A stretch of 64,000 nt of DNA, from contig CALXSH010000003.1 in assembly GCA_944391065.1 (NCBI GenBank), forward strand, positions 7,871-71,870, given 5' to 3'. The notes under the pieces were generated by a model, which saw only the letters and a program-made list of their open reading frames with translations, was not told where the DNA came from and ran no database searches. Both the position numbers and the translations under genes were made by a program. Within the stretch, counting starts at the first letter, position 1, and every line of letters starts with the position of its first letter. Positions 1-64,000 of this stretch are shown piece after piece. This DNA comes from an uncultured Kiritimatiellota bacterium (GTDB taxonomy: Bacteria; Verrucomicrobiota; Kiritimatiellia; RFP12; DVOR01).

Positions 1-185
1 TCCGCCCGGTGCTGAAGAAGGACGGCGGCGACGTGGAGCTGGTCGACGTGGATGGGGATACGGTCCGGATTGCTTTCCGCGGGATGTGCGCGGGGTGCCG
101 CAGCGCGGCGCTGACGCGCGACAATCTGATTGCGGCCCGGCTGCATGAATTCGTCGACCCGGCACTCCGGGTGGTCACGGAGTAA
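1..185 (+). CDS. NifU-like Fe-S cluster assembly protein, C-terminal fragment (5' end outside window)
   Basis: Frame ends VVTE* at 183-185. Translated tail ...GDTVRIAFRGMCAGCRSAALTRDNLIAARLHEFVDP matches the NifU C-terminal (Nfu) domain with CxxC. Lies immediately upstream of the NifS-like gene. Confidence 0.55.
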   Translation, partial: RPVLKKDGGDVELVDVDGDTVRIAFRGMCAGCRSAALTRDNLIAARLHEFVDPALRVVTE

Positions 186-191
186 GCGGCC

Positions 192-1361
192 ATGCGCACG
201 GTTTATCTGGACAACAACGCCACGACCTGCGTCGCCCCCGAGGTGACGGAGGCCATGATGCCGTATTTCACCGAGCTTTGGGGCAATCCGTCGAGCATGC
301 ACGCTTTCGGCGGGCAGGTTGCCGCCTCGGTGACGAAGGCGCGCGGGACGGTGGCGGATTTCATCGGAGCCGAACGGCCCGAGGAGATCGTTTTCAACGG
401 CTGCGCCACGGAGGGCGACAACCATGCGCTGATGGGGGTGGCGGCGACCTGGAACGGTCCGGGCACAATCATCACCTCGCGCGTGGAGCATCCGGCCGTT
501 CTGGGGCCCTGTCTGCGGCTGCGCGAGATGGGGCACAACGTCATTGAAATCGGCGTCGACGGCGAGGGCCGGTTTGATCTGGAGGCCTATGAGGCCGCGC
601 TGGCGGCTAATCCGGGGCCGAAGCTGGTTTCGGTGATGTGGGCCAACAACGAGACGGGTGTCATTTTCCCGATCCGCCGCATCGCGGAGCTGGGCAAGGC
701 GGCCGGGGCCACGGTTCATACCGATGCCGTGCAGGCGGCCGGCAAGCTGCCGATCGACGTGCGCGAGGTGCCGGTCGACCTGCTGACGCTGGCGGGGCAC
801 AAGATGCACGCGCCCAAGGGCATCGGCGTGCTGTACGTGCGCCGCGGCACGCGGATGCGGCCCTTCGTCATCGGGGGGCATCAGGAGCGAGGCCGGCGCG
901 GCGGCACGGAGAATGTCCCCTACATCGTGGGCATGGCCAAGGCGTGCGAGCTGGCCAAGGCCGCACTGGCGGACGGCTCCGAGGCCCGCATCGCGGCGAT
1001 GCGCGACCGCCTGGAGGCGGGGTTGCTGGCGACGTGCCCGGACAGCCGGGTCAACGGGGCGCGGGCGTGCCGCGTGCCGAATACGCTGAATATCTCCTTC
1101 GAGTACATTGAGGGCGAGAGCGTCATTTATCTGCTGAGCGATCTGGGCATCTGTGCCAGCACGGGGTCTGCCTGTGCGGCGGGAAGCCTGGAGCCCAGCC
1201 ATGTCATCCGTGCCATGGGGGTGCCGTTTACGGCCGTTCACGGTTCAATCCGCTTCTCGCTGAGCCGCTATACGACCGATGCGGAGATCGATTACGTGCT
1301 GAAGCATACGCCCGAGGTGGTGGCGAAGATGCGCGCGCTGTCGCCTTTCGTGCCGCACTGA
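192..1361 (+). CDS. Cysteine desulfurase NifS/IscS family (PLP-dependent aminotransferase class V)
   Basis: 389 aa. N-terminus MRTVYLDNNATT. PLP-lysine region TLAGHKMHAPKGIGVLYVR. Active-site Cys loop SDLGICASTGSACAAGSLEPSHV. Intact ORF in the same operon as the NifU fragment. Confidence 0.9.
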   Translation: MRTVYLDNNATTCVAPEVTEAMMPYFTELWGNPSSMHAFGGQVAASVTKARGTVADFIGAERPEEIVFNGCATEGDNHALMGVAATWNGPGTIITSRVEHPAVLGPCLRLREMGHNVIEIGVDGEGRFDLEAYEAALAANPGPKLVSVMWANNETGVIFPIRRIAELGKAAGATVHTDAVQAAGKLPIDVREVPVDLLTLAGHKMHAPKGIGVLYVRRGTRMRPFVIGGHQERGRRGGTENVPYIVGMAKACELAKAALADGSEARIAAMRDRLEAGLLATCPDSRVNGARACRVPNTLNISFEYIEGESVIYLLSDLGICASTGSACAAGSLEPSHVIRAMGVPFTAVHGSIRFSLSRYTTDAEIDYVLKHTPEVVAKMRALSPFVPH

Positions 1362-1399
1362 GGCGGCAGAGGATATCGTTTTAGGGAAAGGACCGATTC

Positions 1400-2059
1400 A
1401 TGGGAACCGGAATGTTTGCCGCAATGACCCTGACCGAGGCGTGGACCGTCGGCGGGTGGCTGATGTGGGTGCTGGCCGCGATGAGCGTCATCGGGGTGGC
1501 GCTGTGCCTCTATTTTCTGGCGACGCTGCGCCTGGGTGCGGTAGTGCCGCCGCGTTTGCGCCGTGACCTGCCGAAGTATCTGGTGGCCGACGATCTGAGC
1601 GAGGCCCGCCGCCTCTGCGAGGATGCGCCGTCGCCGCTGAGCGCGGTGATCTTGGCGACGCTGGATGCGGTGCGCAATGCGCCGCGCGCCGATGCCGGGC
1701 TGATCGCGAAGGTGGCCGAGAGCGAGGGCGGGCGTCAGGCGGGCCGTTTGCGCGGCCAGATTCAGTGGCTGCTTGATATCGCGACCATCGCGCCGCTGGT
1801 CGGGCTGCTGGGGACGGTGATCGGCATGCTGCAGGCTTTCGGTGCTGTGGCGGCGGATGTGGCGGCGGCTAAGCCGACGCTGCTGGCCGAGGGTGTCTCT
1901 AAGGCCATTGTGACGACGATCTTCGGCCTGCTGGTGGCTATCCCGGCGATGACGTTTTATGCATGGTTCCGCAGGCGTGCGGCGCGGCTGATTGCGGCGC
2001 TGGAAGGGGCCTGCGCGGAGCTGGTGGCGGTGCTGGGCAGCAAGCATATTCGGGACTGA
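1400..2059 (+). CDS. MotA/TolQ/ExbB family proton-channel protein
   Basis: 219 aa with three TM segments and the conserved C-terminal TolQ/ExbB region LLGTVIGMLQAFG...AIVTTIFGLLVAIPAMTFYAWF. Confidence 0.85.
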   Translation: MGTGMFAAMTLTEAWTVGGWLMWVLAAMSVIGVALCLYFLATLRLGAVVPPRLRRDLPKYLVADDLSEARRLCEDAPSPLSAVILATLDAVRNAPRADAGLIAKVAESEGGRQAGRLRGQIQWLLDIATIAPLVGLLGTVIGMLQAFGAVAADVAAAKPTLLAEGVSKAIVTTIFGLLVAIPAMTFYAWFRRRAARLIAALEGACAELVAVLGSKHIRD

Positions 2060-2063
2060 GGGT

Positions 2064-2540
2064 ATGAACTTCAGCAAGCATGGCGAGGAGCTGCCGCAGT
2101 TTCAGATGACGGCGATGATGGACGTCGTCTTTCTGTTGCTCTGCTTCTTCATTACCTCGACGGTCTTCTCCCAGTGGGAGTATGAGGTCGATCTGACGCT
2201 GCCGACGGCGAAGTCCGCGCAGACTCCGGTCAGGATGCCGGGGGAGATTATCCTGAATATTGCGGCCGACGGGACGGTGACGGTCAACCAGCGGGTGTTC
2301 GCGGGCGAGGATCTGGACCGTCTGCTGCGGCAGGTGGCAGGGTATCTGCCCGGTCAGCCGATCATTATCCGCGCGGACCGCGGCACGCCTTATGAGCACT
2401 TCATGAAGGTGGCCGATGCCTGCCGCTTGGCGGGCATCTCCAATCTGTCGCTGGCGACGGCCGGTGAGTCAGAGAATGCCCCTGAGGCGTCTTCCGTGCT
2501 GCCGCCGCCTCCGGCTGCGGAGCTTCGGGGAGGCTTCTGA
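2064..2540 (+). CDS. ExbD/TolR family biopolymer transport protein
   Basis: ATG at 2064, in frame with ORF 1992-2540. Single N-terminal TM (MMDVVFLLLCFFI) followed by an ExbD-like periplasmic domain (GEIILNIAADGTVTVNQRVF...IIIRADRGTPYEHFMKVADACRLAGI). Confidence 0.8.
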   Translation: MNFSKHGEELPQFQMTAMMDVVFLLLCFFITSTVFSQWEYEVDLTLPTAKSAQTPVRMPGEIILNIAADGTVTVNQRVFAGEDLDRLLRQVAGYLPGQPIIIRADRGTPYEHFMKVADACRLAGISNLSLATAGESENAPEASSVLPPPPAAELRGGF

Positions 2541-2542
2541 GC

Positions 2543-2845
2543 ATGACGGCGTGGCTTTTTGAGGCGCTGATGCTGCTGGCTTTCGGCTGCAGCTGGCCTG
2601 CCTCCATCGCCAAATCACTCCGGACGCGGTTCGTGCGGGGGAAGTCGCCGCTTTTTATGGTGATCGTCATCCTGGGGTACTGCTGCGGCATCCTTCACAA
2701 GCTCATCAATCCGGCGGCGCCCGACGCGCCGTTGCTGGCGCGCCATGTGCTGTGGCTCTATGTGGCTGATCTGCTGCTGGTGGCGACGGATCTGACGCTT
2801 TACTTCCTGTTCCGCCGGAACGCGGAGCCGCGGGGGGCGCGCTGA
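2543..2845 (+). CDS. Small hypothetical membrane protein (2-3 TM)
   Basis: 100 aa hydrophobic ORF, tightly packed between ExbD and the next gene (stop overlaps next start at 2845). High GC3. Confidence 0.4.
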   Translation: MTAWLFEALMLLAFGCSWPASIAKSLRTRFVRGKSPLFMVIVILGYCCGILHKLINPAAPDAPLLARHVLWLYVADLLLVATDLTLYFLFRRNAEPRGAR

Positions 2846-3753
2846 TGCTGCGGACGGTCCTGCTGGTGGCGGCGTTTGCGACGGGCTGGTTCTGCCCGTC
2901 GCTTGCCTTATTGAAGCCGCTGATGCCGTGGTGCCTGGGGTACATGCTGACGGTGGTCTTCATGCGGACGGAATTTTCCCGCGCCTCCTTCTCGCCCCGT
3001 CAGGCGCTGGTCATTGCGGTCAATATCGCGATGGCGGTGGCGGTGTGGGGCGGAATGCTGCTGTGCGGGGTGCCGGAACGCTTTGCCCAGGCGGCCTTTT
3101 TCACGGCAATCACGCCGACGGCGAGCGCGGCGCCGGTGATTGTCTCGCTGCTGGGCGGCAGCATCGGGTTTGCGTCTTTCGGCTTTGTGCTGAGCGCGCT
3201 GGCGGTCAGCGCGGCGCTGCCGCTGCTGGTGCCGGTGGTGCTGCATCAGTCGGCCTGGGGAATGATGCCGCTGATTCTGATGCGCGTGGGGTGGGTTGTC
3301 TTTCTGCCGATGCTTCTCGGGGGACTGCTGCGGCGCCTTCTCGGCGAACGGGCCGCGCGCATCGGCAAACGCCTGACGGGCTCGACGCTCTATACCTGGA
3401 TTGCGCTCGTGGCCATCATTGCGGCGTCGGCCTCGGATTTTCTGCGGACGCACGCGGCGGAGTATCCGGTCGGCGACGTGCTTTGGGTGCTGCTGATCGA
3501 CTTTGTGCTGTGCGTGGTCTGCTTTGCCGTCGGGGCCCTGCTCGGTTATCCCGGCTACATCCGGGAATGCTCGCAGCTGCTGGGGCAGAAAAACACGTCG
3601 TACACGACCTATCTGGCCTTTGCCAGCGGCAATCCTTTCGCCGCGCTGGGGCCGGCCTTCTATGTCTTCTTTCACAATACGTGGAACGGTCTGCAGCTGA
3701 TTTTCCATAAGGAGCAGGACGATGTGCCCAAGAAAACCGAAGCGCACCGTTGA
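2845..3753 (+). CDS. Polytopic membrane transporter-like protein (about 9-10 TM), family uncertain
   Basis: 302 aa, very hydrophobic, multiple TM helices with GxxxG-like motifs. No soluble domain. Confidence 0.5.
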   Translation: MLRTVLLVAAFATGWFCPSLALLKPLMPWCLGYMLTVVFMRTEFSRASFSPRQALVIAVNIAMAVAVWGGMLLCGVPERFAQAAFFTAITPTASAAPVIVSLLGGSIGFASFGFVLSALAVSAALPLLVPVVLHQSAWGMMPLILMRVGWVVFLPMLLGGLLRRLLGERAARIGKRLTGSTLYTWIALVAIIAASASDFLRTHAAEYPVGDVLWVLLIDFVLCVVCFAVGALLGYPGYIRECSQLLGQKNTSYTTYLAFASGNPFAALGPAFYVFFHNTWNGLQLIFHKEQDDVPKKTEAHR

Positions 3754-4414
3754 GGATTACGACGCCATCCATGACGCGCTGGCTGCGGCCTTCGCGCAGG
3801 TCCGCGCGCCGATCATGGATCTGATTGCGGCCCAGACGCACGATCCCTACCGCATTCTCGTGGGGACCATCCTCTCGGCCCGTACCAAGGACGGCACCAC
3901 TGCCGAGGCCCTCGGCCGTCTTTTCCCCGCCGCGCCGGATATGGATGCCCTGGAACGCCTCAGCGAGGAGGAGATTGCCGGGCTAATCTTCCCCGTCGGC
4001 TTTTACCGCGCCAAGGCCCGCCATCTCAGGGCGTTGCCCGGGGCGGTGCGGACGAAGTTCGGCGGTACGATTCCCCATACCGTGGAGGAGCTGGTCGAAT
4101 TGCCCGGGGTTGGGCGCAAGACGGCCAATCTGGTCGTGGCGCTGGCTTTCGGGCTGCCGGCTATCTGCGTCGACACCCATGTCCATCGGATCAACAACCG
4201 CCTCGGCATCGTCAGGACCAAGACGCCGGCGGAGACCGAGGCGGCGCTCCGCCGCTGTCTCCCCGAGCGGCTCTGGATCCCGTGGAACTCGATTTTCGTC
4301 TCTTTCGGCCAGACCCGCTGCAAGCCGATCGGCCCGCAGTGCGACGGCTGCCCCGTGCGCGCCTGGTGCCTTGCGCCCCGCAAACCGAAGACTCCCGGGG
4401 CCGGCCGCGGCTGA
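3722..4414 (+). CDS. nth: Endonuclease III (HhH-GPD DNA glycosylase with [4Fe-4S] cluster)
   Basis: HhH motif ELVELPGVGRKTANLVVALAFG, catalytic region ICVDTHVHRINNRLG, C-terminal 4-Cys cluster CKPIGPQCDGCPVRAWC. Start overlaps the upstream gene by 32 nt; start choice is tentative. Confidence 0.85.
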   Translation: MCPRKPKRTVEDYDAIHDALAAAFAQVRAPIMDLIAAQTHDPYRILVGTILSARTKDGTTAEALGRLFPAAPDMDALERLSEEEIAGLIFPVGFYRAKARHLRALPGAVRTKFGGTIPHTVEELVELPGVGRKTANLVVALAFGLPAICVDTHVHRINNRLGIVRTKTPAETEAALRRCLPERLWIPWNSIFVSFGQTRCKPIGPQCDGCPVRAWCLAPRKPKTPGAGRG

Positions 4415-4422
4415 GGGGTGGT

Positions 4423-5493
4423 TCAGAAGGCGTCCCGGACCGTCAGGGCGTCCCTGTCGGAGGCATAGGCGGTCGCGTCGCGCAGGGTGACGCGGCCGCT
4501 GCGGACGAGGGCGCGCAGGGAGGCATTCATGGTCGTCATGCCGTATTCCGCGCCGGTTTCGATGAGGGAGGGGATCTGGCGTTCCTTGCGGTCGCGGATG
4601 AGGGCCCGGACGGCATTGGTCGAAACCATGATTTCTGCGCAGAGCGAACGCCCGCCTCCGTCGGACCAGGGGATCAGCTGCTGGGTAATGACGACTTTGA
4701 GATTGGCCGCGAGGCGCTCGCGGGTCTGATCCTGCTCCATGGCCTCGAAGGCGCTGATGATGCGGGTGACCGACTCGACGGCGCCGGAGGTGTGGAGCGT
4801 GGCGAAGGTCAGGTGACCGGTCTCGGCCAGGGTGAGGGCCGCGTCCATGGTTTCGCGGTCGCGCATTTCGCCGAGGAGAACGATGTCGGGATCCTCGCGC
4901 AGGGCAGCCCGGAGGGCGACGTGAAAGCCGCGGGTGTCGTGGCCGACCTCGCGCTGGGAGACGAGGCAGGAGGCGCTCTCGTGGACATATTCGACGGGGT
5001 CTTCCACGGTGAGGATGTGTTCGTGCCGGGTCCTGTTGATCCGGTGGAGGATGCTGGCGAGGGTCGTCGTCTTGCCGGAGCCGGTGGCGCCGGTGACCAG
5101 GACGAGCCCCTGGCGCATCTCTGCGATGCTTTCGAGAAAGGGGACGGGAAGGCCCAGTTCGCCGAAGGGGATGAAGCGGTCGGGCAGCAGGCGGATGGCC
5201 CAGGCGATCCGGTCGCGCTTGCGGAAGACGTTGATGCGGATGCGCCGTCCGCCGAGTACCGTGGCGGCTCCGTCGAATTCGCATTCGGCCGCGAAGCGGT
5301 CGAAGTTGCCTCTGCCGATGAGCATGGCGGTGAGACCGGCGAAGGATTCGGCGCGGATGGAGTCGGGCGGGGGCACTTCGCGGAGGAAGCCGTTGATCCT
5401 CAGCCTGGGGGATTCGCCTTCGCACCAGTGCAGGTCCGAGGCGCCGGCGTCGGCCATCAGGCGGAAGAGGGGTTCGAGGCGTGCGTCGGCCAT
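4423..5493 (-). CDS. pilT: PilT-family type IV pilus retraction (twitching motility) ATPase
   Basis: Start MADARL at 5493 (complement of cat at 5491-5493), AAGGAG RBS upstream. Walker A GATGSGKTTTLASIL, Asp box, His box ATLHTSGAVESVTRI, and the PilT-type C-terminus (MTTMNASLRALV). About 356 aa, typical PilT size. Confidence 0.85.
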   Translation of the reverse strand: MADARLEPLFRLMADAGASDLHWCEGESPRLRINGFLREVPPPDSIRAESFAGLTAMLIGRGNFDRFAAECEFDGAATVLGGRRIRINVFRKRDRIAWAIRLLPDRFIPFGELGLPVPFLESIAEMRQGLVLVTGATGSGKTTTLASILHRINRTRHEHILTVEDPVEYVHESASCLVSQREVGHDTRGFHVALRAALREDPDIVLLGEMRDRETMDAALTLAETGHLTFATLHTSGAVESVTRIISAFEAMEQDQTRERLAANLKVVITQQLIPWSDGGGRSLCAEIMVSTNAVRALIRDRKERQIPSLIETGAEYGMTTMNASLRALVRSGRVTLRDATAYASDRDALTVRDAF

Positions 5494-5494
5494 G

Positions 5495-6127
5495 TCAGTG
5501 CTCCTTTTGCGCAATCAGTATTTCAAGATCGGCCAGCACGGCGTCGCAGGCCTCCGCACCGCGTCGGTCGCCCCGGGCAAGAAAGGCTTCCCGCGCCCCG
5601 GCGAAGGCGGCGCGTGCCTCCTCGGGGTGTCCGAGGGCCAGGGCGCATTTGCCCAGGTTGAAGGATGCCGCGGGACGCCAGGGGCCCGCGGCATCTCCGC
5701 TGTAGGCCAGGGCCTGCCGCAGGGCCTCCCGGGCGCGCAGAGGGTCGTCCAGCCGCAGCCGGAGTTCGCCGGCCAGCGCATGGCGGCGGGCCTCCCAGGC
5801 GGAACCGACGGAGGAGGGCAGGGGGGTAAGGAGGGCGAGCGCTCCGGCGGTGTTGCCTTCGGCCCGGAGGGCCTGTGCGGCCCCCAGAAGGGCGCGCGTG
5901 CGCAGCGCAGGGTCTTCGCTTTCCGCGGTCAGCGCCATAAAGGCCGCGAGTGCTTCGCGCGTGCGGCGGGCCCTGAGGAGGGCCCCGGCATTCTCCAGGG
6001 CCTGCTCCTTCGCGGCAGGGGCGAGCAGGGGAGCGGCGTCGGCGGCGGGATCCGCGGCGGGGGGCGTGCGGCAGCCGCCCAGGAGAAGCGCCGGCAGGAG
6101 GAGAAGAGCGTGCGTGAGGCGCTTCAT
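5495..6127 (-). CDS. TPR-repeat lipoprotein, candidate secretin pilotin (PilF/PilW/Tgl-like)
   Basis: Signal peptide with lipobox LLGGC. Ala-rich TPR-like helical repeats. Start overlaps the secretin stop (ATGA at 6124-6127). Sits directly downstream of the secretin, the usual pilotin position. Confidence 0.55.
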   Translation of the reverse strand: MKRLTHALLLLPALLLGGCRTPPAADPAADAAPLLAPAAKEQALENAGALLRARRTREALAAFMALTAESEDPALRTRALLGAAQALRAEGNTAGALALLTPLPSSVGSAWEARRHALAGELRLRLDDPLRAREALRQALAYSGDAAGPWRPAASFNLGKCALALGHPEEARAAFAGAREAFLARGDRRGAEACDAVLADLEILIAQKEH

Positions 6128-7941
6128 TCCGCCTCCACGGGGGTTTCCAGAGGCGCGGTCGCCGCATCGATCCGGGAGAGGGCCTGCCGCTCGGCCGGAT
6201 CCAGGGCGCCGAGGGCTTCCCCGGCCAGGTCGGAGCCTTCGGCGAGTCCGGTGAGGAAGGAGCGGCTCATGCGCTCGGCGTCGCCGGGGGAGAGAATCAC
6301 GTAGGGGCGCACCAGGACGATGAGCTCCTCGACGGTGACGGCGCGGTTCTGCCGCTCGAAAAGCAGGGGGCCGACCCAGGGGATGTCCGCCAGCCAGGGC
6401 ACCCGGGCGACGTTTTCGGTTTCGCGGCGGCTGACAAGGCCGCCGAGGGCGAGTGTCTCGCCGGAGCGGGCGACGACGGTGGAGACGATGGACTGCTTGA
6501 TGACGTCGGTGGTCTGGTATTCGATGCGCTCTGCGGAGGGCCCGTAGCTCATGCTCTTGGGGGAGCCCTCCTCGGCATTTTCCTGGAGAAGGCGGAGGGT
6601 GACGGAGCCGTCGGCATGGATTTTGGGGGTGATGACGAGGGTGGTGCCGATGTCGGTGCGCTGGATGTCGGCGGTGGTCGAGGTCGTGGGGGTGGCCGTT
6701 TCGCTGCCGGTGAAGGTGGTGGAGGTCTCCACGCTCAGGATGATGGAGGTCTCCTTGCCGACAAAGATGCGGGAGGCCTCATAGTCCGAGACCATGAGGT
6801 TGGGCGTGGCGAGGCGGCGGACCTTGCCCTTCTCATCGAGGTATTTGAGCCGGAGGCTGAGATGGTCGCTGATGTACTGGAGAGCCGCTGCGTCGGCGCT
6901 GAAGGAGCCCAGCGTGTCCAGCGCCGACGTGAGGCCGCCGACGGGGCCGCCGTCGTAGCCGCCGACAAACCCGCCGGAGACCGGGTTGCCCCGTCCGGTG
7001 GAGAAGAGGATATCGAGCTGACGGTCCTTTTCGTCCGTGATGTCCAGCGCGAGCACCTTGACCTCCAGCAGGACCTGCGGTTTGGGGCGGTCGAGCTCGG
7101 CGATGACTTCGCGGACCTGGCGGAGGGTGTCGCGGTCGGAGGAGCGCAGGAGGATGGCATTGGCGTCGCGCGCCACCGCGACGAAGACGACGCTGGGGCT
7201 GGCGGCCCTGGGGACGCCGTCGGTGTCGGCGGTGACAATGGCGGCGTTGTCGCGGTTGAGGCGGTCCATGTCGCGGTAGTAGTCGGTTACGTTGTCCAGT
7301 CCGGTAAGGTTGCTGCTGCGGCGCGAGCGGCTGCGGGATGAGGAGCCGCCGCCGGAGGCCGCGTCATCCTCCACCATCGTGGCGCGGTCGGAGAGCTGAT
7401 CCATCCGGTCCAGGGCACGGTCGATGTCGCCGGCGGGGTCGCCGTCCTCCTCTTCGGGAGGATTGTAGACGACCATGTCGTTGAAGACCTGCTCCAGGCT
7501 GGCGGCGATGTCCTCGGCCCGGGGGTAGACCACGGTGACGGTCTCGACAAACTTATGGCCGTCGCGTGCGGCGTTGCCGACGTATTCTTCCAGGGTTTCC
7601 ACGGTGATGAGGCCGCTGTCGGGGTCCTCGCGGAACCAGAGACCGTGGGCGCGGCAGAGGGCCTTGAGGGCGTCCATGCAGGCGATGCCGCGCAGATAGG
7701 CCCGGACGCTCACGCGCTTGGCGGCGTCGGTCACGACAATCTGGCGGCCCCAGGCCTCGGAGAGGATCCACATGGCGTATTCCGCGGAGGCATCGCGGAC
7801 CATGAGAGAGGTCAGGCGGGACTCCGCGGCGGGCGCCTCCGAAGCGGGCGCCTCCGAAGCGGGGGCCGCCGGGGCGGAGGAGGCGACGGCGGCGAGCAGC
7901 GGGCAGAAGAGGGAGAGAAGAAGCGGAAGGGAGCGGTTCAT
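6124..7941 (-). CDS. Secretin (PilQ/GspD family outer-membrane channel)
   Basis: 605 aa. Signal peptide, then APASEAPASEAPAAE repeat. N-domains. C-terminal secretin domain with the hallmark motif ARVPWLADIPWVGPLF and beta-rich region LLEVKVLALDITDEKDRQLDI. Confidence 0.85.
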   Translation of the reverse strand: MNRSLPLLLSLFCPLLAAVASSAPAAPASEAPASEAPAAESRLTSLMVRDASAEYAMWILSEAWGRQIVVTDAAKRVSVRAYLRGIACMDALKALCRAHGLWFREDPDSGLITVETLEEYVGNAARDGHKFVETVTVVYPRAEDIAASLEQVFNDMVVYNPPEEEDGDPAGDIDRALDRMDQLSDRATMVEDDAASGGGSSSRSRSRRSSNLTGLDNVTDYYRDMDRLNRDNAAIVTADTDGVPRAASPSVVFVAVARDANAILLRSSDRDTLRQVREVIAELDRPKPQVLLEVKVLALDITDEKDRQLDILFSTGRGNPVSGGFVGGYDGGPVGGLTSALDTLGSFSADAAALQYISDHLSLRLKYLDEKGKVRRLATPNLMVSDYEASRIFVGKETSIILSVETSTTFTGSETATPTTSTTADIQRTDIGTTLVITPKIHADGSVTLRLLQENAEEGSPKSMSYGPSAERIEYQTTDVIKQSIVSTVVARSGETLALGGLVSRRETENVARVPWLADIPWVGPLLFERQNRAVTVEELIVLVRPYVILSPGDAERMSRSFLTGLAEGSDLAGEALGALDPAERQALSRIDAATAPLETPVEAE

Positions 7942-7960
7942 CGGGCGGGTCCTCGGCAGT

Positions 7961-8458
7961 TTACCAACGCAGAATCAGGGTTTCGTCCGGGCGGTTCTTG
8001 GCGTGGTAGATTTCCAGGTAGGTGGGCGCAATGGTTTTGACGTAAAGATAGAAGGTGTAGCGGTCTTCGGAGGCGGCCGCGGTCCGTGAGGCGGCCTGTT
8101 TCCGGCCGCCGTCTCGGAGGACGCGGACCTGGTCGCCCTCGCGGACGAGGGTCGGCTCTTCCTCCTCGCTCATGCGGATCAGGGCGGAGGGGGCGGTGCC
8201 GTCGCCCTCCGGGACGGCGATGGCCAGGATGCGGAACCCCGCGGGGATGTCTCCGAGGGCGGTCCGCACCAGGCCGGTACCGGGCATCTCGGGGTCGCCG
8301 GTGTCGCCCGTGCGGGGGGTGAAGGGGTCGACCAGGCCCGTCTCGGGGTTGCCGTCGGCATCGCGGAGGGGCTGCGGCGGCCCGGAGAGGGGAAGTGCGG
8401 CGCCCAGCGGGGCCAGCGGGCCGAGCGCAAGCATCAGGGCAAGAGAGAAGCGGTTCAT
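7961..8458 (-). CDS. Hypothetical secreted protein at the PilP/GspC position of the pilus operon
   Basis: 165 aa. Signal peptide MNRFSLALMLALGPLAPLGAA, Pro/Gly-rich linker, beta-rich C-terminal domain. Encoded between the PilC-like and secretin genes. Confidence 0.4.
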   Translation of the reverse strand: MNRFSLALMLALGPLAPLGAALPLSGPPQPLRDADGNPETGLVDPFTPRTGDTGDPEMPGTGLVRTALGDIPAGFRILAIAVPEGDGTAPSALIRMSEEEEPTLVREGDQVRVLRDGGRKQAASRTAAASEDRYTFYLYVKTIAPTYLEIYHAKNRPDETLILRW

Positions 8459-8474
8459 GCGGATTCCTTTCGGG

Positions 8475-9704
8475 TTATGCGGCGGCGGCGTTCATAGCCG
8501 CCATGCCCATGAAGAAGGCGATGTAGACGTAGGCCACCATGCCGCCGACGACGATGACCAGGGCGGGCTCGACCAGTTTGCCGAGCAGGTCCAGACGGCG
8601 GGCGAGCTCCTGCGCATAGTGTTCGCCTACGTAGCGCAGGCCCTCGGCCATGCTGCCGGAGCTCTCGCCGACGCGGACAAGCGCCCGCGTGAGGGGGGCG
8701 AGGCGCCCCAGCGCGGTCGCGCCGAAGCTCTCGGAGAGAGGCTTCCCGGCGAGAACCCCTTCGCGGGCGAGCGCGACCTGGCTCCGGTAAAAGGCGTTGG
8801 TCAGCGTGCCGCGGATGAGGGCAAGGGATTCGACGACGGAGATGCCGCTGTCGAGGAGAATGGAGAGGGTGTTGCCGAAGAGCGCATTGCCGGCGAAGCG
8901 GCCGACCTTGCCGAAGAGCGGGAGCGCCAGCAGGATCCGGTCCGCGGCGACATTGATTCCCGGCAGCTTCCGGAGGACGGCGACGGCCGCCGCGGCGGCA
9001 AGGGGTCCGAGGATCAGCCAGTACCCGTAGGCCTGAACCCAGGCGCTGACATCCAGCAGCGAACGGGTGACGGGGGGCAGGCGCGAGGGATCGCCCATGA
9101 CCGAGACGATTTGGGGGATGGCCACGGTGCTGACGTAGTAGCCCACGCCCAGCCCCATGAGCACGACGATGGCCGGATAGGTCAGGGCCCGGACGGTTTC
9201 GCTGCGCAGGCGGCGGCGCTGCTCCATCAGACTCACGGCGTAGCCGAACATCCGGGGGAGTGCGCCGTTGGCCTCGCCGACGCCGATCAGCCCGAGATAG
9301 AGCCCGCCGACCCACGGCATGGCCGTACGCATGGCCTTGGTGAGCGAGGCGCCGCCGCGGACCGCCTGGGCGGTTTCGGCAAGCGCCTGGGCGAGGTAGC
9401 CCTTGGAGAGGGAGGCTACGGTCTCGAGGGACTCGACGGCCGCGACGTCGCCGCGCAGCAGGACGGCCATCTGCGTGAAGGCCTGCTCCACAGCGGCCCG
9501 GCCCACAAACCAGGGCGTGACGGCCCGCTCCAGCGCCGAACGCCGGCGCATCCGGCGTCCCGGCGCGTGCGCCGGACGCACGGCCATGGGCAGGATGCCC
9601 TGCGTGCGGAGCCAGGCGCGGAGGGCGGCTTCGTCCTCGGCTTCGTGCGTGCCGGAGACTCTGCGCCCGGCGGAGACGCCGGTGTATCGGAACCACGCAC
9701 TCAT
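8475..9704 (-). CDS. GspF/PilC family inner-membrane platform protein
   Basis: 409 aa. Duplicated GspF domains with three TM segments. Start ATG overlaps the upstream ATPase stop (tcat at 9701-9704). Confidence 0.85.
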   Translation of the reverse strand: MSAWFRYTGVSAGRRVSGTHEAEDEAALRAWLRTQGILPMAVRPAHAPGRRMRRRSALERAVTPWFVGRAAVEQAFTQMAVLLRGDVAAVESLETVASLSKGYLAQALAETAQAVRGGASLTKAMRTAMPWVGGLYLGLIGVGEANGALPRMFGYAVSLMEQRRRLRSETVRALTYPAIVVLMGLGVGYYVSTVAIPQIVSVMGDPSRLPPVTRSLLDVSAWVQAYGYWLILGPLAAAAAVAVLRKLPGINVAADRILLALPLFGKVGRFAGNALFGNTLSILLDSGISVVESLALIRGTLTNAFYRSQVALAREGVLAGKPLSESFGATALGRLAPLTRALVRVGESSGSMAEGLRYVGEHYAQELARRLDLLGKLVEPALVIVVGGMVAYVYIAFFMGMAAMNAAAA

Positions 9705-11176
9705 AGCATCAGCAGCCCGCTGTCAATCACATCGGCGATTTCCGCGAGCGTCGTCTCGCCCGCCAGGACGCGCCGGAGTCCGTCGCCGCGCAGGGTCCAT
9801 TCGGCGGGCCGGCTTCGGAGGAGGGCGTCGAGGCGGTCGCTTCCGCGGGTGTCCATCAGGGCCGCGCGCACCGCGTCGTCCACCGCGAGCATTTCGTAGA
9901 CGGCGGTCCGTCCGGCATATCCGGTCATGCCGCAGTAGGCGCAGCCTTTTGCGCGCGGCACCTGCGGCGGGGCCTTGGGGTCCCATCCGCAGGCGCGGCA
10001 CTCCTCGGGGGTGGCGGGCTCCCAGGCCATGCAGGCCGGGCAGGGACGGCGGACGAGGCGCTGGGCCATGGCCAGCCGGAGGGTGGCGGCCACGAGATAG
10101 GGCGGCACGCCCAGGTCGGTGAGGCGGGTGAGGATGGCCGGGGCGCTGTTGGTATGCAGGGTGGTCAGCACCAGATGCCCGGTAAGGGCCGAACGCAGGG
10201 CCGTGGTGGCCGTCTCGCCGTCGCGCACCTCGCCGACCATCACCACGTCGGGGTCATGGCGGAGCACGCTGCGCAGGGCCTTGGCGAAGCTGACGCGCTC
10301 CTGCCGGCTGTCCACGCGGATCTGCGTGACGCCGTCGACGGGTTTCTCCACGGGGTCTTCGATGCTGACCAGGTGCCGTGTGTCGGGGGCGGCCAGGGCG
10401 CGCAGCGCGGCATAGAGCGTGGTCGTCTTGCCGCTGCCGGTGGGGCCGGAGATGATGATGACGCCGTTGGGCGCGCGGAGGGCGCGGCGGAAGGTGCGGT
10501 CCTGCTCCGGGTTCATGCCCAGATCCTCCAGACGCTCCAGCTGCGGCGCGGAGCCGGAACGGCTCAGGATGCGCAGCGTGACGTGTTCGCCGTGAATGGT
10601 CGGGACGGTGGCGACGCGGAGCGCCACGCTGCTGCCGTCAAGCACGGTGTCGATGTTGCCGTCCTGCGGGGCGCGCTTCTCGGCAATGTCGAGCTTGGCC
10701 AGGACCTTGATGTAGGAGACAAACTCCGCGGCGGCCTCGGGCGGCTCGCGCCGGTCGGTCTCCAGGCGGCCGTCGATGCGCAGGCGGATGCGCGATCCCC
10801 CGGCGTCGGGGGAGACATGGATGTCCGAGGCGTTCCGCGCGAGGGCCCGCCGCAGCATATAGGCGAAGAGCTCCTCGGGGCGGTCCAGGGTGCCGTTGAG
10901 CGCGGCATCGGGATAGTGGGTCCGCAGGGCCGCCGGAAGGGCGGCGGGATCCTCCGGCTCCACCAGGCGCACGGCGCGCTCCCGGAGCAACCGCTCCAGA
11001 CGGTCCCGGACGGCGGGATCGGTACGGTCCGCGACGCAGACCGTCAGGGTGCCGTCGTCTCCGACGGAGAGCGGGAGCGCCCCCAGAGAGCGCGCGCTCC
11101 GCGCGGGCAGAAGGTCCAGCACCGCCTGCGGCGGGCGGATGCGGTTCAGATCGACGGTCGGAAGTGCGTCACTCAT
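9701..11176 (-). CDS. GspE/PilB family type II/IV secretion assembly ATPase
   Basis: 491 aa. N-terminal GspE_N-like region, Walker A GPTGSGKTTTLYAAL, Asp box, His box TTLHTNSAPAILTRL, C-terminal tetracysteine CPAC...CAYCGMTG zinc motif typical of GspE/PilB. Confidence 0.9.
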   Translation of the reverse strand: MSDALPTVDLNRIRPPQAVLDLLPARSARSLGALPLSVGDDGTLTVCVADRTDPAVRDRLERLLRERAVRLVEPEDPAALPAALRTHYPDAALNGTLDRPEELFAYMLRRALARNASDIHVSPDAGGSRIRLRIDGRLETDRREPPEAAAEFVSYIKVLAKLDIAEKRAPQDGNIDTVLDGSSVALRVATVPTIHGEHVTLRILSRSGSAPQLERLEDLGMNPEQDRTFRRALRAPNGVIIISGPTGSGKTTTLYAALRALAAPDTRHLVSIEDPVEKPVDGVTQIRVDSRQERVSFAKALRSVLRHDPDVVMVGEVRDGETATTALRSALTGHLVLTTLHTNSAPAILTRLTDLGVPPYLVAATLRLAMAQRLVRRPCPACMAWEPATPEECRACGWDPKAPPQVPRAKGCAYCGMTGYAGRTAVYEMLAVDDAVRAALMDTRGSDRLDALLRSRPAEWTLRGDGLRRVLAGETTLAEIADVIDSGLLML

Positions 11177-11997
11177 CGCGTGTTCACCTGCAGGGTAAAG
11201 GTCATGCGCAGGGCGCTCTCACGGACGTCCGGGTCGCGCGAGACGGAAAATCCGCAGAGGTGGTAGGCCGGTTTGCGGCAGGACTCCTCCACCAGGAAGC
11301 GGAACATGTCGCGGAAGTCTCCCTCCACCGTGAAGACGATCGATTCGGTCGCGAAAGGCGGCTTTGCCGGGGCCGCCGCACGGGGTGCGGGCGCGGCTTT
11401 GGCGGCGGCCTGGCGCTGCCGGGCGTATTCCGCCTCGGCCGCCTTCATCTGCGCGATTTTCTTCTGGGCATCGCGGAGAAACTCGGCCTGCATCGATTTG
11501 TCGAGGCCGGCCGCGACCTGCCGGATGCGGCGCTCGTACTCCGCCGCGGAGGGGGGCGCGGCGTCTGCCTTCGGTCCGGCGGAGCCGGACCTGCCGGAGC
11601 GGGCGGCGGCCGGCTGCGCGGCGGCGACGGAGACGGTGCTGGCGACGATGCGCAGGCGGTGCCGGGTCAGGGTGCGGTCCAGCGCGTGCTTGGTCTCCAG
11701 AACGGCCTCCGGTCCCGTCGGGATCGGGGCGAAGCCGGCCTCTGCGACCTCCTTCCGCAGATCCTCCAGGCGCGTCTTCAGGGCGGCCGTCCGGCGGTCG
11801 AGAGAGGCGGGAAGGTCGGGGCTGAGCATCCGGAGTTCCTCCAGATGGGCAGCCTGCCGGGCGCGCTCAGGGGCGTATTCGCGCTCCTGCCTGCGGAGTT
11901 CGCCCCGCCACAGAAAGGCCGATACCGTGCCGCAGACGGCCAGGGAGGCCGCGAGCCAGTGCCAGCTGTTAGTTTTTGCAAGAAATCCGAGATTCAT
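11173..11997 (-). CDS. GspM/PilO-like bitopic membrane protein (single N-terminal TM, coiled-coil, Ala/Pro-rich linker, C-terminal domain)
   Basis: Start MNLGFLAKTN at 11997 (ATG overlaps the upstream stop, atga at 11994-11997). TM WLAASLAVCGTVSAFLW. Position between the GspL-like gene and the ATPase gene. This is the C-terminal part of a longer 703-aa ORF in a frame that is otherwise an antisense shadow. Confidence 0.5.
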   Translation of the reverse strand: MNLGFLAKTNSWHWLAASLAVCGTVSAFLWRGELRRQEREYAPERARQAAHLEELRMLSPDLPASLDRRTAALKTRLEDLRKEVAEAGFAPIPTGPEAVLETKHALDRTLTRHRLRIVASTVSVAAAQPAAARSGRSGSAGPKADAAPPSAAEYERRIRQVAAGLDKSMQAEFLRDAQKKIAQMKAAEAEYARQRQAAAKAAPAPRAAAPAKPPFATESIVFTVEGDFRDMFRFLVEESCRKPAYHLCGFSVSRDPDVRESALRMTFTLQVNTR

Positions 11998-13340
11998 GGC
12001 TGCTCTCCCAGACGAGTGTAATCCAGCGTGTAGACAAAGCGCAGCTGGGGCATGCCTTCGGCGTCGGCGGCCTTTGTGACGGAGGTCTCGGCCACGCGCA
12101 GCCCCTCCTTGGCCGCGAAGTCCAGCAGGGCGGCCTCCAGTCGGACGCCCTCTTCGGAATCGGCAAAGGTGCCCTTGGCCGTCACCCGGCCGCCCGTATC
12201 CTCCAGCGACTCCAGCAGCATCGTGGGGCCGGCGTGGCGGCAGAAGAAATAGGCGGCGTGGACATAGGCCGCCAGCGGCCGGCGCCGGTCCGCCAGAAAG
12301 CGCTGCAGCGACTCCTCTTCGGCGAGGGCTTTCCGGGCGGCCTCCTCCCGGGCGCGTGCGCTCCGGACGGCCTTCTCCAGCGGCAGATACTGCGCCGCGT
12401 CGGCCCGGTAACGCCCGGTGTCGGCGCGCATGCGGGCATCCGCCGCCCATCCGCAGAGGAAGGGGGCCGCCAGCAGGATGACGCACGGCACCGCGATCCA
12501 GGCGTGCGAAAAGCGCTTGCGCGGCTCGTAGGGATTTTCGAGCGGCACGCGGCTTCCGGCACGGTTGGGGCGGGCCTCCGCCGTCAGACGGACGGCCTCG
12601 GCCAGGAGCGGTTCGCAGGGCGTGGTCAGGACGGATTCGTAGCCGGCGCGCAGCGTCAGCCCCTCGGCCAATACCAGCGCCCCGGCATCGTTGCCCAGGG
12701 CAATCATGCGCACGGGCGAGGCCGGCGCGATGCCCCGGACCGCGCGGGTGAAGCGCGCGAGCCATCCGGCGGCGTCGGCCGCGGCATGGCGGAGACCGCC
12801 CGAGAGCACCACGGGGAGCTCCGGCTCCGGAGGGACGGCCAGCGTCTGGCTCTGGCTGAGCAGAATCAGCGCCTTCCCGCCCGGGCGGCCGAGGCTCCAG
12901 GCGGCCAGGCAGGCCAGCTCCAGCGAGGCGACGCCGCCGAAGCGGAGCCCGGCCGCGGCGGTGCGCTCCGCCAGTGCCAGCACGGTCTCCCCGGCAAAGA
13001 CGCTTACCAGCGTGGCACTCCCGCGGCCGCCGCCGAGCGAAATGCCCATGCAGAGCAGCGAGGCCGGATCGGCGCCCGACAGGTCGGCGGCCTCCTGGGC
13101 CATCAGCGCCTGACGTTCGCTCCTGCGCAGGCCGGCGGGAAGCGCCGCATCCATGCGGCGCAGATCGCCCGAAATCAGATAACGGACGGAACGGCGCGAG
13201 ACGGCCAGATTGGCCAGCCAATCCGGCGGCGGTGTGTCGGGCGTTCCCGGCCGGGGCTCTTCGGGTGCGTCGGGGCGGATCCATCGGGTGCCGTCATAGA
13301 GCAGGACGGCGGGCTTCAATATGCGTTTCGGTCTGGCCAT
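11994..13340 (-). CDS. GspL-like / PilM-PilN fusion-like protein (cytoplasmic actin-like domain, one TM, periplasmic coiled-coil domain)
   Basis: 448 aa. N-terminal region with a PilM/GspL-like beta-strand-rich fold (LLYDGTRWIRP...ATLVSVFAGETVLALAE). TM AWIAVPCVILLAAPFLCGWAA at about residue 280. C-terminal coiled-coil/periplasmic region. Directly downstream of the pilin genes. Confidence 0.55.
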   Translation of the reverse strand: MARPKRILKPAVLLYDGTRWIRPDAPEEPRPGTPDTPPPDWLANLAVSRRSVRYLISGDLRRMDAALPAGLRRSERQALMAQEAADLSGADPASLLCMGISLGGGRGSATLVSVFAGETVLALAERTAAAGLRFGGVASLELACLAAWSLGRPGGKALILLSQSQTLAVPPEPELPVVLSGGLRHAAADAAGWLARFTRAVRGIAPASPVRMIALGNDAGALVLAEGLTLRAGYESVLTTPCEPLLAEAVRLTAEARPNRAGSRVPLENPYEPRKRFSHAWIAVPCVILLAAPFLCGWAADARMRADTGRYRADAAQYLPLEKAVRSARAREEAARKALAEEESLQRFLADRRRPLAAYVHAAYFFCRHAGPTMLLESLEDTGGRVTAKGTFADSEEGVRLEAALLDFAAKEGLRVAETSVTKAADAEGMPQLRFVYTLDYTRLGEQP

Positions 13341-13344
13341 GGCT

Positions 13345-14370
13345 TCAGGGAGTCGGATAGGCGGTGTGGGGATGCAGGGTGAGAGAAAGGACGTTGACGC
13401 CCGGGCGCAGCAGCAGATACTGCGGCGGCGCGGCCAACGCCCCGCCGGCCGCCGTGGAGGCGCAGACGTAGACGGCGCGCAGGCCGTGGGTGAGCCCCTC
13501 GGCTGCCGTCAGCGAGTCGGCGTTGGCCGCCGCGTAATACCGGCAGGCCAGCGCGACAGTCGGGTCGCCGGTCTCGGGGACGGTAAATTCCGGCTGCCAG
13601 ACGAACACATGAAGCTTGGTGACGGCCGCGCCGTCGGAGGTTTTGGCCCGGACGGCCAGCGAGACACCGGGCGCCCCGACGGGAAAGGTCAGGTCGCGGT
13701 CCTGCCAGGCCACGGCGGCGCCGGCGGCATCCTCCGTGCGGTCACGGCCGCGGCTCACAAGCGCCGTCAGCAATCCGGAGGCCGCGTCGGTCTCCGCCTC
13801 CCAGCGGCCGCCGAAGCCGTCGCGCAGGATCGGCACCGCGACGTTGGGATTGTCCGAAGCCGCCTCCGTGTCCAAGGCGCTGCCTTCGCAGTAAGGTCCC
13901 CGCCAGCCGGCCCCCAGGGAAACCTTGGGGAAGCGGTCGGCGAAGTCCTCGAAGGACGTCAGTTCGGCGGCGTCATAAGCCGGCACCGTGGCGGAGGAGG
14001 CAAGGTCCGGCGGAAGATCCGAGGTGCGCACGGCATACGCCGGCAGCGCGGCCACCGCCGCGGACGCAACGGGTCGGGGATTGCCCAGCGCGTCCTCCTC
14101 GGGCGACTTCCTGAGGAAGGCATTGCCGAAAAGCAGGCAGAGCTCCTCTGCGGAGGCCGGTGCACGGCCGAGGTCGGAGACAAAGCTCAGCCCATCGGCG
14201 CGCCGCAGGGCCTCGGCCATGGCTTCGGCGTCGCGGGCGGTGCGTTCGGCGCGGGCGCGTTCGCGGAGGGCCGAGGCTTGCGTGCCGACGGCCACGGCCA
14301 GGCCGGCCAGAATGGCCAGAACCACCAAGAGCTCCACCAGGGTCATGCCCCGACGCGACGCTTCACGCAT
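13345..14370 (-). CDS. Prepilin-type N-terminal cleavage/methylation domain protein (large pilin/pseudopilin, about 341 aa)
   Basis: Start MREASRRG at 14370 with GGAGG RBS. Class III signal motif RRG|MTLVELLVVLAILAGLAVA (Gly-1, Glu+5). Confidence 0.7.
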   Translation of the reverse strand: MREASRRGMTLVELLVVLAILAGLAVAVGTQASALRERARAERTARDAEAMAEALRRADGLSFVSDLGRAPASAEELCLLFGNAFLRKSPEEDALGNPRPVASAAVAALPAYAVRTSDLPPDLASSATVPAYDAAELTSFEDFADRFPKVSLGAGWRGPYCEGSALDTEAASDNPNVAVPILRDGFGGRWEAETDAASGLLTALVSRGRDRTEDAAGAAVAWQDRDLTFPVGAPGVSLAVRAKTSDGAAVTKLHVFVWQPEFTVPETGDPTVALACRYYAAANADSLTAAEGLTHGLRAVYVCASTAAGGALAAPPQYLLLRPGVNVLSLTLHPHTAYPTP

Positions 14371-14371
14371 C

Positions 14372-15235
14372 TTATTGCCTCCAGAGATCAAGATTGAGCA
14401 GCTCCACGACATAGAGCCCGGTTGACGGATCGTAGGTCCGCTCCAGGGCCCCCGTGGTCAGGTTCAGCGGATACCCGTACCGCGCGTCGCCGGAATTCCG
14501 CTCGCCCATGCGGCGGTTGCCGGTCAGCAGGCCCAGTCCGGTGCGCTCGTCGCCGCTGCCCTCGACCGTGAATGTCTGCCACTTCGCGGGCTCCTCGGCG
14601 CAGACCAGAAAGAGACGGCGGTAGACCGGCTCGGCGAGGTCGTCCGCATCGTTGCAGTGTTCGTAGTAGACCACGCGGTAAAGGCCTTCGTGGCGCGTAG
14701 CCGGCTGCGGCAGCACGACGCCGGACGACTCGCCGTAAAAATCGCCCGTCTGCGCCGCGACCGTGCCGGCCGAAAGGTAGGGCCCCTGCCATCCTTCGCC
14801 CGTCACCGGGTCGAAGCCCCCGAAGACGACGAAGTCGGCGTCCTCCAGGCGCGTGTCGTCCTCCGAGACGGAGGGTTGCAGGAGGGGCCAGAGACCGTAG
14901 CGCTCGTAGAACTCGACCATGCCGTAAGTGCGGTCGCCCGTGGTGGGCGTGTCGCCACTTCTGAAGGTGCCCAAGAAGTCGCCCGAGGGGAAAATCTCGG
15001 AATCTTTGGGCGCGTGGAGGCCGGCGAGCAGACGGGGCTGGCAGTCGGCGTAAAACCGCGCAAAGGCATCGCGGATGCCGCCCATCTCCCGGACGGTCAC
15101 CTGCCGCCGGGCCCGCGTCACCAGATCATGCCCGTAGGTGACGGCCACGCCCGCGCCGACCACCGCGACGATGGCGACGACGACGAGCAGTTCAATCAGG
15201 GTAAATCCGGCGCGTCCGGAGGAGGGGAAGATCAT
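14372..15235 (-). CDS. Prepilin-type N-terminal cleavage/methylation domain protein (about 287 aa; alternative start at 15265)
   Basis: Class III signal SSGRAG|FTLIELLVVVAIVAVVGAGVAVTY. Stop TAA at 14372-14374 abuts the next pilin start. The longer start MNPYQTRASAM at 15265 would abut the terminator of the preceding gene. Confidence 0.7.
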   Translation of the reverse strand: MIFPSSGRAGFTLIELLVVVAIVAVVGAGVAVTYGHDLVTRARRQVTVREMGGIRDAFARFYADCQPRLLAGLHAPKDSEIFPSGDFLGTFRSGDTPTTGDRTYGMVEFYERYGLWPLLQPSVSEDDTRLEDADFVVFGGFDPVTGEGWQGPYLSAGTVAAQTGDFYGESSGVVLPQPATRHEGLYRVVYYEHCNDADDLAEPVYRRLFLVCAEEPAKWQTFTVEGSGDERTGLGLLTGNRRMGERNSGDARYGYPLNLTTGALERTYDPSTGLYVVELLNLDLWRQ

Positions 15236-15271
15236 GGCTGAGGCCCTTGTCTGATACGGATTCAAAAAAGG

Positions 15272-15312
15272 CCCCGGCGGGAATTGGAGCGGCCCCGCCG
15301 GGGCCGGGACTC
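15272..15312 (-). terminator. Rho-independent terminator after the first (largest) pilin gene
   Basis: On the minus strand: GGCCCCGGCGGG-loop-CCCGCCGGGGCC followed by TTTTTT. Lies between the pilin gene ending at 15320 and the next pilin gene. Confidence 0.6.
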
Positions 15313-15319
15313 ATCTTAT

Positions 15320-16522
15320 TCAGTCCTTCAGTTTGGATTCGTCACTGATGTAGTTGTCGCGGAGCGCGGCGGCAGAGTAGCCCTGCGGGGAGAGGACGCA
15401 GGCCACGGAGGCGCCGTCGCCGGTGTTGGTCATGCTGTTGGTCGCCTGCATCGGGACCTTGATGACCGCCAGGTAGCGGCTGTAGACCGAGGCTTCCTGA
15501 TCCTGACGCTTGCCGTAGGCCGGATTGTCGAGGCGCACGGCACGGCCGTCATTGATCGAGGCAAAGCGCCCCAGCCCCATCACCACCAGGTAGTATTCCT
15601 TGCCGGCGGCAAGCTCTCTGTCGTAATCCTTTGTCGGGTCAGCCACCTGCTCGGGGGTGAGGCCGCAGTTGGAGATGATCTCGGCGGTCAGGTTCATCGG
15701 CATCGTGACGGATCCCATCGGCCCCATGGACATGCTGGCACCGCCGCCGGGATAGATGAAGCAGAGTCTGGCGAGAATATCGGCTTCGCTAATGGCCTCT
15801 GCCGATTCAATGGCTGCGTTGAGCTGGTCAAGCGAGGTGAATGTTGCGTTCAGGCCACTGCCGGTATCGTTTACAGTCTGGGTTCCAGCCGTTGCGGCGC
15901 TTCCGCCTTCCTTCCAGTCCTCACGCAATTTGTCGGCGTTTTCTATCAGGTAATTGGCCTGATCTTTGGTGTAAGGCGTGGCGTCGGAGTCGAGCGTGCA
16001 GAGTGTTTTGGAGGTGTCGACGCCGGCACCCATCATGTTGGTGGCGAAGGTCGAGTCGTTGGCGCTTGAGACGGGTTCCTCTTCCGTTCCGACGCGGTGT
16101 TTGTAAACGCGGGTGAGGCCGGACGAGGCCAGAACGTCAATAACCTGTTTGGGGGCAGCCTGTGCCATGGCGGTGTATCCCATGGGGCCGCTCAGACCCA
16201 TGCCGGAGCGAGACATCGGCGTCACGTTGCCCAGCGTGGTGCCGTCAACCTCGTCGGGCATCTGGTGGTACATGTCGCCATTTTCGTCGATCAGGGAGTC
16301 GAGGCCGTCGGGGAGTTTGCCGTCATTGATGAAACTCCAGTTGGCAATGGCTTTCTGGATGGTGCCGATGTCCGACATTTCCATGGCGGTCTTGGCCTTG
16401 TCGTCCATGTTGCGGTAGGTGACGGCGACGCCGGCGCCGATGACGGCGATGATGGCGACGACGACGAGGAGTTCGATGAGGGTGAAGCCCGCTTTGCGGG
16501 GGTTCTTTTTGCCAATATGCAT
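15320..16522 (-). CDS. Prepilin-type N-terminal cleavage/methylation domain protein, candidate major subunit (about 400 aa)
   Basis: Start MHIGKKNPRKAG|FTLIELLVVVAIIAVIGAGVAVTY at 16522. First gene of the cluster and followed by its own terminator, the classic major-pilin arrangement. Ser/Thr/Gly/Asp-rich C-terminal domain. Confidence 0.7.
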   Translation of the reverse strand: MHIGKKNPRKAGFTLIELLVVVAIIAVIGAGVAVTYRNMDDKAKTAMEMSDIGTIQKAIANWSFINDGKLPDGLDSLIDENGDMYHQMPDEVDGTTLGNVTPMSRSGMGLSGPMGYTAMAQAAPKQVIDVLASSGLTRVYKHRVGTEEEPVSSANDSTFATNMMGAGVDTSKTLCTLDSDATPYTKDQANYLIENADKLREDWKEGGSAATAGTQTVNDTGSGLNATFTSLDQLNAAIESAEAISEADILARLCFIYPGGGASMSMGPMGSVTMPMNLTAEIISNCGLTPEQVADPTKDYDRELAAGKEYYLVVMGLGRFASINDGRAVRLDNPAYGKRQDQEASVYSRYLAVIKVPMQATNSMTNTGDGASVACVLSPQGYSAAALRDNYISDESKLKD

Positions 16523-16596
16523 GATAACAGTCCTTGTTGGTTGGGTCAGTGTGCGCCTCACGCGCATCGGTGGGTGTCCGGGATTTCCGGGGGGAT

Positions 16597-16890
16597 TCAG
16601 GTTCGGTCCCTTTCCCTCAAAGGGCACCGTGATTCGTGGCAGGAACCGGCCGCGTCGGCGGCCGTGTTCCGAAAATCGACGACGAAGCGCCATTCGCGTC
16701 CGCAGCGGACGATGAATTCCTTCTGACGCCGGGTCAGGATGCGCATGTCGAGTTCGAGCCGGCCCCATCCGTCGTGCGTCAGGAGTTCGTCGAGGAGCGC
16801 CGAGAGGCGGTGCCGGAGGCGGCGCACGGCCGGGTCGCGGAGGATGTCGCCGCCGTCGGCAGGGGAAGGATCGGGCAGGCCTTCGGACAT
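16597..16890 (-). CDS. Small hypothetical protein (97 aa)
   Basis: High-GC3 ORF filling the gap between the flavodoxin gene (ends 16900) and the pilin gene. No recognisable motif. Confidence 0.35.
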   Translation of the reverse strand: MSEGLPDPSPADGGDILRDPAVRRLRHRLSALLDELLTHDGWGRLELDMRILTRRQKEFIVRCGREWRFVVDFRNTAADAAGSCHESRCPLRERDRT

Positions 16891-16899
16891 GGCGTATCC

Positions 16900-17412
16900 T
16901 CAGCGGGAGGCTTTGGCGAAGGCTTCCCGGGCGGCGGCCGCGGCGGCTTTCAGGTCGGCTTCGTCGGGGTGGAGGGCGGCTTTGGCCCAGCGGGCTTCGG
17001 CCTCCGGGGTGGGGGAGTGGGGGCCGCCGGCGGGCTGCTTGCGCATCCACGCGATGAGCTTGGGGTCGATGGCGCCCTGGCACCAGACGATGCCGAGCTG
17101 CTCGGTCCCTTCGCCGTAGACGGCCGCGGCGCGTTCGGCGCAGGTGCGGGCGTGCTCGGAGTCGGGGTCCGCACCGAGGGTGAAGAAGGTGAAGACCTTC
17201 TTGCCGACGATGCGCTTCATGTAGTCGGCGGCTTCGGCGTCGGGACCGCCTTTGTCGACCCAGAAGCCGAGGGCGACAAAGTCGTAGCCGGCGGGGTCCG
17301 GGGCCGTCCGGACCGAATGGCAGGCGGTGCCTTCGGGCAGAACGGCGTGGATGGCTTCGGCAACTTTGCGGGTGTTGCCGGTGAGGGTGGAGTAAACAAC
17401 GAGCGCTTTCAT
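16900..17412 (-). CDS. Flavodoxin (short-chain, FMN-binding)
   Basis: N-terminal flavodoxin signature MKALVVYSTLTGNTRKVAE. About 170 aa. Start overlaps the ECF ATPase stop (4 nt). Confidence 0.8.
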   Translation of the reverse strand: MKALVVYSTLTGNTRKVAEAIHAVLPEGTACHSVRTAPDPAGYDFVALGFWVDKGGPDAEAADYMKRIVGKKVFTFFTLGADPDSEHARTCAERAAAVYGEGTEQLGIVWCQGAIDPKLIAWMRKQPAGGPHSPTPEAEARWAKAALHPDEADLKAAAAAAREAFAKASR

Positions 17413-18887
17413 GCGGTCTCCTTATTGGGGGTGAATGTCAGGGTGGAAAGGGGGGCTGCGACGGTGAGGCGGCACTGGGCGACGCGGGCCAGGAGCTCCA
17501 GATCGTGGGTGATGAGGAGGACGGTGCCGCCGCCGCGGGCAAAGGCGGCGAGCTCGTCGGCGATGATGCGCATGTTGCGCCCGTCGAGACCGCTGGTGGG
17601 TTCGTCCAGGATCAGCAGGGTGGGGCGCTTCATGAGGGCGCAGGCGACGACGAGGCGCTGCTTTTCGCCGCCGGAGAGGGAGTGGGGGTGGCGGTCGGCA
17701 AGATGGGTCAGGCCGAAGGTGGCGAGCAGGCGGTCGGCCTGGGCGCCGCGCTCCTCCCGGGGGACGCCGCGCGGGGCGGAGTAGAGAAGTTCGTCCCGGA
17801 CGGTGCGCATATAGAGCTGGATGTCCATCTGCTGCATGACAAAGGCAGCCTGCTCGCGGATCAGACGCCGGGAGAGGCGAAGCCCGCCGTAGAGGAGCTC
17901 TCCCTCCGCGGGGCGCGAGAGGCCGCAGAGGAGCCGGGCCAGCGTGGTCTTGCCGGCACCGTTGGCGCCGACGACGGCGGTGACGGCGCCGCGCGGCAGG
18001 CTTGCCGAGAAGTCCCGGAAAATCCAGCGGTGGCGCCTGCCGTAGCGGAAGGAGAGGCCGCGCACCTCGACGGCGGGCAGGCCGAAGTCGGCGGCCTCGG
18101 GCAGTTCGGGACGGCCGACGTCGGTGCTCCGAAGCCCCCAGCGCGCGACGTCGGGATGGGCGGCGAGGCTGTCCAGAAGGTCCCTGCCGCCGGGTGTGCG
18201 TTTGGTGCTGAGGACGGGGCGCCCGTGCGCGAGGACCAGCAGCCGGTCCAGCACGCCGCGCAGCCAGTAGAGGCGGTGGTCGACGATGACGAGCGTCACG
18301 CCGAGGGACTTGAGCCGGAGGCAGAGGGCGGCCAGCTCCTCGGTGGCCTCGGGGGAGAGGTTGGCCGTCGGCTCGTCCATCACGACGAGGTCGGCGCGGG
18401 CGGCAATCACGGAGGCGAGGACGGCCTTCTGCTTCTCGCCGGAGGAGAGGCCGAAGACCGAGCGCGCGGCCAGATCGGTCAGGTCGAGCACGCGCAGGGC
18501 TTCGCCGACGCGCTCAAGGATTTCCGCGCGGGGGCGGCACTGCCATTCGAGGGTGAGGGCGACCTCTTCCTCGACGGTGGTGGCCATGAACTGCTCGTCG
18601 GGATCCTGGAGCACGGTGCCGATGCAGCGCGAGAGGCGCTCCAGCGGCGCGGGGCAGTCTATGCCGCAGACGGTCAGCCGGCCCTCGGGGGTGCCTTTGA
18701 AGTGGTTGGGGATGAGGCCGTTGAGCAGGCGCAGGAGGGTCGATTTGCCGCAGCCGCTGGCACCGGTGACGAGCATGGCCTCGCCGCGGCGCAGCCGGAA
18801 GGAAACATCCGAAAGGGCAGGTTCCCGGCAGAAGGGATAGCGGTAGGCGAGGTGCTCGGCCTCAATCACGACGGGGGGCTTATTCAT
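17409..18887 (-). CDS. ECF transporter energy-coupling ATPase, fused duplicated A1-A2 (two ABC ATPase domains)
   Basis: 492 aa. Two Walker A motifs (GASGCGKST and GANGAGKTT), two ABC signatures (LSSGEKQ and LSGGEKQ), two Walker B/D-loop regions (VVMDEPTANL, LILDEPTSGLD). Confidence 0.9.
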   Translation of the reverse strand: MNKPPVVIEAEHLAYRYPFCREPALSDVSFRLRRGEAMLVTGASGCGKSTLLRLLNGLIPNHFKGTPEGRLTVCGIDCPAPLERLSRCIGTVLQDPDEQFMATTVEEEVALTLEWQCRPRAEILERVGEALRVLDLTDLAARSVFGLSSGEKQKAVLASVIAARADLVVMDEPTANLSPEATEELAALCLRLKSLGVTLVIVDHRLYWLRGVLDRLLVLAHGRPVLSTKRTPGGRDLLDSLAAHPDVARWGLRSTDVGRPELPEAADFGLPAVEVRGLSFRYGRRHRWIFRDFSASLPRGAVTAVVGANGAGKTTLARLLCGLSRPAEGELLYGGLRLSRRLIREQAAFVMQQMDIQLYMRTVRDELLYSAPRGVPREERGAQADRLLATFGLTHLADRHPHSLSGGEKQRLVVACALMKRPTLLILDEPTSGLDGRNMRIIADELAAFARGGGTVLLITHDLELLARVAQCRLTVAAPLSTLTFTPNKETA

Positions 18888-19731
18888 GGGGTGCCTCGGA
18901 TGCGGTTTGGTTCATGGCGGCGGGCCCGTAGGGGACGGCCGGCACCAGGATCTGCCAGACGGTCAGCGCGGCCAGAAGGATGACCGTGGCGGCCGCCACG
19001 GCGGCGTCGCGGCGGCCGAAGGAGAGCGTGCGCAGCTGGGAGGGACGCCGGGCGTAGCCGACGCGCTTCATCTCGGCGGCCACGGCCAGATGGTCGGCCA
19101 TGCGCAGCGTGCGCACCGTCAGCGGCACGGCCGTCAGCCGGAGACTCTGCAGCGGATGGATCAGCGCCGCCCCGAAGCTCACGGAGAAGCCGCGCATCCG
19201 GACCGCGTCGCGCAGCCTGCGGATGACATCCACGAATTCCGGCACAAACCGGCAGAAGACCATCAGCGGCAGAAAGATGACGCGCGGCAGCCGGAGGCTC
19301 TTCATGGCGCCGACGAAGCGCTGCACCGAGAAGGTCAGGCCAAGGGCAAGCAGGACGTTGAGCGAGGGCACCATGCGCAGGAAGGGCGTGTGGAAATTGC
19401 CCAGCATGGCCGGTTTCAGCCGGGCCACCGGGGCCTCCCAGGCCGTACCTGCCACCAGTGCTTCGCCGACGGCAAAGGACCCCCAGACGATGCCCACGGT
19501 AAAGAGCATCATCACCCCCACCGCCAGGTAGGCCACCAGCGCCACGCGGTACCTGCGTGCGGAGAGCAGCAGATAGGCCAGCGAGAGCGCCCCCAGCGTC
19601 AGGAGCGGCCCTGTGCCGCTGAGGTACACCGCCACCCCGGAGACAAGCAGGGAGACGAAGAGCCGCGTCCGGATGTCCAGCGGATCGGTGCGGCGGGCGT
19701 CGGGGTCATACTTCGCGGATGATGCCTGCAT
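18880..19731 (-). CDS. ECF transporter transmembrane T component (EcfT/CbiQ family)
   Basis: 283 aa polytopic membrane protein with the conserved T-component Ala-Arg-rich coupling helices (ARRYRVALVAY..., RLRDAVRMRG). Overlaps neighbours on both sides. Confidence 0.8.
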   Translation of the reverse strand: MQASSAKYDPDARRTDPLDIRTRLFVSLLVSGVAVYLSGTGPLLTLGALSLAYLLLSARRYRVALVAYLAVGVMMLFTVGIVWGSFAVGEALVAGTAWEAPVARLKPAMLGNFHTPFLRMVPSLNVLLALGLTFSVQRFVGAMKSLRLPRVIFLPLMVFCRFVPEFVDVIRRLRDAVRMRGFSVSFGAALIHPLQSLRLTAVPLTVRTLRMADHLAVAAEMKRVGYARRPSQLRTLSFGRRDAAVAAATVILLAALTVWQILVPAVPYGPAAMNQTASEAPHE

Positions 19732-20380
19732 GGCGCAGCTCCTTTACGAATTTGGCACCGCAGGGCAGCCCGATGAGGAGGCACCCCAGATAACCGAAGG
19801 TGACAATCGCGGCTCCCACGCCGACCATGCCGACGTTTTCGCGCGCCATCAGAAACGAGAGGGCGATGCTGAGTATGCGCCCGAAGGCGTCGTAAACCGC
19901 CACGCCCAGCAGCACGGCGCCGATCCTGCGGTAGCCGCCGCAGCAGGCGATCAGCCCGTCGGCCGCCAGCGCCCCCAGCAGATAGAAGGGCAGCGTCCCC
20001 ACCATGATGCCGCCGGTCATCAGGAAGGAGATGACCTGCGCCACCAGCGTGTAGAGCGCCAGCGTCCCGAATCGGCGCACGCGCGCCAGCATCACCACCA
20101 GCAGGGCCGTCGCGATCCCGTTCTTCAGCAGCAGCGTCACCGGGTTCATCCCTCCGCCGAGCAGCGCGACCAGCAGCGAGGCGGCCTTGCCCAGCGCCGT
20201 AAAGAGCCCGACGACGATGAGCGACTCGGTGTCCCAATAGAATCCCCCGCGCAGGAGGCCTCCCGGACGGTCATTGCCAACCCCGGCGAGAGACGCGGGG
20301 GAGGCCTCCGGCGAGGGGGGAGGAGAGAAAGTGTTAGTTTTGGCTAATGCTTGCATCTGTCGTTTTTCCTGTCGGTTCAT
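19706..20380 (-). CDS. ECF transporter substrate-specific S component (substrate unknown)
   Basis: 224 aa with an about 45-aa hydrophilic N-extension and a small 5-6 TM hydrophobic core. Immediately upstream of the T and A genes. Confidence 0.6.
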   Translation of the reverse strand: MNRQEKRQMQALAKTNTFSPPPSPEASPASLAGVGNDRPGGLLRGGFYWDTESLIVVGLFTALGKAASLLVALLGGGMNPVTLLLKNGIATALLVVMLARVRRFGTLALYTLVAQVISFLMTGGIMVGTLPFYLLGALAADGLIACCGGYRRIGAVLLGVAVYDAFGRILSIALSFLMARENVGMVGVGAAIVTFGYLGCLLIGLPCGAKFVKELRHAGIIREV

Positions 20381-20393
20381 GGGCGGTGCGGAA

Positions 20394-22154
20394 TCAGGGG
20401 GTTCGCGGGCGGTTTGCGGCGGCCTCGAGGAGGGCTCTGTATTTGCCGCCGCGGGCCATGAGGGCGTCGTGGGAGCCCTGCTCGGCGATGCGCCCGTGCT
20501 CGAGATAGCAGATGTGCGAGGCGTGGCGGATGGTGGTGAGCCGGTGGGCGATGATCAGGGTGGTGCGGCCCCTGGAGAGGCGCCCGAGAGCTTCCTGAAC
20601 GGCTGCCTCGGCGAAGGTGTCAAGGGCACTGGTGGCTTCGTCCAGGATGAGGATGGGCGGATTTTTGAGAAAGAGTCTGGCGATGGCGATGCGCTGGGCC
20701 TGTCCGCCGGAGAGGCGCAGGCCGTGTTCGCCCACCGGGGCATCGAGGCCTGCGGGAAGCGAGCGGACGAAGGTCTCCAGATCGGCCTGCGCGAGCGCGG
20801 CATAGAGGGCCGCGTCATCGGCGGCGGGGTCGCCCAGCAGGAGATTTTCGCGGATGGTGCCGTCGAAGAGGAAGGGGCGCTGGGCAACGATGCCGATGGC
20901 CTCGCGCAGGGCACGCTTGGGAATGGTGGCGGTGTCGCGGCCGTCGAGCAGGATTTTCCCCGCGGTGGGCTCATAGAAGCGGGGAATGAGGGCGGCCAGG
21001 GTGCTCTTGCCCGAGCCGCTGGGCCCGACGAGCGCGCAGACGCTGCCGGCAGCGAGGTCGAGGGCCGGAATGTCGAGCACGTCGCGGTCCGTGCCGGGGT
21101 AGCGGAAGCGGAGCCCGCGGAAGGCGACGTCGCCGCGGATGTGCGCCGGCGGTTCGGCATCGGCGGCCGCGTCGCATTCGGGCTCCTGCGCGACAAACTC
21201 GGCGTAGCGCCGGTAGCCGACCAGCCCCTGCTGGAAGAGGTCGAGCAGGCCGACGATGCGGAGTATCGGCGCGGTCACGTAGCGCGAGTACATGAAGAAG
21301 GCGAAGACCTGCGGCAGCGTCGCCGCATCGCAGGCCACCATCCAGGCCCCCAGCGCAATGTACATCAGCGAGTAGCCTTCCAGCAGCAGCTGCGTGCCGG
21401 AGAAAAGCGGGGCGTAGAGCGCGGAGACTTTCTCAAAAGAACGGCGGAAGCGCCCGTTGGCCTCGCGGAAGGCCGCACGGGCGCGTTCTTCCCCCGTGTA
21501 GCTCTTGATTTCGCGGATGCCCTGGACGGCATTCTCGACATGGGCGGCAAAGGCGGCCGCCTCGGCGCGGTTTTCGCGCCAGGCCGTGTGGATCCGCCGC
21601 TGGAAGCATCCGGCAAAGAAGAGGATGAAGGGGATCGGCAGCAGCGTGAGGCCGGCCATGGCCGGATTGACCCAGAACATCACCGCAAAGGCCCCCGCCA
21701 GCGTCAGACCGATCTCCAGCATGGCCTCCGGCAGCAGGTGCGCCGTGGAGCCCACCAGCCGCAGGTCGGAGGTGATGCGGCTGAGCACCTCGCCCGTCTT
21801 GGTCCTGTCGAAATAGGCAAAGGGCAGCCCCTGCAGGCGGTCAAAGAAATGCCCGCGCAGCGCGGCCTCAATGCGGAAGCCCAGCCACTGCCCGCACAGC
21901 GTCCCGCCCCATTCCAGCGCGGCGGCCGCGAGCGCCAGCCCGGCAAAAAGGGCCGCAGCCCAGGCCGTCGCGTGCAGATCCCCCGCCGGCAGATAGACCT
22001 GAAAGACCCGCAGCGCCAGCGCCGGAATCGCCAGACGCGCCGCCGCGCGCAGCACGACCGCGGTCAGATCCAGCGTCAGCAGCCGCCGCTGCGCCAGATA
22101 ATGGCCGCAGAGCGTGCGGAGCGCACCGAAGAACCGTGGGGAATGTGCGGACAT
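20394..22154 (-). CDS. ABC exporter, fused TMD-NBD half-transporter (MsbA/type I exporter family)
   Basis: Start MSAHSPRF at 22154. Six TM N-terminal domain. NBD with Walker A GPSGSGKST, Q-loop, signature LSGGQAQRIAIAR, Walker B ILILDEATSALD, H-loop IIAHRL. The longer 819-aa ORF has an Arg/Pro-rich N-extension that is likely spurious. Confidence 0.85.
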   Translation of the reverse strand: MSAHSPRFFGALRTLCGHYLAQRRLLTLDLTAVVLRAAARLAIPALALRVFQVYLPAGDLHATAWAAALFAGLALAAAALEWGGTLCGQWLGFRIEAALRGHFFDRLQGLPFAYFDRTKTGEVLSRITSDLRLVGSTAHLLPEAMLEIGLTLAGAFAVMFWVNPAMAGLTLLPIPFILFFAGCFQRRIHTAWRENRAEAAAFAAHVENAVQGIREIKSYTGEERARAAFREANGRFRRSFEKVSALYAPLFSGTQLLLEGYSLMYIALGAWMVACDAATLPQVFAFFMYSRYVTAPILRIVGLLDLFQQGLVGYRRYAEFVAQEPECDAAADAEPPAHIRGDVAFRGLRFRYPGTDRDVLDIPALDLAAGSVCALVGPSGSGKSTLAALIPRFYEPTAGKILLDGRDTATIPKRALREAIGIVAQRPFLFDGTIRENLLLGDPAADDAALYAALAQADLETFVRSLPAGLDAPVGEHGLRLSGGQAQRIAIARLFLKNPPILILDEATSALDTFAEAAVQEALGRLSRGRTTLIIAHRLTTIRHASHICYLEHGRIAEQGSHDALMARGGKYRALLEAAANRPRTP

Positions 22155-22210
22155 GATGACTGATCTTTCCGATGGGGAGAGGGGGATGCCCGGACCTGCC
22201 GGGCAGACAT

Positions 22211-23518
22211 TCAGCGGGCAGCCTTTCCGAATCCCGAGAGGATGAAGCCGCAGAGGCGCGAGCAGAGTTTGGGCTGGAAATATTCGCCCATGCGCGTCAG
22301 CCGGAAGACGCCGTCCGTGCCGCGTGTCCAGAGGCCGGCCGCAGTCCAGTTTTCGCCCAGCGCGCCGAAATCGGTTTCGGGGAAGTCGGCGGGATTCAGG
22401 AAGCTGCGCTCGAGCTGATCGGCGAGGCGGCCCTTCAGCGCCAGGAAAGGCGGGCGCGGCATCACCTGGGCCAACGGTTTGCGTCCGGCCTCGACGGCTT
22501 CGCGGTAGGCCTCCGTGTCGGCGGTCTGCATGAAGCCCCAGGAGCCGAGGAAGCCGCCGGCACCGCCGCCGAAGGGGAGAATTTCGGCGCCGGTCTTGGT
22601 CCAGTGGTTGTAGCGGTTGCGTTCGTTCCCGTTGCGCCGCCAGTGCGTGCAGGAGAGCTGTTCCCAGCCGTGCGCGGCCAGCCAGTCGGAGGCCCCGGCG
22701 TGGCGGCGGATGCGCTCCTCCTCGCTCCAGCCGGAGCCCTCGCGTTCCATTCGGCGGGCCAGGGGCAGGCCGGGGAAGAGTTTCAGCGAGTAGAGATCCA
22801 CGCCGTCGAGGGGGGACGCCTCGGCGACGGTCCGGATGTTCTCCTCCATCCACTCCTCCTGGGTCTGCCCCGGAAGCCCATAAATCAGATCGGCCACCAG
22901 CGCCGTCTCTCCGCCCGCAATCTCACGGACGCGGAAGAGGCGCTCCAGCAGCTCTTCGCGGGACTGACGGCGGCCGAGCGAACGCCGCAGGTCGGTCTGG
23001 AAACTCTGGATGCCAAAGGAAAAGCGGTTTGCACCGGCCTCGCAGCAGGCCCGGACGCGTTCGTCGTCGAAGGCATAGAGGCGTCCTTCGACCGTGAATT
23101 CGACGTCGGGCGTAAGATTGAAGTGCGCGTAAATGAAGCGAATCAGGCGCCCAAGCGAACGGGCGGAGAGCGCCGTCGGCGTGCCGCCGCCGAAATACAC
23201 CACCTCAATCGGGGCCGTGAAGACGCCGCGGGAAACCTCGCGCTCCATCTCCCGGATCAGCAGATCGGTGTAAGACTCCAGCGCCTCTTCCGTCGCAGCC
23301 TGCCGGTAAAACCCGCAGAACGAACAGCGGCTGATGCAGAACGGCACGTGAACATACAGCATCTGGCGGACTCCCGGCGTCTGCCGGGCTTCGGCCCAGA
23401 CCGTCTGCGCGTCCGGCGTGCCGGATGATCCGCCCATATCGCCGTGCGGCGGCGTCGCTGCGGATGAGAGGGCAGCGATAACCTCTTCCCTGGTACCGGG
23501 CAACAGAAACGGATTCAT
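22211..23518 (-). CDS. HemN-family radical SAM protein (oxygen-independent coproporphyrinogen-III oxidase HemN / heme chaperone HemW / ChuW-like; subfamily unresolved)
   Basis: Start MNPFLLPG at 23518. Radical SAM cluster motif YVHVPFCISRCSFCGF. GGGTP SAM-binding motif (VVYFGGGTPTAL). HemN_C-like C-terminal domain. About 435 aa. Confidence 0.8.
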   Translation of the reverse strand: MNPFLLPGTREEVIAALSSAATPPHGDMGGSSGTPDAQTVWAEARQTPGVRQMLYVHVPFCISRCSFCGFYRQAATEEALESYTDLLIREMEREVSRGVFTAPIEVVYFGGGTPTALSARSLGRLIRFIYAHFNLTPDVEFTVEGRLYAFDDERVRACCEAGANRFSFGIQSFQTDLRRSLGRRQSREELLERLFRVREIAGGETALVADLIYGLPGQTQEEWMEENIRTVAEASPLDGVDLYSLKLFPGLPLARRMEREGSGWSEEERIRRHAGASDWLAAHGWEQLSCTHWRRNGNERNRYNHWTKTGAEILPFGGGAGGFLGSWGFMQTADTEAYREAVEAGRKPLAQVMPRPPFLALKGRLADQLERSFLNPADFPETDFGALGENWTAAGLWTRGTDGVFRLTRMGEYFQPKLCSRLCGFILSGFGKAAR

Positions 23519-23885
23519 ACGATTCTCGGTTTGCGTTGTCCGATCGCGCGGGTCCCCATGAAGCGGCACCGAGGTGCCTGTTTCATCCGTTTGACCGAAT
23601 AAAAAACGGCGCTATATTAGACGAGGCTAATGGTAAAGTCAAGAATTATTTTCACGAACTAATACTTTCTTCCTTTTCCGCTTCGACCGGCTGCCGCCCG
23701 CCCCTCCGCTCTTCCGGAATAGGGGATGCCTTCAGGCCGCATGAGCGTCAGCGGCCCCAAAGGGCAAGGAGCCCCCGGCTTCCGGCTTCGTGTTGCCTGC
23801 CCCGCGCGAAGGACGGACTGAGATTCCGCTTTACTCCGACCGCGGCTCTCCCCACCCGTGACATCGGCACAAGGCCTAGTCGACC

Positions 23886-23977
23886 TCTTGGGCTATAGCC
23901 GTAGCGCTTCTTGGGCTATAGCCGTAGCGCTTCTTGGGCTATAGCCGTAGCATCTCTTGGGCTATAGCCGTAGCGGT
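23886..23977. repeat. Tandem array of four 23-bp direct repeats, each carrying the palindrome GGCTATAGCC
   Basis: Units TCTTGGGCTATAGCCGTAGCGCT at 23886, 23909, 23932 and 23955. Palindromes at 23891, 23914, 23937 and 23960, exactly 23 bp apart. The last two units have slightly diverged spacers. Confidence 0.9.
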
Positions 23978-24091
23978 CGGACTTTGCCCAACACGATGTT
24001 GGGGTTGGCCCGGGATTTGGTTCGTTTTGGGCAGCATCCTTGTCCGTCACGGGTGCCTGCGCGCCGTTGCTTCCCCCGGCGGCGCCGTATC

Positions 24092-24100
24092 TGCTATAAT
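24092..24100 (+). promoter_or_regulatory. Extended -10 sigma70-like promoter element (TGcTATAAT) upstream of the DUF3127 gene
   Basis: TGCTATAAT at 24092-24100, about 35 nt upstream of the ATG at 24135. No good -35 is present, consistent with an extended -10 promoter. Confidence 0.4.
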
Positions 24101-24134
24101 GGCGGCGAGTGCAAACCCTTACAGGATTGATGAT

Positions 24135-24497
24135 ATGAGCAAATCGTACGAATTGGACGGCACGCTGAAGGAAATCATGGAGACCAGGACCTTCGAGAAG
24201 AGCGGATTCACGAAGCGTGAATTCGTCGTGACCGACGAGGATGACCGCTATCCGCAGCACATCAAGTTTAACGTGACGCGCAACAACTGCGCCCTTCTGG
24301 ACCGCTTTGCCGTCGGCGACCGCATCCGCGTGACCTTCTCCATCCGCGGCAATCAGTGGCAGGACCGCTATTTTGTCGACCTGAACGCCTTCAAGCTCGA
24401 AAAGCTCGATGTCGACGGGTCCACCAGCGAGCCGATTCCGCAGCCTGACGAGACCTTTGTCGCCGATACCATCAACGATGAAGACATGCCCTTCTGA
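24135..24497 (+). CDS. DUF3127 domain protein with acidic C-terminal tail ending DEDMPF
   Basis: ATG at 24135, in frame with ORF 23934-24497. 120 aa. The core (FTKREFVVTDEDDRYPQHIKFNVTRNNCALLDRFAVGDRIRVTFSIRGNQWQDRYF) matches the DUF3127 family as I recall it. The C-terminal 30 aa are acidic and end in ...INDEDMPF. Confidence 0.6.
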   Translation: MSKSYELDGTLKEIMETRTFEKSGFTKREFVVTDEDDRYPQHIKFNVTRNNCALLDRFAVGDRIRVTFSIRGNQWQDRYFVDLNAFKLEKLDVDGSTSEPIPQPDETFVADTINDEDMPF

Positions 24498-24510
24498 GGC
24501 ATCCTCGCCG

Positions 24511-25362
24511 ATGACGCTGGGGCGGCTCCTGGAGGCAGGGGCCGCCTATCTGTGCCGTCACGGCTTCGACGGCGCCGAGGCACGCTGTCAGAGCGGCATT
24601 CTGATTGCCGAGGCGACGGGGGTGCCGGCGCTGCGTCTGGCGACGGCGGGAGACCGGGCCGCCACGGCGGCCCAGGTGGAGCGGCTGCGGCAGGAATTCC
24701 GGCGCGTGGCCTTCGGCGAGCCGATTCAGTATGTCGTCGGGCATTGGCCCTTTCATGACATTGAGCTCAAAACCGACGCCCGGGCACTGATTCCGCGGCC
24801 CGAGACCGAAGAGCTTGTCGGGCTGGTGCTCCGTTCGCCGCAGTGGGCGCAGGCCCGCGACATAGCCGACATCGGCACCGGCACGGGGGCGATCGTCCTG
24901 GCGCTGGCCCATGCCGCGCGCGGCACCCCGAAATCCTTCACGGCGGTCGATCTCTCGCCGGAGGCTCTCGCGCTGGCCCGCGAAAACGCCGCCGCGCTGG
25001 ATCTGCGGGTGCGTTTTCTGCAGGGGGAGGGCTGTGCGCCTCTGGCGCCCGGGAGCACGGACATTCTGGTCTCCAATCCGCCTTACATAGCCTCCCGCAC
25101 CGTGGACACGCTCGACCCCCGGGTCCGCGACCATGAGCCGCGCCTGGCGCTTGACGGCGGGGAGGACGGCCTCGATGCGGTGCGTTCCATTCTGCTCGGG
25201 GCCACGCAGGTGCTGCGGCCGGGAGGACGGATTTTCTTCGAAATCGGCGACGAGCAGGGACTCTCCGTCCAGCGTCTGCTGGAACGGGCCGGCTATACCG
25301 ATGTCGGCCTCGGTCGCGATGCCGCCGGGCATGACCGCTTCGCCTGGGGCACGCTGCTGTGA
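24511..25362 (+). CDS. prmC: Release factor glutamine N5-methyltransferase PrmC (HemK)
   Basis: ATG at 24511. SAM-binding motif DIGTGTGAIVLALA. Catalytic NPPY motif (VSNPPYIAS). About 283 aa. Confidence 0.85.
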   Translation: MTLGRLLEAGAAYLCRHGFDGAEARCQSGILIAEATGVPALRLATAGDRAATAAQVERLRQEFRRVAFGEPIQYVVGHWPFHDIELKTDARALIPRPETEELVGLVLRSPQWAQARDIADIGTGTGAIVLALAHAARGTPKSFTAVDLSPEALALARENAAALDLRVRFLQGEGCAPLAPGSTDILVSNPPYIASRTVDTLDPRVRDHEPRLALDGGEDGLDAVRSILLGATQVLRPGGRIFFEIGDEQGLSVQRLLERAGYTDVGLGRDAAGHDRFAWGTLL

Positions 25363-26870
25363 AGCCCTGTCCGCTGCCCGTCGCGCGGGACCGCGAACGT
25401 CTGGCGCGGCAGATTGCCGGGGCGCTGCCCGGGCTGCGGGCCCAAACGTCGCCTCCGTGCCGCCACCCGGAGGTGACGCTGCTGATGTATTGGTTTCCTC
25501 CGGACGGAAGTTTCGACCCGTGCGAGCATGCCATCCGCCGCACGTGGGCCGTTTTGGGCCGTCTGCCGACGGTCTTGGTCATGGACCGGCCGGGCGAAGC
25601 TGCCAAGCGCTTCGCCCGGGAGACGGGATGCGTGATTCAGACCGAACCGTCTCTTCGGCCCGGAGACATCCGTACGATGAGCGCGGACTGCTGCCTGCGG
25701 CTGGCAGACCGCTTCGCCACGCGCCATGTGCTGATCGTACAGGATGACGGATGGCCGCTTTTGGACAAGCTGGACGATTTTCTGGGATACGATTATGTCG
25801 GCGCCCCGAATGTCCGACCCGGACTGCGGGCGGCACTTGCCGACCGCCTGGGGCTTACGGTGCTCAACGGCGGCTTCTCCCTCCGCTCGCATGCGCTCTG
25901 CCGGGCCGTGGCGGCATTGTGCCGCCGCCGTCCGCCGCGGCCCGAAATCCCGGAGGACCGTATCTACTGCAGACGGGCTTGGCGGCGGCGGTTCCGTTTT
26001 CCCCCGGCAGCGGCGGCACGCCGCTTTTCGGAGGATATCCTTGACGGGGGGCTGCTGCCGCCGCCCGACAGCCGGCCGATGGGGTTTCACCGGGCCTCGA
26101 CCCTGCTGAGCGGCGCACCGCCGAAACTGACGGTCGTGACGGCCGTACGGGACCGGGCGTGCTATGAACGCTGCGTCCGCTCCAATCCCCATCTGGCCGG
26201 GGCCCGTTTTGTGGCCTACGACAATGCGGCCGACAACCGGCCTGTTCCGGAACGTTACAATCAGTTTCTCGAGGCCCTGCCGCCCGACACGGAATGGATT
26301 CTCTTCGCCCATGAGGATTTTGAGGTGCTGGAGGATCCGCGCCCGCTGCTGCGCTGGAGGGCGCCGTGGTTTCCGTACGGCCTGATCGGTACGCGCCGTG
26401 TGGCGGGATGCTTCATCCTGCCTTTCGGGGCGCTGAGCGATTCGGACCGCGACGGCGGCCGCCGCACGCTCCACCGGCCGCTGCCCTGGCTGCCGGCGCT
26501 GACGGGGGGCAGTATGGTCGATGCATTCGACTGCTGCGGCTTCTTTGTCCATGCCGAGCTGTTCAGACAGTGGCCGCTGCGCTTTGACATACGCTTCCCT
26601 TGGGATCTGTACGCGGAGGATTTCTGCTTCGCCTATCAGCGGCAGACGGGGCACTGCGCGCGGCTGCTGCCGCTGAGGGCGCACCACTGGTCGCGCGGCG
26701 ATACGGGTACGGAGCATTTCCGCTGCGCACTGGCGGCGCTCAATGCCAAATATGCGGAGGCTTTCTTTGCCGGCGGCACCTGTACGGCCTATGTCGGCGG
26801 GCGTCCGCCCCTGCGCTTCCGTCTCTGGAGGCGTCTGGTCCGTTTGCTGATGCCGATGCGGCGCTCCTGA
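25359..26870 (+). CDS. Hypothetical protein, 503 aa, translationally coupled to prmC (possible two-domain glycosyltransferase-like protein)
   Basis: ATGA overlap with the prmC stop (25359-25362). Acidic motifs LIVQDDGWPL and FAHEDFEVLEDP, Trp/Cys-rich C-terminus. No confident family assignment. Confidence 0.5.
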   Translation: MKPCPLPVARDRERLARQIAGALPGLRAQTSPPCRHPEVTLLMYWFPPDGSFDPCEHAIRRTWAVLGRLPTVLVMDRPGEAAKRFARETGCVIQTEPSLRPGDIRTMSADCCLRLADRFATRHVLIVQDDGWPLLDKLDDFLGYDYVGAPNVRPGLRAALADRLGLTVLNGGFSLRSHALCRAVAALCRRRPPRPEIPEDRIYCRRAWRRRFRFPPAAAARRFSEDILDGGLLPPPDSRPMGFHRASTLLSGAPPKLTVVTAVRDRACYERCVRSNPHLAGARFVAYDNAADNRPVPERYNQFLEALPPDTEWILFAHEDFEVLEDPRPLLRWRAPWFPYGLIGTRRVAGCFILPFGALSDSDRDGGRRTLHRPLPWLPALTGGSMVDAFDCCGFFVHAELFRQWPLRFDIRFPWDLYAEDFCFAYQRQTGHCARLLPLRAHHWSRGDTGTEHFRCALAALNAKYAEAFFAGGTCTAYVGGRPPLRFRLWRRLVRLLMPMRRS

Positions 26871-26897
26871 CGCCCGCACCGGCGGCGTCCCGGCACG

Positions 26898-26933
26898 AAA
26901 AAAGGCCCCACGGGATTCCGTGGGGCCTTTTTC
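26898..26933. terminator. Bidirectional rho-independent terminator between convergent genes
   Basis: AAAAAAGGCCCCACGG-gattc-CCGTGGGGCCTTTTT: a perfect 10-bp GC stem flanked by an A-run and a T-run. Lies between the + gene ending at 26870 and the - gene ending at 26951. Confidence 0.8.
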
Positions 26934-26950
26934 GTGCGCCGTTCCGGGCC

Positions 26951-29900
26951 TCAGAGCGTCTGAAGCGTGTCCTCGGCGACACGGATGTCGTAGGCATCGA
27001 GCGGCTTAAGCTCGTCGGAGGCGGCTTCGAGGGGGCGGCGGAAATTTTCCAGTGCGTCGGCCGCGGCACCGCGGTCTCCCTTGGCGACGGCAATCCAGAA
27101 GTCGACCATGAAGAGGTGCGAATCGTCCCCTCCGGGGAGCCCTCTGGACTTGGAGAGCGCGTTTTTGGCGCCTTCGAGATCGCCGCAGCGGGCCTGGGCG
27201 AGGGCGAGCGTGCCCCAGGTGGCGTAGCTGCGCGGAGCCAGACGGACGGCGCGAAGCGCGACGTCCTTGGCCAGAGCGGTGTCGTCGGTGCGGGAGAGGG
27301 CGTCGGCATAATTGTTGATCAGGTCGACGGTCGGATTCTCGTTGCCCTCGACGGCGGCCTTCAGATATTTGATGGCGGCCTCGATGTGGGCATCCTCGAG
27401 ACGTTGGGAGCCGACGATGAAGTTGGCGTAGCCGTGGGTCGGTTCGTCGCGGAGAATGGCCAGGGCGTCAACTTCCGCGGCGGTCTTGTCCTCCAGACGG
27501 CGGTCGATATTGAGAATAATCTCCAGGATGCCGCGGACGTTGGGACGGATGGCGTAGGCACGGCGGTAGTGCTTGCGGGCATCGTCCCAGAGCTTGCTGC
27601 CCTCGGTGAGCTTGTTTTCGGAGAGGGACTGCTTGCCGTCGCGTTCGGCCTTGACGGCCTCTTCGTCCGTCAGCCGGGCACGCTCCTGGGTAATGCGGCC
27701 CTGAAGGACGTGGTAGAAGTAGATGTCGCGGTCACGGGCCTTGCGGCGGATGTTCTCCAGGATGAAGCCGCCCGCGTCGGCAAGGTTGCCCTGTTCGACA
27801 CGGAGCATGCCGAGCATGGCCCAGCCGACCACGGAGTCGGGATTCTTGGTGGTATAGGAGGAGATGGCCTTGTTGGCGCCCTCAAGGTCGCCGCGGGCCA
27901 TCAGATAGGCCGCCTGGTCCAGCTCCATGGACTCGGCGTCTGCGCCGGCGGCCTCGGCCTTGGATATCCACTGGCCGGCTTCGCCGACGTCACCGGACTG
28001 GATGGCCAGGCGGGCGAGGCCGCGCATGGCGTCGACGTTGGAGGGATCGGCCTGGACGGCGGCGAGATAGCTCTCGGCGGAGCGGCGGGTCTGGCCCTGG
28101 AGTTCGTAGACGGCTGCGGTCACGGCCTGAACGGCGGAGCTGCGGGGGTCGTTGGGGTCAAGACCGGTCTGGGCGTTGCGCAGGCCGGCGAGAATGGTCT
28201 CGGGGGCTGCGTTGACGGCCCATTCCCAGCCCATCTGGACGAAGAGATCGTAGTTGCGGATAAATCCGTAATATTGGCCGACGCCGTTGAGATCGTATTT
28301 GACGGGATTTTTGGTGCGCTCGGAGATGAAGTCCTCAAAGGCCTTCATAATCTCGATCTTGCGCTCGGGAATCTGGCCGCGGCGGACGCAGATGTCGTAG
28401 AGGTTGAGGAGGGCGGAGATGTTTTCCTTCTCGATCTGGGAGGCCTCGAGGTAGCATTCGGCGGCCTCTTTGAGGCGGCCGCGGTCATCGAGCCAGGCGC
28501 CGAGATTGTTGGTCATGTAGGCCAGATGGTGGCGGATGTTGCGGGCCGTCTGGGCGGAGATATCCCACCAGACCGTGACGTCTGGCGTCTCCTCGGCGAG
28601 AGAGGCCCAGGCTTCGCGGAAAGCTTTCATCGGGGCCATGATGTCGTAGTCGATCTCGCCGGATTCCGGCGCGCCGACATAGAGCGGGCCGACGGCGGCG
28701 GGCTGGAGGCGGGCCGCGTGCCAGAGCTGGGGCTGGTCAAAGACGGCGGCGATGGTGCCGACATTGGCCTGGGAGGCGAAGAAGTCCTGGACGAAGACGG
28801 GGAAGCTGTAGTCGAGGAGATGGTTCAGACGGAGGCGGTCGGCCGATTCGAGCAGCGGATCTTCGCGCAGCCGGACGTGAAGGTCGGCGATGTAGGCTTT
28901 GTCATAGGCCTTGTTCATCGAGATCAGCGTCAGCGGCGTGCCGGAACGGTAGGCTGCGAGCAGCAGCTGGTCGTCTACCCAGTAGGACCCGAGGACAAAC
29001 GGACGGTTGGCCGCGGGGCCGTCGGCGTCAGGGGCGACGCGGTCGACGATGTACTGCGCGAAGCGGTCCGGCAGGGCACGGTCGACGGAGGCGAAGAGGC
29101 GGATGTGGCGGACCTCGGCGGCAATGACGGCGAGGACGCAGAGCGGGAAGAGGAAGAATGCCGCGACGCGCAGGGCCTTGACGCGGGCCGGCATGCGGTG
29201 GCGGTCACGTTCCTCGTCAAGATTCGGATTGCGGGCGAAGAGCTGGGTGCCCCAGCCGACGGTCAGCATGGCAAAGGCAATAACCGTAACCCAAAGCGTG
29301 GCCACGGGCATCCGGCCGATGTGCAGCCAGGTGCGCATCGGGGAGAGGCGGACCATCCAGACGAGGCCAACCCCGACGGCGGTCATGGCCAGAGCCGTAA
29401 CCAAGAGGCCCCACTTGCGGTCGTTGTTGATCAGGCGGCGGGCCGTGATCCAGGCCATCAGAGCCCAGCCGATGCTGAGGCCGATGTCAAGAATCCATCG
29501 CGGGGAGAGCAGTCCGGCGAGAACGCCCAGATGATTGCGCAGGACGGCTGCCTCAGTCTCCCAGATGCCGGCGGGCGAGAAGGCCGAGCCGAAGCGGGCG
29601 GCATTGACCGAGAGCATGACCGCCGCACCGACAACCACGGAAACGAACCAGAGGGGAAGGTTGCGGACATTGTGATCCCAGAGCCGCCACTCCATGGCGA
29701 CCGCCCGCAGGAAGAAGAGCGGCAGGAAGGCCAGGGCCCAGGGCGATTCGATGATGGCGACGCCCAGCACGAGGCCAAAGAGAATCATGCCGCGGCGGTG
29801 GCCGCCGCCCTGTGCGTAGAAGTTCTGCAGGACGGCGCAGAGCGGAAGCCAGAGGAAGGCCCAGACGACGGTTGTGAAGCCGGCCGTCATGTAGAGCCCC

Positions 29901-30343
29901 GGCAGCAGACCGATCAGCAGCAGACAGGCGAGATTGGAGGCCAGGGCCGCGGTGAACGTACGCTTGGCCACCACGGAATCGTCATCGGCCGCCTCGGAGG
30001 TCCAGAAGTGGACCATCGCGTAGGTAATCATGGCCAGCACGCCCATCAGGGCGGCGCCCAAGAGGTTCAGCGCACGGATCGAGGGCGACGCGCCGAGCAG
30101 GAGACTCTTTATTCCCCACAGAATCGGGTAGGCCTCGGTTTCGCCCGGGATGGCGCCGGAGAAGACGCCGACGCTGCGGGCATTTTCGCCGGGCATGGCG
30201 TAGTCGCCGGTCAGGAAGGCGCCCAGCGCAAAGGCCACGACACCCCACAGCAGGGCATTGAGCGAGAGGATGACCCGCGTTTTGACGGAGAGACGGTCCG
30301 CAAAGGGGCGTGAACAGAAGAAGTCCAGCAGGGTTCTGAGCAT
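26951..30343 (-). CDS. DUF2723/TMEM260-like polytopic membrane protein (putative GT-C-fold glycosyltransferase) with long C-terminal TPR-repeat domain
   Basis: Start MLRTLLDFF at 30343 with AAGGA RBS (alternative start at 30406). About 11 TM in the N-terminal 430 aa, with PGEN and PGETEAYPILW loop motifs. At least 6 TPR-like repeats in the C-terminal 600 aa (for example AYLMARGDLEGANKAISSY, GWAMLGMLRVEQGNLADA). Confidence 0.65.
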   Translation of the reverse strand: MLRTLLDFFCSRPFADRLSVKTRVILSLNALLWGVVAFALGAFLTGDYAMPGENARSVGVFSGAIPGETEAYPILWGIKSLLLGASPSIRALNLLGAALMGVLAMITYAMVHFWTSEAADDDSVVAKRTFTAALASNLACLLLIGLLPGLYMTAGFTTVVWAFLWLPLCAVLQNFYAQGGGHRRGMILFGLVLGVAIIESPWALAFLPLFFLRAVAMEWRLWDHNVRNLPLWFVSVVVGAAVMLSVNAARFGSAFSPAGIWETEAAVLRNHLGVLAGLLSPRWILDIGLSIGWALMAWITARRLINNDRKWGLLVTALAMTAVGVGLVWMVRLSPMRTWLHIGRMPVATLWVTVIAFAMLTVGWGTQLFARNPNLDEERDRHRMPARVKALRVAAFFLFPLCVLAVIAAEVRHIRLFASVDRALPDRFAQYIVDRVAPDADGPAANRPFVLGSYWVDDQLLLAAYRSGTPLTLISMNKAYDKAYIADLHVRLREDPLLESADRLRLNHLLDYSFPVFVQDFFASQANVGTIAAVFDQPQLWHAARLQPAAVGPLYVGAPESGEIDYDIMAPMKAFREAWASLAEETPDVTVWWDISAQTARNIRHHLAYMTNNLGAWLDDRGRLKEAAECYLEASQIEKENISALLNLYDICVRRGQIPERKIEIMKAFEDFISERTKNPVKYDLNGVGQYYGFIRNYDLFVQMGWEWAVNAAPETILAGLRNAQTGLDPNDPRSSAVQAVTAAVYELQGQTRRSAESYLAAVQADPSNVDAMRGLARLAIQSGDVGEAGQWISKAEAAGADAESMELDQAAYLMARGDLEGANKAISSYTTKNPDSVVGWAMLGMLRVEQGNLADAGGFILENIRRKARDRDIYFYHVLQGRITQERARLTDEEAVKAERDGKQSLSENKLTEGSKLWDDARKHYRRAYAIRPNVRGILEIILNIDRRLEDKTAAEVDALAILRDEPTHGYANFIVGSQRLEDAHIEAAIKYLKAAVEGNENPTVDLINNYADALSRTDDTALAKDVALRAVRLAPRSYATWGTLALAQARCGDLEGAKNALSKSRGLPGGDDSHLFMVDFWIAVAKGDRGAAADALENFRRPLEAASDELKPLDAYDIRVAEDTLQTL

Positions 30344-30464
30344 AATCTTAATCCTTGGGGCTTGGGCGCTCGGCGCGCCGGATGCGGACAGTCTAGCAAA
30401 AAACATCCGGCGGAACCGTGCCGCCCCGCATCGGGCGGCGGTCCGCCGGCCGGCCGGAGGCCGT

Positions 30465-31523
30465 TTATTCGGCGGTCGGCCCGTCGGTGTCGGCGTCGTC
30501 GTCGTCCGAAGCGCAGGCCGTTACCGAGCAGAAAGGCTCAAGCGAGGCAAAGAGGTTTTCGCAAATATCGGGCGTTACCGTAAGGCTGAGCGAGGCGACC
30601 TCTTCCTTGGAATCCACGCGGATGGACTGCAGAAGGTCCATCAGGGCGCTTTCGGGGGGGAGGTGCTGCGAGAGACTCATCAGGGCCATCATCTTGAATC
30701 CGATGAGACGGTCGCGCAGGGCCGTGGCGGTGGCCGAGTCGGCAACTTTGACCGTCAGGTCCATAGGGCAGACCGCGTCGCGGTTGACGGTGCCGGAGAA
30801 GGTCACAACGGAGAGAGCCGGCAGCTCGGGTACGACGCCGGTGACGGCGGCCATGTCCTCCGGCTTCACAAAGCGCTTCACGAGCCCGCCGACATCGGCG
30901 AGCACGGAGCGCGTCGTGCTGACCGCATCGCCGCCCTTCGGGAGAACGAAGGCGGTCGTCAGGGGGCTGTCTTTCGCCAGGGCCGAGCCGGTCCCGGCAT
31001 AGAGCGCGTCGGCTGCGGCCGTGGCATCGGGGGTGGCGAGCATAATGAGCGTCCCCTCGGAGCGGTAGGCCAGCGTCGGTTTTTCTTCTCCGGGACTGGC
31101 AATCAGGGTCCAGCCGTCACGTTCGGTGAGGCTGATTTTCTCATCCGAGGCAGCGTTGGCCTTTTTGAGGGCAGCCGTGATTTTGTCGGCGGTCATGTCG
31201 CGGGTTTCGGCGAAAGCAATCAGGCGCGGCATGGCATCGGCCGGGAACGTGACGGAGAGGACCTGGGAGCGGTACTGGTCGGGATCGCGGAAGCCGAGCT
31301 CCTCAATCAGTACGTCGAGCGTCTCGGCGTCTTGGGCGTCCATGCCCAAAAATTTCCGTTGGATGGTCGTGTAGCGGTCCGTGACAGCCTTGACGGTCTC
31401 GGCGTCAGCGAGAGTCTGGCTGACGACGACGAGGTCGGCGTCGGCCGGAACCCATGCCGGGGTCGGGGCTGCGGTGAGGGTAAGGGCGGCGGCAAGGCCG
31501 CAGAAGAACAGAGTTTGTTTCAT
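30465..31523 (-). CDS. Hypothetical secreted protein (signal peptide; acidic DDDDADTD C-terminus)
   Basis: 352 aa. N-terminal MKQTLFFCGLAAALTLTAAPTPA signal peptide. No recognisable catalytic motif. Confidence 0.5.
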   Translation of the reverse strand: MKQTLFFCGLAAALTLTAAPTPAWVPADADLVVVSQTLADAETVKAVTDRYTTIQRKFLGMDAQDAETLDVLIEELGFRDPDQYRSQVLSVTFPADAMPRLIAFAETRDMTADKITAALKKANAASDEKISLTERDGWTLIASPGEEKPTLAYRSEGTLIMLATPDATAAADALYAGTGSALAKDSPLTTAFVLPKGGDAVSTTRSVLADVGGLVKRFVKPEDMAAVTGVVPELPALSVVTFSGTVNRDAVCPMDLTVKVADSATATALRDRLIGFKMMALMSLSQHLPPESALMDLLQSIRVDSKEEVASLSLTVTPDICENLFASLEPFCSVTACASDDDDADTDGPTAE

Positions 31524-31566
31524 GGGAGTTTCCTTTCGGTGTTTGCTAAATCGCTGTAGGAGTACT

Positions 31567-32634
31567 TCAGCGCCGGGGCGGGCGCCTGGCCACGGCTCTG
31601 AGCAGGGCCGATTCGATGATGTCCCAGGCGTCCTGCGCCGAAGCGTCGACCATGCGAAAACGCATTCCGGCGACGTAGTGACGGGCCGCGCGGAGTTCGT
31701 TGAGGGTGTAGCGCGAGGCGGCCTGGACGGCGCGCCTGAGGGCCCGGCCGTTCATGCGGGCGAGGCGCTCGGGGAGGGTCTCGGCGGGGACGTTCCAGGA
31801 GGTCCCGGAGAGGAGGCCGCGCTGGAGGGCGTCGCGGAGGGCGCAGAGGTCGTTGAAGGTGTTGAGAGCGCAGGCGGCAGCCAGGAAGGCCGCGTTCCTG
31901 TCGGTCCGCAGGCGGGCGACGAGACGCGAGACCGCGGCGCTGTCACGGTTCATCAGGGCGTCGACGAGGTCGAAGGGGTCGGCCGAGGCGTAAAACCCCG
32001 TGACGGCCAGGACGTCGGCCTCGGTGGCGGGGCGCTCCTCACCGATGTAGGTGCGGAGCTTCTCGAGTTCGGAGAGGATGGTGCGCGAATCGTTGCCGAC
32101 CCGCCCGGCGAAAAGCGTCTTGACGGGCGGAGGCATGGAGAGGCCGACGCGGGGCAACAGGGCCTCGAGCCGTTCGAGGGCGGCCTCGGCCATCTGGTAG
32201 GAGCGGACCTCTTTGCCGCAGTCTACGATCTGCCCGGCCGCGGCGAGCCACTTGGCGAAACGGGTATTGCGCGGGAGGGATTCGGCGGTGATGACGAGGG
32301 TGTGGCCGTCGGGCAGGGGCACGCGCTGGAGCATCTCGCAGAAGGCCGCGACGGCCTCCTTGGCGGCCTGCGATTCGGCGGCGCGTCCCGTGGAGCCGGG
32401 GAGGAAATTGGCGTCGCGCAGCCAGACGACCTTGTTGCCGCCGAAAAGCCCGTCGGTGAAGAGGCCCTCGCGGAGGGCATCAACCGCGGCGAGCACATCG
32501 TCGGCTTTGGAACAGACGCCGTTGACGGTTTCCAGACCGAAGTCCCGCGATTCGGGCGGGACTTCCTTGGCGATGACCTCACGGGCCCCTTCGGTCCGGA
32601 GGAATTCGTCGTGTCCGACAAAGGCGCGAATCAT
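31567..32634 (-). CDS. holA: DNA polymerase III delta subunit (HolA)-like protein
   Basis: 355 aa. N-terminus IRAFVGHDEFLRTEGA. Clamp-loader delta-like AAA+-lid and C-terminal helical domains. Assignment from overall pattern, moderate. Confidence 0.55.
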   Translation of the reverse strand: MIRAFVGHDEFLRTEGAREVIAKEVPPESRDFGLETVNGVCSKADDVLAAVDALREGLFTDGLFGGNKVVWLRDANFLPGSTGRAAESQAAKEAVAAFCEMLQRVPLPDGHTLVITAESLPRNTRFAKWLAAAGQIVDCGKEVRSYQMAEAALERLEALLPRVGLSMPPPVKTLFAGRVGNDSRTILSELEKLRTYIGEERPATEADVLAVTGFYASADPFDLVDALMNRDSAAVSRLVARLRTDRNAAFLAAACALNTFNDLCALRDALQRGLLSGTSWNVPAETLPERLARMNGRALRRAVQAASRYTLNELRAARHYVAGMRFRMVDASAQDAWDIIESALLRAVARRPPRR

Positions 32635-32641
32635 GCGGTCC

Positions 32642-33625
32642 TCAGAGAATCTTCATGCGCGGGAGGTCCTGAATGTCGACGGTGCCGACAAGGCGGCCGT
32701 CGTCATCCACGACCGGGAGGTCGTCGACCTTGTGGGTCTCGAAGACGTTGAGCACCTCGACGGCCAGAGCCCCGAGACGGATGCTGATCGGATTACGGAC
32801 CATGACGTCGGTGAGGAGACGGTCCATCGGCACGGAATCGGAGGTGGTGAGGATACGGCGGAGGTCGCCGTCAGTGAAGATGCCGAGGAGTTTGCCGTCG
32901 GGGGCGGTGACGCAGGCGCAGCCGGACTTGGCCGTCGTCATGGCGAGCACGGCGTCGCGGACGGTGGCCTGTTCGTTGAGGGCGACCAGGCGTTCGCCGG
33001 TGCGCATGATGTCCTTTACGCGGAAAAGCAACGCACGGCCGATGGCGCCGGCCGGGTGGAGGAGGGCGAAGTTTTCCTTCTTGAAGCCGCGGGCCTCAAG
33101 GAGCACCATGGCCAGGGCGTCGCCAAGGGCGAGGGTGGCGGTGGTGGAGGTCGTGGGGGCCATGTTGAAGGGGCAGGCCTCGCGGCCGCAGTCAATGAGG
33201 TAGACCCAGTCGCTGTCGCGGGCCAGGGAGGAGTCGGCCTTGCCCGTCATGCCGATGACCTTCACGCCGAGGCGGCGCAGGGAGGGAATCAGACGGATGA
33301 CCTCGTCGGACTCGCCGGAATAGCTGATGGCCAGGACGATGTCATTGGGCGTGACCATGCCGAGGTCGCCGTGCATGGCCTGGACGGGATTGAGCAGCAT
33401 CGAGGTCGACCCGGTGCTGGCCATCGTGGCGGAAATCTTCTCGCCGATGTGGATATTTTTGCCGATGCCGGTGACGACAATTTTGCCGCCCTTCTCCAGC
33501 GTGGACAGCATGGCGTCGACAATCTCGCAGAAGGTGGCGTCCAAGGCCTTGTCGGCGCGGGTGAGGCCGCTGATTTCGGTGGCAATCACTTCATGGGCGC
33601 GGTTCAGCATTTCTTCGTGGGTCAT
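32642..33625 (-). CDS. kdsD: Arabinose-5-phosphate isomerase KdsD/KpsF family (SIS domain plus tandem CBS domains)
   Basis: SIS motif GKIVVTGIGKNIHIGEKISATMASTGS. Second SIS region VLAISYSGESDEV. Two C-terminal CBS domains (VKDIMRTGERL..., LLTDVMVRNP...). Confidence 0.85.
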   Translation of the reverse strand: MTHEEMLNRAHEVIATEISGLTRADKALDATFCEIVDAMLSTLEKGGKIVVTGIGKNIHIGEKISATMASTGSTSMLLNPVQAMHGDLGMVTPNDIVLAISYSGESDEVIRLIPSLRRLGVKVIGMTGKADSSLARDSDWVYLIDCGREACPFNMAPTTSTTATLALGDALAMVLLEARGFKKENFALLHPAGAIGRALLFRVKDIMRTGERLVALNEQATVRDAVLAMTTAKSGCACVTAPDGKLLGIFTDGDLRRILTTSDSVPMDRLLTDVMVRNPISIRLGALAVEVLNVFETHKVDDLPVVDDDGRLVGTVDIQDLPRMKIL

Positions 33626-34152
33626 TTCACATCCTCGCTTTCGGATTCCGAAGGGACGGCCGGGCCGAGGAAGGCTTCGTTGAGACGCTCACGGAGCTCG
33701 GCACAGCAGGGGTCGGAAAGGATTTTCCCGGTCAGGGTTTCGAGACGGTCGAGCAGGTCCTCGTCAATCACGTGCTCAATGCGGCAGGCGATGCCGGAGG
33801 CACGCTCGGGGCCCAAGGCCAGCACGTCGCTCAGAAAGGCCGTCAGCAGACGGTGGCGGCGGATGACGCGGGCTGCCTCCCGAGCGCCGAGGGGCGTGAG
33901 CGTGACGGGACGGTTGGGTTCGTACTCGACATACCCGTTGTCGCAGAGCAGGGAGAGGGCGTTGGAGACAGAAGGCATCTTGATGCGGAGGCGGCCGGCA
34001 ATGTCACGCGTGTGGGCGTGATGGTGCGGGTCCTCATCGATGAGCGTCTGGATGGTCTCGAGATAGTCCTCCATGCTCTCGGTCAGGGCGAAGTGCTTGC
34101 GGACCACGCGGCCCGCACCTTTGCGCTTCCTCTTTTTGGGGTCGGTCGTCAT
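33622..34152 (-). CDS. DtxR/MntR-family metal-dependent transcriptional repressor
   Basis: N-terminal wHTH SMEDYLETIQTLIDEDPHHHAHTRDIAGRLRIKMPSVSNALSLLCDNGYVEYEPNRPVTLTPLG. Metal-binding/dimerisation domain with His/Glu/Cys ligands. ATGA overlap with kdsD. Confidence 0.75.
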   Translation of the reverse strand: MTTDPKKRKRKGAGRVVRKHFALTESMEDYLETIQTLIDEDPHHHAHTRDIAGRLRIKMPSVSNALSLLCDNGYVEYEPNRPVTLTPLGAREAARVIRRHRLLTAFLSDVLALGPERASGIACRIEHVIDEDLLDRLETLTGKILSDPCCAELRERLNEAFLGPAVPSESESEDVK

Positions 34153-34183
34153 AGCGTGCGATTATATCATAGTGAGACGGAAA

Positions 34184-35923
34184 TCAGGGGGCCGCGGGCA
34201 CCTGCAGGGCACGCGTGAGGGCTTCCAGACGCTCCGGGGTCAGTTCCTCGTGGGAGAAGAGACAGAAGCCCTGCGGATTGGCGCTCAGCAGGCGGGGCAG
34301 GAAGGCTTCCAGACCGTCCGCTTCGAAGTCGGGCAGGTGTAGCCCGGGGTAGATCGGGAAACGGCCGTTCACGGCCTCGCGGGCCTCGGTGACACAATCG
34401 AGAATCCAGTCCTCGTCCTCATTGTAAAAGGAGGCGTAGGTCATGGGGAAGGCGAAGTCGAGGTCAAATCGCGACCAATCCTGCCGCACCATCTCCGCGG
34501 CAAGGCGCGGGGTGGGGAAGACGGCGGCCCCGCAGGGTTTGCCCGCCGCGCGGGCCGCGCCGGCGATGCCGTTGGCGGTCTCGGCCACGGCCCGAAGACG
34601 CGCCTCGCGCCAGGCGGGGGCGTCCGGATCGGGGTTGCCGCCGAAGGCCGACACGCAGCGTTCGCAATAGCAGAAGTCGTAAGGCGGCAACGTCTCGCTC
34701 ATGTCGAGGCCGTAGGTCTCCCAGAGGGCGACGGGCAGAACGACGTCAGGCAGGCGGATGTAGTCCATCTGCACCGCGTCGGTCTCGGGCCCCGTCGGAA
34801 CGCGGCCGCAAAGATAGTCCCGTACCTCCGTGGACGAGGGACAGAGGAACTGGTAGTAGGGCACGAAGGGCCTGTCCTCGGGACGGAAACAACTCTTGCC
34901 CTCGGCGCTGACGGCGTACCAGTCGGCGTGGGTAAGGGCTTCGGCGTCGTCGGGGCGGTTGAGCGTCCACATCCAGGCGATGGCTTCCAATCCGGCCTCC
35001 TTGGCCCATCGCAGCACGCGCGCACGGTTGGCGTCGGTGCCGTCGACGACGAGGGCCGTGATGCCGGCGGCCTTCCAGCGCCGCACATCTGCGGGTTTCA
35101 GCCTGGCGTCATTGCCGTGGACCCAGAGCCCGACGAAGGGCGGAAAGGCCTCGGGCGTGCCGACGGTTTTGTCGGAGAAGCGGACGCGCCCCCACTGTTC
35201 GGGGGCATGGATGGTCACTTGGCGGGTCGGAGCCCAAACGGTATTGACTTCGCTGTAACTCGGTTCGCCATAGGCTGCGCCGGTCGGATGGTCGACGCGG
35301 GAGAAGTTGAACCGCATCTCCGTGCCGGGCGCCGGCGGGGCTCCGCGGCGGGGAAGTTCGCCGTGATGGGTGAGCGACTCCCAGGGCCAGGCGATTTCAA
35401 CCGTCCAGGAGGTGTCGGTGTCACGGTCGTCATTGAGCGTGCCCTGCAGGGTCACGGCGTGACGGAGCTTCTTGATGTCCCAGTCGTGAAAGGCGATGCA
35501 GGCTTTGCCGTCACGGTAGGGCGCCGTCAGCATCAGATCCCAGACGGTGTTGAGGGCGTTGATCTCAAGCTCCAGGTAGTTTTTGCCCGTGCAGGTCGGG
35601 TCGATGAAGATTTCGAAGTCGTCGTCGTGATAGATGATGCTGTCGCGTTCGGTCTGCCGCGCCCGCAGATGGGAGGTCGGCAGCACGGCGCCGAAATAGA
35701 GGTACGTGTCGTCGTAGGTCATCTTCAGCCGAACCGTGTAGTCCGACGGCCCGCCGCTCAGATTGCGGAAGGGGGAGAGTTCGGCGGCTTTGCCCCAGAC
35801 CGGTTCATTCAGCGCGCCGTCAACGACAATCGGCCCGTCGGCCCGTTGGCAGAGATAGGTCGGTACGGCAGAGGCGGTTCCGAGGGCCAGGAGACCCAGG
35901 CAGAGCGGCAGAAAGCGGTCCAT
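34184..35923 (-). CDS. Secreted glycoside-hydrolase-like protein (N-terminal CBM9/DOMON-like domain plus GHL10/DUF4015-like TIM-barrel region)
   Basis: Signal peptide MDRFLPLCLGLLALGTASA. N-terminal beta-sandwich motifs (YLYFGAVLPTSHL, WDIKKLRHAV). C-terminal barrel with conserved acidic residues. Family assignment tentative. Confidence 0.5.
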   Translation of the reverse strand: MDRFLPLCLGLLALGTASAVPTYLCQRADGPIVVDGALNEPVWGKAAELSPFRNLSGGPSDYTVRLKMTYDDTYLYFGAVLPTSHLRARQTERDSIIYHDDDFEIFIDPTCTGKNYLELEINALNTVWDLMLTAPYRDGKACIAFHDWDIKKLRHAVTLQGTLNDDRDTDTSWTVEIAWPWESLTHHGELPRRGAPPAPGTEMRFNFSRVDHPTGAAYGEPSYSEVNTVWAPTRQVTIHAPEQWGRVRFSDKTVGTPEAFPPFVGLWVHGNDARLKPADVRRWKAAGITALVVDGTDANRARVLRWAKEAGLEAIAWMWTLNRPDDAEALTHADWYAVSAEGKSCFRPEDRPFVPYYQFLCPSSTEVRDYLCGRVPTGPETDAVQMDYIRLPDVVLPVALWETYGLDMSETLPPYDFCYCERCVSAFGGNPDPDAPAWREARLRAVAETANGIAGAARAAGKPCGAAVFPTPRLAAEMVRQDWSRFDLDFAFPMTYASFYNEDEDWILDCVTEAREAVNGRFPIYPGLHLPDFEADGLEAFLPRLLSANPQGFCLFSHEELTPERLEALTRALQVPAAP

Positions 35924-35924
35924 G

Positions 35925-37046
35925 TCAGGCAGTCCTCAGATTACTCAGGGTCCAGCGGATGTCGCGCAGCAGCATCTCCGAGAGCGTATGCGTGCGTATG
36001 GCCTCGGGCATGACGAAGTGGGCGTAGGTCTCAATCTCCAGCGGCCATCCGCCGGCGCGGAGATAACGCCAGAAGGCCGGGGTCAGCGTGTCGCGCGTCG
36101 AACGCAGCGCGGCCGTGCCGTCCCACGACAGCGGCACGTGATAATGGACGCGCCCGCCGCGGCCGATGAGCTCCGGCAGAACGGTTTCCGTCAGGTCGGG
36201 ATGGCACTGCAGGGTGCCGTCGGGATTGCGCAGACGCGTCTGATGCATGTAGGTGGGGTCGAGGAAAGGCCGCAGATCCTCCGGTTTCGCCTCTGAGGTC
36301 ACCTCCAGCGCGGCGGAAATCTGCACGCGCGCGATGGGAATGCGGCTCCCGACCAACGTCTTGAGCGCCGTCAGCGGGTCCTCGTAGCTGACCGCGAAGT
36401 GGCAGGTGTCGAAACAGAGCGCGATATGGTCGCGGCAGAGGGGATTCCAGTGCGGACAGGTCCAGAGCCGCTCGAAGAAGTCGACCGTCGTGCGGACCGA
36501 CTCCAGCAGACAGTCCGGTTCGGGTTCCAGCGCCAGCTGCATGTGGATGCCCGTGAAGCCCTCCAGCTTCCGCAGGAAGAGGCCGATGGCGCAGATGGCC
36601 TCGAAATAGTCTTCGATGTTCTGCCCGCGGTCATAAGCCAGCGGCACGGTTGTCACGCCGGGCGCGTGTCCCTCGCCCAGATCGGTCAGCGGCAACTTCG
36701 AGAGCGCGTAGAAGAGGTCCCGCGTGTATCCCATGCGGCGGGCGTCGCCCCAGTCGGGCAGATAGGCGTCCTCCTTGACCCGGCCGGCATGAAAGTCGCC
36801 GTAGGGAAACCCGTTGATGCCCAGAACCGTCAGCCGTTCGCGCCGCAGATAGGAGGCGAAGCGCTCCAAGTGCTCGGGAATCCGCAGGTCTTCGGCCGCC
36901 TGCGCCCCCAATCGGAGGCCGACGGCATGTGAGGATTCCGGCCCCAGCGCGAGCTGAAGCGGGATCGTGACATCCGCAAGCGCCTTCCGGACAGCGTCCA
37001 GACTTTCGCCGGGATGAACGTTCATACAGTAAGTCACCACGTTCAT
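35925..37046 (-). CDS. Sugar phosphate isomerase/epimerase (xylose isomerase-like TIM barrel) family protein
   Basis: About 373 aa from MNVVTYCMNVHPG at 37046; the start is uncertain, with in-frame alternatives up to 37157. Co-oriented with, and 1 nt upstream of, the glycoside-hydrolase-like gene. Confidence 0.55.
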   Translation of the reverse strand: MNVVTYCMNVHPGESLDAVRKALADVTIPLQLALGPESSHAVGLRLGAQAAEDLRIPEHLERFASYLRRERLTVLGINGFPYGDFHAGRVKEDAYLPDWGDARRMGYTRDLFYALSKLPLTDLGEGHAPGVTTVPLAYDRGQNIEDYFEAICAIGLFLRKLEGFTGIHMQLALEPEPDCLLESVRTTVDFFERLWTCPHWNPLCRDHIALCFDTCHFAVSYEDPLTALKTLVGSRIPIARVQISAALEVTSEAKPEDLRPFLDPTYMHQTRLRNPDGTLQCHPDLTETVLPELIGRGGRVHYHVPLSWDGTAALRSTRDTLTPAFWRYLRAGGWPLEIETYAHFVMPEAIRTHTLSEMLLRDIRWTLSNLRTA

Positions 37047-37070
37047 GAGAACTATATTAGCAAAATGGAG

Positions 37071-37099
37071 TTGCATTTCACACAGCCATGTGGTATCTT
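37071..37099 (+). promoter_or_regulatory. Sigma70-like promoter for rpsT
   Basis: TTGCAT (37071-37076), 17-nt spacer, TATCTT (37094-37099), in an AT-rich gap. AAGGA RBS before the ATG at 37167. Confidence 0.5.
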
Positions 37100-37166
37100 T
37101 TGCGCCTATCCGGACGGGAGGAAGAATGTCCCCGTCCCAATCTGACCCTATTAGCAAGGAATTGCC

Positions 37167-37430
37167 ATGCCGAATATCAAGAGCGCCGCGAAACGTGTTC
37201 GCACCGCCGCCAAGGCCAACCTCCGCAACCGCTCCGTCCGGAGCGAACTCCTGACCTACCGTCGGAAGGTTGTGGAAGCCATTGCCTCCGGTGACAAGGC
37301 TGCCGCCACGGCCGCCGTCTCCGTGTATGCGTCCAAGCTCGACAAGGCCGTCAAGAAGGGCGTCATCAAGCGTAACACCGCCGACCGCAAGAAATCCCGG
37401 TCCGCCCTTGCGCTCGGCCGCCTCGCCTAA
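37167..37430 (+). CDS. rpsT: 30S ribosomal protein S20
   Basis: 87 aa, MPNIKSAAKRVRTAAKANLRNRS..., canonical S20 N-terminus. Confidence 0.9.
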   Translation: MPNIKSAAKRVRTAAKANLRNRSVRSELLTYRRKVVEAIASGDKAAATAAVSVYASKLDKAVKKGVIKRNTADRKKSRSALALGRLA

Positions 37431-37490
37431 GGCCCGTCAAGCTTTCCGACAGACAACATACGGAAACGGCGGCCCCAGGCCGCAACCTAA

Positions 37491-37526
37491 GAAGCGTACG
37501 GAAGTTATCTGTACGCTTTTCTTTTT
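37491..37526 (+). terminator. Rho-independent terminator of rpsT
   Basis: AAGCGTAC-loop-GTACGCTT stem followed by TTCTTTTT, about 60 nt after the rpsT stop. Confidence 0.6.
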
Positions 37527-37634
37527 GTCCCGACCTGCCCCGGATGGCGCGCCCTTCGGCAAAGCCTCCCTTCGCGAGCCCCACGGATGCTGTCGTCCGC
37601 GGGGTTTTTTGTATAGGCGTACCGTGCGGAGACA

Positions 37635-37675
37635 CAAAAAAGGCGGGACCGTCGGTTGACGATCCCGCCTTTTTC
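37635..37675. terminator. Bidirectional terminator (gdhA on the minus strand; also readable on the plus strand)
   Basis: AAAAAAGGCGGGA...TCCCGCCTTTTT, about 25 nt beyond the gdhA stop at 37700. Confidence 0.6.
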
Positions 37676-37699
37676 GCATACCGGACAGAGCGGCCGGGG

Positions 37700-39837
<2,138 letters not shown>

Positions 39838-39852
39838 GGCGGACGCCTCCGG

Positions 39853-40428
<576 letters not shown>

Positions 40429-40454
40429 GAGTTGTCTCCTAAGGCGTTGTTGTG

Positions 40455-42203
40455 TCAGTTCTGATCGGGATCGGAAGTTTCCGCCCGCAGCAGATCGAGG
40501 AAGGCCTCGGGCGTCATGGTCCCGAGATCGCCCTTCTCGCGGCTGCGCACGGCCACGACGCCGGCCTCGGCCTCACGGCCTCCGATGACCAGCATGTAGG
40601 GGGTTTTGGCCAACGTCGCGCGGCGGATCTTTGCACCGATCTTGTCATTGGACATATCGGCGTCGATGCGGAAGTCCGCGGCGCGCAGCTTGGCGATGAC
40701 GTCCTTGGCGTAAGGCGCTTGGGCGTCGGTGATCGGCAGCACCGTTGCCTGCGTGGGGGCCAGCCAAACCGGGAAGGCGCCCGCGTAGTGTTCGATGAGG
40801 ATGCCGAAGAAGCGTTCGAGGGAACCGAGCAGGGCGCGGTGCACCATGTAGGGGCGGTGTTCCTTGCCGTCCTCGCCGGTGTAGGTGAGGTTGAAGCGTT
40901 CGGGCAGGTTGAAGTCGAACTGAATCGTGCCCAGCTGCCATTCGCGGCCCAGGGCGTCTTTGATCTTCATGTCAATCTTCGGCCCGTAGAAGGCACCGCC
41001 GCCCTCGTCGACCGAGTAGGCCAGACCTTCGGCCTCGAGGGCCTTGCGGAGGGAATCGGTGGCCTGTTCCCACTTGGCCTCCTCACCGACCGCCTTTTCG
41101 GGACGGGTGGAGAGATAGGCTGAGATGTCATGGAAGCCGAAGCGGTGCAGGATGTGCAGGCAGAAGCGCACCGTGAAGCGGACCTCGTCCTCGATGCCCT
41201 CGGGCGTGCAGAAGATGTGGGCGTCGTCCTGCGTGAAGCCGCGCACGCGGAAGAGACCGTGGCGGACGCCGTCCTTCTCATAACGGTAGACCGTGCCGAG
41301 TTCGGCGAAGCGCAGCGGCAGATCGCGGTAGCTGTACTTCTTGAAGAGGTAGGCCTGAATGTGGAAGGGGCAGTTCATCGGCTTGACGTAGTAAGGCTCC
41401 TGCGTCGCCTTCTCGCCGTCGCTCTCGGTGACCTCCATGGGCGGGAACATGCCGTCCTTGTAGAACCCGAGGTGGCCAGAGGTCTGCCAGAGGTTGGCGC
41501 GGCCGATGTGGGGGGTGAAGAGCATTTCGTAGCCGTGGCGGTAATGCTCGCGGCGCCAGTAATCCTCAATGGCGATGCGCACGCGCGCGCCCTTGGGCAG
41601 CCAGTGCGCGAGGCCCGGGCCGACGCTCTCGGTGATTGTGAAGAGCTCGAGCTCCTTGCCGAGCTTGCGGTGGTCGCGGCGCTTGGCCTCCTCGATGCGG
41701 GCGACGATGGCGTCGAGTTCCTTCTGCGAGGACGCCGCGATGCCGTAGAGGCGCTGCAGCATCGGGTTTTTCTCGTCGCCGCGGTAATAGCTGCCGGCCA
41801 CGCTCATCAGTTTGACCGCGCCCACGCAGCCGCTGTGCTCCACGTGCGGACCGCGGCAGAGATCGACGTAGTCGCCCGTGCGGTAAATCGACACCGTCTC
41901 GCCTTCGGGAATGTCGGCCAGACGCTCCAGCTTGTAGGGCTGATCCTTGAAAATTTCCCTGGCCTCGTCGCGGGTCACTTCCTCGCGCACGAAGGGCAGT
42001 TTGGCCCCGATCAGCTTGCGGACGGCCTTTTCGATGGTCGGGAAGTCCTCGGCCGAGAGACGGTGGGGCAGGTCGAAATCGTAGTAAAACCCGTCTGCGG
42101 TGGCCGGCCCGATGTCAATCTTGACGTTGTCGAACAGGGAGCTGACGGCCGCGGCCACCAAATGGGCCGCGCTGTGACGGATTTCTTCAATCGTTGCGCT
42201 CAT
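40455..42203 (-). CDS. thrS: Threonyl-tRNA synthetase, short form lacking the N-terminal TGS (N1) domain
   Basis: Start MSATIEEIRHSAAHLVAAAV at 42203 with AAGGAG RBS. Class II aaRS motifs 1-3 and the Zn-binding region are present, then the C-terminal anticodon-binding domain. 582 aa. Confidence 0.9.
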   Translation of the reverse strand: MSATIEEIRHSAAHLVAAAVSSLFDNVKIDIGPATADGFYYDFDLPHRLSAEDFPTIEKAVRKLIGAKLPFVREEVTRDEAREIFKDQPYKLERLADIPEGETVSIYRTGDYVDLCRGPHVEHSGCVGAVKLMSVAGSYYRGDEKNPMLQRLYGIAASSQKELDAIVARIEEAKRRDHRKLGKELELFTITESVGPGLAHWLPKGARVRIAIEDYWRREHYRHGYEMLFTPHIGRANLWQTSGHLGFYKDGMFPPMEVTESDGEKATQEPYYVKPMNCPFHIQAYLFKKYSYRDLPLRFAELGTVYRYEKDGVRHGLFRVRGFTQDDAHIFCTPEGIEDEVRFTVRFCLHILHRFGFHDISAYLSTRPEKAVGEEAKWEQATDSLRKALEAEGLAYSVDEGGGAFYGPKIDMKIKDALGREWQLGTIQFDFNLPERFNLTYTGEDGKEHRPYMVHRALLGSLERFFGILIEHYAGAFPVWLAPTQATVLPITDAQAPYAKDVIAKLRAADFRIDADMSNDKIGAKIRRATLAKTPYMLVIGGREAEAGVVAVRSREKGDLGTMTPEAFLDLLRAETSDPDQN

Positions 42204-42324
42204 GCAAAAACTCCTTAAACGCGCGTTAGTATACCTGATTGCAGTCTGCGACGCAAAAGGATAACGCCCGAAAGTCCCGTAAAGACGCGCTTTTCGGGTC
42301 CTTCCCCATGTCGGTCCCCGCCGG

Positions 42325-43305
42325 TCAGAGATAGGGGGCGAAGTCCTCCGGAAAGGGCGCCTCGAAGACCATCGGATCGCCTGTGACCGGGTGGGCCAGC
42401 TCCAGACGCCGCGCGTGGAGGAGCTGGCGGCGCGGCGGCACAGGCAACGCCCGGTCGCGCGATGGTTTGCCGTAGAGCAGGTCACCCACGATCGGCGTCC
42501 CGAGCGAAGCGATGTGCACGCGGATCTGATGGGTCCGGCCCGTATCGATGACGCAGGCCACGCGGCTCACGTCGGGAGTCCCCAACGCCGCCTCGCGCGT
42601 CCAATGCGTGATGGCCCGGCGCCCGTTGCGCGGCACGATGGCCATCTTCTGACGGTTCGTGGGCGAACGGCCGATCAGGTTGTCCAGCGTCCCCTCCGGC
42701 GGCGGCACGCCGTGTACGATTGCCACATAGCGCTTCGTCAGCCGGTGTGCCGCGAAGGCCGCCGTCAAGGCGCTGTGCGCCCTCTCCGTCTTGGCCACCA
42801 CCATCACGCCCGAGGTGTCCATGTCGAGACGGTGAACGATCCCCGGCCGCTTTTCCCCGCCGATGCCCGTCAGGTCCGGGCAATGCCACAGCAGCGCGTT
42901 CACGAGCGTTCCGTGGCTGTGCCCGCAGGCCGGATGAACGACCAGGCCGGCCGGCTTGTTGAGGGCCAGCATGTCCGCGTCCTCATAGAGAATGTCCAGC
43001 GGAATGTCCTCCGGAATAATCTCCGTCGGTTCCGCCGGCGGCAGCGTCAGCGTCAGCGTCAGGCCCGGCCGCGGCGCAGCCGAGAGGCGCGTGACAGGCG
43101 TCCCCTCGCCGTCGGTCAGCAGCCCCTGCTTCGCCAACGCCTGAATCCGCGAACGCGTCAGTTCCGGCAGCTGACGCGTCAGCCACTGGTCCAACCGCCG
43201 CTCGTCCGCGCCGCCCGGCACGCGGAGGGTGAAGACCTCCCCCTCCTCACGCCCCTCGTCGCGGCTCTCTTCCGGCGTCTCCCGCGCGTCGTCCGGCTCA
43301 TGCAT
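42325..43305 (-). CDS. RluA/RluD-family 23S rRNA pseudouridine synthase
   Basis: S4-like region RLDQWLTRQLPELTRSRIQALAKQG. Catalytic motif GIVHRLDMDTSGVMVVAKT with the conserved HRLD Asp. Acidic N-extension. Confidence 0.85.
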   Translation of the reverse strand: MHEPDDARETPEESRDEGREEGEVFTLRVPGGADERRLDQWLTRQLPELTRSRIQALAKQGLLTDGEGTPVTRLSAAPRPGLTLTLTLPPAEPTEIIPEDIPLDILYEDADMLALNKPAGLVVHPACGHSHGTLVNALLWHCPDLTGIGGEKRPGIVHRLDMDTSGVMVVAKTERAHSALTAAFAAHRLTKRYVAIVHGVPPPEGTLDNLIGRSPTNRQKMAIVPRNGRRAITHWTREAALGTPDVSRVACVIDTGRTHQIRVHIASLGTPIVGDLLYGKPSRDRALPVPPRRQLLHARRLELAHPVTGDPMVFEAPFPEDFAPYL

Positions 43306-44110
43306 ACCAGACCCTCCAGAGGAAGAGCCCTGCCGCCGGTGCGGACGGCACGCGTGCCGTCCGCACCGTCCCGGGCGAGAGCAGGTCGGCCACCGATTCG
43401 GGCTTCTCCTGACCCGCGCCGACGCGCAGCAGGAAGCCCACCATCGACCGGACCATTTTATAAAGGAAACCGCTCCCCTGTACGCGGAAGCAGATCTGCG
43501 AACCCCGCTTCGTCACCGTGAAGGCATAAATCTCCCGCACCGTGCTCTCGATTGGACGGTTCGGATTCGCCGAAAAGGCCGCGAAGTCATGCTTTCCCAC
43601 GAAGTATTGCATTGCCCGGCGCATCGCCTCAACGTCGAGAGGCCGGACGATGTGGGCGTTGTAGAGCCGCTTGTCCGGCGGCAGGATGCGCGTATTCCAG
43701 ACGTAGTAGCGGTACTCTTTGCCGTGCGCGCTGAACCGCGCGTGGAAATCCTGACTTACTTCGCGGCAGGAAAGAATGCGGATGTCCGGCGGCAGACGGC
43801 CGTTGGCGTTGAGCGCCATCTTAAGGCTTCGCTCGGTCATCCGCGTCACCAGGTCCACATGGAAGACCTGACCCTTCGCGTGGACGCCGTGGTCGGTGCG
43901 GCCGCTGCTGTGGATGTCGACCTTCGGCGCCTTGACGATGCCCGCCAGGACCTGTTCGATCGTCTCCTGGATGCTCGTGTAGCCCGGCTGGGTCTGCCAG
44001 CCGAAATAGGCCGTGCCGTCATAGGCGCAGACCATGCGGAACCGCCGCGGCGCCAAAGCCGGTCGCTGCGTGTCTGGGGTGGGGGAAGTCGGAGAGGGGG
44101 TGTCTGCCAT
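43298..44110 (-). CDS. truA: tRNA pseudouridine(38-40) synthase TruA
   Basis: MVCAYDGTAYFGWQTQ...SSGRTDHGVHAKGQVFHVD, with the catalytic GRTD Asp motif. About 245-270 aa depending on start. Confidence 0.85.
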   Translation of the reverse strand: MADTPSPTSPTPDTQRPALAPRRFRMVCAYDGTAYFGWQTQPGYTSIQETIEQVLAGIVKAPKVDIHSSGRTDHGVHAKGQVFHVDLVTRMTERSLKMALNANGRLPPDIRILSCREVSQDFHARFSAHGKEYRYYVWNTRILPPDKRLYNAHIVRPLDVEAMRRAMQYFVGKHDFAAFSANPNRPIESTVREIYAFTVTKRGSQICFRVQGSGFLYKMVRSMVGFLLRVGAGQEKPESVADLLSPGTVRTARVPSAPAAGLFLWRVWYA

Positions 44111-44126
44111 AAAGCCGCAAAGATTT

Positions 44127-45359
44127 TCAGATCAGGCGGCCGTCTGAAACGGCCGTCGGGACAAAAGAGACGGGTTCGCCGCGGTGGGCCTCGCCGGGCA
44201 GGACGCAGCGGATGCGCTGGGCCGACCATCCCTCCCAGCCCGCTTCCGCGCGGCGCTCTGGGATTACGGTCAGCCGCTGCCCGAGATAACGCCGCAGCGC
44301 GGCCGCGCGCGTCGCGTCGGCCGCCGCGCGCAGAGCCTCCGCCCGGGCCCGCTGCGTGTGTCCCGGCACCCGGTCGGGAAAATCTGCCGCCGGCGTGCCC
44401 GGCCGCGGGGAATAGGGAAAGATGTGCGCTCCCGTGAAGGGATAATCCGACACCAGCCGCCGCGTCGCCTCCGCGTCGGCCTCCGTTTCGCCGGGCAGTC
44501 CGACAATCCAGTCCGAACCGAGCCCGCAGAGCGGCAGCTCCGTGAGCGCCGTCTCCAGCAGCGAACGGATTTCGGCCTCGGTGTAGGTCCGTCCCATCCG
44601 CTTCAGCAGCGTATCGGAAGCCGTCTGGATCGGCAGATGGAGGAAGTCGCAGACGCGCCCGCCCGAACCCGCGATGAGCCGGATCAGCGCGCGGTCGTCG
44701 AGCGTACAGGGTTCGACGGAGCCCAATCGGTAGCGTGCCGTGCCGGGCAACCCGCAGAGCCGCTCCAGAAGATTGACCAGGTTCGCGCCCGTGGCGGGAT
44801 CGCGGTAGAGCGCCAGATGGCAGCCCGTCAGCACGATCTCCGTGTACCCCTCGTCGGTCAGTCGGCGTGCGCGGTCGAGGGCCTCGGCCATCGGTACGGA
44901 GACCGGCGCCCCGCGCAGATGGGGCACGATGCAGTATGCGCAGAAGCGGTCGCACCCGTCCTGCACAATCAGCGAGGCCCGTGTGCGGTGACGGACCGGG
45001 GATGCGGGTAACGGGGTGGGGGCCGCGGTCCCGCCGAAGGCCCGTTCCACCTCGGTGAGCCAAGCATCCTTGCGGGCGTGGGGGACGCGCAGATCCGCCA
45101 GACCCTCCGGCATGAGGTCCGCCGCGCAGCCGCTCAGGAGGACCGACGCCTTGGGCGCGACGCGGCGCAGCCGCCGGAGCGTCCTGCGGACCTCCTGCTG
45201 GGCGGCATCGGTCACGGCGCAGGAATGCACGCAGACCAGATCGGCCGACTCGGGCGGCGACTCCTCCCATCCCCGCGCGGTCAGTTCCCGCTGCCAGGCC
45301 GCGGCCTCAGCCTGGTTCAGACGGCATCCGAAGACGAGAAAGGCGACACGCCCGCTCAC
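44127..45359 (-). CDS. Radical SAM methylthiotransferase (MtaB/MiaB/RimO family)
   Basis: Probable GTG start at 45359 overlapping the upstream stop (GTGA). MTTase N-domain Cys residues (VAFLVFGCRLNQAE...VCVHSCAV...LLSGC). Radical SAM motif QDGCDRFCAYCIVPH. C-terminal TRAM-like domain. Confidence 0.7.
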   Translation of the reverse strand: MSGRVAFLVFGCRLNQAEAAAWQRELTARGWEESPPESADLVCVHSCAVTDAAQQEVRRTLRRLRRVAPKASVLLSGCAADLMPEGLADLRVPHARKDAWLTEVERAFGGTAAPTPLPASPVRHRTRASLIVQDGCDRFCAYCIVPHLRGAPVSVPMAEALDRARRLTDEGYTEIVLTGCHLALYRDPATGANLVNLLERLCGLPGTARYRLGSVEPCTLDDRALIRLIAGSGGRVCDFLHLPIQTASDTLLKRMGRTYTEAEIRSLLETALTELPLCGLGSDWIVGLPGETEADAEATRRLVSDYPFTGAHIFPYSPRPGTPAADFPDRVPGHTQRARAEALRAAADATRAAALRRYLGQRLTVIPERRAEAGWEGWSAQRIRCVLPGEAHRGEPVSFVPTAVSDGRLI

Positions 45360-46414
45360 TTGTGTCTCCGGCGGTCGCTGGCGATGGGCACGAAGGTATT
45401 CGGAGAGGCCGCGCGCCGCAGAATGCGCGAGGCATAGGCCGCGCGGTAGGAGCGTCCGTCGCGCAGTTTGTCCTTGCGCCCGTTGTAGCGCTGCAGCGCG
45501 GCCCGCCACGAGTCGAAATAGGCCTCCGGACGGCTCGCCACGGCGCTCCCCGAGACGCCGAACCCCTTGCGCACCAGAAACATGATGCCGGCCCGCACAT
45601 TGCCCTCCAGCGTCCCCTCGTTGCGGTTCTGCGGCTTGTGCAGCCCCAGTTCGCGCTTGGCGTCGGACCAGTCGCCCGGCACGTTGACCTGCAACGGATC
45701 CTTCTTCCAGGCCGCCGTGGAGCGCGGCCCGTTGCCGCCGGTCTCCTCAATCATCAGCGACTTGATGAGGGCCGGCTCCAGTTTGGGCACATCGACGGTC
45801 GCGCCCTCAGCCGCGCCGGCCCAGGGCGCCGGATTGGCGTTGAATTCCGCGACCAGCTTCAGAATCAGCGCGTCGTGTTGCTGATACCGGTCATCCTCAA
45901 AGCCGTAAAAGACCGGCAGCGTGTCGGCCGTCTGCTCCGGCTTCTCCTCGATGGCCGCCTGCCGCTCGCGCGCGAAGGAGGAGCGCGCGAAGATGCGCGC
46001 GTAGAAGGCTTTGAACTGCGTCAGCAGCTCCTTGTCCGAGTCATCGATGAAGCGCAGATCGACATGGAGGTTGCCCCATCGGTCAAAGGGATAGACCGCG
46101 CCCTTCCAGCAGAGCTCGAAGCGGACCGCCGCATCGGAGAGCGGGCTCTCCTCCTCCTCCGTCAGGATCAGCCACTCTTGGTGAGCCCGCGTGCGGCGGT
46201 CCAGCCGCAGCATCAGTTCGTCGACGCGGAAGAGCAGCGCCTGCGTCCCGGCGATTTCCTCCGACGGGATCGGCAGCGTGACGGTCTCGGGCTTCTTCCC
46301 GTAGGCCTCCGTCCAGGAATTGCCCAGATAGGGCCGCAGAATGACCTCCGCTCCCCGGAGCATCAGGGGGCACAGCAGCATCAGCATCGGCAGAAGCAGA
46401 CGGAATCGGTTCAT
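45356..46414 (-). CDS. Hypothetical secreted protein with C-terminal lytic-transglycosylase-like (SLT-like) motifs
   Basis: Signal peptide MNRFRLLLPMLMLLCPLMLRGA. C-terminal motifs LMIEETGG, GIMFL and LQRYNGR resemble the SLT ES / GLMQ / AYNAG triad. Weak. Confidence 0.4.
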   Translation of the reverse strand: MNRFRLLLPMLMLLCPLMLRGAEVILRPYLGNSWTEAYGKKPETVTLPIPSEEIAGTQALLFRVDELMLRLDRRTRAHQEWLILTEEEESPLSDAAVRFELCWKGAVYPFDRWGNLHVDLRFIDDSDKELLTQFKAFYARIFARSSFARERQAAIEEKPEQTADTLPVFYGFEDDRYQQHDALILKLVAEFNANPAPWAGAAEGATVDVPKLEPALIKSLMIEETGGNGPRSTAAWKKDPLQVNVPGDWSDAKRELGLHKPQNRNEGTLEGNVRAGIMFLVRKGFGVSGSAVASRPEAYFDSWRAALQRYNGRKDKLRDGRSYRAAYASRILRRAASPNTFVPIASDRRRHK

Positions 46415-47163
46415 CGGCGGCGCCTCCCGACAAAGTAATAGGGTTCATACGTCAGCGTCACGCCGCCCTCCGGGGCCGGAAAGGCCGTCGCGTAACGGTC
46501 CCCGAGCTCCGCGAGGCGGGCCCGTGTCCAGGGCGTCCGGTCGGTATTGGTGGCCGTCACGCCCGTCTCCTTCAGATGCCGCAGCACCTCCGCGGCACCG
46601 TCAAACCGCAGCGTCACCGTCTCCCGGGCGCTCTCCAGCGGCTCGAACCGTGCCCCCAGCATTTTGCCGAAGGCCTCAAAATCCGGATAGGTCAGCCCTG
46701 TGCCCGTCAGCGTCCGGATCTCCCGCAGCGTCGCTGGGCCGAACGACGCCACCGCCAGATAACCCTCCGGCCGCAGCGCAGCCGCGCAGCGTTCCGCGAA
46801 GGCCTCCAGCCCTGGAAACCACTGCACCGCCGACGCCGTCGCGATGACGTCCACCTCCTTTGGGAAGTCTGCCGTCGTCGCGTCGCCCGGCACGAACCGC
46901 GTCCGCGGCACGTTGGAGAAGCAGATGCCCATGTCGGGGCAGATGTCGTTAAGCAGAATCTCCGCCGGCGCGAACCGCGCCAGGAGCTGACGCGTCAGCA
47001 GTCCCGTCCCGCAGCCGATCTCAAAGATCCGCGGCGCCAGGATATGCAGATGGCGTCCCAGCAGCTCAGTGAGACGCTCCGCGGCGCGGCGCTGGGCCGT
47101 CGCCTGCCGCTCGTAGGTCGTCACGGCCCGCGCGAACCGGTTGATCAGCCGCGGTCCGTTCAT
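46411..47163 (-). CDS. bioC: Malonyl-[ACP] O-methyltransferase BioC (class I SAM MTase)
   Basis: Start MNGPRLINRFARAVTTYERQATAQRRAAERL at 47163 (BioC-typical N-terminus). SAM motif EIGCGTGLLTRQL. About 250 aa. The longer 490-aa ORF extension is a spurious read-through. Confidence 0.65.
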   Translation of the reverse strand: MNGPRLINRFARAVTTYERQATAQRRAAERLTELLGRHLHILAPRIFEIGCGTGLLTRQLLARFAPAEILLNDICPDMGICFSNVPRTRFVPGDATTADFPKEVDVIATASAVQWFPGLEAFAERCAAALRPEGYLAVASFGPATLREIRTLTGTGLTYPDFEAFGKMLGARFEPLESARETVTLRFDGAAEVLRHLKETGVTATNTDRTPWTRARLAELGDRYATAFPAPEGGVTLTYEPYYFVGRRRR

Positions 47164-47804
47164 CCCTGCCCTCCGCCCAGCAGCTCCGCGAAGAGCGCGC
47201 GGTCCCAATGGGCCCCCGGCCGACTCTCGGCGAAGGGAAAGGCCCGCAGCTGGTTGGCCTGCGGGAAGATGCGGTCGCCCGTGCACGCGATGGCCCGCGT
47301 CCAGACGAAGCCCGGCACCGGTTTCGAACGGATCCCTTCTCCCAGCGCGCGCAGCTCGGCCTCCAGATCGGCGGTTCCGCGCTTCGGCGCGTGGGCCATG
47401 AAGTCCTTCAACGCCTCCCCGCCGCCGCACATGCGCCTGCGGAACCGCGTCAGCCCCGCCTCGCCGAATCCCGCCAGCGTCGCGTCGAAAATCTCCGGCG
47501 GGATGCCCCGCTCGGCGTCGATCGGCCAGGGCGTGCCGTTGACGGCGATGGCCTCGCGCACGGGGCGCTCCCCCAGGACCTGCATGGCCGCCCACACGCC
47601 CATCGACCAGCCGATGACGCGCAGCGCCTCCCCCCGTCTGCCGTTCAGGAAAGGCAGCTCCGCGGTGAGGTCCGTGTAGTCCCGGACAATGGCGGTGGGG
47701 CCCGGTCCGATCAGCGGCCGGAAGGGCTCGGCGTCCATCCCCCAGCCCGCGAAAAGGACTGTCAGGGGGGCGTCCGATGTGGCGTTGAACAGGTCGTACT
47801 GCAT
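47160..47804 (-). CDS. bioG: Pimeloyl-[ACP] methyl ester esterase BioG (DUF452 alpha/beta hydrolase)
   Basis: 214 aa. MQYDLFNATSDAPLTVLFAGWGMDAEPF...VIGWSMGVWAA with the nucleophile-elbow GWSMG. ATGA overlap with bioC. Confidence 0.6.
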   Translation of the reverse strand: MQYDLFNATSDAPLTVLFAGWGMDAEPFRPLIGPGPTAIVRDYTDLTAELPFLNGRRGEALRVIGWSMGVWAAMQVLGERPVREAIAVNGTPWPIDAERGIPPEIFDATLAGFGEAGLTRFRRRMCGGGEALKDFMAHAPKRGTADLEAELRALGEGIRSKPVPGFVWTRAIACTGDRIFPQANQLRAFPFAESRPGAHWDRALFAELLGGGQG

Positions 47805-47909
47805 AGGCCCATTTTATCACAGTTGAAAATGAGGTATAATCGGCCGCCTGATGGGAGCGGTGCCCGCCCGAAGCGGGAGCCACGGCCGAAAGGCTTTATT
47901 GAGGTACGT

Positions 47910-50672
47910 ATGGTTCGAGACAAACGATTCGCGCGCCGCACGCTGTGCACCTTTGCTGTCTTCGCGGCGGTCTTCCTGTTCTATTTGCTCACGGCGGCCT
48001 ATGTGCCGTACCCCGGTGAATCGGCCACCTATCTGGCCTCCTTGGTTTTCCCCTGGCAGTATGAGACGCCGCAGGGCGGCATGCTCGGCAGTCTGCTGAC
48101 GTACCTTGTGACCGCCGCCGCCTCGCCGGGTGCTCTGATGACGGCCGTCTCCGTCCTCGCCGCGCTCTGCGGCGCCATCGCCGTCACGGCCGTCTTCCGC
48201 GTCGTCTACTTCACCGTCCAGTTCTCCAGTCTCGATCTGGAGGGCGTCCGCGCCGGGGAAATTCCCCGTACCACGGGCGACATTGCCTTCTGCGCCGAGG
48301 TTACCGGCCTGGCCGCGGCGGCCGTTGCCGCCGTTACTGTCCCCCTCTGGGCCATTGCCACCCGTCCCCTTCCCGCCACCGTCCCCGTTGCCCTCGTCGG
48401 TCTCGCCTGGGCCCTTGCTGCCGAACTCCGCTACCGTCAGGCCCTTCTCGCCCGGGACTATACCGCCACGCTGCGTTTCGGCGAAATGGCTCTGATCGCG
48501 CTGACGGCCTTCTTTTCCTTTCTGGCGCTCTTTACGGACATGACTCTGCTCCTGCCGCTTCTGCCGGCGCTGATCATTCTTTTCATGCCCTTCGTGCTGC
48601 CGACCATGCTCTTCCGTCTGCGGGCACTTCCCTGTCTGCTGACCGGTATCGTCCTGGCCGCTCTTGCCGCTCTTGGGGTTGCCCGCCTCTGGCTTGATGC
48701 CTTTGCCGTCGATCCCTCGGGTTCTGCCTTCGCCTTTTGGGCCAACAGTCTCTCGGGCGGCATGGCCACGCTGAATCGGGTGCTCTTTGTGCCCACCGAG
48801 GCCATTGCATTGGCCCTGCTCGCGCTCTCCGCGGCACTGATGCTGGGCTGCTTTCCGGCCGCTTACTGCAGCTTTGGCAAACCCCTGATCGGCCAGCTGG
48901 TGGCCCTTGCCATTCCCGTTGCCGCCCTTTGCGGTTGGCCTGAGGCCTTTTGGGGGGAGATGCAGCAGCCCTCCGTCCTTGCCGTGGCCGCTTCCTCTCT
49001 GGCTGTGGCCGTCACGTGCACCGTCGTCGGTTCCTGGTGCCGCTGCTGGCTCGATGTCCACATGGCGTGGCGCCCTGCGCGTGCCTATGCCATTGCCGGC
49101 GGCATTGTCTTTGTGCCGCTGCTTACCCTCACCGCGATCGCGGTCTGGACCGGGTGGCGCAGCGGCGCCGGCTTCCCCGCCCGTCTTGCCTTCCGCGACT
49201 GCTGGGCGGCCTATGAGGAGGCCGTCGGCCGGGACAGCCGCCTCTGGCTCAGCAGCACCGCCCGCGTGAGTGATGCCTTCGTTCTGTACCGTCATATCAA
49301 CGGTCAGACCATCGCCATCGCTCCGGTCCGTCTCCTTCTCGGCCGCAACTACGATGCCTTCCGTGATCGGACTGTCGCCGGCGAACTCCGTGACGACCCC
49401 GTCGTGACCGAACTTGCCGGCATCGGCGCTTCCTCCGTCCGCATGTATCTTGAGTACGATGCGGATTATGCCGGCTACCTGGCCGATGCCGACCATACCG
49501 AGCGGGCCGCCGAAGCGCTCGTCGGCATTGCCGAACACCTCAGGACCACGGACTACGGCAGGACTCCCGCCGGAAAGATCAGCATCGCCAAGGCCCGTGC
49601 CTGGGCTGCCCGCTGTTATGCCGCCATTGCCCTCGGGATGCCCCCTGCCGACGCCCTCCGGCTCCTTCGCCTGGCGGCATCGCTCAACCCCTCCAACCGT
49701 GCCTATCCCCTCGGCATCTTCGCCGCCGCCCAACGTGCCGATGCCCCCGTCACCGCAGACGAGCGCCTCGCGGTCACCCGCATTCTGGAGGCCGATCCGG
49801 CCCTCAGGGCGCCCACTTGGTGGCAGGTCGATGCCTTCGATGCCGCCGAGGATGTCGTCCGCACCCCTGCCTTCGATGCCGCCCGCCGTATGCGTGCCGT
49901 CCGCAATGGCCCCCGCCGTCCGGCCATTGACCGACTGATTGCCATGTACCGCACCGATCCCGGCAGCCTCAGTGCCGTCGAACGTGCCGTTGCCCTCCTC
50001 GAGCTCCCCGAACAGGAGGCCGGAGCGATACTGTTGGAGCGCGGCGCCCTCCAGCCTTCCGATGTCCTCCTCTACCTTGCGGCCTATCCCTTCACAGAGA
50101 CCTCCATGGCCTTGGCCAGGCGCTATCCGGACTTCCTGAAGGAGGACGAGGCCGTCGCCCGGTGCTACGACGCCTCCAATATCCGGCATATGGCTCCCGG
50201 CCGCATGACCGACATGGCTGCCGCCTACTTTGCTCAGAAGGCTTCCAATATCAGAGCCCTCCTCCTTGTCTCGCTCTGCTTCAGAGAGGGCGACATCGAC
50301 CGTGCCCGGGAGTTCGTCTCCGGCTTTCTCCTGGAGGAGCGCCTGCCGCGCACCGCCTATACGGCCGAACATCTTCGCCTTCAGGTCCTGCGTCGTCTGG
50401 TCGAGACCCCCGACCGCGGCCGCGCCGTCGTCGAGGGCTGGCTCCGGTCCCACCCCATCCAGTCTGCGCTCTGGACTTACCTGCTCGAGGAGGTCCCCTT
50501 GGCGCCCGATGAGCGCCGCGCCGCCGTCCAGGCCTGCCTGGCCGTCCTGCCCACCCATCCCGAAGCCTCCCGACTCGAGGCCGAATATATCCGTAGCCTC
50601 CATGGAGACGGGGCCGCGGCGCGTTATCTCAATGCCGTCCGCCGCGCGGCATCCCTCCGAAAGGAATATTGA
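47910..50672 (+). CDS. DUF2723/TMEM260-like polytopic membrane protein (putative GT-C glycosyltransferase) with C-terminal helical repeat domain; paralogous in architecture to 26951-30343
   Basis: ATG at 47910, in frame with ORF 47208-50672. About 13 TM in the first 470 aa, with a YPGESATYL loop motif after TM1. The C-terminal 450 aa are Ala/Leu/Arg-rich and helical, with TPR-like repeats. Confidence 0.6.
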   Translation: MVRDKRFARRTLCTFAVFAAVFLFYLLTAAYVPYPGESATYLASLVFPWQYETPQGGMLGSLLTYLVTAAASPGALMTAVSVLAALCGAIAVTAVFRVVYFTVQFSSLDLEGVRAGEIPRTTGDIAFCAEVTGLAAAAVAAVTVPLWAIATRPLPATVPVALVGLAWALAAELRYRQALLARDYTATLRFGEMALIALTAFFSFLALFTDMTLLLPLLPALIILFMPFVLPTMLFRLRALPCLLTGIVLAALAALGVARLWLDAFAVDPSGSAFAFWANSLSGGMATLNRVLFVPTEAIALALLALSAALMLGCFPAAYCSFGKPLIGQLVALAIPVAALCGWPEAFWGEMQQPSVLAVAASSLAVAVTCTVVGSWCRCWLDVHMAWRPARAYAIAGGIVFVPLLTLTAIAVWTGWRSGAGFPARLAFRDCWAAYEEAVGRDSRLWLSSTARVSDAFVLYRHINGQTIAIAPVRLLLGRNYDAFRDRTVAGELRDDPVVTELAGIGASSVRMYLEYDADYAGYLADADHTERAAEALVGIAEHLRTTDYGRTPAGKISIAKARAWAARCYAAIALGMPPADALRLLRLAASLNPSNRAYPLGIFAAAQRADAPVTADERLAVTRILEADPALRAPTWWQVDAFDAAEDVVRTPAFDAARRMRAVRNGPRRPAIDRLIAMYRTDPGSLSAVERAVALLELPEQEAGAILLERGALQPSDVLLYLAAYPFTETSMALARRYPDFLKEDEAVARCYDASNIRHMAPGRMTDMAAAYFAQKASNIRALLLVSLCFREGDIDRAREFVSGFLLEERLPRTAYTAEHLRLQVLRRLVETPDRGRAVVEGWLRSHPIQSALWTYLLEEVPLAPDERRAAVQACLAVLPTHPEASRLEAEYIRSLHGDGAAARYLNAVRRAASLRKEY

Positions 50673-50678
50673 CCCCCT

Positions 50679-51755
50679 ATGCTGACCGCCGATTTTGACT
50701 ATAAACTCCCCGAAGAACTCATCGCCCAGACCCCCCCGGAGGTCCGCGGCACCTCGCGTATGATGGTCCTTGACCGTTCCCGCCCCGGCGTCGAGCACCG
50801 CCACATTGCTGACATCGTCTCTTGCCTCAAACCCGGCGATCTCCTCATCCTCAACAATACCAAGGTCTTCCCCGCCCGTATCCTCGGCCACTGGGAAGAC
50901 ACCCTCGGCGCCGCCGAACTCCTCCTCCTCGACAATCTCCGTGTCGAGACCTTCCGGGACGGCCGCTACACCTGCGAATGGCGCTGCATGTGCGGCAGCG
51001 GGCGCCGTTCCCGTATCGGCCACACCATCCTCTTCTGCGAGGGCCGACTCCGGGGCCTCATTCTCGACAAGGATGCCGAGGGCACATCCGCCGTCCGCTT
51101 CACCGCCGAGGCCCCCCTCCTCGAGCTCCTCGACCGCTACGGCCTCACCCCCGTCCCTCCTTACATCCACCGCACCGCCAACGACCCCGAGCTTGCCCGC
51201 CTCGACAAGGAGCGCTACCAGACCGTCTATGCCCGTGAGGTCGGCGCCGTCGCCGCCCCCACCGCCGGGCTCCACTTCACCGAGGCCATCCTTGCCGACC
51301 TCGAGGCCAAGGGTGTCCGCCGCGCCTTCGTCACCCTCCACGTCGGTCCCGGCACTTTCAAGCCCGTCAAGGTCAGCCGCGTCGAAGACCACCGCATGGA
51401 CGCTGAGTTCTACAACGTCCCCGAAGAGACCGCCCGCCTCATTGCCGAGACCAAGGCCGCCGGCGGCCGTGTCGTCGCCGTCGGCTCCACCTCCGTCCGC
51501 ACCCTCGAGACCGTTGCCGCCGAACACGACGGGCAGGTGGTCGCCACCCACGGCAAGAGCTCCATCTTCATCTATCCCCCTTACCGCTTCGCCGTTGTCG
51601 ACGCCATGCTTACCAATTTCCACCTTCCCCAGTCCACCCTCATCATGATGGTTTCCGCCCTCGCCGGCCGCGAACGCATCATGGCTGCCTACGCCGAAGC
51701 CGTCGGGAAACGCTACCGCTTCTTCTCCTACGGCGACTGCATGCTGATCCTCTGA
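50679..51755 (+). CDS. queA: S-adenosylmethionine:tRNA ribosyltransferase-isomerase QueA
   Basis: MLTADFDYKLPEELIAQTP...VPPYIHR...VGPGTFKPV...FFSYGDCMLI, canonical QueA N- and C-terminal motifs. 358 aa. Confidence 0.9.
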   Translation: MLTADFDYKLPEELIAQTPPEVRGTSRMMVLDRSRPGVEHRHIADIVSCLKPGDLLILNNTKVFPARILGHWEDTLGAAELLLLDNLRVETFRDGRYTCEWRCMCGSGRRSRIGHTILFCEGRLRGLILDKDAEGTSAVRFTAEAPLLELLDRYGLTPVPPYIHRTANDPELARLDKERYQTVYAREVGAVAAPTAGLHFTEAILADLEAKGVRRAFVTLHVGPGTFKPVKVSRVEDHRMDAEFYNVPEETARLIAETKAAGGRVVAVGSTSVRTLETVAAEHDGQVVATHGKSSIFIYPPYRFAVVDAMLTNFHLPQSTLIMMVSALAGRERIMAAYAEAVGKRYRFFSYGDCMLIL

Positions 51756-51887
51756 GCCGCACTTGCCCCACGGCTTTGTTTGAATTGTGTTATACTTTTG
51801 TCAGACGCCGGGGCCGCGCCCGCGGGGACTTCCGGCGTATCCGTCGGTATTGCAACGCCATCATCGGCATCAATCAAGGAGCAGACA

Positions 51888-52211
51888 ATGACGATCGATC
51901 ATCTCACCGCCGACACCTTTGATGCGGCCATCGCTTCCGGTGTCGTCCTTGTGGATTTCTGGGCCACCTGGTGCGGCCCCTGCAAGATGCAGGGCGCCAT
52001 CCTCGACAAGATGACCCTCCCCCCGGAACTCGACGGCAAGGTTCGTGTCTGCAAGCTCGACATCGACCAGGCCCCCATGGTCGCCGCCAAGTTCCGCGTC
52101 CAGACCATTCCCACGATCCTTATCTTCAAGGACGGCAAGGTCGTGGACACGTCGATCGGCGTCCAGCGCGCCGACGTTCTCGCCGAAAAGCTTACAGCGG
52201 CCCTCGCCTGA
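51888..52211 (+). CDS. trxA: Thioredoxin
   Basis: ATG at 51888 with AAGGAG RBS. WCGPC active site (VLVDFWATWCGPCKM). 107 aa. Confidence 0.9.
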   Translation: MTIDHLTADTFDAAIASGVVLVDFWATWCGPCKMQGAILDKMTLPPELDGKVRVCKLDIDQAPMVAAKFRVQTIPTILIFKDGKVVDTSIGVQRADVLAEKLTAALA

Positions 52212-52231
52212 CGCGGGGCCGCTTTTCTTTT

Positions 52232-52786
52232 ATGAAGCGCCGTCTCTTCTGCCTCGCCGCCTTGCTGCTGGCCGTTTTGCCGGCCTATGCCCAGCGCGGC
52301 GTCATCTCTCCCGCTCAGCAGGCCTACGCCCAGCAGGCCCAGATTCTTCGTGATCTTCAGCGCTCCGTCCAGGTCCTCACCGCCCGCGTCGAAGCCGTTG
52401 ACACCCGACTCTCCGCGATGGCCTCGCGCATCGAAGCCTTGGAGCGCGGCGGCGAATCCGCCACCAAGGACGAGGTCGCCGCCCTCCGCGCCGACCTGAA
52501 TGCCGTCCGCGCCTCCCAAGGTACCCTTCGGGCCGAAATCGTCGACGACATTGCCGGCAAAATGGCCGCACTTCAGGCCAAGCAGGCCGCCGCCCAGGCC
52601 AGAGCCGCCAGAGAGGCCGCCGCGGCTGCCAAGTCCGGCTACAGTCACACCGTCGAGGCCGGCCAGACCCTCTCGGCCATTGCCCAGCACTACAAGGTCT
52701 CCGTCAAGGCCATCATGCGGGCCAATAACCTCACCGATCCGAGCCTCATCCGCGTCGGTCAGGTGCTCTTCGTCCCCGATCCCTGA
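52232..52786 (+). CDS. Secreted coiled-coil protein with C-terminal LysM peptidoglycan-binding domain
   Basis: Signal peptide MKRRLFCLAALLLAVLPAYAQ. Gln/Ala-rich coiled coil. LysM motif YSHTVEAGQTLSAIAQHYKVSVKAIMRANNLTDPSLIRVGQVLFVP. Confidence 0.7.
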   Translation: MKRRLFCLAALLLAVLPAYAQRGVISPAQQAYAQQAQILRDLQRSVQVLTARVEAVDTRLSAMASRIEALERGGESATKDEVAALRADLNAVRASQGTLRAEIVDDIAGKMAALQAKQAAAQARAAREAAAAAKSGYSHTVEAGQTLSAIAQHYKVSVKAIMRANNLTDPSLIRVGQVLFVPDP

Positions 52787-52851
52787 CCGTCCGGACGCCC
52801 CTAACCCCATCCCCGTTCCCGTCTCTTCACCCCAAGTCCAAGGTTAAAGCC

Positions 52852-54597
52852 ATGCTCGCCTCCTTCTTCGCCCAGGCCGCCGGCGCCTCCTTCTCCGCCG
52901 GCGTCGCCATCGTTGCCGCCCTCCTTGGCGGTCTCGGCATCTTCCTGCTCGGCATGGAGCAGATCTCTACCGGCCTTCAGGCCGTCGCCGGCCCGCGCAT
53001 GCGCAAGCTCGTCGCCGCCGCCACGACCAACCGCTTTGCCGGCATCACCACCGGTACCGTCGTCACGGCCATTATCCAGAGCTCCTCCGTCACCACCGTC
53101 ATGGTTGTCGGCATGGTCACCTCCGGCATCATGACCCTTGTCCAGGCCATCAACGTCATCATCGGCGCCAATATCGGTACCACCGTCACCGCCTGGCTGG
53201 TCGCCACCTTCCCCAAGATCGGACCCACCACCATCATGGGCATCATCGGTGTCGCTGCCATCGTCTATCTCTTTGCCAAACGCGAAAGCTGGAAGTACAT
53301 TGGCCTCATCTTCCTCGGCCTTGGCCTCATCTTCTTCGGCCTTGACCTCATCAACAACGCCCTCGAGCCTATCTCCCAATCTGACGGCCTCCGCGAAGCC
53401 ATGGCTCTCTTCAGCGCCGTCGAGCCCGATGGTTCCTTCTACCTCTGGGGCATGATCAAGTGCGTCTTCGTCGGTGCCATCGCCACCGCCATCGTCCAGA
53501 GCTCCTCGGCCACCACCGGTATCGCCATCATCCTCGTCACGACCGGCAACATCGACTTCTACACTGCCGCGACCCTCGTGCTCGGCATGAACATCGGCAC
53601 CACCATCACCGCTTGGCTCGCTGCCCTCGGCGCCCCCACCAATGCCCGCCGCGCTGCCTTGGCCCACTCCCTCTTCAACGTCATCGGCGTGATTATCATG
53701 GTTCCCCTCTTCCCGATCCTCCTGCCGATCGCCAATGACGTCTTCAGCATCGTTCAGACCGACGCCAACGGCGTCGTCGACACCGCCCGCGTCGCCTTCG
53801 GCGTCGCCGGCGTTCACACGGCCTTCAACGTCGTCAATACCTGCATCTTCCTCCCCCTCGTCCATCCCTTCGCCTGGCTCATCACCCGCATCATCCCCGA
53901 CTCCAAGATTCGCGAGAATCCCCGCCTCACCGTCATCGACTCCACCCGCGTCGCCCCTGTCGTCGCCGTCGAACAGGCCCGCAAGGAGGTCGAATACATG
54001 TGCTCCCGCTGCGAGGAGATGCTTGACGACTTCCGCAAGGTCCTCACCGGCGAATCGGACGATGAATTGGAGCAGAATCTCTTCCGCTCCGAGGACGCCC
54101 TCGACGTCATCCAGCATGAGGTCTCCACCTTCCTCGGCGTCATCATGTCCAAGAACCTCCCCTCCGAGGTCGCCCTCCGCGCCCGCATGCTTCTGCGTGT
54201 CGCCGACGAATACGAGTCGGTCTCCGACGAAGTCGCCGCCCTCCTTCGTCAGATCCTGCGTATGCGCAAGAGCGGGATGAAGATCTCCGACCGCGGCGCC
54301 TCCGACATCCTCAGCCTCCATGACCTCTGCCGCGGTTTTGCCGCCACCGTCAACGAAGGCTTCCGCCAGGGCAAGGCCCATGCCCAGGACGTCCTTAGCC
54401 ATCTCCATACCGACGCCGCCACCATCTCTGCCCGCGTGAAAGAAATCCGCAAGGCCCAGATGACCCGTATGGCCGACCACGACCCGACCATCGATCCCCT
54501 CTGCGTCGTCGTCGTCCTCGACGTCCTCAATATCTACCGCCGTCTCAAGGAAGACTGCCTCAATATCGGCGAAGCCATGCTCGACGAAGGCCGCTGA
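52852..54597 (+). CDS. Na+/phosphate cotransporter family protein (NptA-like, with PhoU-like C-terminal domain)
   Basis: 581 aa. Duplicated Na/Pi-cotransporter repeats with QSSSxTT motifs (IIQSSSVTTVMVVG and IVQSSSATTGIAI). C-terminal cytoplasmic helical PhoU-like region. Confidence 0.85.
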   Translation: MLASFFAQAAGASFSAGVAIVAALLGGLGIFLLGMEQISTGLQAVAGPRMRKLVAAATTNRFAGITTGTVVTAIIQSSSVTTVMVVGMVTSGIMTLVQAINVIIGANIGTTVTAWLVATFPKIGPTTIMGIIGVAAIVYLFAKRESWKYIGLIFLGLGLIFFGLDLINNALEPISQSDGLREAMALFSAVEPDGSFYLWGMIKCVFVGAIATAIVQSSSATTGIAIILVTTGNIDFYTAATLVLGMNIGTTITAWLAALGAPTNARRAALAHSLFNVIGVIIMVPLFPILLPIANDVFSIVQTDANGVVDTARVAFGVAGVHTAFNVVNTCIFLPLVHPFAWLITRIIPDSKIRENPRLTVIDSTRVAPVVAVEQARKEVEYMCSRCEEMLDDFRKVLTGESDDELEQNLFRSEDALDVIQHEVSTFLGVIMSKNLPSEVALRARMLLRVADEYESVSDEVAALLRQILRMRKSGMKISDRGASDILSLHDLCRGFAATVNEGFRQGKAHAQDVLSHLHTDAATISARVKEIRKAQMTRMADHDPTIDPLCVVVVLDVLNIYRRLKEDCLNIGEAMLDEGR

Positions 54598-54672
54598 GAC
54601 CGCTCGGCGTCCTCATCGGGCGGCGGACTCCCGCCTCATGACGCATCCGGGATTGCCCGGGCTCCGGCACGG

Positions 54673-54710
54673 AAAAAGCCACGGCACATGCCGTGGCTGT
54701 CCGTTTTGTT
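54673..54710. terminator. Rho-independent (bidirectional) terminator between the Na/Pi transporter gene and ettA
   Basis: AAAAAGCCACGGCA-catg-CCGTGGCTGTCCGTTTT. Confidence 0.6.
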
Positions 54711-54781
54711 GATACAAAAGCAAACTCCCGCTGCCGATCCGGTCGCCGCAGGCTTCCGATGCCCGAAGGGCACGTGCAGTG

Positions 54782-56437
54782 TCAGTGACGGACGGGGCGG
54801 AACTTGATGCGGTGCGGCTTATCGGCGTCGTCGCCGAGCTCCTTGCGGCGCATCTCGTGGTAGTCGGAGTAGGAACCCTCGAACCAGCGGACCTTGGAGT
54901 CGCCCTCAAAGGCGAGGATGTGGGTCGCGATGCGGTCGAGGAACCAGCGGTCGTGGGAGACGACGACGGCGCAGCCGCCGAAGTCCTGGATGCCCTCTTC
55001 AAGCGAACGGAGGGTGCCGACGTCGAGGTCGTTGGTCGGTTCGTCGAGGAGGAGCAGGTTACCGCCGGCGCGGAGGAGCTTGGCGAGGTGGACGCGGTTG
55101 CGCTCGCCGCCGGAGAGGACGCCGACCTTCTTCTGCTGGTCGGTGCCGCGGAGGTTGAAGCGCGAACAGTAGGCGCGGCCGTTCATGAGACCCTTGCCGG
55201 CGAGATTGACGTAGTCGCCGCCGCCGGTGATTTCCTCGTAGACGGTGTGGTTGGGGTCGAGGGCCTCGCGGCTCTGGTCGACGTAGCTGAGGACGACGGT
55301 CTCGCCGACGCGGAGCTCGCCGGAGGTGGGCTTGAGTTTGCCGGTGATGAGCTTGAAGAGGGTGGTCTTGCCGGCGCCGTTGGCGCCGATGACGCCGACG
55401 ATGCCGCCGCGGGGAAGGTCGAAGTTCACGTGCTCGAAGAGGATGCGGTCGCCGAAGGCCATGGAGAGGTCGGTGGCGCGGACGACGAGGTTGCCCAGGC
55501 GCGGGCCGGGGGGGATCTGGATTTTGAGCTCTTCCTCGCGGGTGTCGACCTGTTTGGCGACGAGCTCCTCGTAGCGGGCCAGGCGGGCCTTGCCCTTGGC
55601 GCGGCGGCCGGAGGGGTTGGTGTGGATCCACTCGAGCTCTTGCTGGATCATCTTGCGGCGGCTCTCGGCCTGCTTGGCCTGGGCGGCCATCATGGCCTGC
55701 TTCTGTTCGAGCCACTGCTCGTAGTTGCCCTTGTAGGGGTAGGTGCGGCCGGCGTCCATCTCAAGGATCCACTCGGTGACGTTGTTGAGGAAGTAGCGGT
55801 CGTGGGTGACGACGATGAGGGTGCCCTTGAACTTCTTGAGGAAGGCTTCGATCCAGGCGACGGATTCGGCGTCGAGGTGGTTGGTGGGTTCGTCCAGGAG
55901 GAGGACGTCGGGATTGGAAATCAGGATCCGGCACATGGCGACGCGGCGCTTTTCGCCGCCGGAGAGGACGCCGGCTTTGGTGTCGGGGTCGGCGCAGCGG
56001 AGGGCCTCCATGGCGAGCTCGACCTGGTGGTCAAGGTTCCAGAGGTCATTGGCGTCAATCTGCTCCTGGATGCGGGCCATTTCTTCCTCGGCGCCGGGTT
56101 CGTCGAGGCGGCAGCAGAGGTCTTCGTACTTCTCGAGGAGGGCCTGGGCGCCGGCAACGCCCTCCATGACGCATTCGCGGACGGTCTTGTCGGGGTCGAG
56201 CTCGGGCTCCTGGGGGAGGTAGCCGATCTTGGCGTTTTTGGCGACGAGGCAGGTGCCCATGTAGTCTTTGTCGAGGCCGGCCAGGATTTTGAGGAGAGAG
56301 GATTTGCCGGAGCCGTTGGCGCCGATGACGCCGATGTGGGCGCCGTGGAAAAAGGCCAGATTGACGTCGTCCAGGATCACCTTCTTTTCGTGGTGCTTGG
56401 TGACGTTCATGAGGTTGAAAATGTATTCGCCTGCCAT
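54782..56437 (-). CDS. ettA: ABC-F family ATPase, energy-dependent translational throttle EttA-like
   Basis: 551 aa. Two ABC domains (Walker A GANGSGKSS and GANGAGKTT; signatures LSGGEKRR and LSGGERNR) separated by a PtIM-like linker. No TMD. EttA-like length and arm region. Confidence 0.85.
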   Translation of the reverse strand: MAGEYIFNLMNVTKHHEKKVILDDVNLAFFHGAHIGVIGANGSGKSSLLKILAGLDKDYMGTCLVAKNAKIGYLPQEPELDPDKTVRECVMEGVAGAQALLEKYEDLCCRLDEPGAEEEMARIQEQIDANDLWNLDHQVELAMEALRCADPDTKAGVLSGGEKRRVAMCRILISNPDVLLLDEPTNHLDAESVAWIEAFLKKFKGTLIVVTHDRYFLNNVTEWILEMDAGRTYPYKGNYEQWLEQKQAMMAAQAKQAESRRKMIQQELEWIHTNPSGRRAKGKARLARYEELVAKQVDTREEELKIQIPPGPRLGNLVVRATDLSMAFGDRILFEHVNFDLPRGGIVGVIGANGAGKTTLFKLITGKLKPTSGELRVGETVVLSYVDQSREALDPNHTVYEEITGGGDYVNLAGKGLMNGRAYCSRFNLRGTDQQKKVGVLSGGERNRVHLAKLLRAGGNLLLLDEPTNDLDVGTLRSLEEGIQDFGGCAVVVSHDRWFLDRIATHILAFEGDSKVRWFEGSYSDYHEMRRKELGDDADKPHRIKFRPVRH

Positions 56438-56450
56438 GGCGGGGACTCCT

Positions 56451-57146
56451 TTATGCTTTCAGGGGCTTGATGTCGTGGTAGAGAAAGGCGATCTCGGGGA
56501 TCTCAAAATCGATGTGATGGTGGCCGCAGTACCAGCGGCGGAAGAGGAGCCGGCGGCGGAGGACGTCAAGCCACTGTTCGGTGGATGTGTCGAGCGGAAT
56601 GCCGGCGGCGCGGTCATCGTGGTGGGATGGGGGAAGGTAGCTGAGCGGACAGGTGTGGCTGAGAACGGCGTCGACCCGCCAACCGCAGGCGTCCAAGGCG
56701 GCCTCGGTGCGGGCGCGGATTTCGGGCGTGGGCTGCTCGTCGTCGAACCACGGCCAGCGGTTGAGCAGCCGGTTGTACTTGTCCACCGAATAGGCGCCGC
56801 CGATGACGAGGCAGCGCTTGCCCTCCAGGTCGTAGACAGCCCCGTCGACGGGGTAGACGATATTGGGGTAGCGCAGGTCGGTGTAGACTTTGCCGCCGAA
56901 TCCGTCGCGCAGGACCATGCCGGGTACGTGCTCCGGACGCATTTCATGGTTGCCGTGGATGCAGAAGAGGGAGATGGGCAGCTGGGCAAGGTGCTGGCGG
57001 AGGGCATTGGCCCGGGCGTCGGCGTAATAATTGATGCCGGCGTCGCCGAGGATGATCAGGGTGTCGTCACGGGTGACGCTGCGGCTGCGGCAGAAGTCGT
57101 CGACCTCGCCGAATTCGCCGTGCTTGTCACCCGTGACCCAGATCAT
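56451..57146 (-). CDS. Calcineurin-like metallophosphoesterase
   Basis: MIWVTGDKHGEF...IILGDAGINY...FCIHGNHE...GHHH: the canonical D-x-H / GD / GNH(E) / GH metal-ligand motifs. Confidence 0.7.
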   Translation of the reverse strand: MIWVTGDKHGEFGEVDDFCRSRSVTRDDTLIILGDAGINYYADARANALRQHLAQLPISLFCIHGNHEMRPEHVPGMVLRDGFGGKVYTDLRYPNIVYPVDGAVYDLEGKRCLVIGGAYSVDKYNRLLNRWPWFDDEQPTPEIRARTEAALDACGWRVDAVLSHTCPLSYLPPSHHDDRAAGIPLDTSTEQWLDVLRRRLLFRRWYCGHHHIDFEIPEIAFLYHDIKPLKA

Positions 57147-57161
57147 GCCCGGTCCCCGGGA

Positions 57162-59765
57162 TTACTCGGCCCCGTCGCTCCCGGCCGCGCTCCCGTCGGC
57201 TTCGGCCACGGTTTCCGCGTCGGCCCCGGCAGCGGCCCCGGCAGCGGCCCCTTCGGCGGTCTCGGCGTCTTCCTCCGCGGGGGCGATGGAGAAGGATGCC
57301 ATGGTGACGCCCTCCTGCAGTCGGATGAAGTTGACGCCCGCTGCGGTGCGGCCGAGGACGGAGACCTCCGCGACGCGGGTGCGGACGAGAAGCCCGGCGG
57401 TGGAGAGCAGGACAAGCGTCTCGTCGCCGCGGACGGTGGCGATGCCGATGAGTTTGCCGTTGCGCTCGTTGTCGCGCGGCATGCCGATTACGCCGGAGGA
57501 GCCGCGGTGGGTGACGCGGAAGTCACCGAAGGCGGTACGCTTGCCGCGGCCGTTCTCGGAGACGAAGAGGAGCGCGCTGTCGGCGGCCTCGACGGCCATG
57601 CCGCAGACGCGGTCAGCGTCGGACTTCAGGCGCATGCCGCAGACGCCCATGGCGTTGCGTCCGACACGGCGGACCTCGTCGATGAGGAAGGCATTGACCA
57701 GACCGTCGCGGGAGGCCATGAAGACCTTGTCGCCCGGCTGGGTAAGCATGACGCGAACGATGGCATTGCCCTCGGCGATATTGATGGCGATGAGGCCGGA
57801 ACGGTTGACGTTGCGGTAATCGGAGAGCGCCGTACGTTTAATCGTGCCGTCGGTCAGGGCAAAGGTGATGTCGCGGTCCTCGTCAAAGGAGCGGATTGCG
57901 AGCAATTCGACGATGTGCTCCTCCTTGGGCAGGCCGGGCAGGATGTTGCTGACGTGGGTGCCGGCCGCGGTGCGGCGGCACTCGGCGATGGCGAAGGTGC
58001 GCGCGGAGAAAACGCGGCCGCGGTCGGTGAAGAAGAGGAGCGTATCGTGCGTCATCGGGACGTAGAGACGCTCGATGAAGTCCTCCTCCTTGAGCAGGAC
58101 GCCGCGCTTGCCGCGTCCGCCGCGGCGCTGAGCCTCGTACTCGGAGAGCGAGGTGCGCTTGAGATAACCGCGGTGGGAGAGGGTGATGACGCAGGGTTCG
58201 TCGGCGATAAGATCCTCAATGCCGACATCGGCCGCGTCGGATTCGAGCTGGGTGCGGCGGTCGCCTTCCTTGGTGTAGGCGGCCTTGAGCCCCTCGAGGT
58301 CGTCTTTGATGAGACCGAAGACGCGGGCGGGATTGGCCAGGATGTCGCGCAGGTCGGCGATAGAGGCGCGAAGGGCGGTCTGCTCGTCGAGCAGTTTGCC
58401 GCGTTCCAGACCGGTCAACTGGCGCAGGCGCATCTCGAGGATGGCGGAGACCTGGGCGTCGGAGAAGCCGAAGCGCCCGCAGAGGCGCGCCTTGGCCTCG
58501 TCGTTGTTGGCCGAGTCACGGATGATGTGGATGACCTCGTCGAGATTATCCTGGGCGATGAGGAGGCCGTCGACAATGTGGAGGCGCTCCTCGGCGCGGC
58601 GGAGGTCAAACTTCGCGCGGCGGGTGTGGACCTCAAAGCGGTGGTCGACGTAGCAGCGGAAGAAATCGCGCAGCGTCATGCGGCGCGGACGGCCGTGGTC
58701 AAGCGCGATCATGTTCGCGCCGAAGGTGGACTGCAGCTCGGTGTGCTTGTAGAGCTGATTGAGAATGATTTCGGCGGGATTCTTCGCGTTCTGCTTAATC
58801 TCGATGACGACGCGGATGCCGTCGCGCTTGGAGGATTCGTCGCGGATGTCGGCGATGCCCTCGATTACGCCCTCCTTGACCAGGTCGGCCATGTGGGTGA
58901 CCATGACGGCCTTGTTGACCATGTACGGGATGGAGGTGATGATGATGGCCTCGCGGCGCCCCGGGGCGGCGGGCTCAATCGTCGCCTCGCCGCGGACGGT
59001 CACCGAACCGCGGCCGGTTCGGTACATGGCGGCAATGCCGGCCAGACCGCAGATCTTGGCGCCGGTGGGGAAGTCGGGACCTTTGACGAAGCGCATGAGA
59101 TCGTCAATGGTGGCCTCGGGGTGGTCGACAAAATAAATGAGGCCGTCGCAGAGCTCGCGCAGATTGTGCGGGGGGATGTTGGTGGCCATGCCGACGGCAA
59201 TGCCCTGGGAGCCGTTGAGCAGCAGGTTGGGCAGCTTGCTCGGAAGCACCTTGGGCTCGCGCTCTGTGCCGTCGTAGTTCGGCACGAAGTCGACCGTGTC
59301 CTTCTCGATGTCGGCCATCATCTCGCCGGCGATTTTCGCCATGCGCGACTCGGTGTAACGCATGGCCGCGGCGCCGTCGCCGTCGATGGTGCCGAAGTTG
59401 CCGTGGCCGTCGACCAACGGGACGCGCAGGCTGAACCACTGCGCCATGCGCACCAGCGTGTCGTAGATGGAAAAGTCGCCGTGGGGATGGTATTTACCCA
59501 TGACGTCGCCGACGATGCGCGCCGACTTGCGGTAGGGCGAAGTGTAAAAATTCTTGTTCTCGTGCATCGTGTAGAGCACACGTCGGTGCACGGGCTTGAA
59601 ACCGTCGCGGGCGTCGGGAAGGGCGCGCGCCACAATGACGCTCATGGAGTAGTCGATGTAAGAGTTCTTCATCTCCTCTTCGACATCGATTGAGGCAAGG
59701 CGGGTGTCGGCGGCCGGCGCAAGGGCGGTCTCGGCGGCCTGGGGCACGGATGTTTCGTCGTCCAT
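57162..59765 (-). CDS. gyrA: DNA gyrase subunit A
   Basis: Start MDDETSVPQ at 59765. [38 protein letters not shown]. Active-site Tyr region ([10 protein letters not shown]). C-terminal beta-pinwheel repeats and acidic tail. TATACT -10-like element upstream. Confidence 0.95.
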
Positions 59766-60005
59766 CGGGGATCCTTTCAAAGGTTCATCAAGTATAGCAT
59801 AATCCGCCCCCTTACGGGCACTTCCCTCCTCGCCGCCTGGCCGCGCAGCGTCCATCGTGACGCGTCATCCATCCCGACGCACAGCCTGCCGGCAGGGGTA
59901 GGACCTCGCAGACCGGCAACCCCTCCCCGCGCTCCTGGCCCTCGGCGCGTTTCCTCCCGGACATCAGTGCCATCCGACCGCGACACCGCCCAGAATCGAC
60001 ATCTG

Positions 60006-60086
60006 ACCCTATAGGGTAACCTCACACCACCCTATAGGGTGATACTGTATCACCCTATAGGGTCATCAGTCATCACCCTATAGGGT
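60006..60086. repeat. Array of four ACCCTATAGGGT palindromes at exact 23-bp phasing (spacers not conserved)
   Basis: Palindromes at 60006, 60029, 60052 and 60075 (copies 2-4 extend to the 14-bp CACCCTATAGGGTG/A). Lies between the gyrA upstream region and the DUF1796 gene, at the high-GC / low-GC boundary. Confidence 0.9.
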
Positions 60087-60408
60087 AAGCTATCCGGTAT
60101 TGCCCTCACCCGTGTCCGGACATCCCCGCTTTTGGGCCAGGACCCGCCCCAGTCCCGCTCCTGTCCCACCGTATTCTTTCCCGCCGCCCCATCACCGTCG
60201 GCCTCGGCGAAGCCACCAAGGCCCGCAAACTCCCCCTGCCGGCCCTCCTACGACGCACCCAAAGACGCGGTACCCCCTCTCGGCAGTGCGTCATCTCATG
60301 TACACGCTTCACGTATGCCTCATGTTTGCATATGGCTTTCCGCATATGGTACAGTGTGCCCAAAGTTACGGCGATGAAATGCGTGATATTGAATGGAGCG
60401 GAAGCACA

Positions 60409-61184
60409 TGAGTGAGACCCGGATATATGATTGTATTGTGCCACTGGGATGCAATTGCTCTTCGGCGCTGCAGTTGCGGTTTCGAAAACTCCGTCAGTGC
60501 TCTCTGCCGTTCGATTGGCTGTACTATCAGGGCGATTGTCTTCCTGAGACTTATGTCGGAATGATTGAATCTCACTTTGCGGCTTGGCTCGAGAGAAAGA
60601 ATCTTGAGGTCAAGGATACGCGCAAAGAGCCGGGAAGCGGTCGCCATTCCACTGTGACGGATCTGCAGTGCGGTATTACATTTCTTCATGATTTTCTGAC
60701 TTATCCGTTGACGGATACGGAGTTGGAGACTGTCCGCGCAAAATATCAGCGGCGGATCGACCGTCTTTACGCACTGTGCGGGCATGCCGACAGGATTCTC
60801 TTTGTGATTACCGGTACAGCCGGGCAACTGAATCGTGAGAGACTCCTTGAGACTCGGCGGCGCCTGTCTGCCCTCTTCCCGCAGGCGGCCATTGATATCT
60901 TTGCGGTTATCACAGAGGCTTCGACCTTTGAAATGGTGGAGAGCCCCGAGAATGGCCTTTACCTTTCGCTGACGACGAGGAAACGGTCAACGTATGATTT
61001 GCACCATAGGCCCTGGGAGTGGTCGTGGCTGGATTCGGTCTGTTTGTCCGATGCAATGCGGGACATTCTCGGGCATGCGCCGCAGAAGCCTGCGGGCTTG
61101 TTGGACAGGTGGATTTACAAGCTTTATAAACACCTGAAAAAGACTCTGATCCGACGCGGCAGACTCCCACCGGAGTGGGACTGA
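60409..61184 (+). CDS. DUF1796-family putative papain-like cysteine peptidase
   Basis: ATG at 60409 with GGAG RBS. N-terminal motif IVPLGCNCSSALQLRF...SLPFDWLYY typical of DUF1796. GC about 52%, far below flanking DNA. Confidence 0.55.
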
Positions 61185-61599
61185 TATTTCGGGGCCCCCG
61201 TAAAAGTCCGTGGCAGTCAACCGAGCAAGACAGACGCTAGAAAGCAATCATGAAGGGGTAAATGTGTGTCTGGAAAAGGACGCTGGGTGACAGAAGGGGC
61301 GCGCAGCCCCTCAGGTCTGGTTGCAGTGTAGCTTCAGTCCAAGTGTCTAGTTTTGATATATACAAGAAGTCTAGTTTGAAATATACACGACAGACATTTA
61401 GGTCGATGGCCCCAGCCCCTCCCGTCTTTTGCTATACTCCGTCCGCACGCAGCGCACCACCCAGGAGTGAAATGAAAGTCCGTAATAGGGCCATTGAAGG
61501 CTTCAAGATCCCCGATTCTCGATTTTCTCGCGAAGGGCGCGGATACTCTACCTATAATGAGGTCTGCAACCGCACTGCAGGCACCTGCGCAACCATTGA

Positions 61600-61900
61600 C
61601 CGGGCGGCGGGAGCCTCTTCGCCAAGGGTGGCATCCGAGGATTTTGTTGGCAGGCCGCCCCGCACACGCAGGGCAAGCCCGTCCACATCATCCGCGGAGC
61701 CGTCTGGGACGTCGCCGTCGATATCCGTAGAGGTCCTTCACCTCTCAGCCACTCTGTCGCGGCCAAACTCTCCGCCGACAATGGTCTTTGTCTCGACGCC
61801 CTTGTGCCAGATCCCTGTTGGTGAGTCCTCGGTGTTCCGCGGAACCTTACCGAGAAGGCCCCCGTCATCCTTTCCTCGCCGACATTGAACCTTGGGGAGG
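61600..61900 (+). pseudogene. rmlC: Remnant of dTDP-4-dehydrorhamnose 3,5-epimerase gene (rmlC): internally deleted and frameshifted
   Basis: In-frame translation gives ...FAKGGIRGFCWQAAPHTQGKPVHIIRGAVWDVAVDIRRGPSP...KLSADNG. This matches RmlC blocks (ERGFF...; PPFAQxKLVRxVRGAxFDVAVDxRRGSPT; ELSAENK) but lacks about 35 aa between them, has an in-frame stop at 61597, and loses frame after about 61800. Confidence 0.5.
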
Positions 61901-61930
61901 ACCTTCAACCACGCTCTTTGAGGACCAATA

Positions 61931-62947
61931 ATGATTGCTTTCACGAATAGTCCGCCGCTGGCCACCTACATTCTCTTGGCCTATCGTCAAGCAGACTTGG
62001 TCGGTAAGGCCATTGAATCTGCCTTGGCTCAGACCTATCCCAATCTCGAGATTATCATCTCCGACGACTGCTCTCCTGATGATACTTGGGAGGTTATTCA
62101 GAAGACCGTCGAGGGTTACAAGGGACCTCATAAGATCATCCTTAACCGTACTGAGCACAACGGCGGTCTCGTCGGTCACATAAACGCCCTCTTTGCCATG
62201 GCTCACGGCGAGGTCTTCATCACTGCCGGCGGCGATGACATCGCCTATCCCGATCGCGTCGCCCGAGTCATGGAAGTCTTCCGAGAACATCCCGAGGCCT
62301 CCATGGTCGGGTCGGAATATGACACCATCGACGCTCAGGGAAACCGCGGCCTTCCCAAGAACCATCGTAATACCGGCTGCGTCGTCCGTTACCCCTATGA
62401 CTCGCTCGAGGCCCTCTACGACACCTTTCCCTGCTTCTGCGGCGCCGTGCTCGCCTACCGCCGCGACGTCTTCGATCGGTTCGGGCCCTTGGATCCCGCC
62501 AGTTGGGCCGAAGACATCACGCTTGGTTTTCGCGCTTCCCTCCTCGGGGAGATTTGGTGGATTGAATCACCTCTCGTCCACTATCGCATACAGGGCGGTG
62601 TCTCCACGTCTACCGTTCGGTGCATCGCTCCGGTCGTCCGCTGTGCCGTCGGGACGCTGGCGATTTATCGCCAGCTGGAGGCCGACGTCCGTCTGCTTGG
62701 ACGGGATGAACGTTATGCCGCATTGCTAGCCCGGATTTCCGATGATATCGTCAGATACACGAACAACGTCCGTGCCCTGACGGCCCCGTGGCCCTGGCCC
62801 TCGATTCCTGCCGGGATCGCTTATTACCGCCATGGCAACGAGTCCCGTGGCATGCGGCGGCGAGCGCTTCTGATGTCGCTGGTGCCCCGGTTTCTCCGTC
62901 CCGGCTTCTTCCGGCTGCTTCGCTTCCGTATGGCTCGGCGGGCGTGA
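61931..62947 (+). CDS. Glycosyltransferase family 2 protein
   Basis: N-terminal GT-A fold with acidic motifs IIISDDCSPDDT and ITAGGDDIAYPDR. 338 aa. Arg-rich C-terminal tail. Confidence 0.75.
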   Translation: MIAFTNSPPLATYILLAYRQADLVGKAIESALAQTYPNLEIIISDDCSPDDTWEVIQKTVEGYKGPHKIILNRTEHNGGLVGHINALFAMAHGEVFITAGGDDIAYPDRVARVMEVFREHPEASMVGSEYDTIDAQGNRGLPKNHRNTGCVVRYPYDSLEALYDTFPCFCGAVLAYRRDVFDRFGPLDPASWAEDITLGFRASLLGEIWWIESPLVHYRIQGGVSTSTVRCIAPVVRCAVGTLAIYRQLEADVRLLGRDERYAALLARISDDIVRYTNNVRALTAPWPWPSIPAGIAYYRHGNESRGMRRRALLMSLVPRFLRPGFFRLLRFRMARRA

Positions 62948-63057
62948 TTCTCGCCGGGCGGGTTCCCTATAGAGAAATCATAAGATACGCCACAGAAGGG
63001 GCCTGTGGCGTGTGCCGACGGACCGATGCTTCAGACGTCTTCTCAGAGGCACTCCGC

Positions 63058-63639
63058 TCAGAGCGCGGGCCCTTTGCGGGGAAGCCGACAGATAACCCAA
63101 AGCCCGAAGAGCTTCAGCGTCGCGCAACCGTTGCCAAAGCGCCATACGAAGCGCCGACGTCTGTCAAACGGCGACAAATCCTTCAGTGTAACTACCTGTC
63201 CAGCTCCATCGTCGAAGCGTCTATTCCGTCCGGCAGCGACCGCATCCCGGAATCCCTTGATGGACGCATCAAGATGGTTCCAGCCCAGTGAATCCTTCAG
63301 CGACCCCAAATCGTACTCCCACCACTGAGTTGCTTCAATCTCGCGGATCTGATCCGCTGAACGCATTCGAATCAGTCTGGCCGGAATTCCTCCGGCGATG
63401 GCACAGGGCGGGACATCTTTGGTGACGACGGCACCGGCCCCGATTATGGCCCCGCGCCCGACCGTTATACCGCCCATGATAATCACGCGACTTCCAATCC
63501 AGACATCGTGACCGAGAATGACAGGTCCATCACAGGTCGTGTGGGGGCGCAATGCAGCTTTGGTCTTCCAGTATGGCAGATGGGTTATAGGGGACGTCGT
63601 CAGACAAGTCAGGGGATATATCAGCGGCGAGAATGTCAT
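63058..63639 (-). pseudogene. Hexapeptide-repeat xenobiotic acetyltransferase (Vat/CatB-like), apparently N-terminally degraded
   Basis: The ORF carries the LbH core and XAT C-terminal motif (GHDVWIGSRVIIMGGITVGRGAIIGAGAVVTKDVPPCAIAGGIPARLIR...WWEYDL). The expected about 110-aa N-terminal half is absent. An upstream alternate frame (about 63640-63710) encodes a short CIAPP fragment resembling the XAT FCSIGPG block, implying a deletion plus frameshift. Confidence 0.45.
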
Positions 63640-63924
63640 CCTCGCGTTCGGAAAATGTCAATGCGCCTACGCTCAGAGGCGTAGACGCATTTCGGATGGC
63701 GAGTGACGGATGTGAGAATTGCTAAAGAACGCTGAGGAGGGGGCGTTGCTGTGGAGAGAGGAATGTGCTATCGTTGCGCTGTCATGCGAAGATGCGGGCT
63801 GTGCGTTCGGTAATGCTCAGTCTTTGCTGGGTAATGGATAGCGCACCGATTGAATCGAAGGTGCATGAGAAATGCGATGCGCCCTTGTGGGCAGAGCAAT
63901 TTTCACGGAAAGGAGCCTGAGACA

Positions 63925-64000
63925 ATGGCGGTGGAGAGAACACGAGGCGTTGCGATCGAACCCATCGGAAAGCCCTATGGCAAGACGGTCGGTGTGGCGA
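63925..64000 (+). CDS. Hypothetical protein, 5' fragment (continues beyond window)
   Basis: AAGGAG RBS followed by ATG at 63925 (MAVERTRGVAIEPIGKPYGKTVGVA...). Confidence 0.25.
   Translation, partial: MAVERTRGVAIEPIGKPYGKTVGVA

Follow-up and report, generated by a model that had tools for sequence, protein, structure and literature searches.

Two arrays of phased palindromes lie in a 64-kb window of Kiritimatiellota DNA (the window is the whole stretch analysed, 64,000 nucleotides), and we consider that they are probably orphan arrays that bind homodimeric HU+Ig proteins whose genes lie elsewhere in the genome. By HU+Ig we mean proteins matching Pfam HU-HIG (PF18291), or HU-DNA_bdg (PF14848) together with DUF4469 (PF14734). 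The best explanation of array A, and probably also of array B, is that it is an orphan of a lineage-wide class of cis-elements, each made of 3-7 short palindromes at a strict 23-bp (rarely 22-bp) period, measured between centres. Both window arrays have at least three palindromes at a 22-23-bp period in intergenic DNA, and the array A palindrome is found beside an HU+Ig gene in a relative (P0123) and on contig L119.

Two phased palindrome arrays in the window

Array A is composed of four copies of ACCCTATAGGGT, whose starts are 23 bp apart throughout (Table 1), confirming the exact phasing reported in the initial annotation. All four are 12-bp palindromes, and the 14-bp form CACCCTATAGGGTG, also reported there, applies to copy 2 alone. 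No further match with up to two mismatches was found in the 64-kb window outside array A. Where 0.56 would be expected by chance, none of 100 dinucleotide-preserving shuffles contained as many as four. The spacers, 11 bp each (aacctcacacc, gatactgtatc and catcagtcatc), are not conserved: their pairwise identity is 39%, versus 100% (48/48 positions) for the palindromes. TRF described array A as 3.8 copies of period 23 with 70% matches. Units 2 and 3 and the palindromic spacer between them, GATACTGTATC, form a single perfect palindrome of 35 bp.

Table 1. Coordinates of the arrays, their units and the neighbouring genes in the window
Feature	Position	Strand	Remarks
radical-SAM gene	22211..23569	-	other flank of array B
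array B	23886..23975	.	3.9x TCTTGGGCTATAGCCGTAGCGCT (palindrome GGCTATAGCC), 23-bp period; in the radical-SAM / DUF3127-like divergent gap
DUF3127-like gene	24136..24497	+	downstream of array B; L084 ortholog is Pfam DUF3127
gyrA	57162..59765	-	Pfam DNA_topoisoIV + DNA_gyraseA_C; exact product in ENA scaffold ONAT22-1 scaffold_126
putative extended -10 of gyrA, TGCTATACT	59791..59799	-	motif seen in the sequence
array A	60006..60086	.	four ACCCTATAGGGT, exact 23-bp period, diverged 11-bp spacers; conserved in L285
palindrome unit 1 (ACCCTATAGGGT)	60006..60017	.	
palindrome unit 2	60029..60040	.	14-bp form CACCCTATAGGGTG at 60028-60041
palindrome unit 3	60052..60063	.	
palindrome unit 4	60075..60086	.	
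35-bp palindrome	60029..60063	.	units 2+3 and spacer GATACTGTATC
DUF1796 gene	60393..61184	+	307 bp from the end of array A; opens the lower-GC polysaccharide-biosynthesis island

The second CTATAG-core array noted in the initial annotation was found again, with four units at the 23-bp period. TRF resolved it into 3.9 copies of TCTTGGGCTATAGCCGTAGCGCT (94% matches), with GGCTATAGCC as its palindrome. Nine CTATAG sites occur in the window, where 1.5 are expected, and eight of them fall within arrays A and B. Since the whole 23-bp unit is 94% conserved, the sequence indicates that array B is probably the product of a recent expansion. Units this similar are typical of recent slippage, and copy number differs between loci in relatives, as would be expected if the arrays were neutral tandem duplications without function. 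However, the identical palindromes and diverged spacers of array A do not fit such an origin, and arrays built in this way, but from other palindromes, occur independently in many genomes. We regard neutral duplication as the least credible of the explanations considered here.

Array A is situated in the 627-bp gap between the divergent gyrA and DUF1796 genes. This placement agrees with the initial annotation, except that the region had also been called downstream of gyrA: the array is upstream, 241 bp from the gyrA start codon (59765). TG(C/G)TATA(A/C)T motifs about 30 bp before the gyrA ATG are also present in four relatives (L285, L286, L287 and L291). With promoter positions inferred from such motifs, array A spans about -205 to -290 relative to the putative gyrA -10 and is at least about 276 bp from a -10-like motif of the DUF1796 gene, and array B is at about -130 to -220 from a -10-like motif, TGCTATAAT, before the DUF3127-like gene (about 24091-24099). 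Array A is not a classical promoter operator, because it is at least 200 bp from both putative core promoters. Promoter and terminator scans gave no overlap with the arrays. Rfam covariance models at gathering score produced no match in the window, and on 18 related loci they detected just unrelated sRNA and tRNA, off the arrays. No regulator gene adjoins the window arrays, no local cognate regulator is encoded in the window, and neither an HU+Ig gene nor a remnant of one was found in the 64 kb or in 10 kb more of the scaffold.

At 60 kb the GC content falls from 0.64-0.68 to 0.54-0.60. The sharp boundary described previously is real but is accounted for by a polysaccharide-biosynthesis island next to array A; the low-GC region is this cluster, which ends at rplU-rpmA. 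The boundary, together with 4-7 repeats at 22-23 bp, the classical iteron geometry, could point to an iteron origin, a centromere-like partition site or a plasmid or phage scar at the edge of a low-GC island. Against these possibilities, which take up the iteron array, partition site and integration scar of the initial annotation, no rep, par or integrase gene, DnaA box, AT-rich unwinding element or tRNA was found near array A or B. Moreover, iterons are direct repeats while the units here are palindromes, and the number of arrays is high, with two in these 64 kb and dozens in the genomes of relatives. We consider an origin, partition site or scar very improbable.

The gyrA region was compared in relatives, as the initial annotation had proposed. 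In a strain with 99% identical GyrA (L285), all four palindromes are kept, with changes at 0/48 palindrome, 2/33 spacer and 23/416 flank positions; at the flank rate, zero palindrome changes have a chance of 0.066. One substitution in this strain breaks the palindromic spacer GATACTGTATC. Palindromes and spacing are thus maintained while spacers drift, both within array A and between strains, supporting the earlier proposal of selection on both. In species with 75-80% GyrA identity, the ACCCTATAGGGT array upstream of gyrA is absent. Two of these species have a different 4-unit array upstream of gyrA, made of AAACCCGTACGGGTTT at 22 bp in L291/L292 and of CAAAGGGCGTAGGCTTTTG at 22 bp in L287, and the closest species (L286) has a truncated HU+Ig-like ORF directly upstream of the gene. 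L291 carries the same composite element at two loci. That L287 and L291, as well as the window, have an array upstream of gyrA is suggestive only (P about 0.1). GyrA homologues carry the annotation Kiritimatiellia or Candidatus Spyradenecus.

Dispersed arrays in sister genomes

The window belongs to an ENA metagenome scaffold of 88.5 kb. Its proteins share 60-89% identity with their counterparts in two Kiritimatiellaeota MAGs, bin80 and bin27, with which gene order is partly common. Related arrays were detected in these sister MAGs at 53 loci at least (at least 42 in bin80 and at least 11 in bin27); in 74 kb of the source genome two arrays were seen. Among the matches listed, all are intergenic and both orientations occur. 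The centre of the element consists of 3-7 CTATAG-core units (GAGACCCTATAGTGGTCC, CAACCACTATAGTGGTCG), and its flanks of degenerate units in the same 23-bp register (ACCCTTAAGGGT, AAAGGGGCCTTT). Spacing from half-site to centre varies by 1 nt within arrays (ACCC vs ACCCC arms), which is unusual for a rigid dimer. Arrays come and go between orthologous junctions: bin27 has one at a junction where the two genes of the window almost touch, and bin80 has one between DUF3127 and prmC, while the window instead has array B upstream of DUF3127.

Surrounding genes, called with a crude GC3-based gene caller, were divergent at 11, convergent at 7 and tandem at 24 of the matches listed, and among these matches the element had the same orientation as its flanking genes in 13 cases and the opposite one in 11, as judged with the same caller. 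No bias of the sister-MAG arrays towards promoters, terminators or 3' ends, or either strand was found. The lack of strand bias with respect to transcription favours a function as double-stranded DNA.

The initial annotation had stated that copies at dozens of intergenic sites in both orientations would speak for a generic repetitive extragenic element and against its own operator reading, and such copies are what the relatives contain. Its dismissal of a dispersed, REP-type repeat is consequently not supported. We argue that protein binding is not thereby refuted: instead of a local operator, the arrays would be scattered sites served by a putative trans-acting protein. The distribution in the sister MAGs would fit orphan sites of an HU+Ig protein.

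The main rival to that reading is REP-like selfish spread, with which it is compatible. The arrays would then be REP/BIME-like selfish or structural repeats, acting if at all via mRNA or ssDNA hairpins (RNA stabilisation, termination or RAYT recognition), and the HU+Ig link would be secondary. A multi-unit element at so many intergenic loci, in both orientations and all gene-orientation classes, is what this rival predicts, as are the presence or absence of arrays at orthologous junctions of window and MAGs and the two copies in L291. The palindromes also fold well single-stranded (RNA z = -8.0) and are species-specific, as with REPs. Yet the units have no conserved GTAG-type head, showing a CTATAG/CTTAAG centre instead, and they are loop-less, 12-16 bp long, with stems of merely 5-6 bp. 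They hold a strict 23-bp register despite differing spacers, and we know of no REP clusters that do so. There is no 3'-end or transcribed-strand bias (13 vs 11, among the matches listed), and no transposase adjoins any array examined. Repeated adjacency to HU+Ig genes in three phyla, and paralog-specific arrays that are in register with each other, would be left unexplained. Nor is the REP/BIME account exclusive, since E. coli RIP/RIB are themselves BIMEs with IHF sites. On balance we judge it unlikely that the arrays are such repeats and nothing else.

Three further identities were considered and rejected. An array acting as RNA or ssDNA hairpins was set aside because strong folding is trivial for identical palindromes and strand bias is absent. 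CRISPR repeats are 23-47 nt long, with unique spacers of similar length; here the whole period is 23 bp (12-bp repeat and 11-bp spacer), with four units and no cas genes. The Bacteroidales unit GACTCACTATAGTGAGA is one base off the T7 core, but it is palindromic, tandem and without phage RNA polymerases, which disqualifies it as a T7-type promoter.

HU+Ig genes beside phased arrays

In three relatives with 75% identical gyrA (L302/303/304), seven units of TACCC(C)TAT(A/G)GGGTA (TACCCTATAGGGTA), which is the window's own palindrome, of ACCCTATAGGGT type, are arrayed at 23 bp upstream of an HU-HIG gene, P0123. The array ends ~35 bp before a TGCTATAAT motif and ~100 bp before the gene start. A paralog in the same genomes, P0124 (69% identical), is preceded by seven copies of TACCCCATGGGGTA, again with an exact 23-bp period. 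Each unit of one upstream region aligns with a unit of the other, in register; in both, the last unit abuts the -35 region. This alignment implies that gene and array were duplicated together and that the units then changed in concert, which is the pattern that would be expected of a protein and its own site. Upstream of a third paralog, found in a Kiritimatiellae relative fetched solely for its gyrA region (L290), are four copies of CCCATATGGG at 23 bp, and a fourth, P0122 (L300), has 22/44-bp direct repeats. In ~110 kb of Kiritimatiellae relatives, an adjacent array was present at 4/4 HU+Ig genes versus at most about 12 of ~106 others (hypergeometric P about 3e-4, by our own estimate). The cooperative operator for a dimeric protein proposed in the initial annotation thus draws support from the same palindrome and phase at P0123 and from the paralog arrays, but a dispersed family is no local operator.

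The association extends to other phyla. Starting from genes, we found an adjacent phased array of 22-23 bp at 9/15 HU+Ig genes of Kiritimatiellota, Bacteroidota and Spirochaetota, with period 23 in eight of the nine; these examples establish the 23-bp preference independently of the pattern used for scanning. In a plasmid collection, all four genes combining HU-DNA_bdg (PF14848) and DUF4469, from Treponema saccharophilum, Fulvitalea axinellae and Parabacteroides distasonis (two genes), were followed by a 23-bp array 5-130 bp past the stop codon. P. distasonis also has an ortholog of the L078 HU-HIG gene with 3-4 CACGTG-core units at 23 bp upstream. It belongs to a set of eight HU-HIG matches (seven fetched), among which three shorter paralogs had direct or inverted repeats of 20-24 bp; nothing obvious was present beside 3/7 of the genes fetched.

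Starting from arrays, one genome per GTDB species was scanned with the pattern CTATAG-N17-CTATAG-N17-CTATAG, which is biased to 23 bp by design and also gave the sister-MAG loci above. We accordingly rejected the scan alone as evidence that CTATAG at 23 bp is general across phyla, the period being imposed by the search pattern. Nine more array-gene pairs emerged among the arrays examined. Two are CTATAG arrays directly upstream of orthologous HU-HIG (PF18291) genes in Bacteroidales (L078, L020); profile HMMs of the two subfamilies identified an HU+Ig gene beside the array in six more (L003, L039, L062, L067, L083, L099). The ninth is a 2-kb contig (L119), one of only two metagenome contigs with the window's own motif pair, in which an HU-DNA_bdg+DUF4469 gene is followed, at a distance of 115-225 bp, by ACCCTATAGGGT arrays. 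Home and distant copies share a palindrome in Bacteroidales bin41, at an HU+Ig gene (L020) and an unrelated locus (L098), and in Treponema Co191P3bin16, at an HU+Ig gene (L067) and unrelated loci (L032, L077, L079).

Arrays stand upstream of the gene in the HU-HIG subfamily and downstream in the DUF4469 subfamily, and a simple autoregulatory operator therefore fails for some cases. Contig L120 is unrelated and low in GC; there the identical 12-mer, at a 23-bp period, is flanked by a wHTH Rep-like gene on one side and a DnaA box on the other, and features of a direct-repeat iteron origin, including an AT-rich unwinding element, are all present. A phage family has 4-5 CTATAG palindromes at 22 bp. 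Both are points in favour of the iteron or partition reading of the window arrays, and the iteron-like use in L120 means that sequence identity alone does not fix the binder. In viral contigs we found no HU-HIG genes. Viral controls for the scan had CTATAG repeats at 8 loci with period 23, 57 with period 22 and 96 with period 24; the latter two periods are common.

Some array neighbours proved to be separate matters. Gammaproteobacterial arrays of up to 21 copies are a VNTR at one orthologous locus beside VOC/ACT genes. In L029, a glyoxalase gene near the array is unrelated to those VOC genes, and a gene between two inverted arrays, considered as a transposase, encodes an LRR protein.

The gene-array association is a correlation, which would also arise if some other factor bound the arrays and controlled the HU+Ig genes. 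On this account the arrays would be operators of some other transcription factor, for example a phage-type HTH repressor, and HU+Ig genes would be members of its regulon rather than binders. The 12-16-bp palindromes at a spacing of two turns and more do resemble lambda OR/OL, the last unit abuts the -35 region in P0123 and P0124, and there is structural doubt about DNA binding by Ig-fused HU (PMC5499826). However, a separate co-evolving regulator would be needed for the palindrome of each paralog, where the adjacent gene is the simplest partner, and no regulator gene is consistently nearby. The downstream arrays of the DUF4469 subfamily are in the wrong place for a promoter operator, and the window arrays are at least 200 bp from core promoters. 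We hold a different transcription factor to be decidedly unlikely.

The HU+Ig proteins combine an HU core, whose arm residues are conserved, with an Ig-like beta sandwich that follows it. An AF2 model of moderate confidence (pLDDT 63) had as its best solved match 4FMR, the Bacteroides vulgatus HU+Ig protein BVU_2165. Classical HU/IHF footprints are about 35 bp, longer than the 23-bp period. The HU-HIG clade was described from Bacteroidetes as rapidly diversifying, rich in paralogs and lacking operon partners; the Ig domain of 4FMR takes up part of the DNA-binding cleft or narrows it, and the proteins were predicted to be unlikely sequence-specific transcription factors (Burroughs et al. 2017, PMC5499826). 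That study makes no mention of DNA repeats by HU-HIG genes. Literature searches on DUF4469, these motifs, BVU_2165 and 23-bp repeats returned nothing relevant beyond Burroughs 2017, and no papers on an association of HU+Ig genes with phased arrays were found in the searched literature. The array class and its HU+Ig partnership appear undescribed so far.

A candidate protein-site system and its closest parallels

The structure of the arrays, their dispersal, their association with HU+Ig genes and the existence of paralog-specific arrays are seen in the data; from these sequence patterns we infer an HU+Ig protein as the binder, cooperative binding and, if there is any, an effect on gyrA. One two-fold-symmetric HU+Ig dimer would occupy each palindrome, with GC-rich arms and a flexible TATA, CATG or ATAT centre. 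The fixed 23-bp register would bring neighbouring dimers into contact, plausibly via their Ig-like domains, and 4-7 dimers could assemble into a nucleoprotein superhelix or short filament. Every paralog would have a 'home' array beside its own gene, for autoregulation or as a loading site, and extra copies would be scattered in intergenic DNA like the IHF sites on E. coli RIP/RIB BIMEs. Promoter occlusion by array A, about 200-350 bp from the gyrA and DUF1796 promoters, is unlikely. Because at least 200 bp separate the window arrays from the putative core promoters, we favour a role that is architectural or acts at long range; array A may constrain supercoiling, insulate, or modulate a distant promoter.

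More broadly, and more tentatively than for the window arrays themselves, HU+Ig proteins and 23-bp arrays might constitute an unrecognised protein-site system shared by Bacteroidota, Kiritimatiellota and Spirochaetota. Each paralog would have its own palindrome, placed at a home array and further intergenic loci, and the filaments might organise or insulate DNA, or mark self DNA in conflict, including upstream of gyrA. If such a cross-phylum system exists, the published prediction of non-specificity for the HU+Ig family would be overturned. HU-HIG/DUF4469 proteins form a large, fast-evolving family, multi-copy in gut Bacteroidota, for which the arrays offer paralog-specific candidate sites of defined geometry. 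Confirmation would account for one class of intergenic repeats dispersed in the genomes of several phyla, reveal a new kind of sequence-specific nucleoid-associated protein and yield protein-site pairs that are naturally orthogonal. Genome annotators should not confuse the arrays with CRISPR-like arrays, iterons or REP elements.

Among known systems, E. coli RIP/RIB and other REP/BIME elements are likewise dispersed extragenic palindromic clusters, in tens of copies and both orientations and with species-specific sequences, and RIP/RIB include the target of an HU/IHF-superfamily protein, as the arrays here may do. In contrast to them, the arrays lack a GTAG-head hairpin and 3'-end or strand bias, no RAYT was seen with them, and their units are short palindromes with no loop, set in a strict 23-bp register. 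The putative binder also differs from that of RIP/RIB in being a homodimeric HU+Ig protein with a home array.

Lambda OR1-3 and OL1-3 are 17-bp palindromes 23-24 bp apart, centre to centre, to which dimers bind cooperatively. Palindromic dimer sites at ~23 bp, arrays that would be bound cooperatively and, in the HU-HIG subfamily, location at the binder's own promoter are shared features. Here, however, the fold would be HU and not HTH, arrays have 4-7 units and not three, many are orphans far from promoters, and those of the DUF4469 subfamily follow the gene.

Iterons (seven of 22 bp in R6K, four of 22 bp in pPS10, 17-mers at 22-23 bp in RK2) and partition centromeres (F sopC downstream of sopB, R1 parC upstream of parMR, pSK41 parC with four of 20 bp) also present 4-12 units at about two turns beside the binder gene, on either side. 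Like the arrays as proposed here, they are thought to build higher-order nucleoprotein structures, and L120 uses the same 12-mer in an iteron-like setting. Iterons differ in being asymmetric direct repeats bound by Rep monomers, whereas the present units are palindromic; the window arrays are chromosomal, belong to a multi-copy class and have no rep, par, DnaA box or unwinding element.

MatP/matS, Noc/NBS, SlmA/SBS and ParB/parS resemble the proposed system in that a trans-acting dimer (a candidate one here) serves tens of palindromic chromosomal sites untied to promoters. Their sites are single palindromes without phased arrays, and the proteins have other folds. Closest on the protein side is the HU-HIG clade (PMC5499826), of which the candidate binders are members, with an HU core, an Ig-like C-terminal domain, multiple fast-diverging paralogs and no operon partners. 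What differs is that the family is here extended to Kiritimatiellae and Treponema, whose members each have phased palindromes arrayed beside the gene.

Palindrome arrays and the gyrA upstream region in relatives

Directly upstream of gyrA in the closest other species (L286; GyrA 80% identical), we identified an ORF resembling the HU-DNA_bdg+DUF4469 proteins, one of the families of candidate array binders (HMM E 5e-15). The ORF is truncated, with ~70 N-terminal residues missing, and the gene called here in the public annotation runs on the opposite strand. After the ORF come GAGGCGTGAGG-type repeats, together with an inverted copy of them.

Further four-unit palindrome arrays with a period of 22-23 bp (CAAAGGGCGTAGGCTTTTG, AAACCCGTACGGGTTT, GGATAGACGTACGTCTATCC and TTCATATATATGAA) were found in Kiritimatiellae relatives, and two of these are located upstream of gyrA. 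Long (CG/CA)n tracts lie on the array flanks in one relative (L291), where the composite is present at two loci.

Rearrangement and gene content around the window

Comparison of the window with the corresponding locus of the sister MAG bin80 (L006) revealed inversion of the block encoding a metallophosphoesterase and an ABC-F protein. The rearrangement junction in bin80 holds a 23-bp array, and gyrA is absent from that place. Within the window, a 32-bp perfect palindrome, CGGTGCGGACGGCACG|CGTGCCGTCCGCACCG, was observed where two same-strand ORFs meet.

A polysaccharide-biosynthesis island of lower GC (0.54-0.60) runs from the window into the continuation of its scaffold (L282), encoding DUF1796, GT2, hexapeptide acyltransferase, polysaccharide deacetylase, pyruvyl transferase, DegT and FdtA proteins and ending at rplU-rpmA. 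Its gene content varies from sample to sample (L283, L284). Beyond the window, L282 also carries a (GT)n/(GGT)n tract followed by ~25 consecutive G; this stretch may be either an artefact of assembly or a region prone to slippage.

Coordinates of the features described
Sequence	Position	Feature
Window	43337-43368	32-bp perfect palindrome
Window	52.7-57.1 kb	Block compared with bin80 (L006)
Window; L282	60393-64000; 1-13232	Polysaccharide-biosynthesis island
L282	3960-4015	(GT)n/(GGT)n tract and G run
L286	3178-3732 (+)	Truncated HU-DNA_bdg/DUF4469-like ORF
L286	4001	gyrA
L287	3785-3868	Four-unit array
L288	2004-2094	Four-unit array
L291	6490-6577	Four-unit array
L291	9744-9834; 20178-20270	Four-unit array
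L302	1-5671	Defence-island-type genes
L020	1442-1580	GACTCACTATAGTGAGA units
L098	6474-6610	GACTCACTATAGTGAGA units
L120	10880-11080	TTAACCCTATAGGGTAAAGATTT repeats

Surroundings of HU-HIG genes

Short paralogs of HU-HIG, the other candidate binder family, in Bacteroides and Parabacteroides (L294, L295, L298) belong to a recurring cluster comprising a DUF3987 or BT4734-family primase-like gene, a divergent DUF4248 gene, HU, a 'smalltalk' small protein and an N-acetylmuramoyl-L-alanine amidase, possibly representing a mobile module or one derived from a phage. In the Kiritimatiellae relative L302, the HU-HIG gene (P0123) adjoins defence-island-type genes encoding GmrSD, a PLD nuclease, an FtsK-gamma protein, an LRR protein and a WYL regulator.

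Similar repeats in other bacteria and phages

A single base separates the unit of two Bacteroidales loci, GACTCACTATAGTGAGA, from the core of the T7 class III promoter, GACTCACTATAGGGAGA; we judged this likeness of a CTATAG-centred palindrome to be coincidence. In Lysobacterales and other Gammaproteobacteria (L004, L005, L014, L040, L058, L061, L068, L094, L105 and others), a 23-bp VNTR, GCAGATTGTCTATAGCCAGAATG, is present in 4-21 copies at a single orthologous locus adjoining genes for a VOC (glyoxalase-like) protein and an ACT-domain protein.

In one phage family (L129, L137, L139, L182 and ~16 more IMG/VR contigs), ..GTATATCTATAGATCTACG.. occurs in 4-5 copies with a period of 22 bp, an arrangement suggestive of an origin or iteron array. 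On an unrelated low-GC contig (L120), TTAACCCTATAGGGTAAAGATTT repeats with a period of 23 bp are bordered on one side by a wHTH (HTH_36) Rep-like gene and on the other by a DnaA box, TTATCCACA, after which comes a UvrD-like helicase gene. These repeats are an iteron-type origin built on the same 12-mer as array A, the four-palindrome array upstream of gyrA in the window.

Follow-up and report, generated by a model that had tools for sequence, protein, structure and literature searches.

Low-GC sequence beside gyrA in an uncultured Kiritimatiellae bacterium: probable edge of a strain-variable surface-polysaccharide locus

The segment from 60.2 to 64.0 kb of the window (the whole 64,000-nucleotide stretch of DNA that was analysed) is likely to be the gyrA-proximal edge of a strain-variable surface-polysaccharide locus that insertion sequences and recombination have reshuffled. 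The host is an uncultured Kiritimatiellae bacterium, probably associated with the gut. An earlier note, made from the letters of the window, had read the same segment as a small, horizontally acquired islet in reductive decay; what it said of the composition and of the damaged genes holds, and what it said of the size, the fate and a possible antibiotic-modification role does not. The biology of the tract is real but ordinary, and the locus type is already known.

Composition and extent of the low-GC tract

The GC content is 66.7% up to about 60.2–60.3 kb and 56.5% beyond it (averages of 0.667 over 1–60279 and 0.565 over 60280–64000), and the third-position GC content (GC3) drops with it, from 0.82–0.91 to 0.60–0.70, in agreement with the fall near 60.28 kb that had been reported. 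Measured against the sixty 1-kb windows to the left of the tract (mean GC 0.667, sd 0.029, minimum 0.606), the four 1-kb windows of the tract have a GC of 0.544–0.597 and z values of -2.4 to -4.3. GC3 is 0.82–0.91 in the LysM, NaPi, ABC-F, metallophosphatase and gyrA genes and 0.60–0.69 in the DUF1796, family-2 glycosyltransferase (GT2) and hexapeptide genes, with a sharp step at the border from 0.87 to 0.60. The tract thus lies about 10 points below the genome in GC and 20–25 points below it in GC3, a deviation from the host genome of the kind expected of a horizontally acquired genomic island. The features at this border are:

60006–60092, no strand: array made up of four copies of a 12-bp palindrome (ACCCTATAGGGT), spaced 23 bp apart, from a repeat search
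60170–60300, no strand: left edge of the variable, low-GC segment, from the GC profile and strain comparison

The palindrome array lies in the intergenic region between the divergent gyrA and DUF1796 genes, where the four copies of ACCCTATAGGGT within 60006–60086 compare with 0.01 expected by chance, and it is kept between strains, the copy in locus L002 differing by one spacer SNP. The earlier note had made this array the left boundary of the segment. The array does lie near the break, but the break itself is about 190 bp further right, so that the array is a nearby landmark and not the compositional break. It is at the left edge listed above that raised between-strain divergence begins, and a 56-bp insertion/deletion polymorphism occupies 60178–60233, inside a C-rich stretch of this edge.

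The window is 100% identical to the ENA scaffold ERZ28613591:scaffold_126, which continues past the window end, and there the low-GC tract runs for at least 9 kb more, with 51–63% GC to the end of the DNA read. The low-GC locus therefore totals at least 12.7 kb, of which the window holds the first 3.7 kb. The gene that crosses the window end is:

63926–64000, + strand: following gene of the locus (299 aa, outside any Pfam family); leaves the window and is complete in locus L001

The continuation encodes a deacetylase (Polysacc_deac_1), FdtA, a hexapeptide transferase and DegT, together with an IS remnant and a pyruvyl transferase gene (PS_pyruv_trans) that is frameshifted and split across two frames. 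With the GT2 gene inside the window, these genes form a cluster of glycosyltransferase and sugar-modifying functions, and because both the low composition and the glycan genes extend past the window, the segment is one end of a large glycan locus and not an islet of 3.7 kb. GC3 is not equally low across the locus: it reaches a native-like 0.84 in a 252-aa gene and takes intermediate values, 0.75–0.76, in DegT and FdtA.

Intact genes

Two genes of the tract are intact:

60408–61184, + strand: DUF1796 gene, 258 aa (Pfam PF08795; alternative start at 60393)
61931–62947, + strand: family-2 glycosyltransferase gene, 338 aa (PF00535, E 9e-26)

The presence of a DUF1796 gene, as had been proposed, is borne out by a PF08795 match well above the gathering cut-off (E 1.7e-9, 38.2 bits against 23), and the protein aligns over its full length with homologues of 250–265 aa. 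Cys17, His94 and Asp36, which are conserved in the family, are all present; among 40 homologues C17 is invariant and H94 nearly so. Between strains the alleles are about 5–6% divergent with a dN/dS of 0.16–0.17; the gene is under purifying selection. Pfam names PF08795 a putative papain-like cysteine peptidase, and the window gene shares with that family the score, the invariant Cys and the near-invariant His. An AF2 model of the protein has a pLDDT of 93.7. The papain-like fold of clan CA that this name suggests was not detectable. A Foldseek search of the PDB gave no significant match, and comparison of the DUF1796 profile with PDB sequences gave no meaningful match. A search of the literature on DUF1796 and on 2G6T returned nothing useful. 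In the search for loci by DUF1796, an alignment of 10 sequences was usable and one of 40 was too diverse. Across 41 metagenome loci, the neighbours of DUF1796 homologues are mostly GT2 and GT4 glycosyltransferases, epimerases, DegT and pyruvyl transferases, in keeping with the earlier statement that the family is typical of surface-glycan loci. This association, together with the undetected papain-like fold, could redirect functional work on the family.

The GT2 protein, called intact in the earlier note, carries a full PF00535 (GT-A) domain at residues 14–183 (91.2 bits against a gathering cut-off of 23.3), the Asp-rich motifs SDD and GGDD are seen in its translation, and its length fits that of its homologues (300–345 aa). 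Between strains, 13 synonymous changes stand against 1 non-synonymous change (Fisher test run), and the resulting dN/dS of 0.025 indicates strong purifying selection.

Remnants of earlier gene content

The other features of the tract are a direct repeat, a disrupted gene for dTDP-4-dehydrorhamnose 3,5-epimerase (rmlC), whose pieces are placed by mapping onto the 184-aa RmlC of another organism (locus L174), and a truncated acetyltransferase gene:

61346–61388, + strand: imperfect tandem direct repeat, 19/20-mer with a 24-bp period, read from the sequence
61472–61901, + strand: rmlC pseudogene, from PF00908 and colinear mapping
61472–61582, + strand: rmlC piece, residues 1–39
61612–61785, + strand: rmlC piece, residues 50–107
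61819–61857, + strand: rmlC piece, residues 156–168, with an in-frame stop
61863–61901, + strand: rmlC piece, residues 171–183
63058–63639, - strand: 5'-truncated remnant of a hexapeptide-repeat (left-handed beta-helix) O-acetyltransferase gene, 193 aa

The rmlC remnant is colinear with the intact RmlC of L174 and spread over three reading frames, with two frameshifts, one in-frame stop and a deletion of about 48 codons (108–155), exactly as the earlier description of an internally deleted and frameshifted gene had it. Positions 49–103 of the 168 in PF00908 match in one frame (E 2.8e-11), and no full-length cupin domain of this family was found in a single frame of the remnant. The remnant is 43% identical to residues 54–107 of E. 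coli RfbC, and an annotated rfbC matches it at the DNA level. The catalytic His of the G-x-H-x-Q motif is missing and replaced by Cys (GFCWQ, against GLHFQ in E. coli and GMHWQ in L174). Companion rml genes were not found: E. coli RfbA and RfbD have no match in the window or in the related loci. A 208-aa ORF called over the remnant was considered as a new gene and ruled out, given its dN/dS of 0.69 (see below for the counts) and its out-of-frame reading of RmlC-homologous DNA.

Upstream of this remnant, in an AT-rich gap, lie the two copies of the direct repeat (61346–61365, GTCTAGTTTTGATATATACA; 61370–61388, GTCTAGTTTGAAATATACA), which L003 also has and which may once have served as a promoter or operator. 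The earlier note had spoken of direct repeats in the plural, and this one imperfect tandem pair is what was confirmed. Neither repeat tool picked it up; beyond the palindrome array, their output consisted of no more than two tandem rows, both short and low in score, and of short two-copy matches.

Compared with its nearest full-length homologues (273–286 aa), the acetyltransferase remnant is short of about 80 residues at the N-terminus, so the truncation that had been described stands; its start codon is not kept either, being changed from ATG to GTG in L002 and L004 and shifted in L087. Like Vat and CatB, to which the earlier note had likened it, the remnant has the C-terminal left-handed beta-helix coils and the WW-containing tail, and it matches their models only at profile positions of about 95–190. 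It differs from them in the missing N-terminus, in the extra C-terminal segment of about 75 aa that characterises its subfamily, and in its scores with the NCBIfam equivalog models NF000311 and NF000490 (Vat/CatB), which fall far below the cut-offs (82.4 against 300 bits and 79.4 against 350 bits). Because of these low scores, the missing N-terminus, the C-terminal extra and the location of its closest full-length homologues inside glycan loci, the remnant most likely represents a former sugar O-acetyltransferase gene and not a resistance gene, and the antibiotic-modification role falls away.

In both remnants dN/dS is near neutrality at 0.6–0.7, calculated from small numbers of changes (15 synonymous with 27 non-synonymous; 6 with 12), compared with 0.07 in gyrA; the value of 0.59 for the acetyltransferase remnant is not distinguishable from 1 (p = 0.14) and suggests relaxed selection. 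For annotation, the calls of a 208-aa "hypothetical protein" and a 193-aa "hexapeptide transferase" are to be treated as pseudogene products, and the acetyltransferase fragment should not be counted as a Vat/CatB resistance gene.

Strain comparison and the junction element

The gene order gyrA, DUF1796, rmlC remnant, GT2, truncated acetyltransferase is found in three strains (L001, L002 and L087). Core genes differ by 0.1–1.3% between strains (about 99% identical), whereas segments of the locus differ by 0.2–10% in a block-wise mosaic. Next to the conserved gyrA flank the content is strain-variable, with different cassettes in L001 and L087: beyond window position 63709, L087 carries an additional stretch of about 2.1 kb with another GT2 and a deacetylase, absent from the window strain, and a stretch of about 2.4 kb further along is present in the window strain and missing from L087. 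Each strain thus holds genes that the other lacks, and this, together with the low dN/dS of GT2 and DUF1796, speaks against reductive decay of the segment as a whole. In L003, an rve-type transposase gene abuts the rmlC remnant at the position that DUF1796 takes in the other strains. Intact counterparts of this gene kit occur together in locus L174, at 54% GC: the RmlC used for mapping, an acetyltransferase of 273 aa, a pair of DUF1796 genes, GT2, GT4 and a deacetylase.

The point at which L087 departs from the window strain coincides with a short element:

63660–63709, no strand: junction element, a hairpin with a 13-bp stem (63660–63691) followed by TCGGATGGCGAGTGACG

Homology between strains stops directly after this element, and only 20 nt separate it from the point where the acetyltransferase remnant is cut off at its 5' end; the contig has a second copy about 6.1 kb downstream of the first. 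When JGI metagenome contigs were scanned for the exact pattern, no match was returned. The L003 transposase was ruled out as its source, since none of the window, L001, L002 and L087 contains a relative of it. A quite speculative proposal is that this element of about 50 nt is a dedicated cassette-boundary site at which glycan modules of this Kiritimatiellae lineage are swapped or from which their operons are driven. If so, it would be a recombination or leader element with a role comparable to that of attC sites or JUMPstart/ops, and cassette exchange there would have truncated the acetyltransferase as a side effect.

Origin of the locus and alternative explanations

The favoured reading is that of a locus for EPS or O-antigen-like biosynthesis at a fixed chromosomal site beside gyrA, whose content would have been reshuffled by recombination and insertion-sequence activity. 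DUF1796 and GT2, and downstream the deacetylase and an aminosugar module of FdtA, acetyltransferase and DegT, would be its working genes, presumably directed at a surface glycan; the rmlC pseudogene, the truncated acetyltransferase, the frameshifted pyruvyl transferase and the IS remnant may be the scars of earlier cassettes. The low GC would then be what glycan-locus genes usually show when they pass horizontally between lineages, here probably ones of about 52–58% GC, and would not be the composition of a recent small island decaying as a whole.

Horizontal acquisition is plausible from the composition. A donor lineage was not identified; outside the source species the best GT2 match reaches only 39–46% identity. 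Integrase genes were not found at the left border, the only mobility genes seen being IS genes or remnants inside the locus; tRNA scans of L001 and L003 found none, and a blastn comparison of the tract with plasmids and phages turned up no more than short matches of 100–150 nt in conserved domains. An Rfam search of the whole window found no family at the gathering score, and scans for promoter and terminator consensus sequences found sites no commoner than in shuffled sequence. A scan for gyrA with one genome per species yielded one close relative, the Kiritimatiellae MAG RGIG3817 (69% identical), whose contig ends inside gyrA.

Since the source is a metagenome assembly, and a poly-C/(CA)n tract further along the contig marks the region as hard to assemble, the frameshifts and truncations might be thought artefacts of assembly or sequencing. 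The frameshifts, stop and deletion of rmlC are, however, identical in L001–L005 and L087, and the acetyltransferase truncation is shared by these and by L088–L089; the assemblies that carry them come from at least six different samples and from different assemblers, and L001–L005 show no indel differences inside the remnants. Recurrence in six or more independent assemblies means that the lesions are not assembly errors and leaves an artefact extremely improbable.

The deviant composition, the two pseudogenes in 3.7 kb and the partial NCBIfam matches to Vat and CatB could all be accommodated by a small, recently acquired surface-polysaccharide or antibiotic-modification island under reductive decay. 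This is nevertheless improbable in view of the length of the tract, the purifying selection on GT2 and DUF1796, an arrangement common to three strains and several further assemblies, and gene-content differences that run both ways between strains instead of by loss only; the Vat/CatB scores with their glycan-locus relatives, and the lack of an integrase, tRNA, plasmid or phage link, tell against it as well. Slightly less improbable, though still unlikely, is an ancestral, vertically inherited glycan locus in which locus-specific mutational or selective pressure lowered the GC and the remnants arose by local pseudogenisation. The same position of the locus in all strains seen, the missing donor, the absence of mobility genes at the left border, the native-like GC3 of the 252-aa gene and the intermediate GC3 of DegT and FdtA agree with such a history, but the sharpness of the GC3 step, the IS genes and remnants inside the locus and the occurrence of similar gene kits elsewhere at 52–58% GC do not, and the block-wise divergence in otherwise 99%-identical strains indicates imported alleles.

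Comparison with known surface-polysaccharide loci

The locus illustrates how surface glycans vary between strains in an uncultured and poorly known lineage of the PVC group, a type of variation relevant to phage-host interactions in gut communities. O-antigen, capsule and EPS clusters characteristically occupy a fixed site by housekeeping genes, have low GC and strain-variable cassettes, and carry IS elements and remnants at their junctions. As with the E. coli rfb locus between galF and gnd, the window locus holds a fixed site beside a housekeeping gene, in this case gyrA, and it shares with these clusters the lowered GC, the strain-to-strain differences in cassettes and the IS elements and gene remnants at junctions. 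Such clusters combine glycosyltransferases with dTDP-sugar genes, which find their counterparts here in the rmlC relic and in FdtA, the acetyltransferase and DegT. The window locus differs from the known clusters in belonging to Kiritimatiellae and in that no flippase or polymerase (Wzx/Wzy), ABC-transporter or synthase/export gene is among the genes called in the 12.7 kb. Its DUF1796, deacetylase and pyruvyl-transferase genes are, for their part, more typical of loci for EPS or secondary cell-wall polymers.

Composition and extent of the low-GC tract

At its low-GC end the window enters a large surface-glycan locus that varies between strains and holds working genes together with recombination scars; only the edge of this locus falls inside the window. 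GC and codon profiling bear out the drop that had been placed near 60.28 kb: GC is 0.667 over positions 1-60279 versus 0.565 over 60280-64000, and the 1-kb windows before 60 kb (mean 0.667, sd 0.029, minimum 0.606, n = 60) are followed by four at 0.544-0.597. The step is much bigger at third codon positions, with GC3 at 0.82-0.91 in five core genes and at 0.60, 0.69 and 0.61 in the DUF1796, GT2 and hexapeptide genes, respectively. Window positions 52000-64000 are 100% identical to L001, a locus from ENA metagenome scaffold ERZ28613591:scaffold_126 (88.5 kb) that reaches about 9 kb beyond the window end (window position x = L001 position x - 51930). Low GC persists past 64000, at 0.51-0.63 in L001 as far as the retrieved DNA reaches, and the tract is therefore at least 12.7 kb long and continues with more glycan genes, which is at odds with a small islet. 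The product of the adjoining gyrA (57162-59855, minus strand) shares 69% identity with its counterpart in a Kiritimatiellae MAG recovered from the caecum of roe deer and at most 50% with all other sequences retrieved; this makes the host an uncultured member of the Kiritimatiellae, probably gut-associated.

Features of the low-GC tract and its left border
60006-60092: array of four 12-bp palindromes, ACCCTATAGGGT, in the spacer between the divergent genes gyrA and DUF1796
60408-61184, plus: DUF1796 gene, 258 aa (Pfam PF08795, E 1.7e-9)
61262-61888: 208-aa 'hypothetical' ORF over the rmlC remnant, annotated by gene callers in several assemblies
61472-61901, plus: rmlC remnant, its central piece matching PF00908 positions 49-103 (E 2.8e-11)
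61931-62947, plus: GT2, 338 aa (PF00535, E 9e-26)
63058-63639, minus: hexapeptide acetyltransferase remnant, 193 aa, its matches to Vat, CatB and related models confined to their C-terminal half
63660-63709: junction element of about 50 nt, a hairpin then TCGGATGGCGAGTGACG
63926: a 299-aa gene of unknown family begins and runs past the window end
66928-68102 (window-equivalent; L001 14998-16172): polysaccharide pyruvyl transferase in two overlapping frames (263 + 191 aa)

Working genes and pseudogenes

The DUF1796 protein can be aligned over its full length with homologues 250-265 aa long, in a family of 1,212 representatives (E <= 1e-3); it retains the family's invariant Cys as well as the His that is nearly invariant. 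Its presence in a glycan context, as the earlier note had it, is upheld by two homologues (P0121 and P0272) housed in glycan loci and by a survey of 137 ORFs neighboring DUF1796 homologues in 41 metagenome loci. The commonest neighbors were GT2, NAD-epimerases, further DUF1796 copies, RmlD-like, DegT, GT4, Polysacc_synt_2, GDP-mannose dehydratase and pyruvyl transferase genes, an enrichment gauged solely by how rare such genes generally are.

The rmlC remnant, whose central piece is 43% identical to residues 54-107 of E. coli RfbC, is internally deleted and frameshifted as described. Mapped on the intact 184-aa RmlC of L174, a glycan locus of another organism, it is colinear and spread over three frames: residues 1-39 lie in one, residues 50-107 and 156-168 in a second (the latter piece with an in-frame stop), and residues 171-183 in a third (RHPFLADIEPWGG against RHPLLADIEPYVG). 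Residues 108-155 are gone, and a Cys replaces the catalytic His of the GxHxQ motif. The 208-aa ORF was rejected as a gene: it reads RmlC-homologous DNA out of frame with a dN/dS of 0.69, and is a read-through of the rmlC pseudogene held open by high GC.

The acetyltransferase remnant does lack its N-terminal part. Its closest whole-query homologues (273-286 aa) carry about 80 extra N-terminal residues and share its C-terminal extension of about 75 aa, and by tblastn only residues 81-268 of the L174 acetyltransferase align with it. The reading as an antibiotic-modification gene fared worse, since scores fall far under the cut-offs of Vat, CatB and related models and the homologues lie in glycan loci. 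P0003, the nearest full-length homologue (45% identical), sits in L174 (54% GC) between a DUF1796 gene and the intact rmlC, with GT2, a second DUF1796, GT4 and deacetylase genes around it; P0006, another, has a GT8-hexapeptide fusion on one side and epimerase, GT2, GT8 and deacetylase genes on the other. These neighborhoods speak against a resistance enzyme and in favor of one that was formerly a sugar O-acetyltransferase.

That the lesions are assembly errors, a check the earlier note had called for, was rejected: eight assemblies from different samples, by ENA submitters and Logan, share them. The rmlC lesions are identical in six loci of the species (L001-L005 and L087) and the truncated acetyltransferase in these and L088-L089, with no indel differences inside the remnants among L001-L005. 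By Nei-Gojobori comparison with strain L087, dN/dS is 0.07 for gyrA, 0.167 for DUF1796 (0.155 versus L002), 0.025 for GT2 (13 synonymous, 1 non-synonymous) and 0.59 for the acetyltransferase remnant (15 synonymous, 27 non-synonymous; p = 0.14 against neutrality), whose start changes from ATG to GTG in L002 and L004 and is displaced in L087. The segment in the window is therefore two working genes and two pseudogenes; the GT2 is intact as proposed, and working genes beside recombination scars do not make a decaying islet.

Beyond the window, L001 encodes the 299-aa protein, a Polysacc_deac_1 deacetylase, a 304-aa protein of unknown family, the split pyruvyl transferase and a 252-aa minus-strand gene of native-like GC3 (0.84). 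The pyruvyl transferase frame change, near L001 15670-15690, involves no homopolymer tract and recurs in L003, and in L002 and L004 to the ends of those contigs; this gene is likely another pseudogene. Then, within a 1.2-kb non-coding gap, comes a stretch resembling, by eye only, an rve-type transposase remnant (L001 17150-17760, window-equivalent about 69080-69690); behind it come about 26 consecutive C residues and simple (CA)n/(CT)n repeats. FdtA, hexapeptide transferase and DegT genes follow, a module for a 3-acetamido-3,6-dideoxy sugar, and a dTDP-sugar pathway is therefore still in use. With this the rmlC relic fits as a probable leftover of an earlier, rhamnose-containing version.

Strain variation and border elements

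The order gyrA, DUF1796, rmlC remnant, GT2, acetyltransferase remnant is common to the window, L002 and L087, and core genes differ among strains by 0.1-1.3%. Relative to L002, divergence is 4.7% in the gyrA/DUF1796 spacer, 6.1% in DUF1796 and 0.2-1.1% in the remainder; relative to L087, it is 5.2, 3.7, 1.4 and 7.4% in DUF1796, the rmlC remnant, GT2 and the acetyltransferase remnant, respectively. Between the array of palindromes and DUF1796, the window strain has 56 bp of C-rich DNA (60178-60233) that neither L002 nor L087 carries, and raised inter-strain divergence starts there. Colinear homology with L087 ends at 63709, directly past ...GAGTGACG of the junction element; about 2.1 kb of different DNA with another GT2 (334 aa) and a deacetylase follows, homology returns at 93.6% identity, and the window strain then has 2.4 kb that L087 is without. 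In L003 (Logan ERR4096601), a 393-aa rve-family transposase gene (L003 8-1189) lies directly left of the rmlC remnant, where other strains have DUF1796; its junction falls at window position ~61264, and the first ~100 nt beyond are just 83% identical to the window.

The acetyltransferase remnant has its truncated 5' end 20 nt from the junction element, whose hairpin (63660-63691) has a 13-bp stem (minus-strand fold z = -4.3). A second copy stands right of the poly-C tract at L001 17836-17884 (window-equivalent 69766-69814), its 22-nt core at 17863-17884, with flanks that differ on both sides. These are the only two independent copies found; the rest of the window holds none, and the exact pattern was not found in JGI metagenome contigs. 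The element may mark the boundary of a cassette, lead an operon or form the end of a mobile element. The four palindromes are perfect and spaced exactly 23 bp apart, occur nowhere else in the 64-kb window (0.01 expected) and are kept in L002; they look like a putative operator or iteron-type protein-binding array.

Origin of the locus

Searches revealed no tRNA in L001 or L003 and no integrase where the tract begins on the left, and similarity to plasmids or phages was confined to conserved domains. No donor lineage can be named, the best GT2 match outside the species being 39-46% identical and matches being scattered across Gammaproteobacteria and Kiritimatiellota. A horizontal origin is plausible because comparable gene kits elsewhere have similar GC (52-58%, near the tract's 55-59%). 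Nearly every detail of the original observation is confirmed. Of the proposed surface-polysaccharide islet, the glycan gene content stands (GT2, deacetylase, FdtA, DegT); a small, decaying islet and an antibiotic-modification element are both wrong descriptions of the tract. This is ordinary biology in an unusual host. O-antigen and capsule loci undergo recombinational mosaicism at a fixed site, and the strain pattern here is the same: like them, this locus is mosaic by recombination while its site stays fixed.
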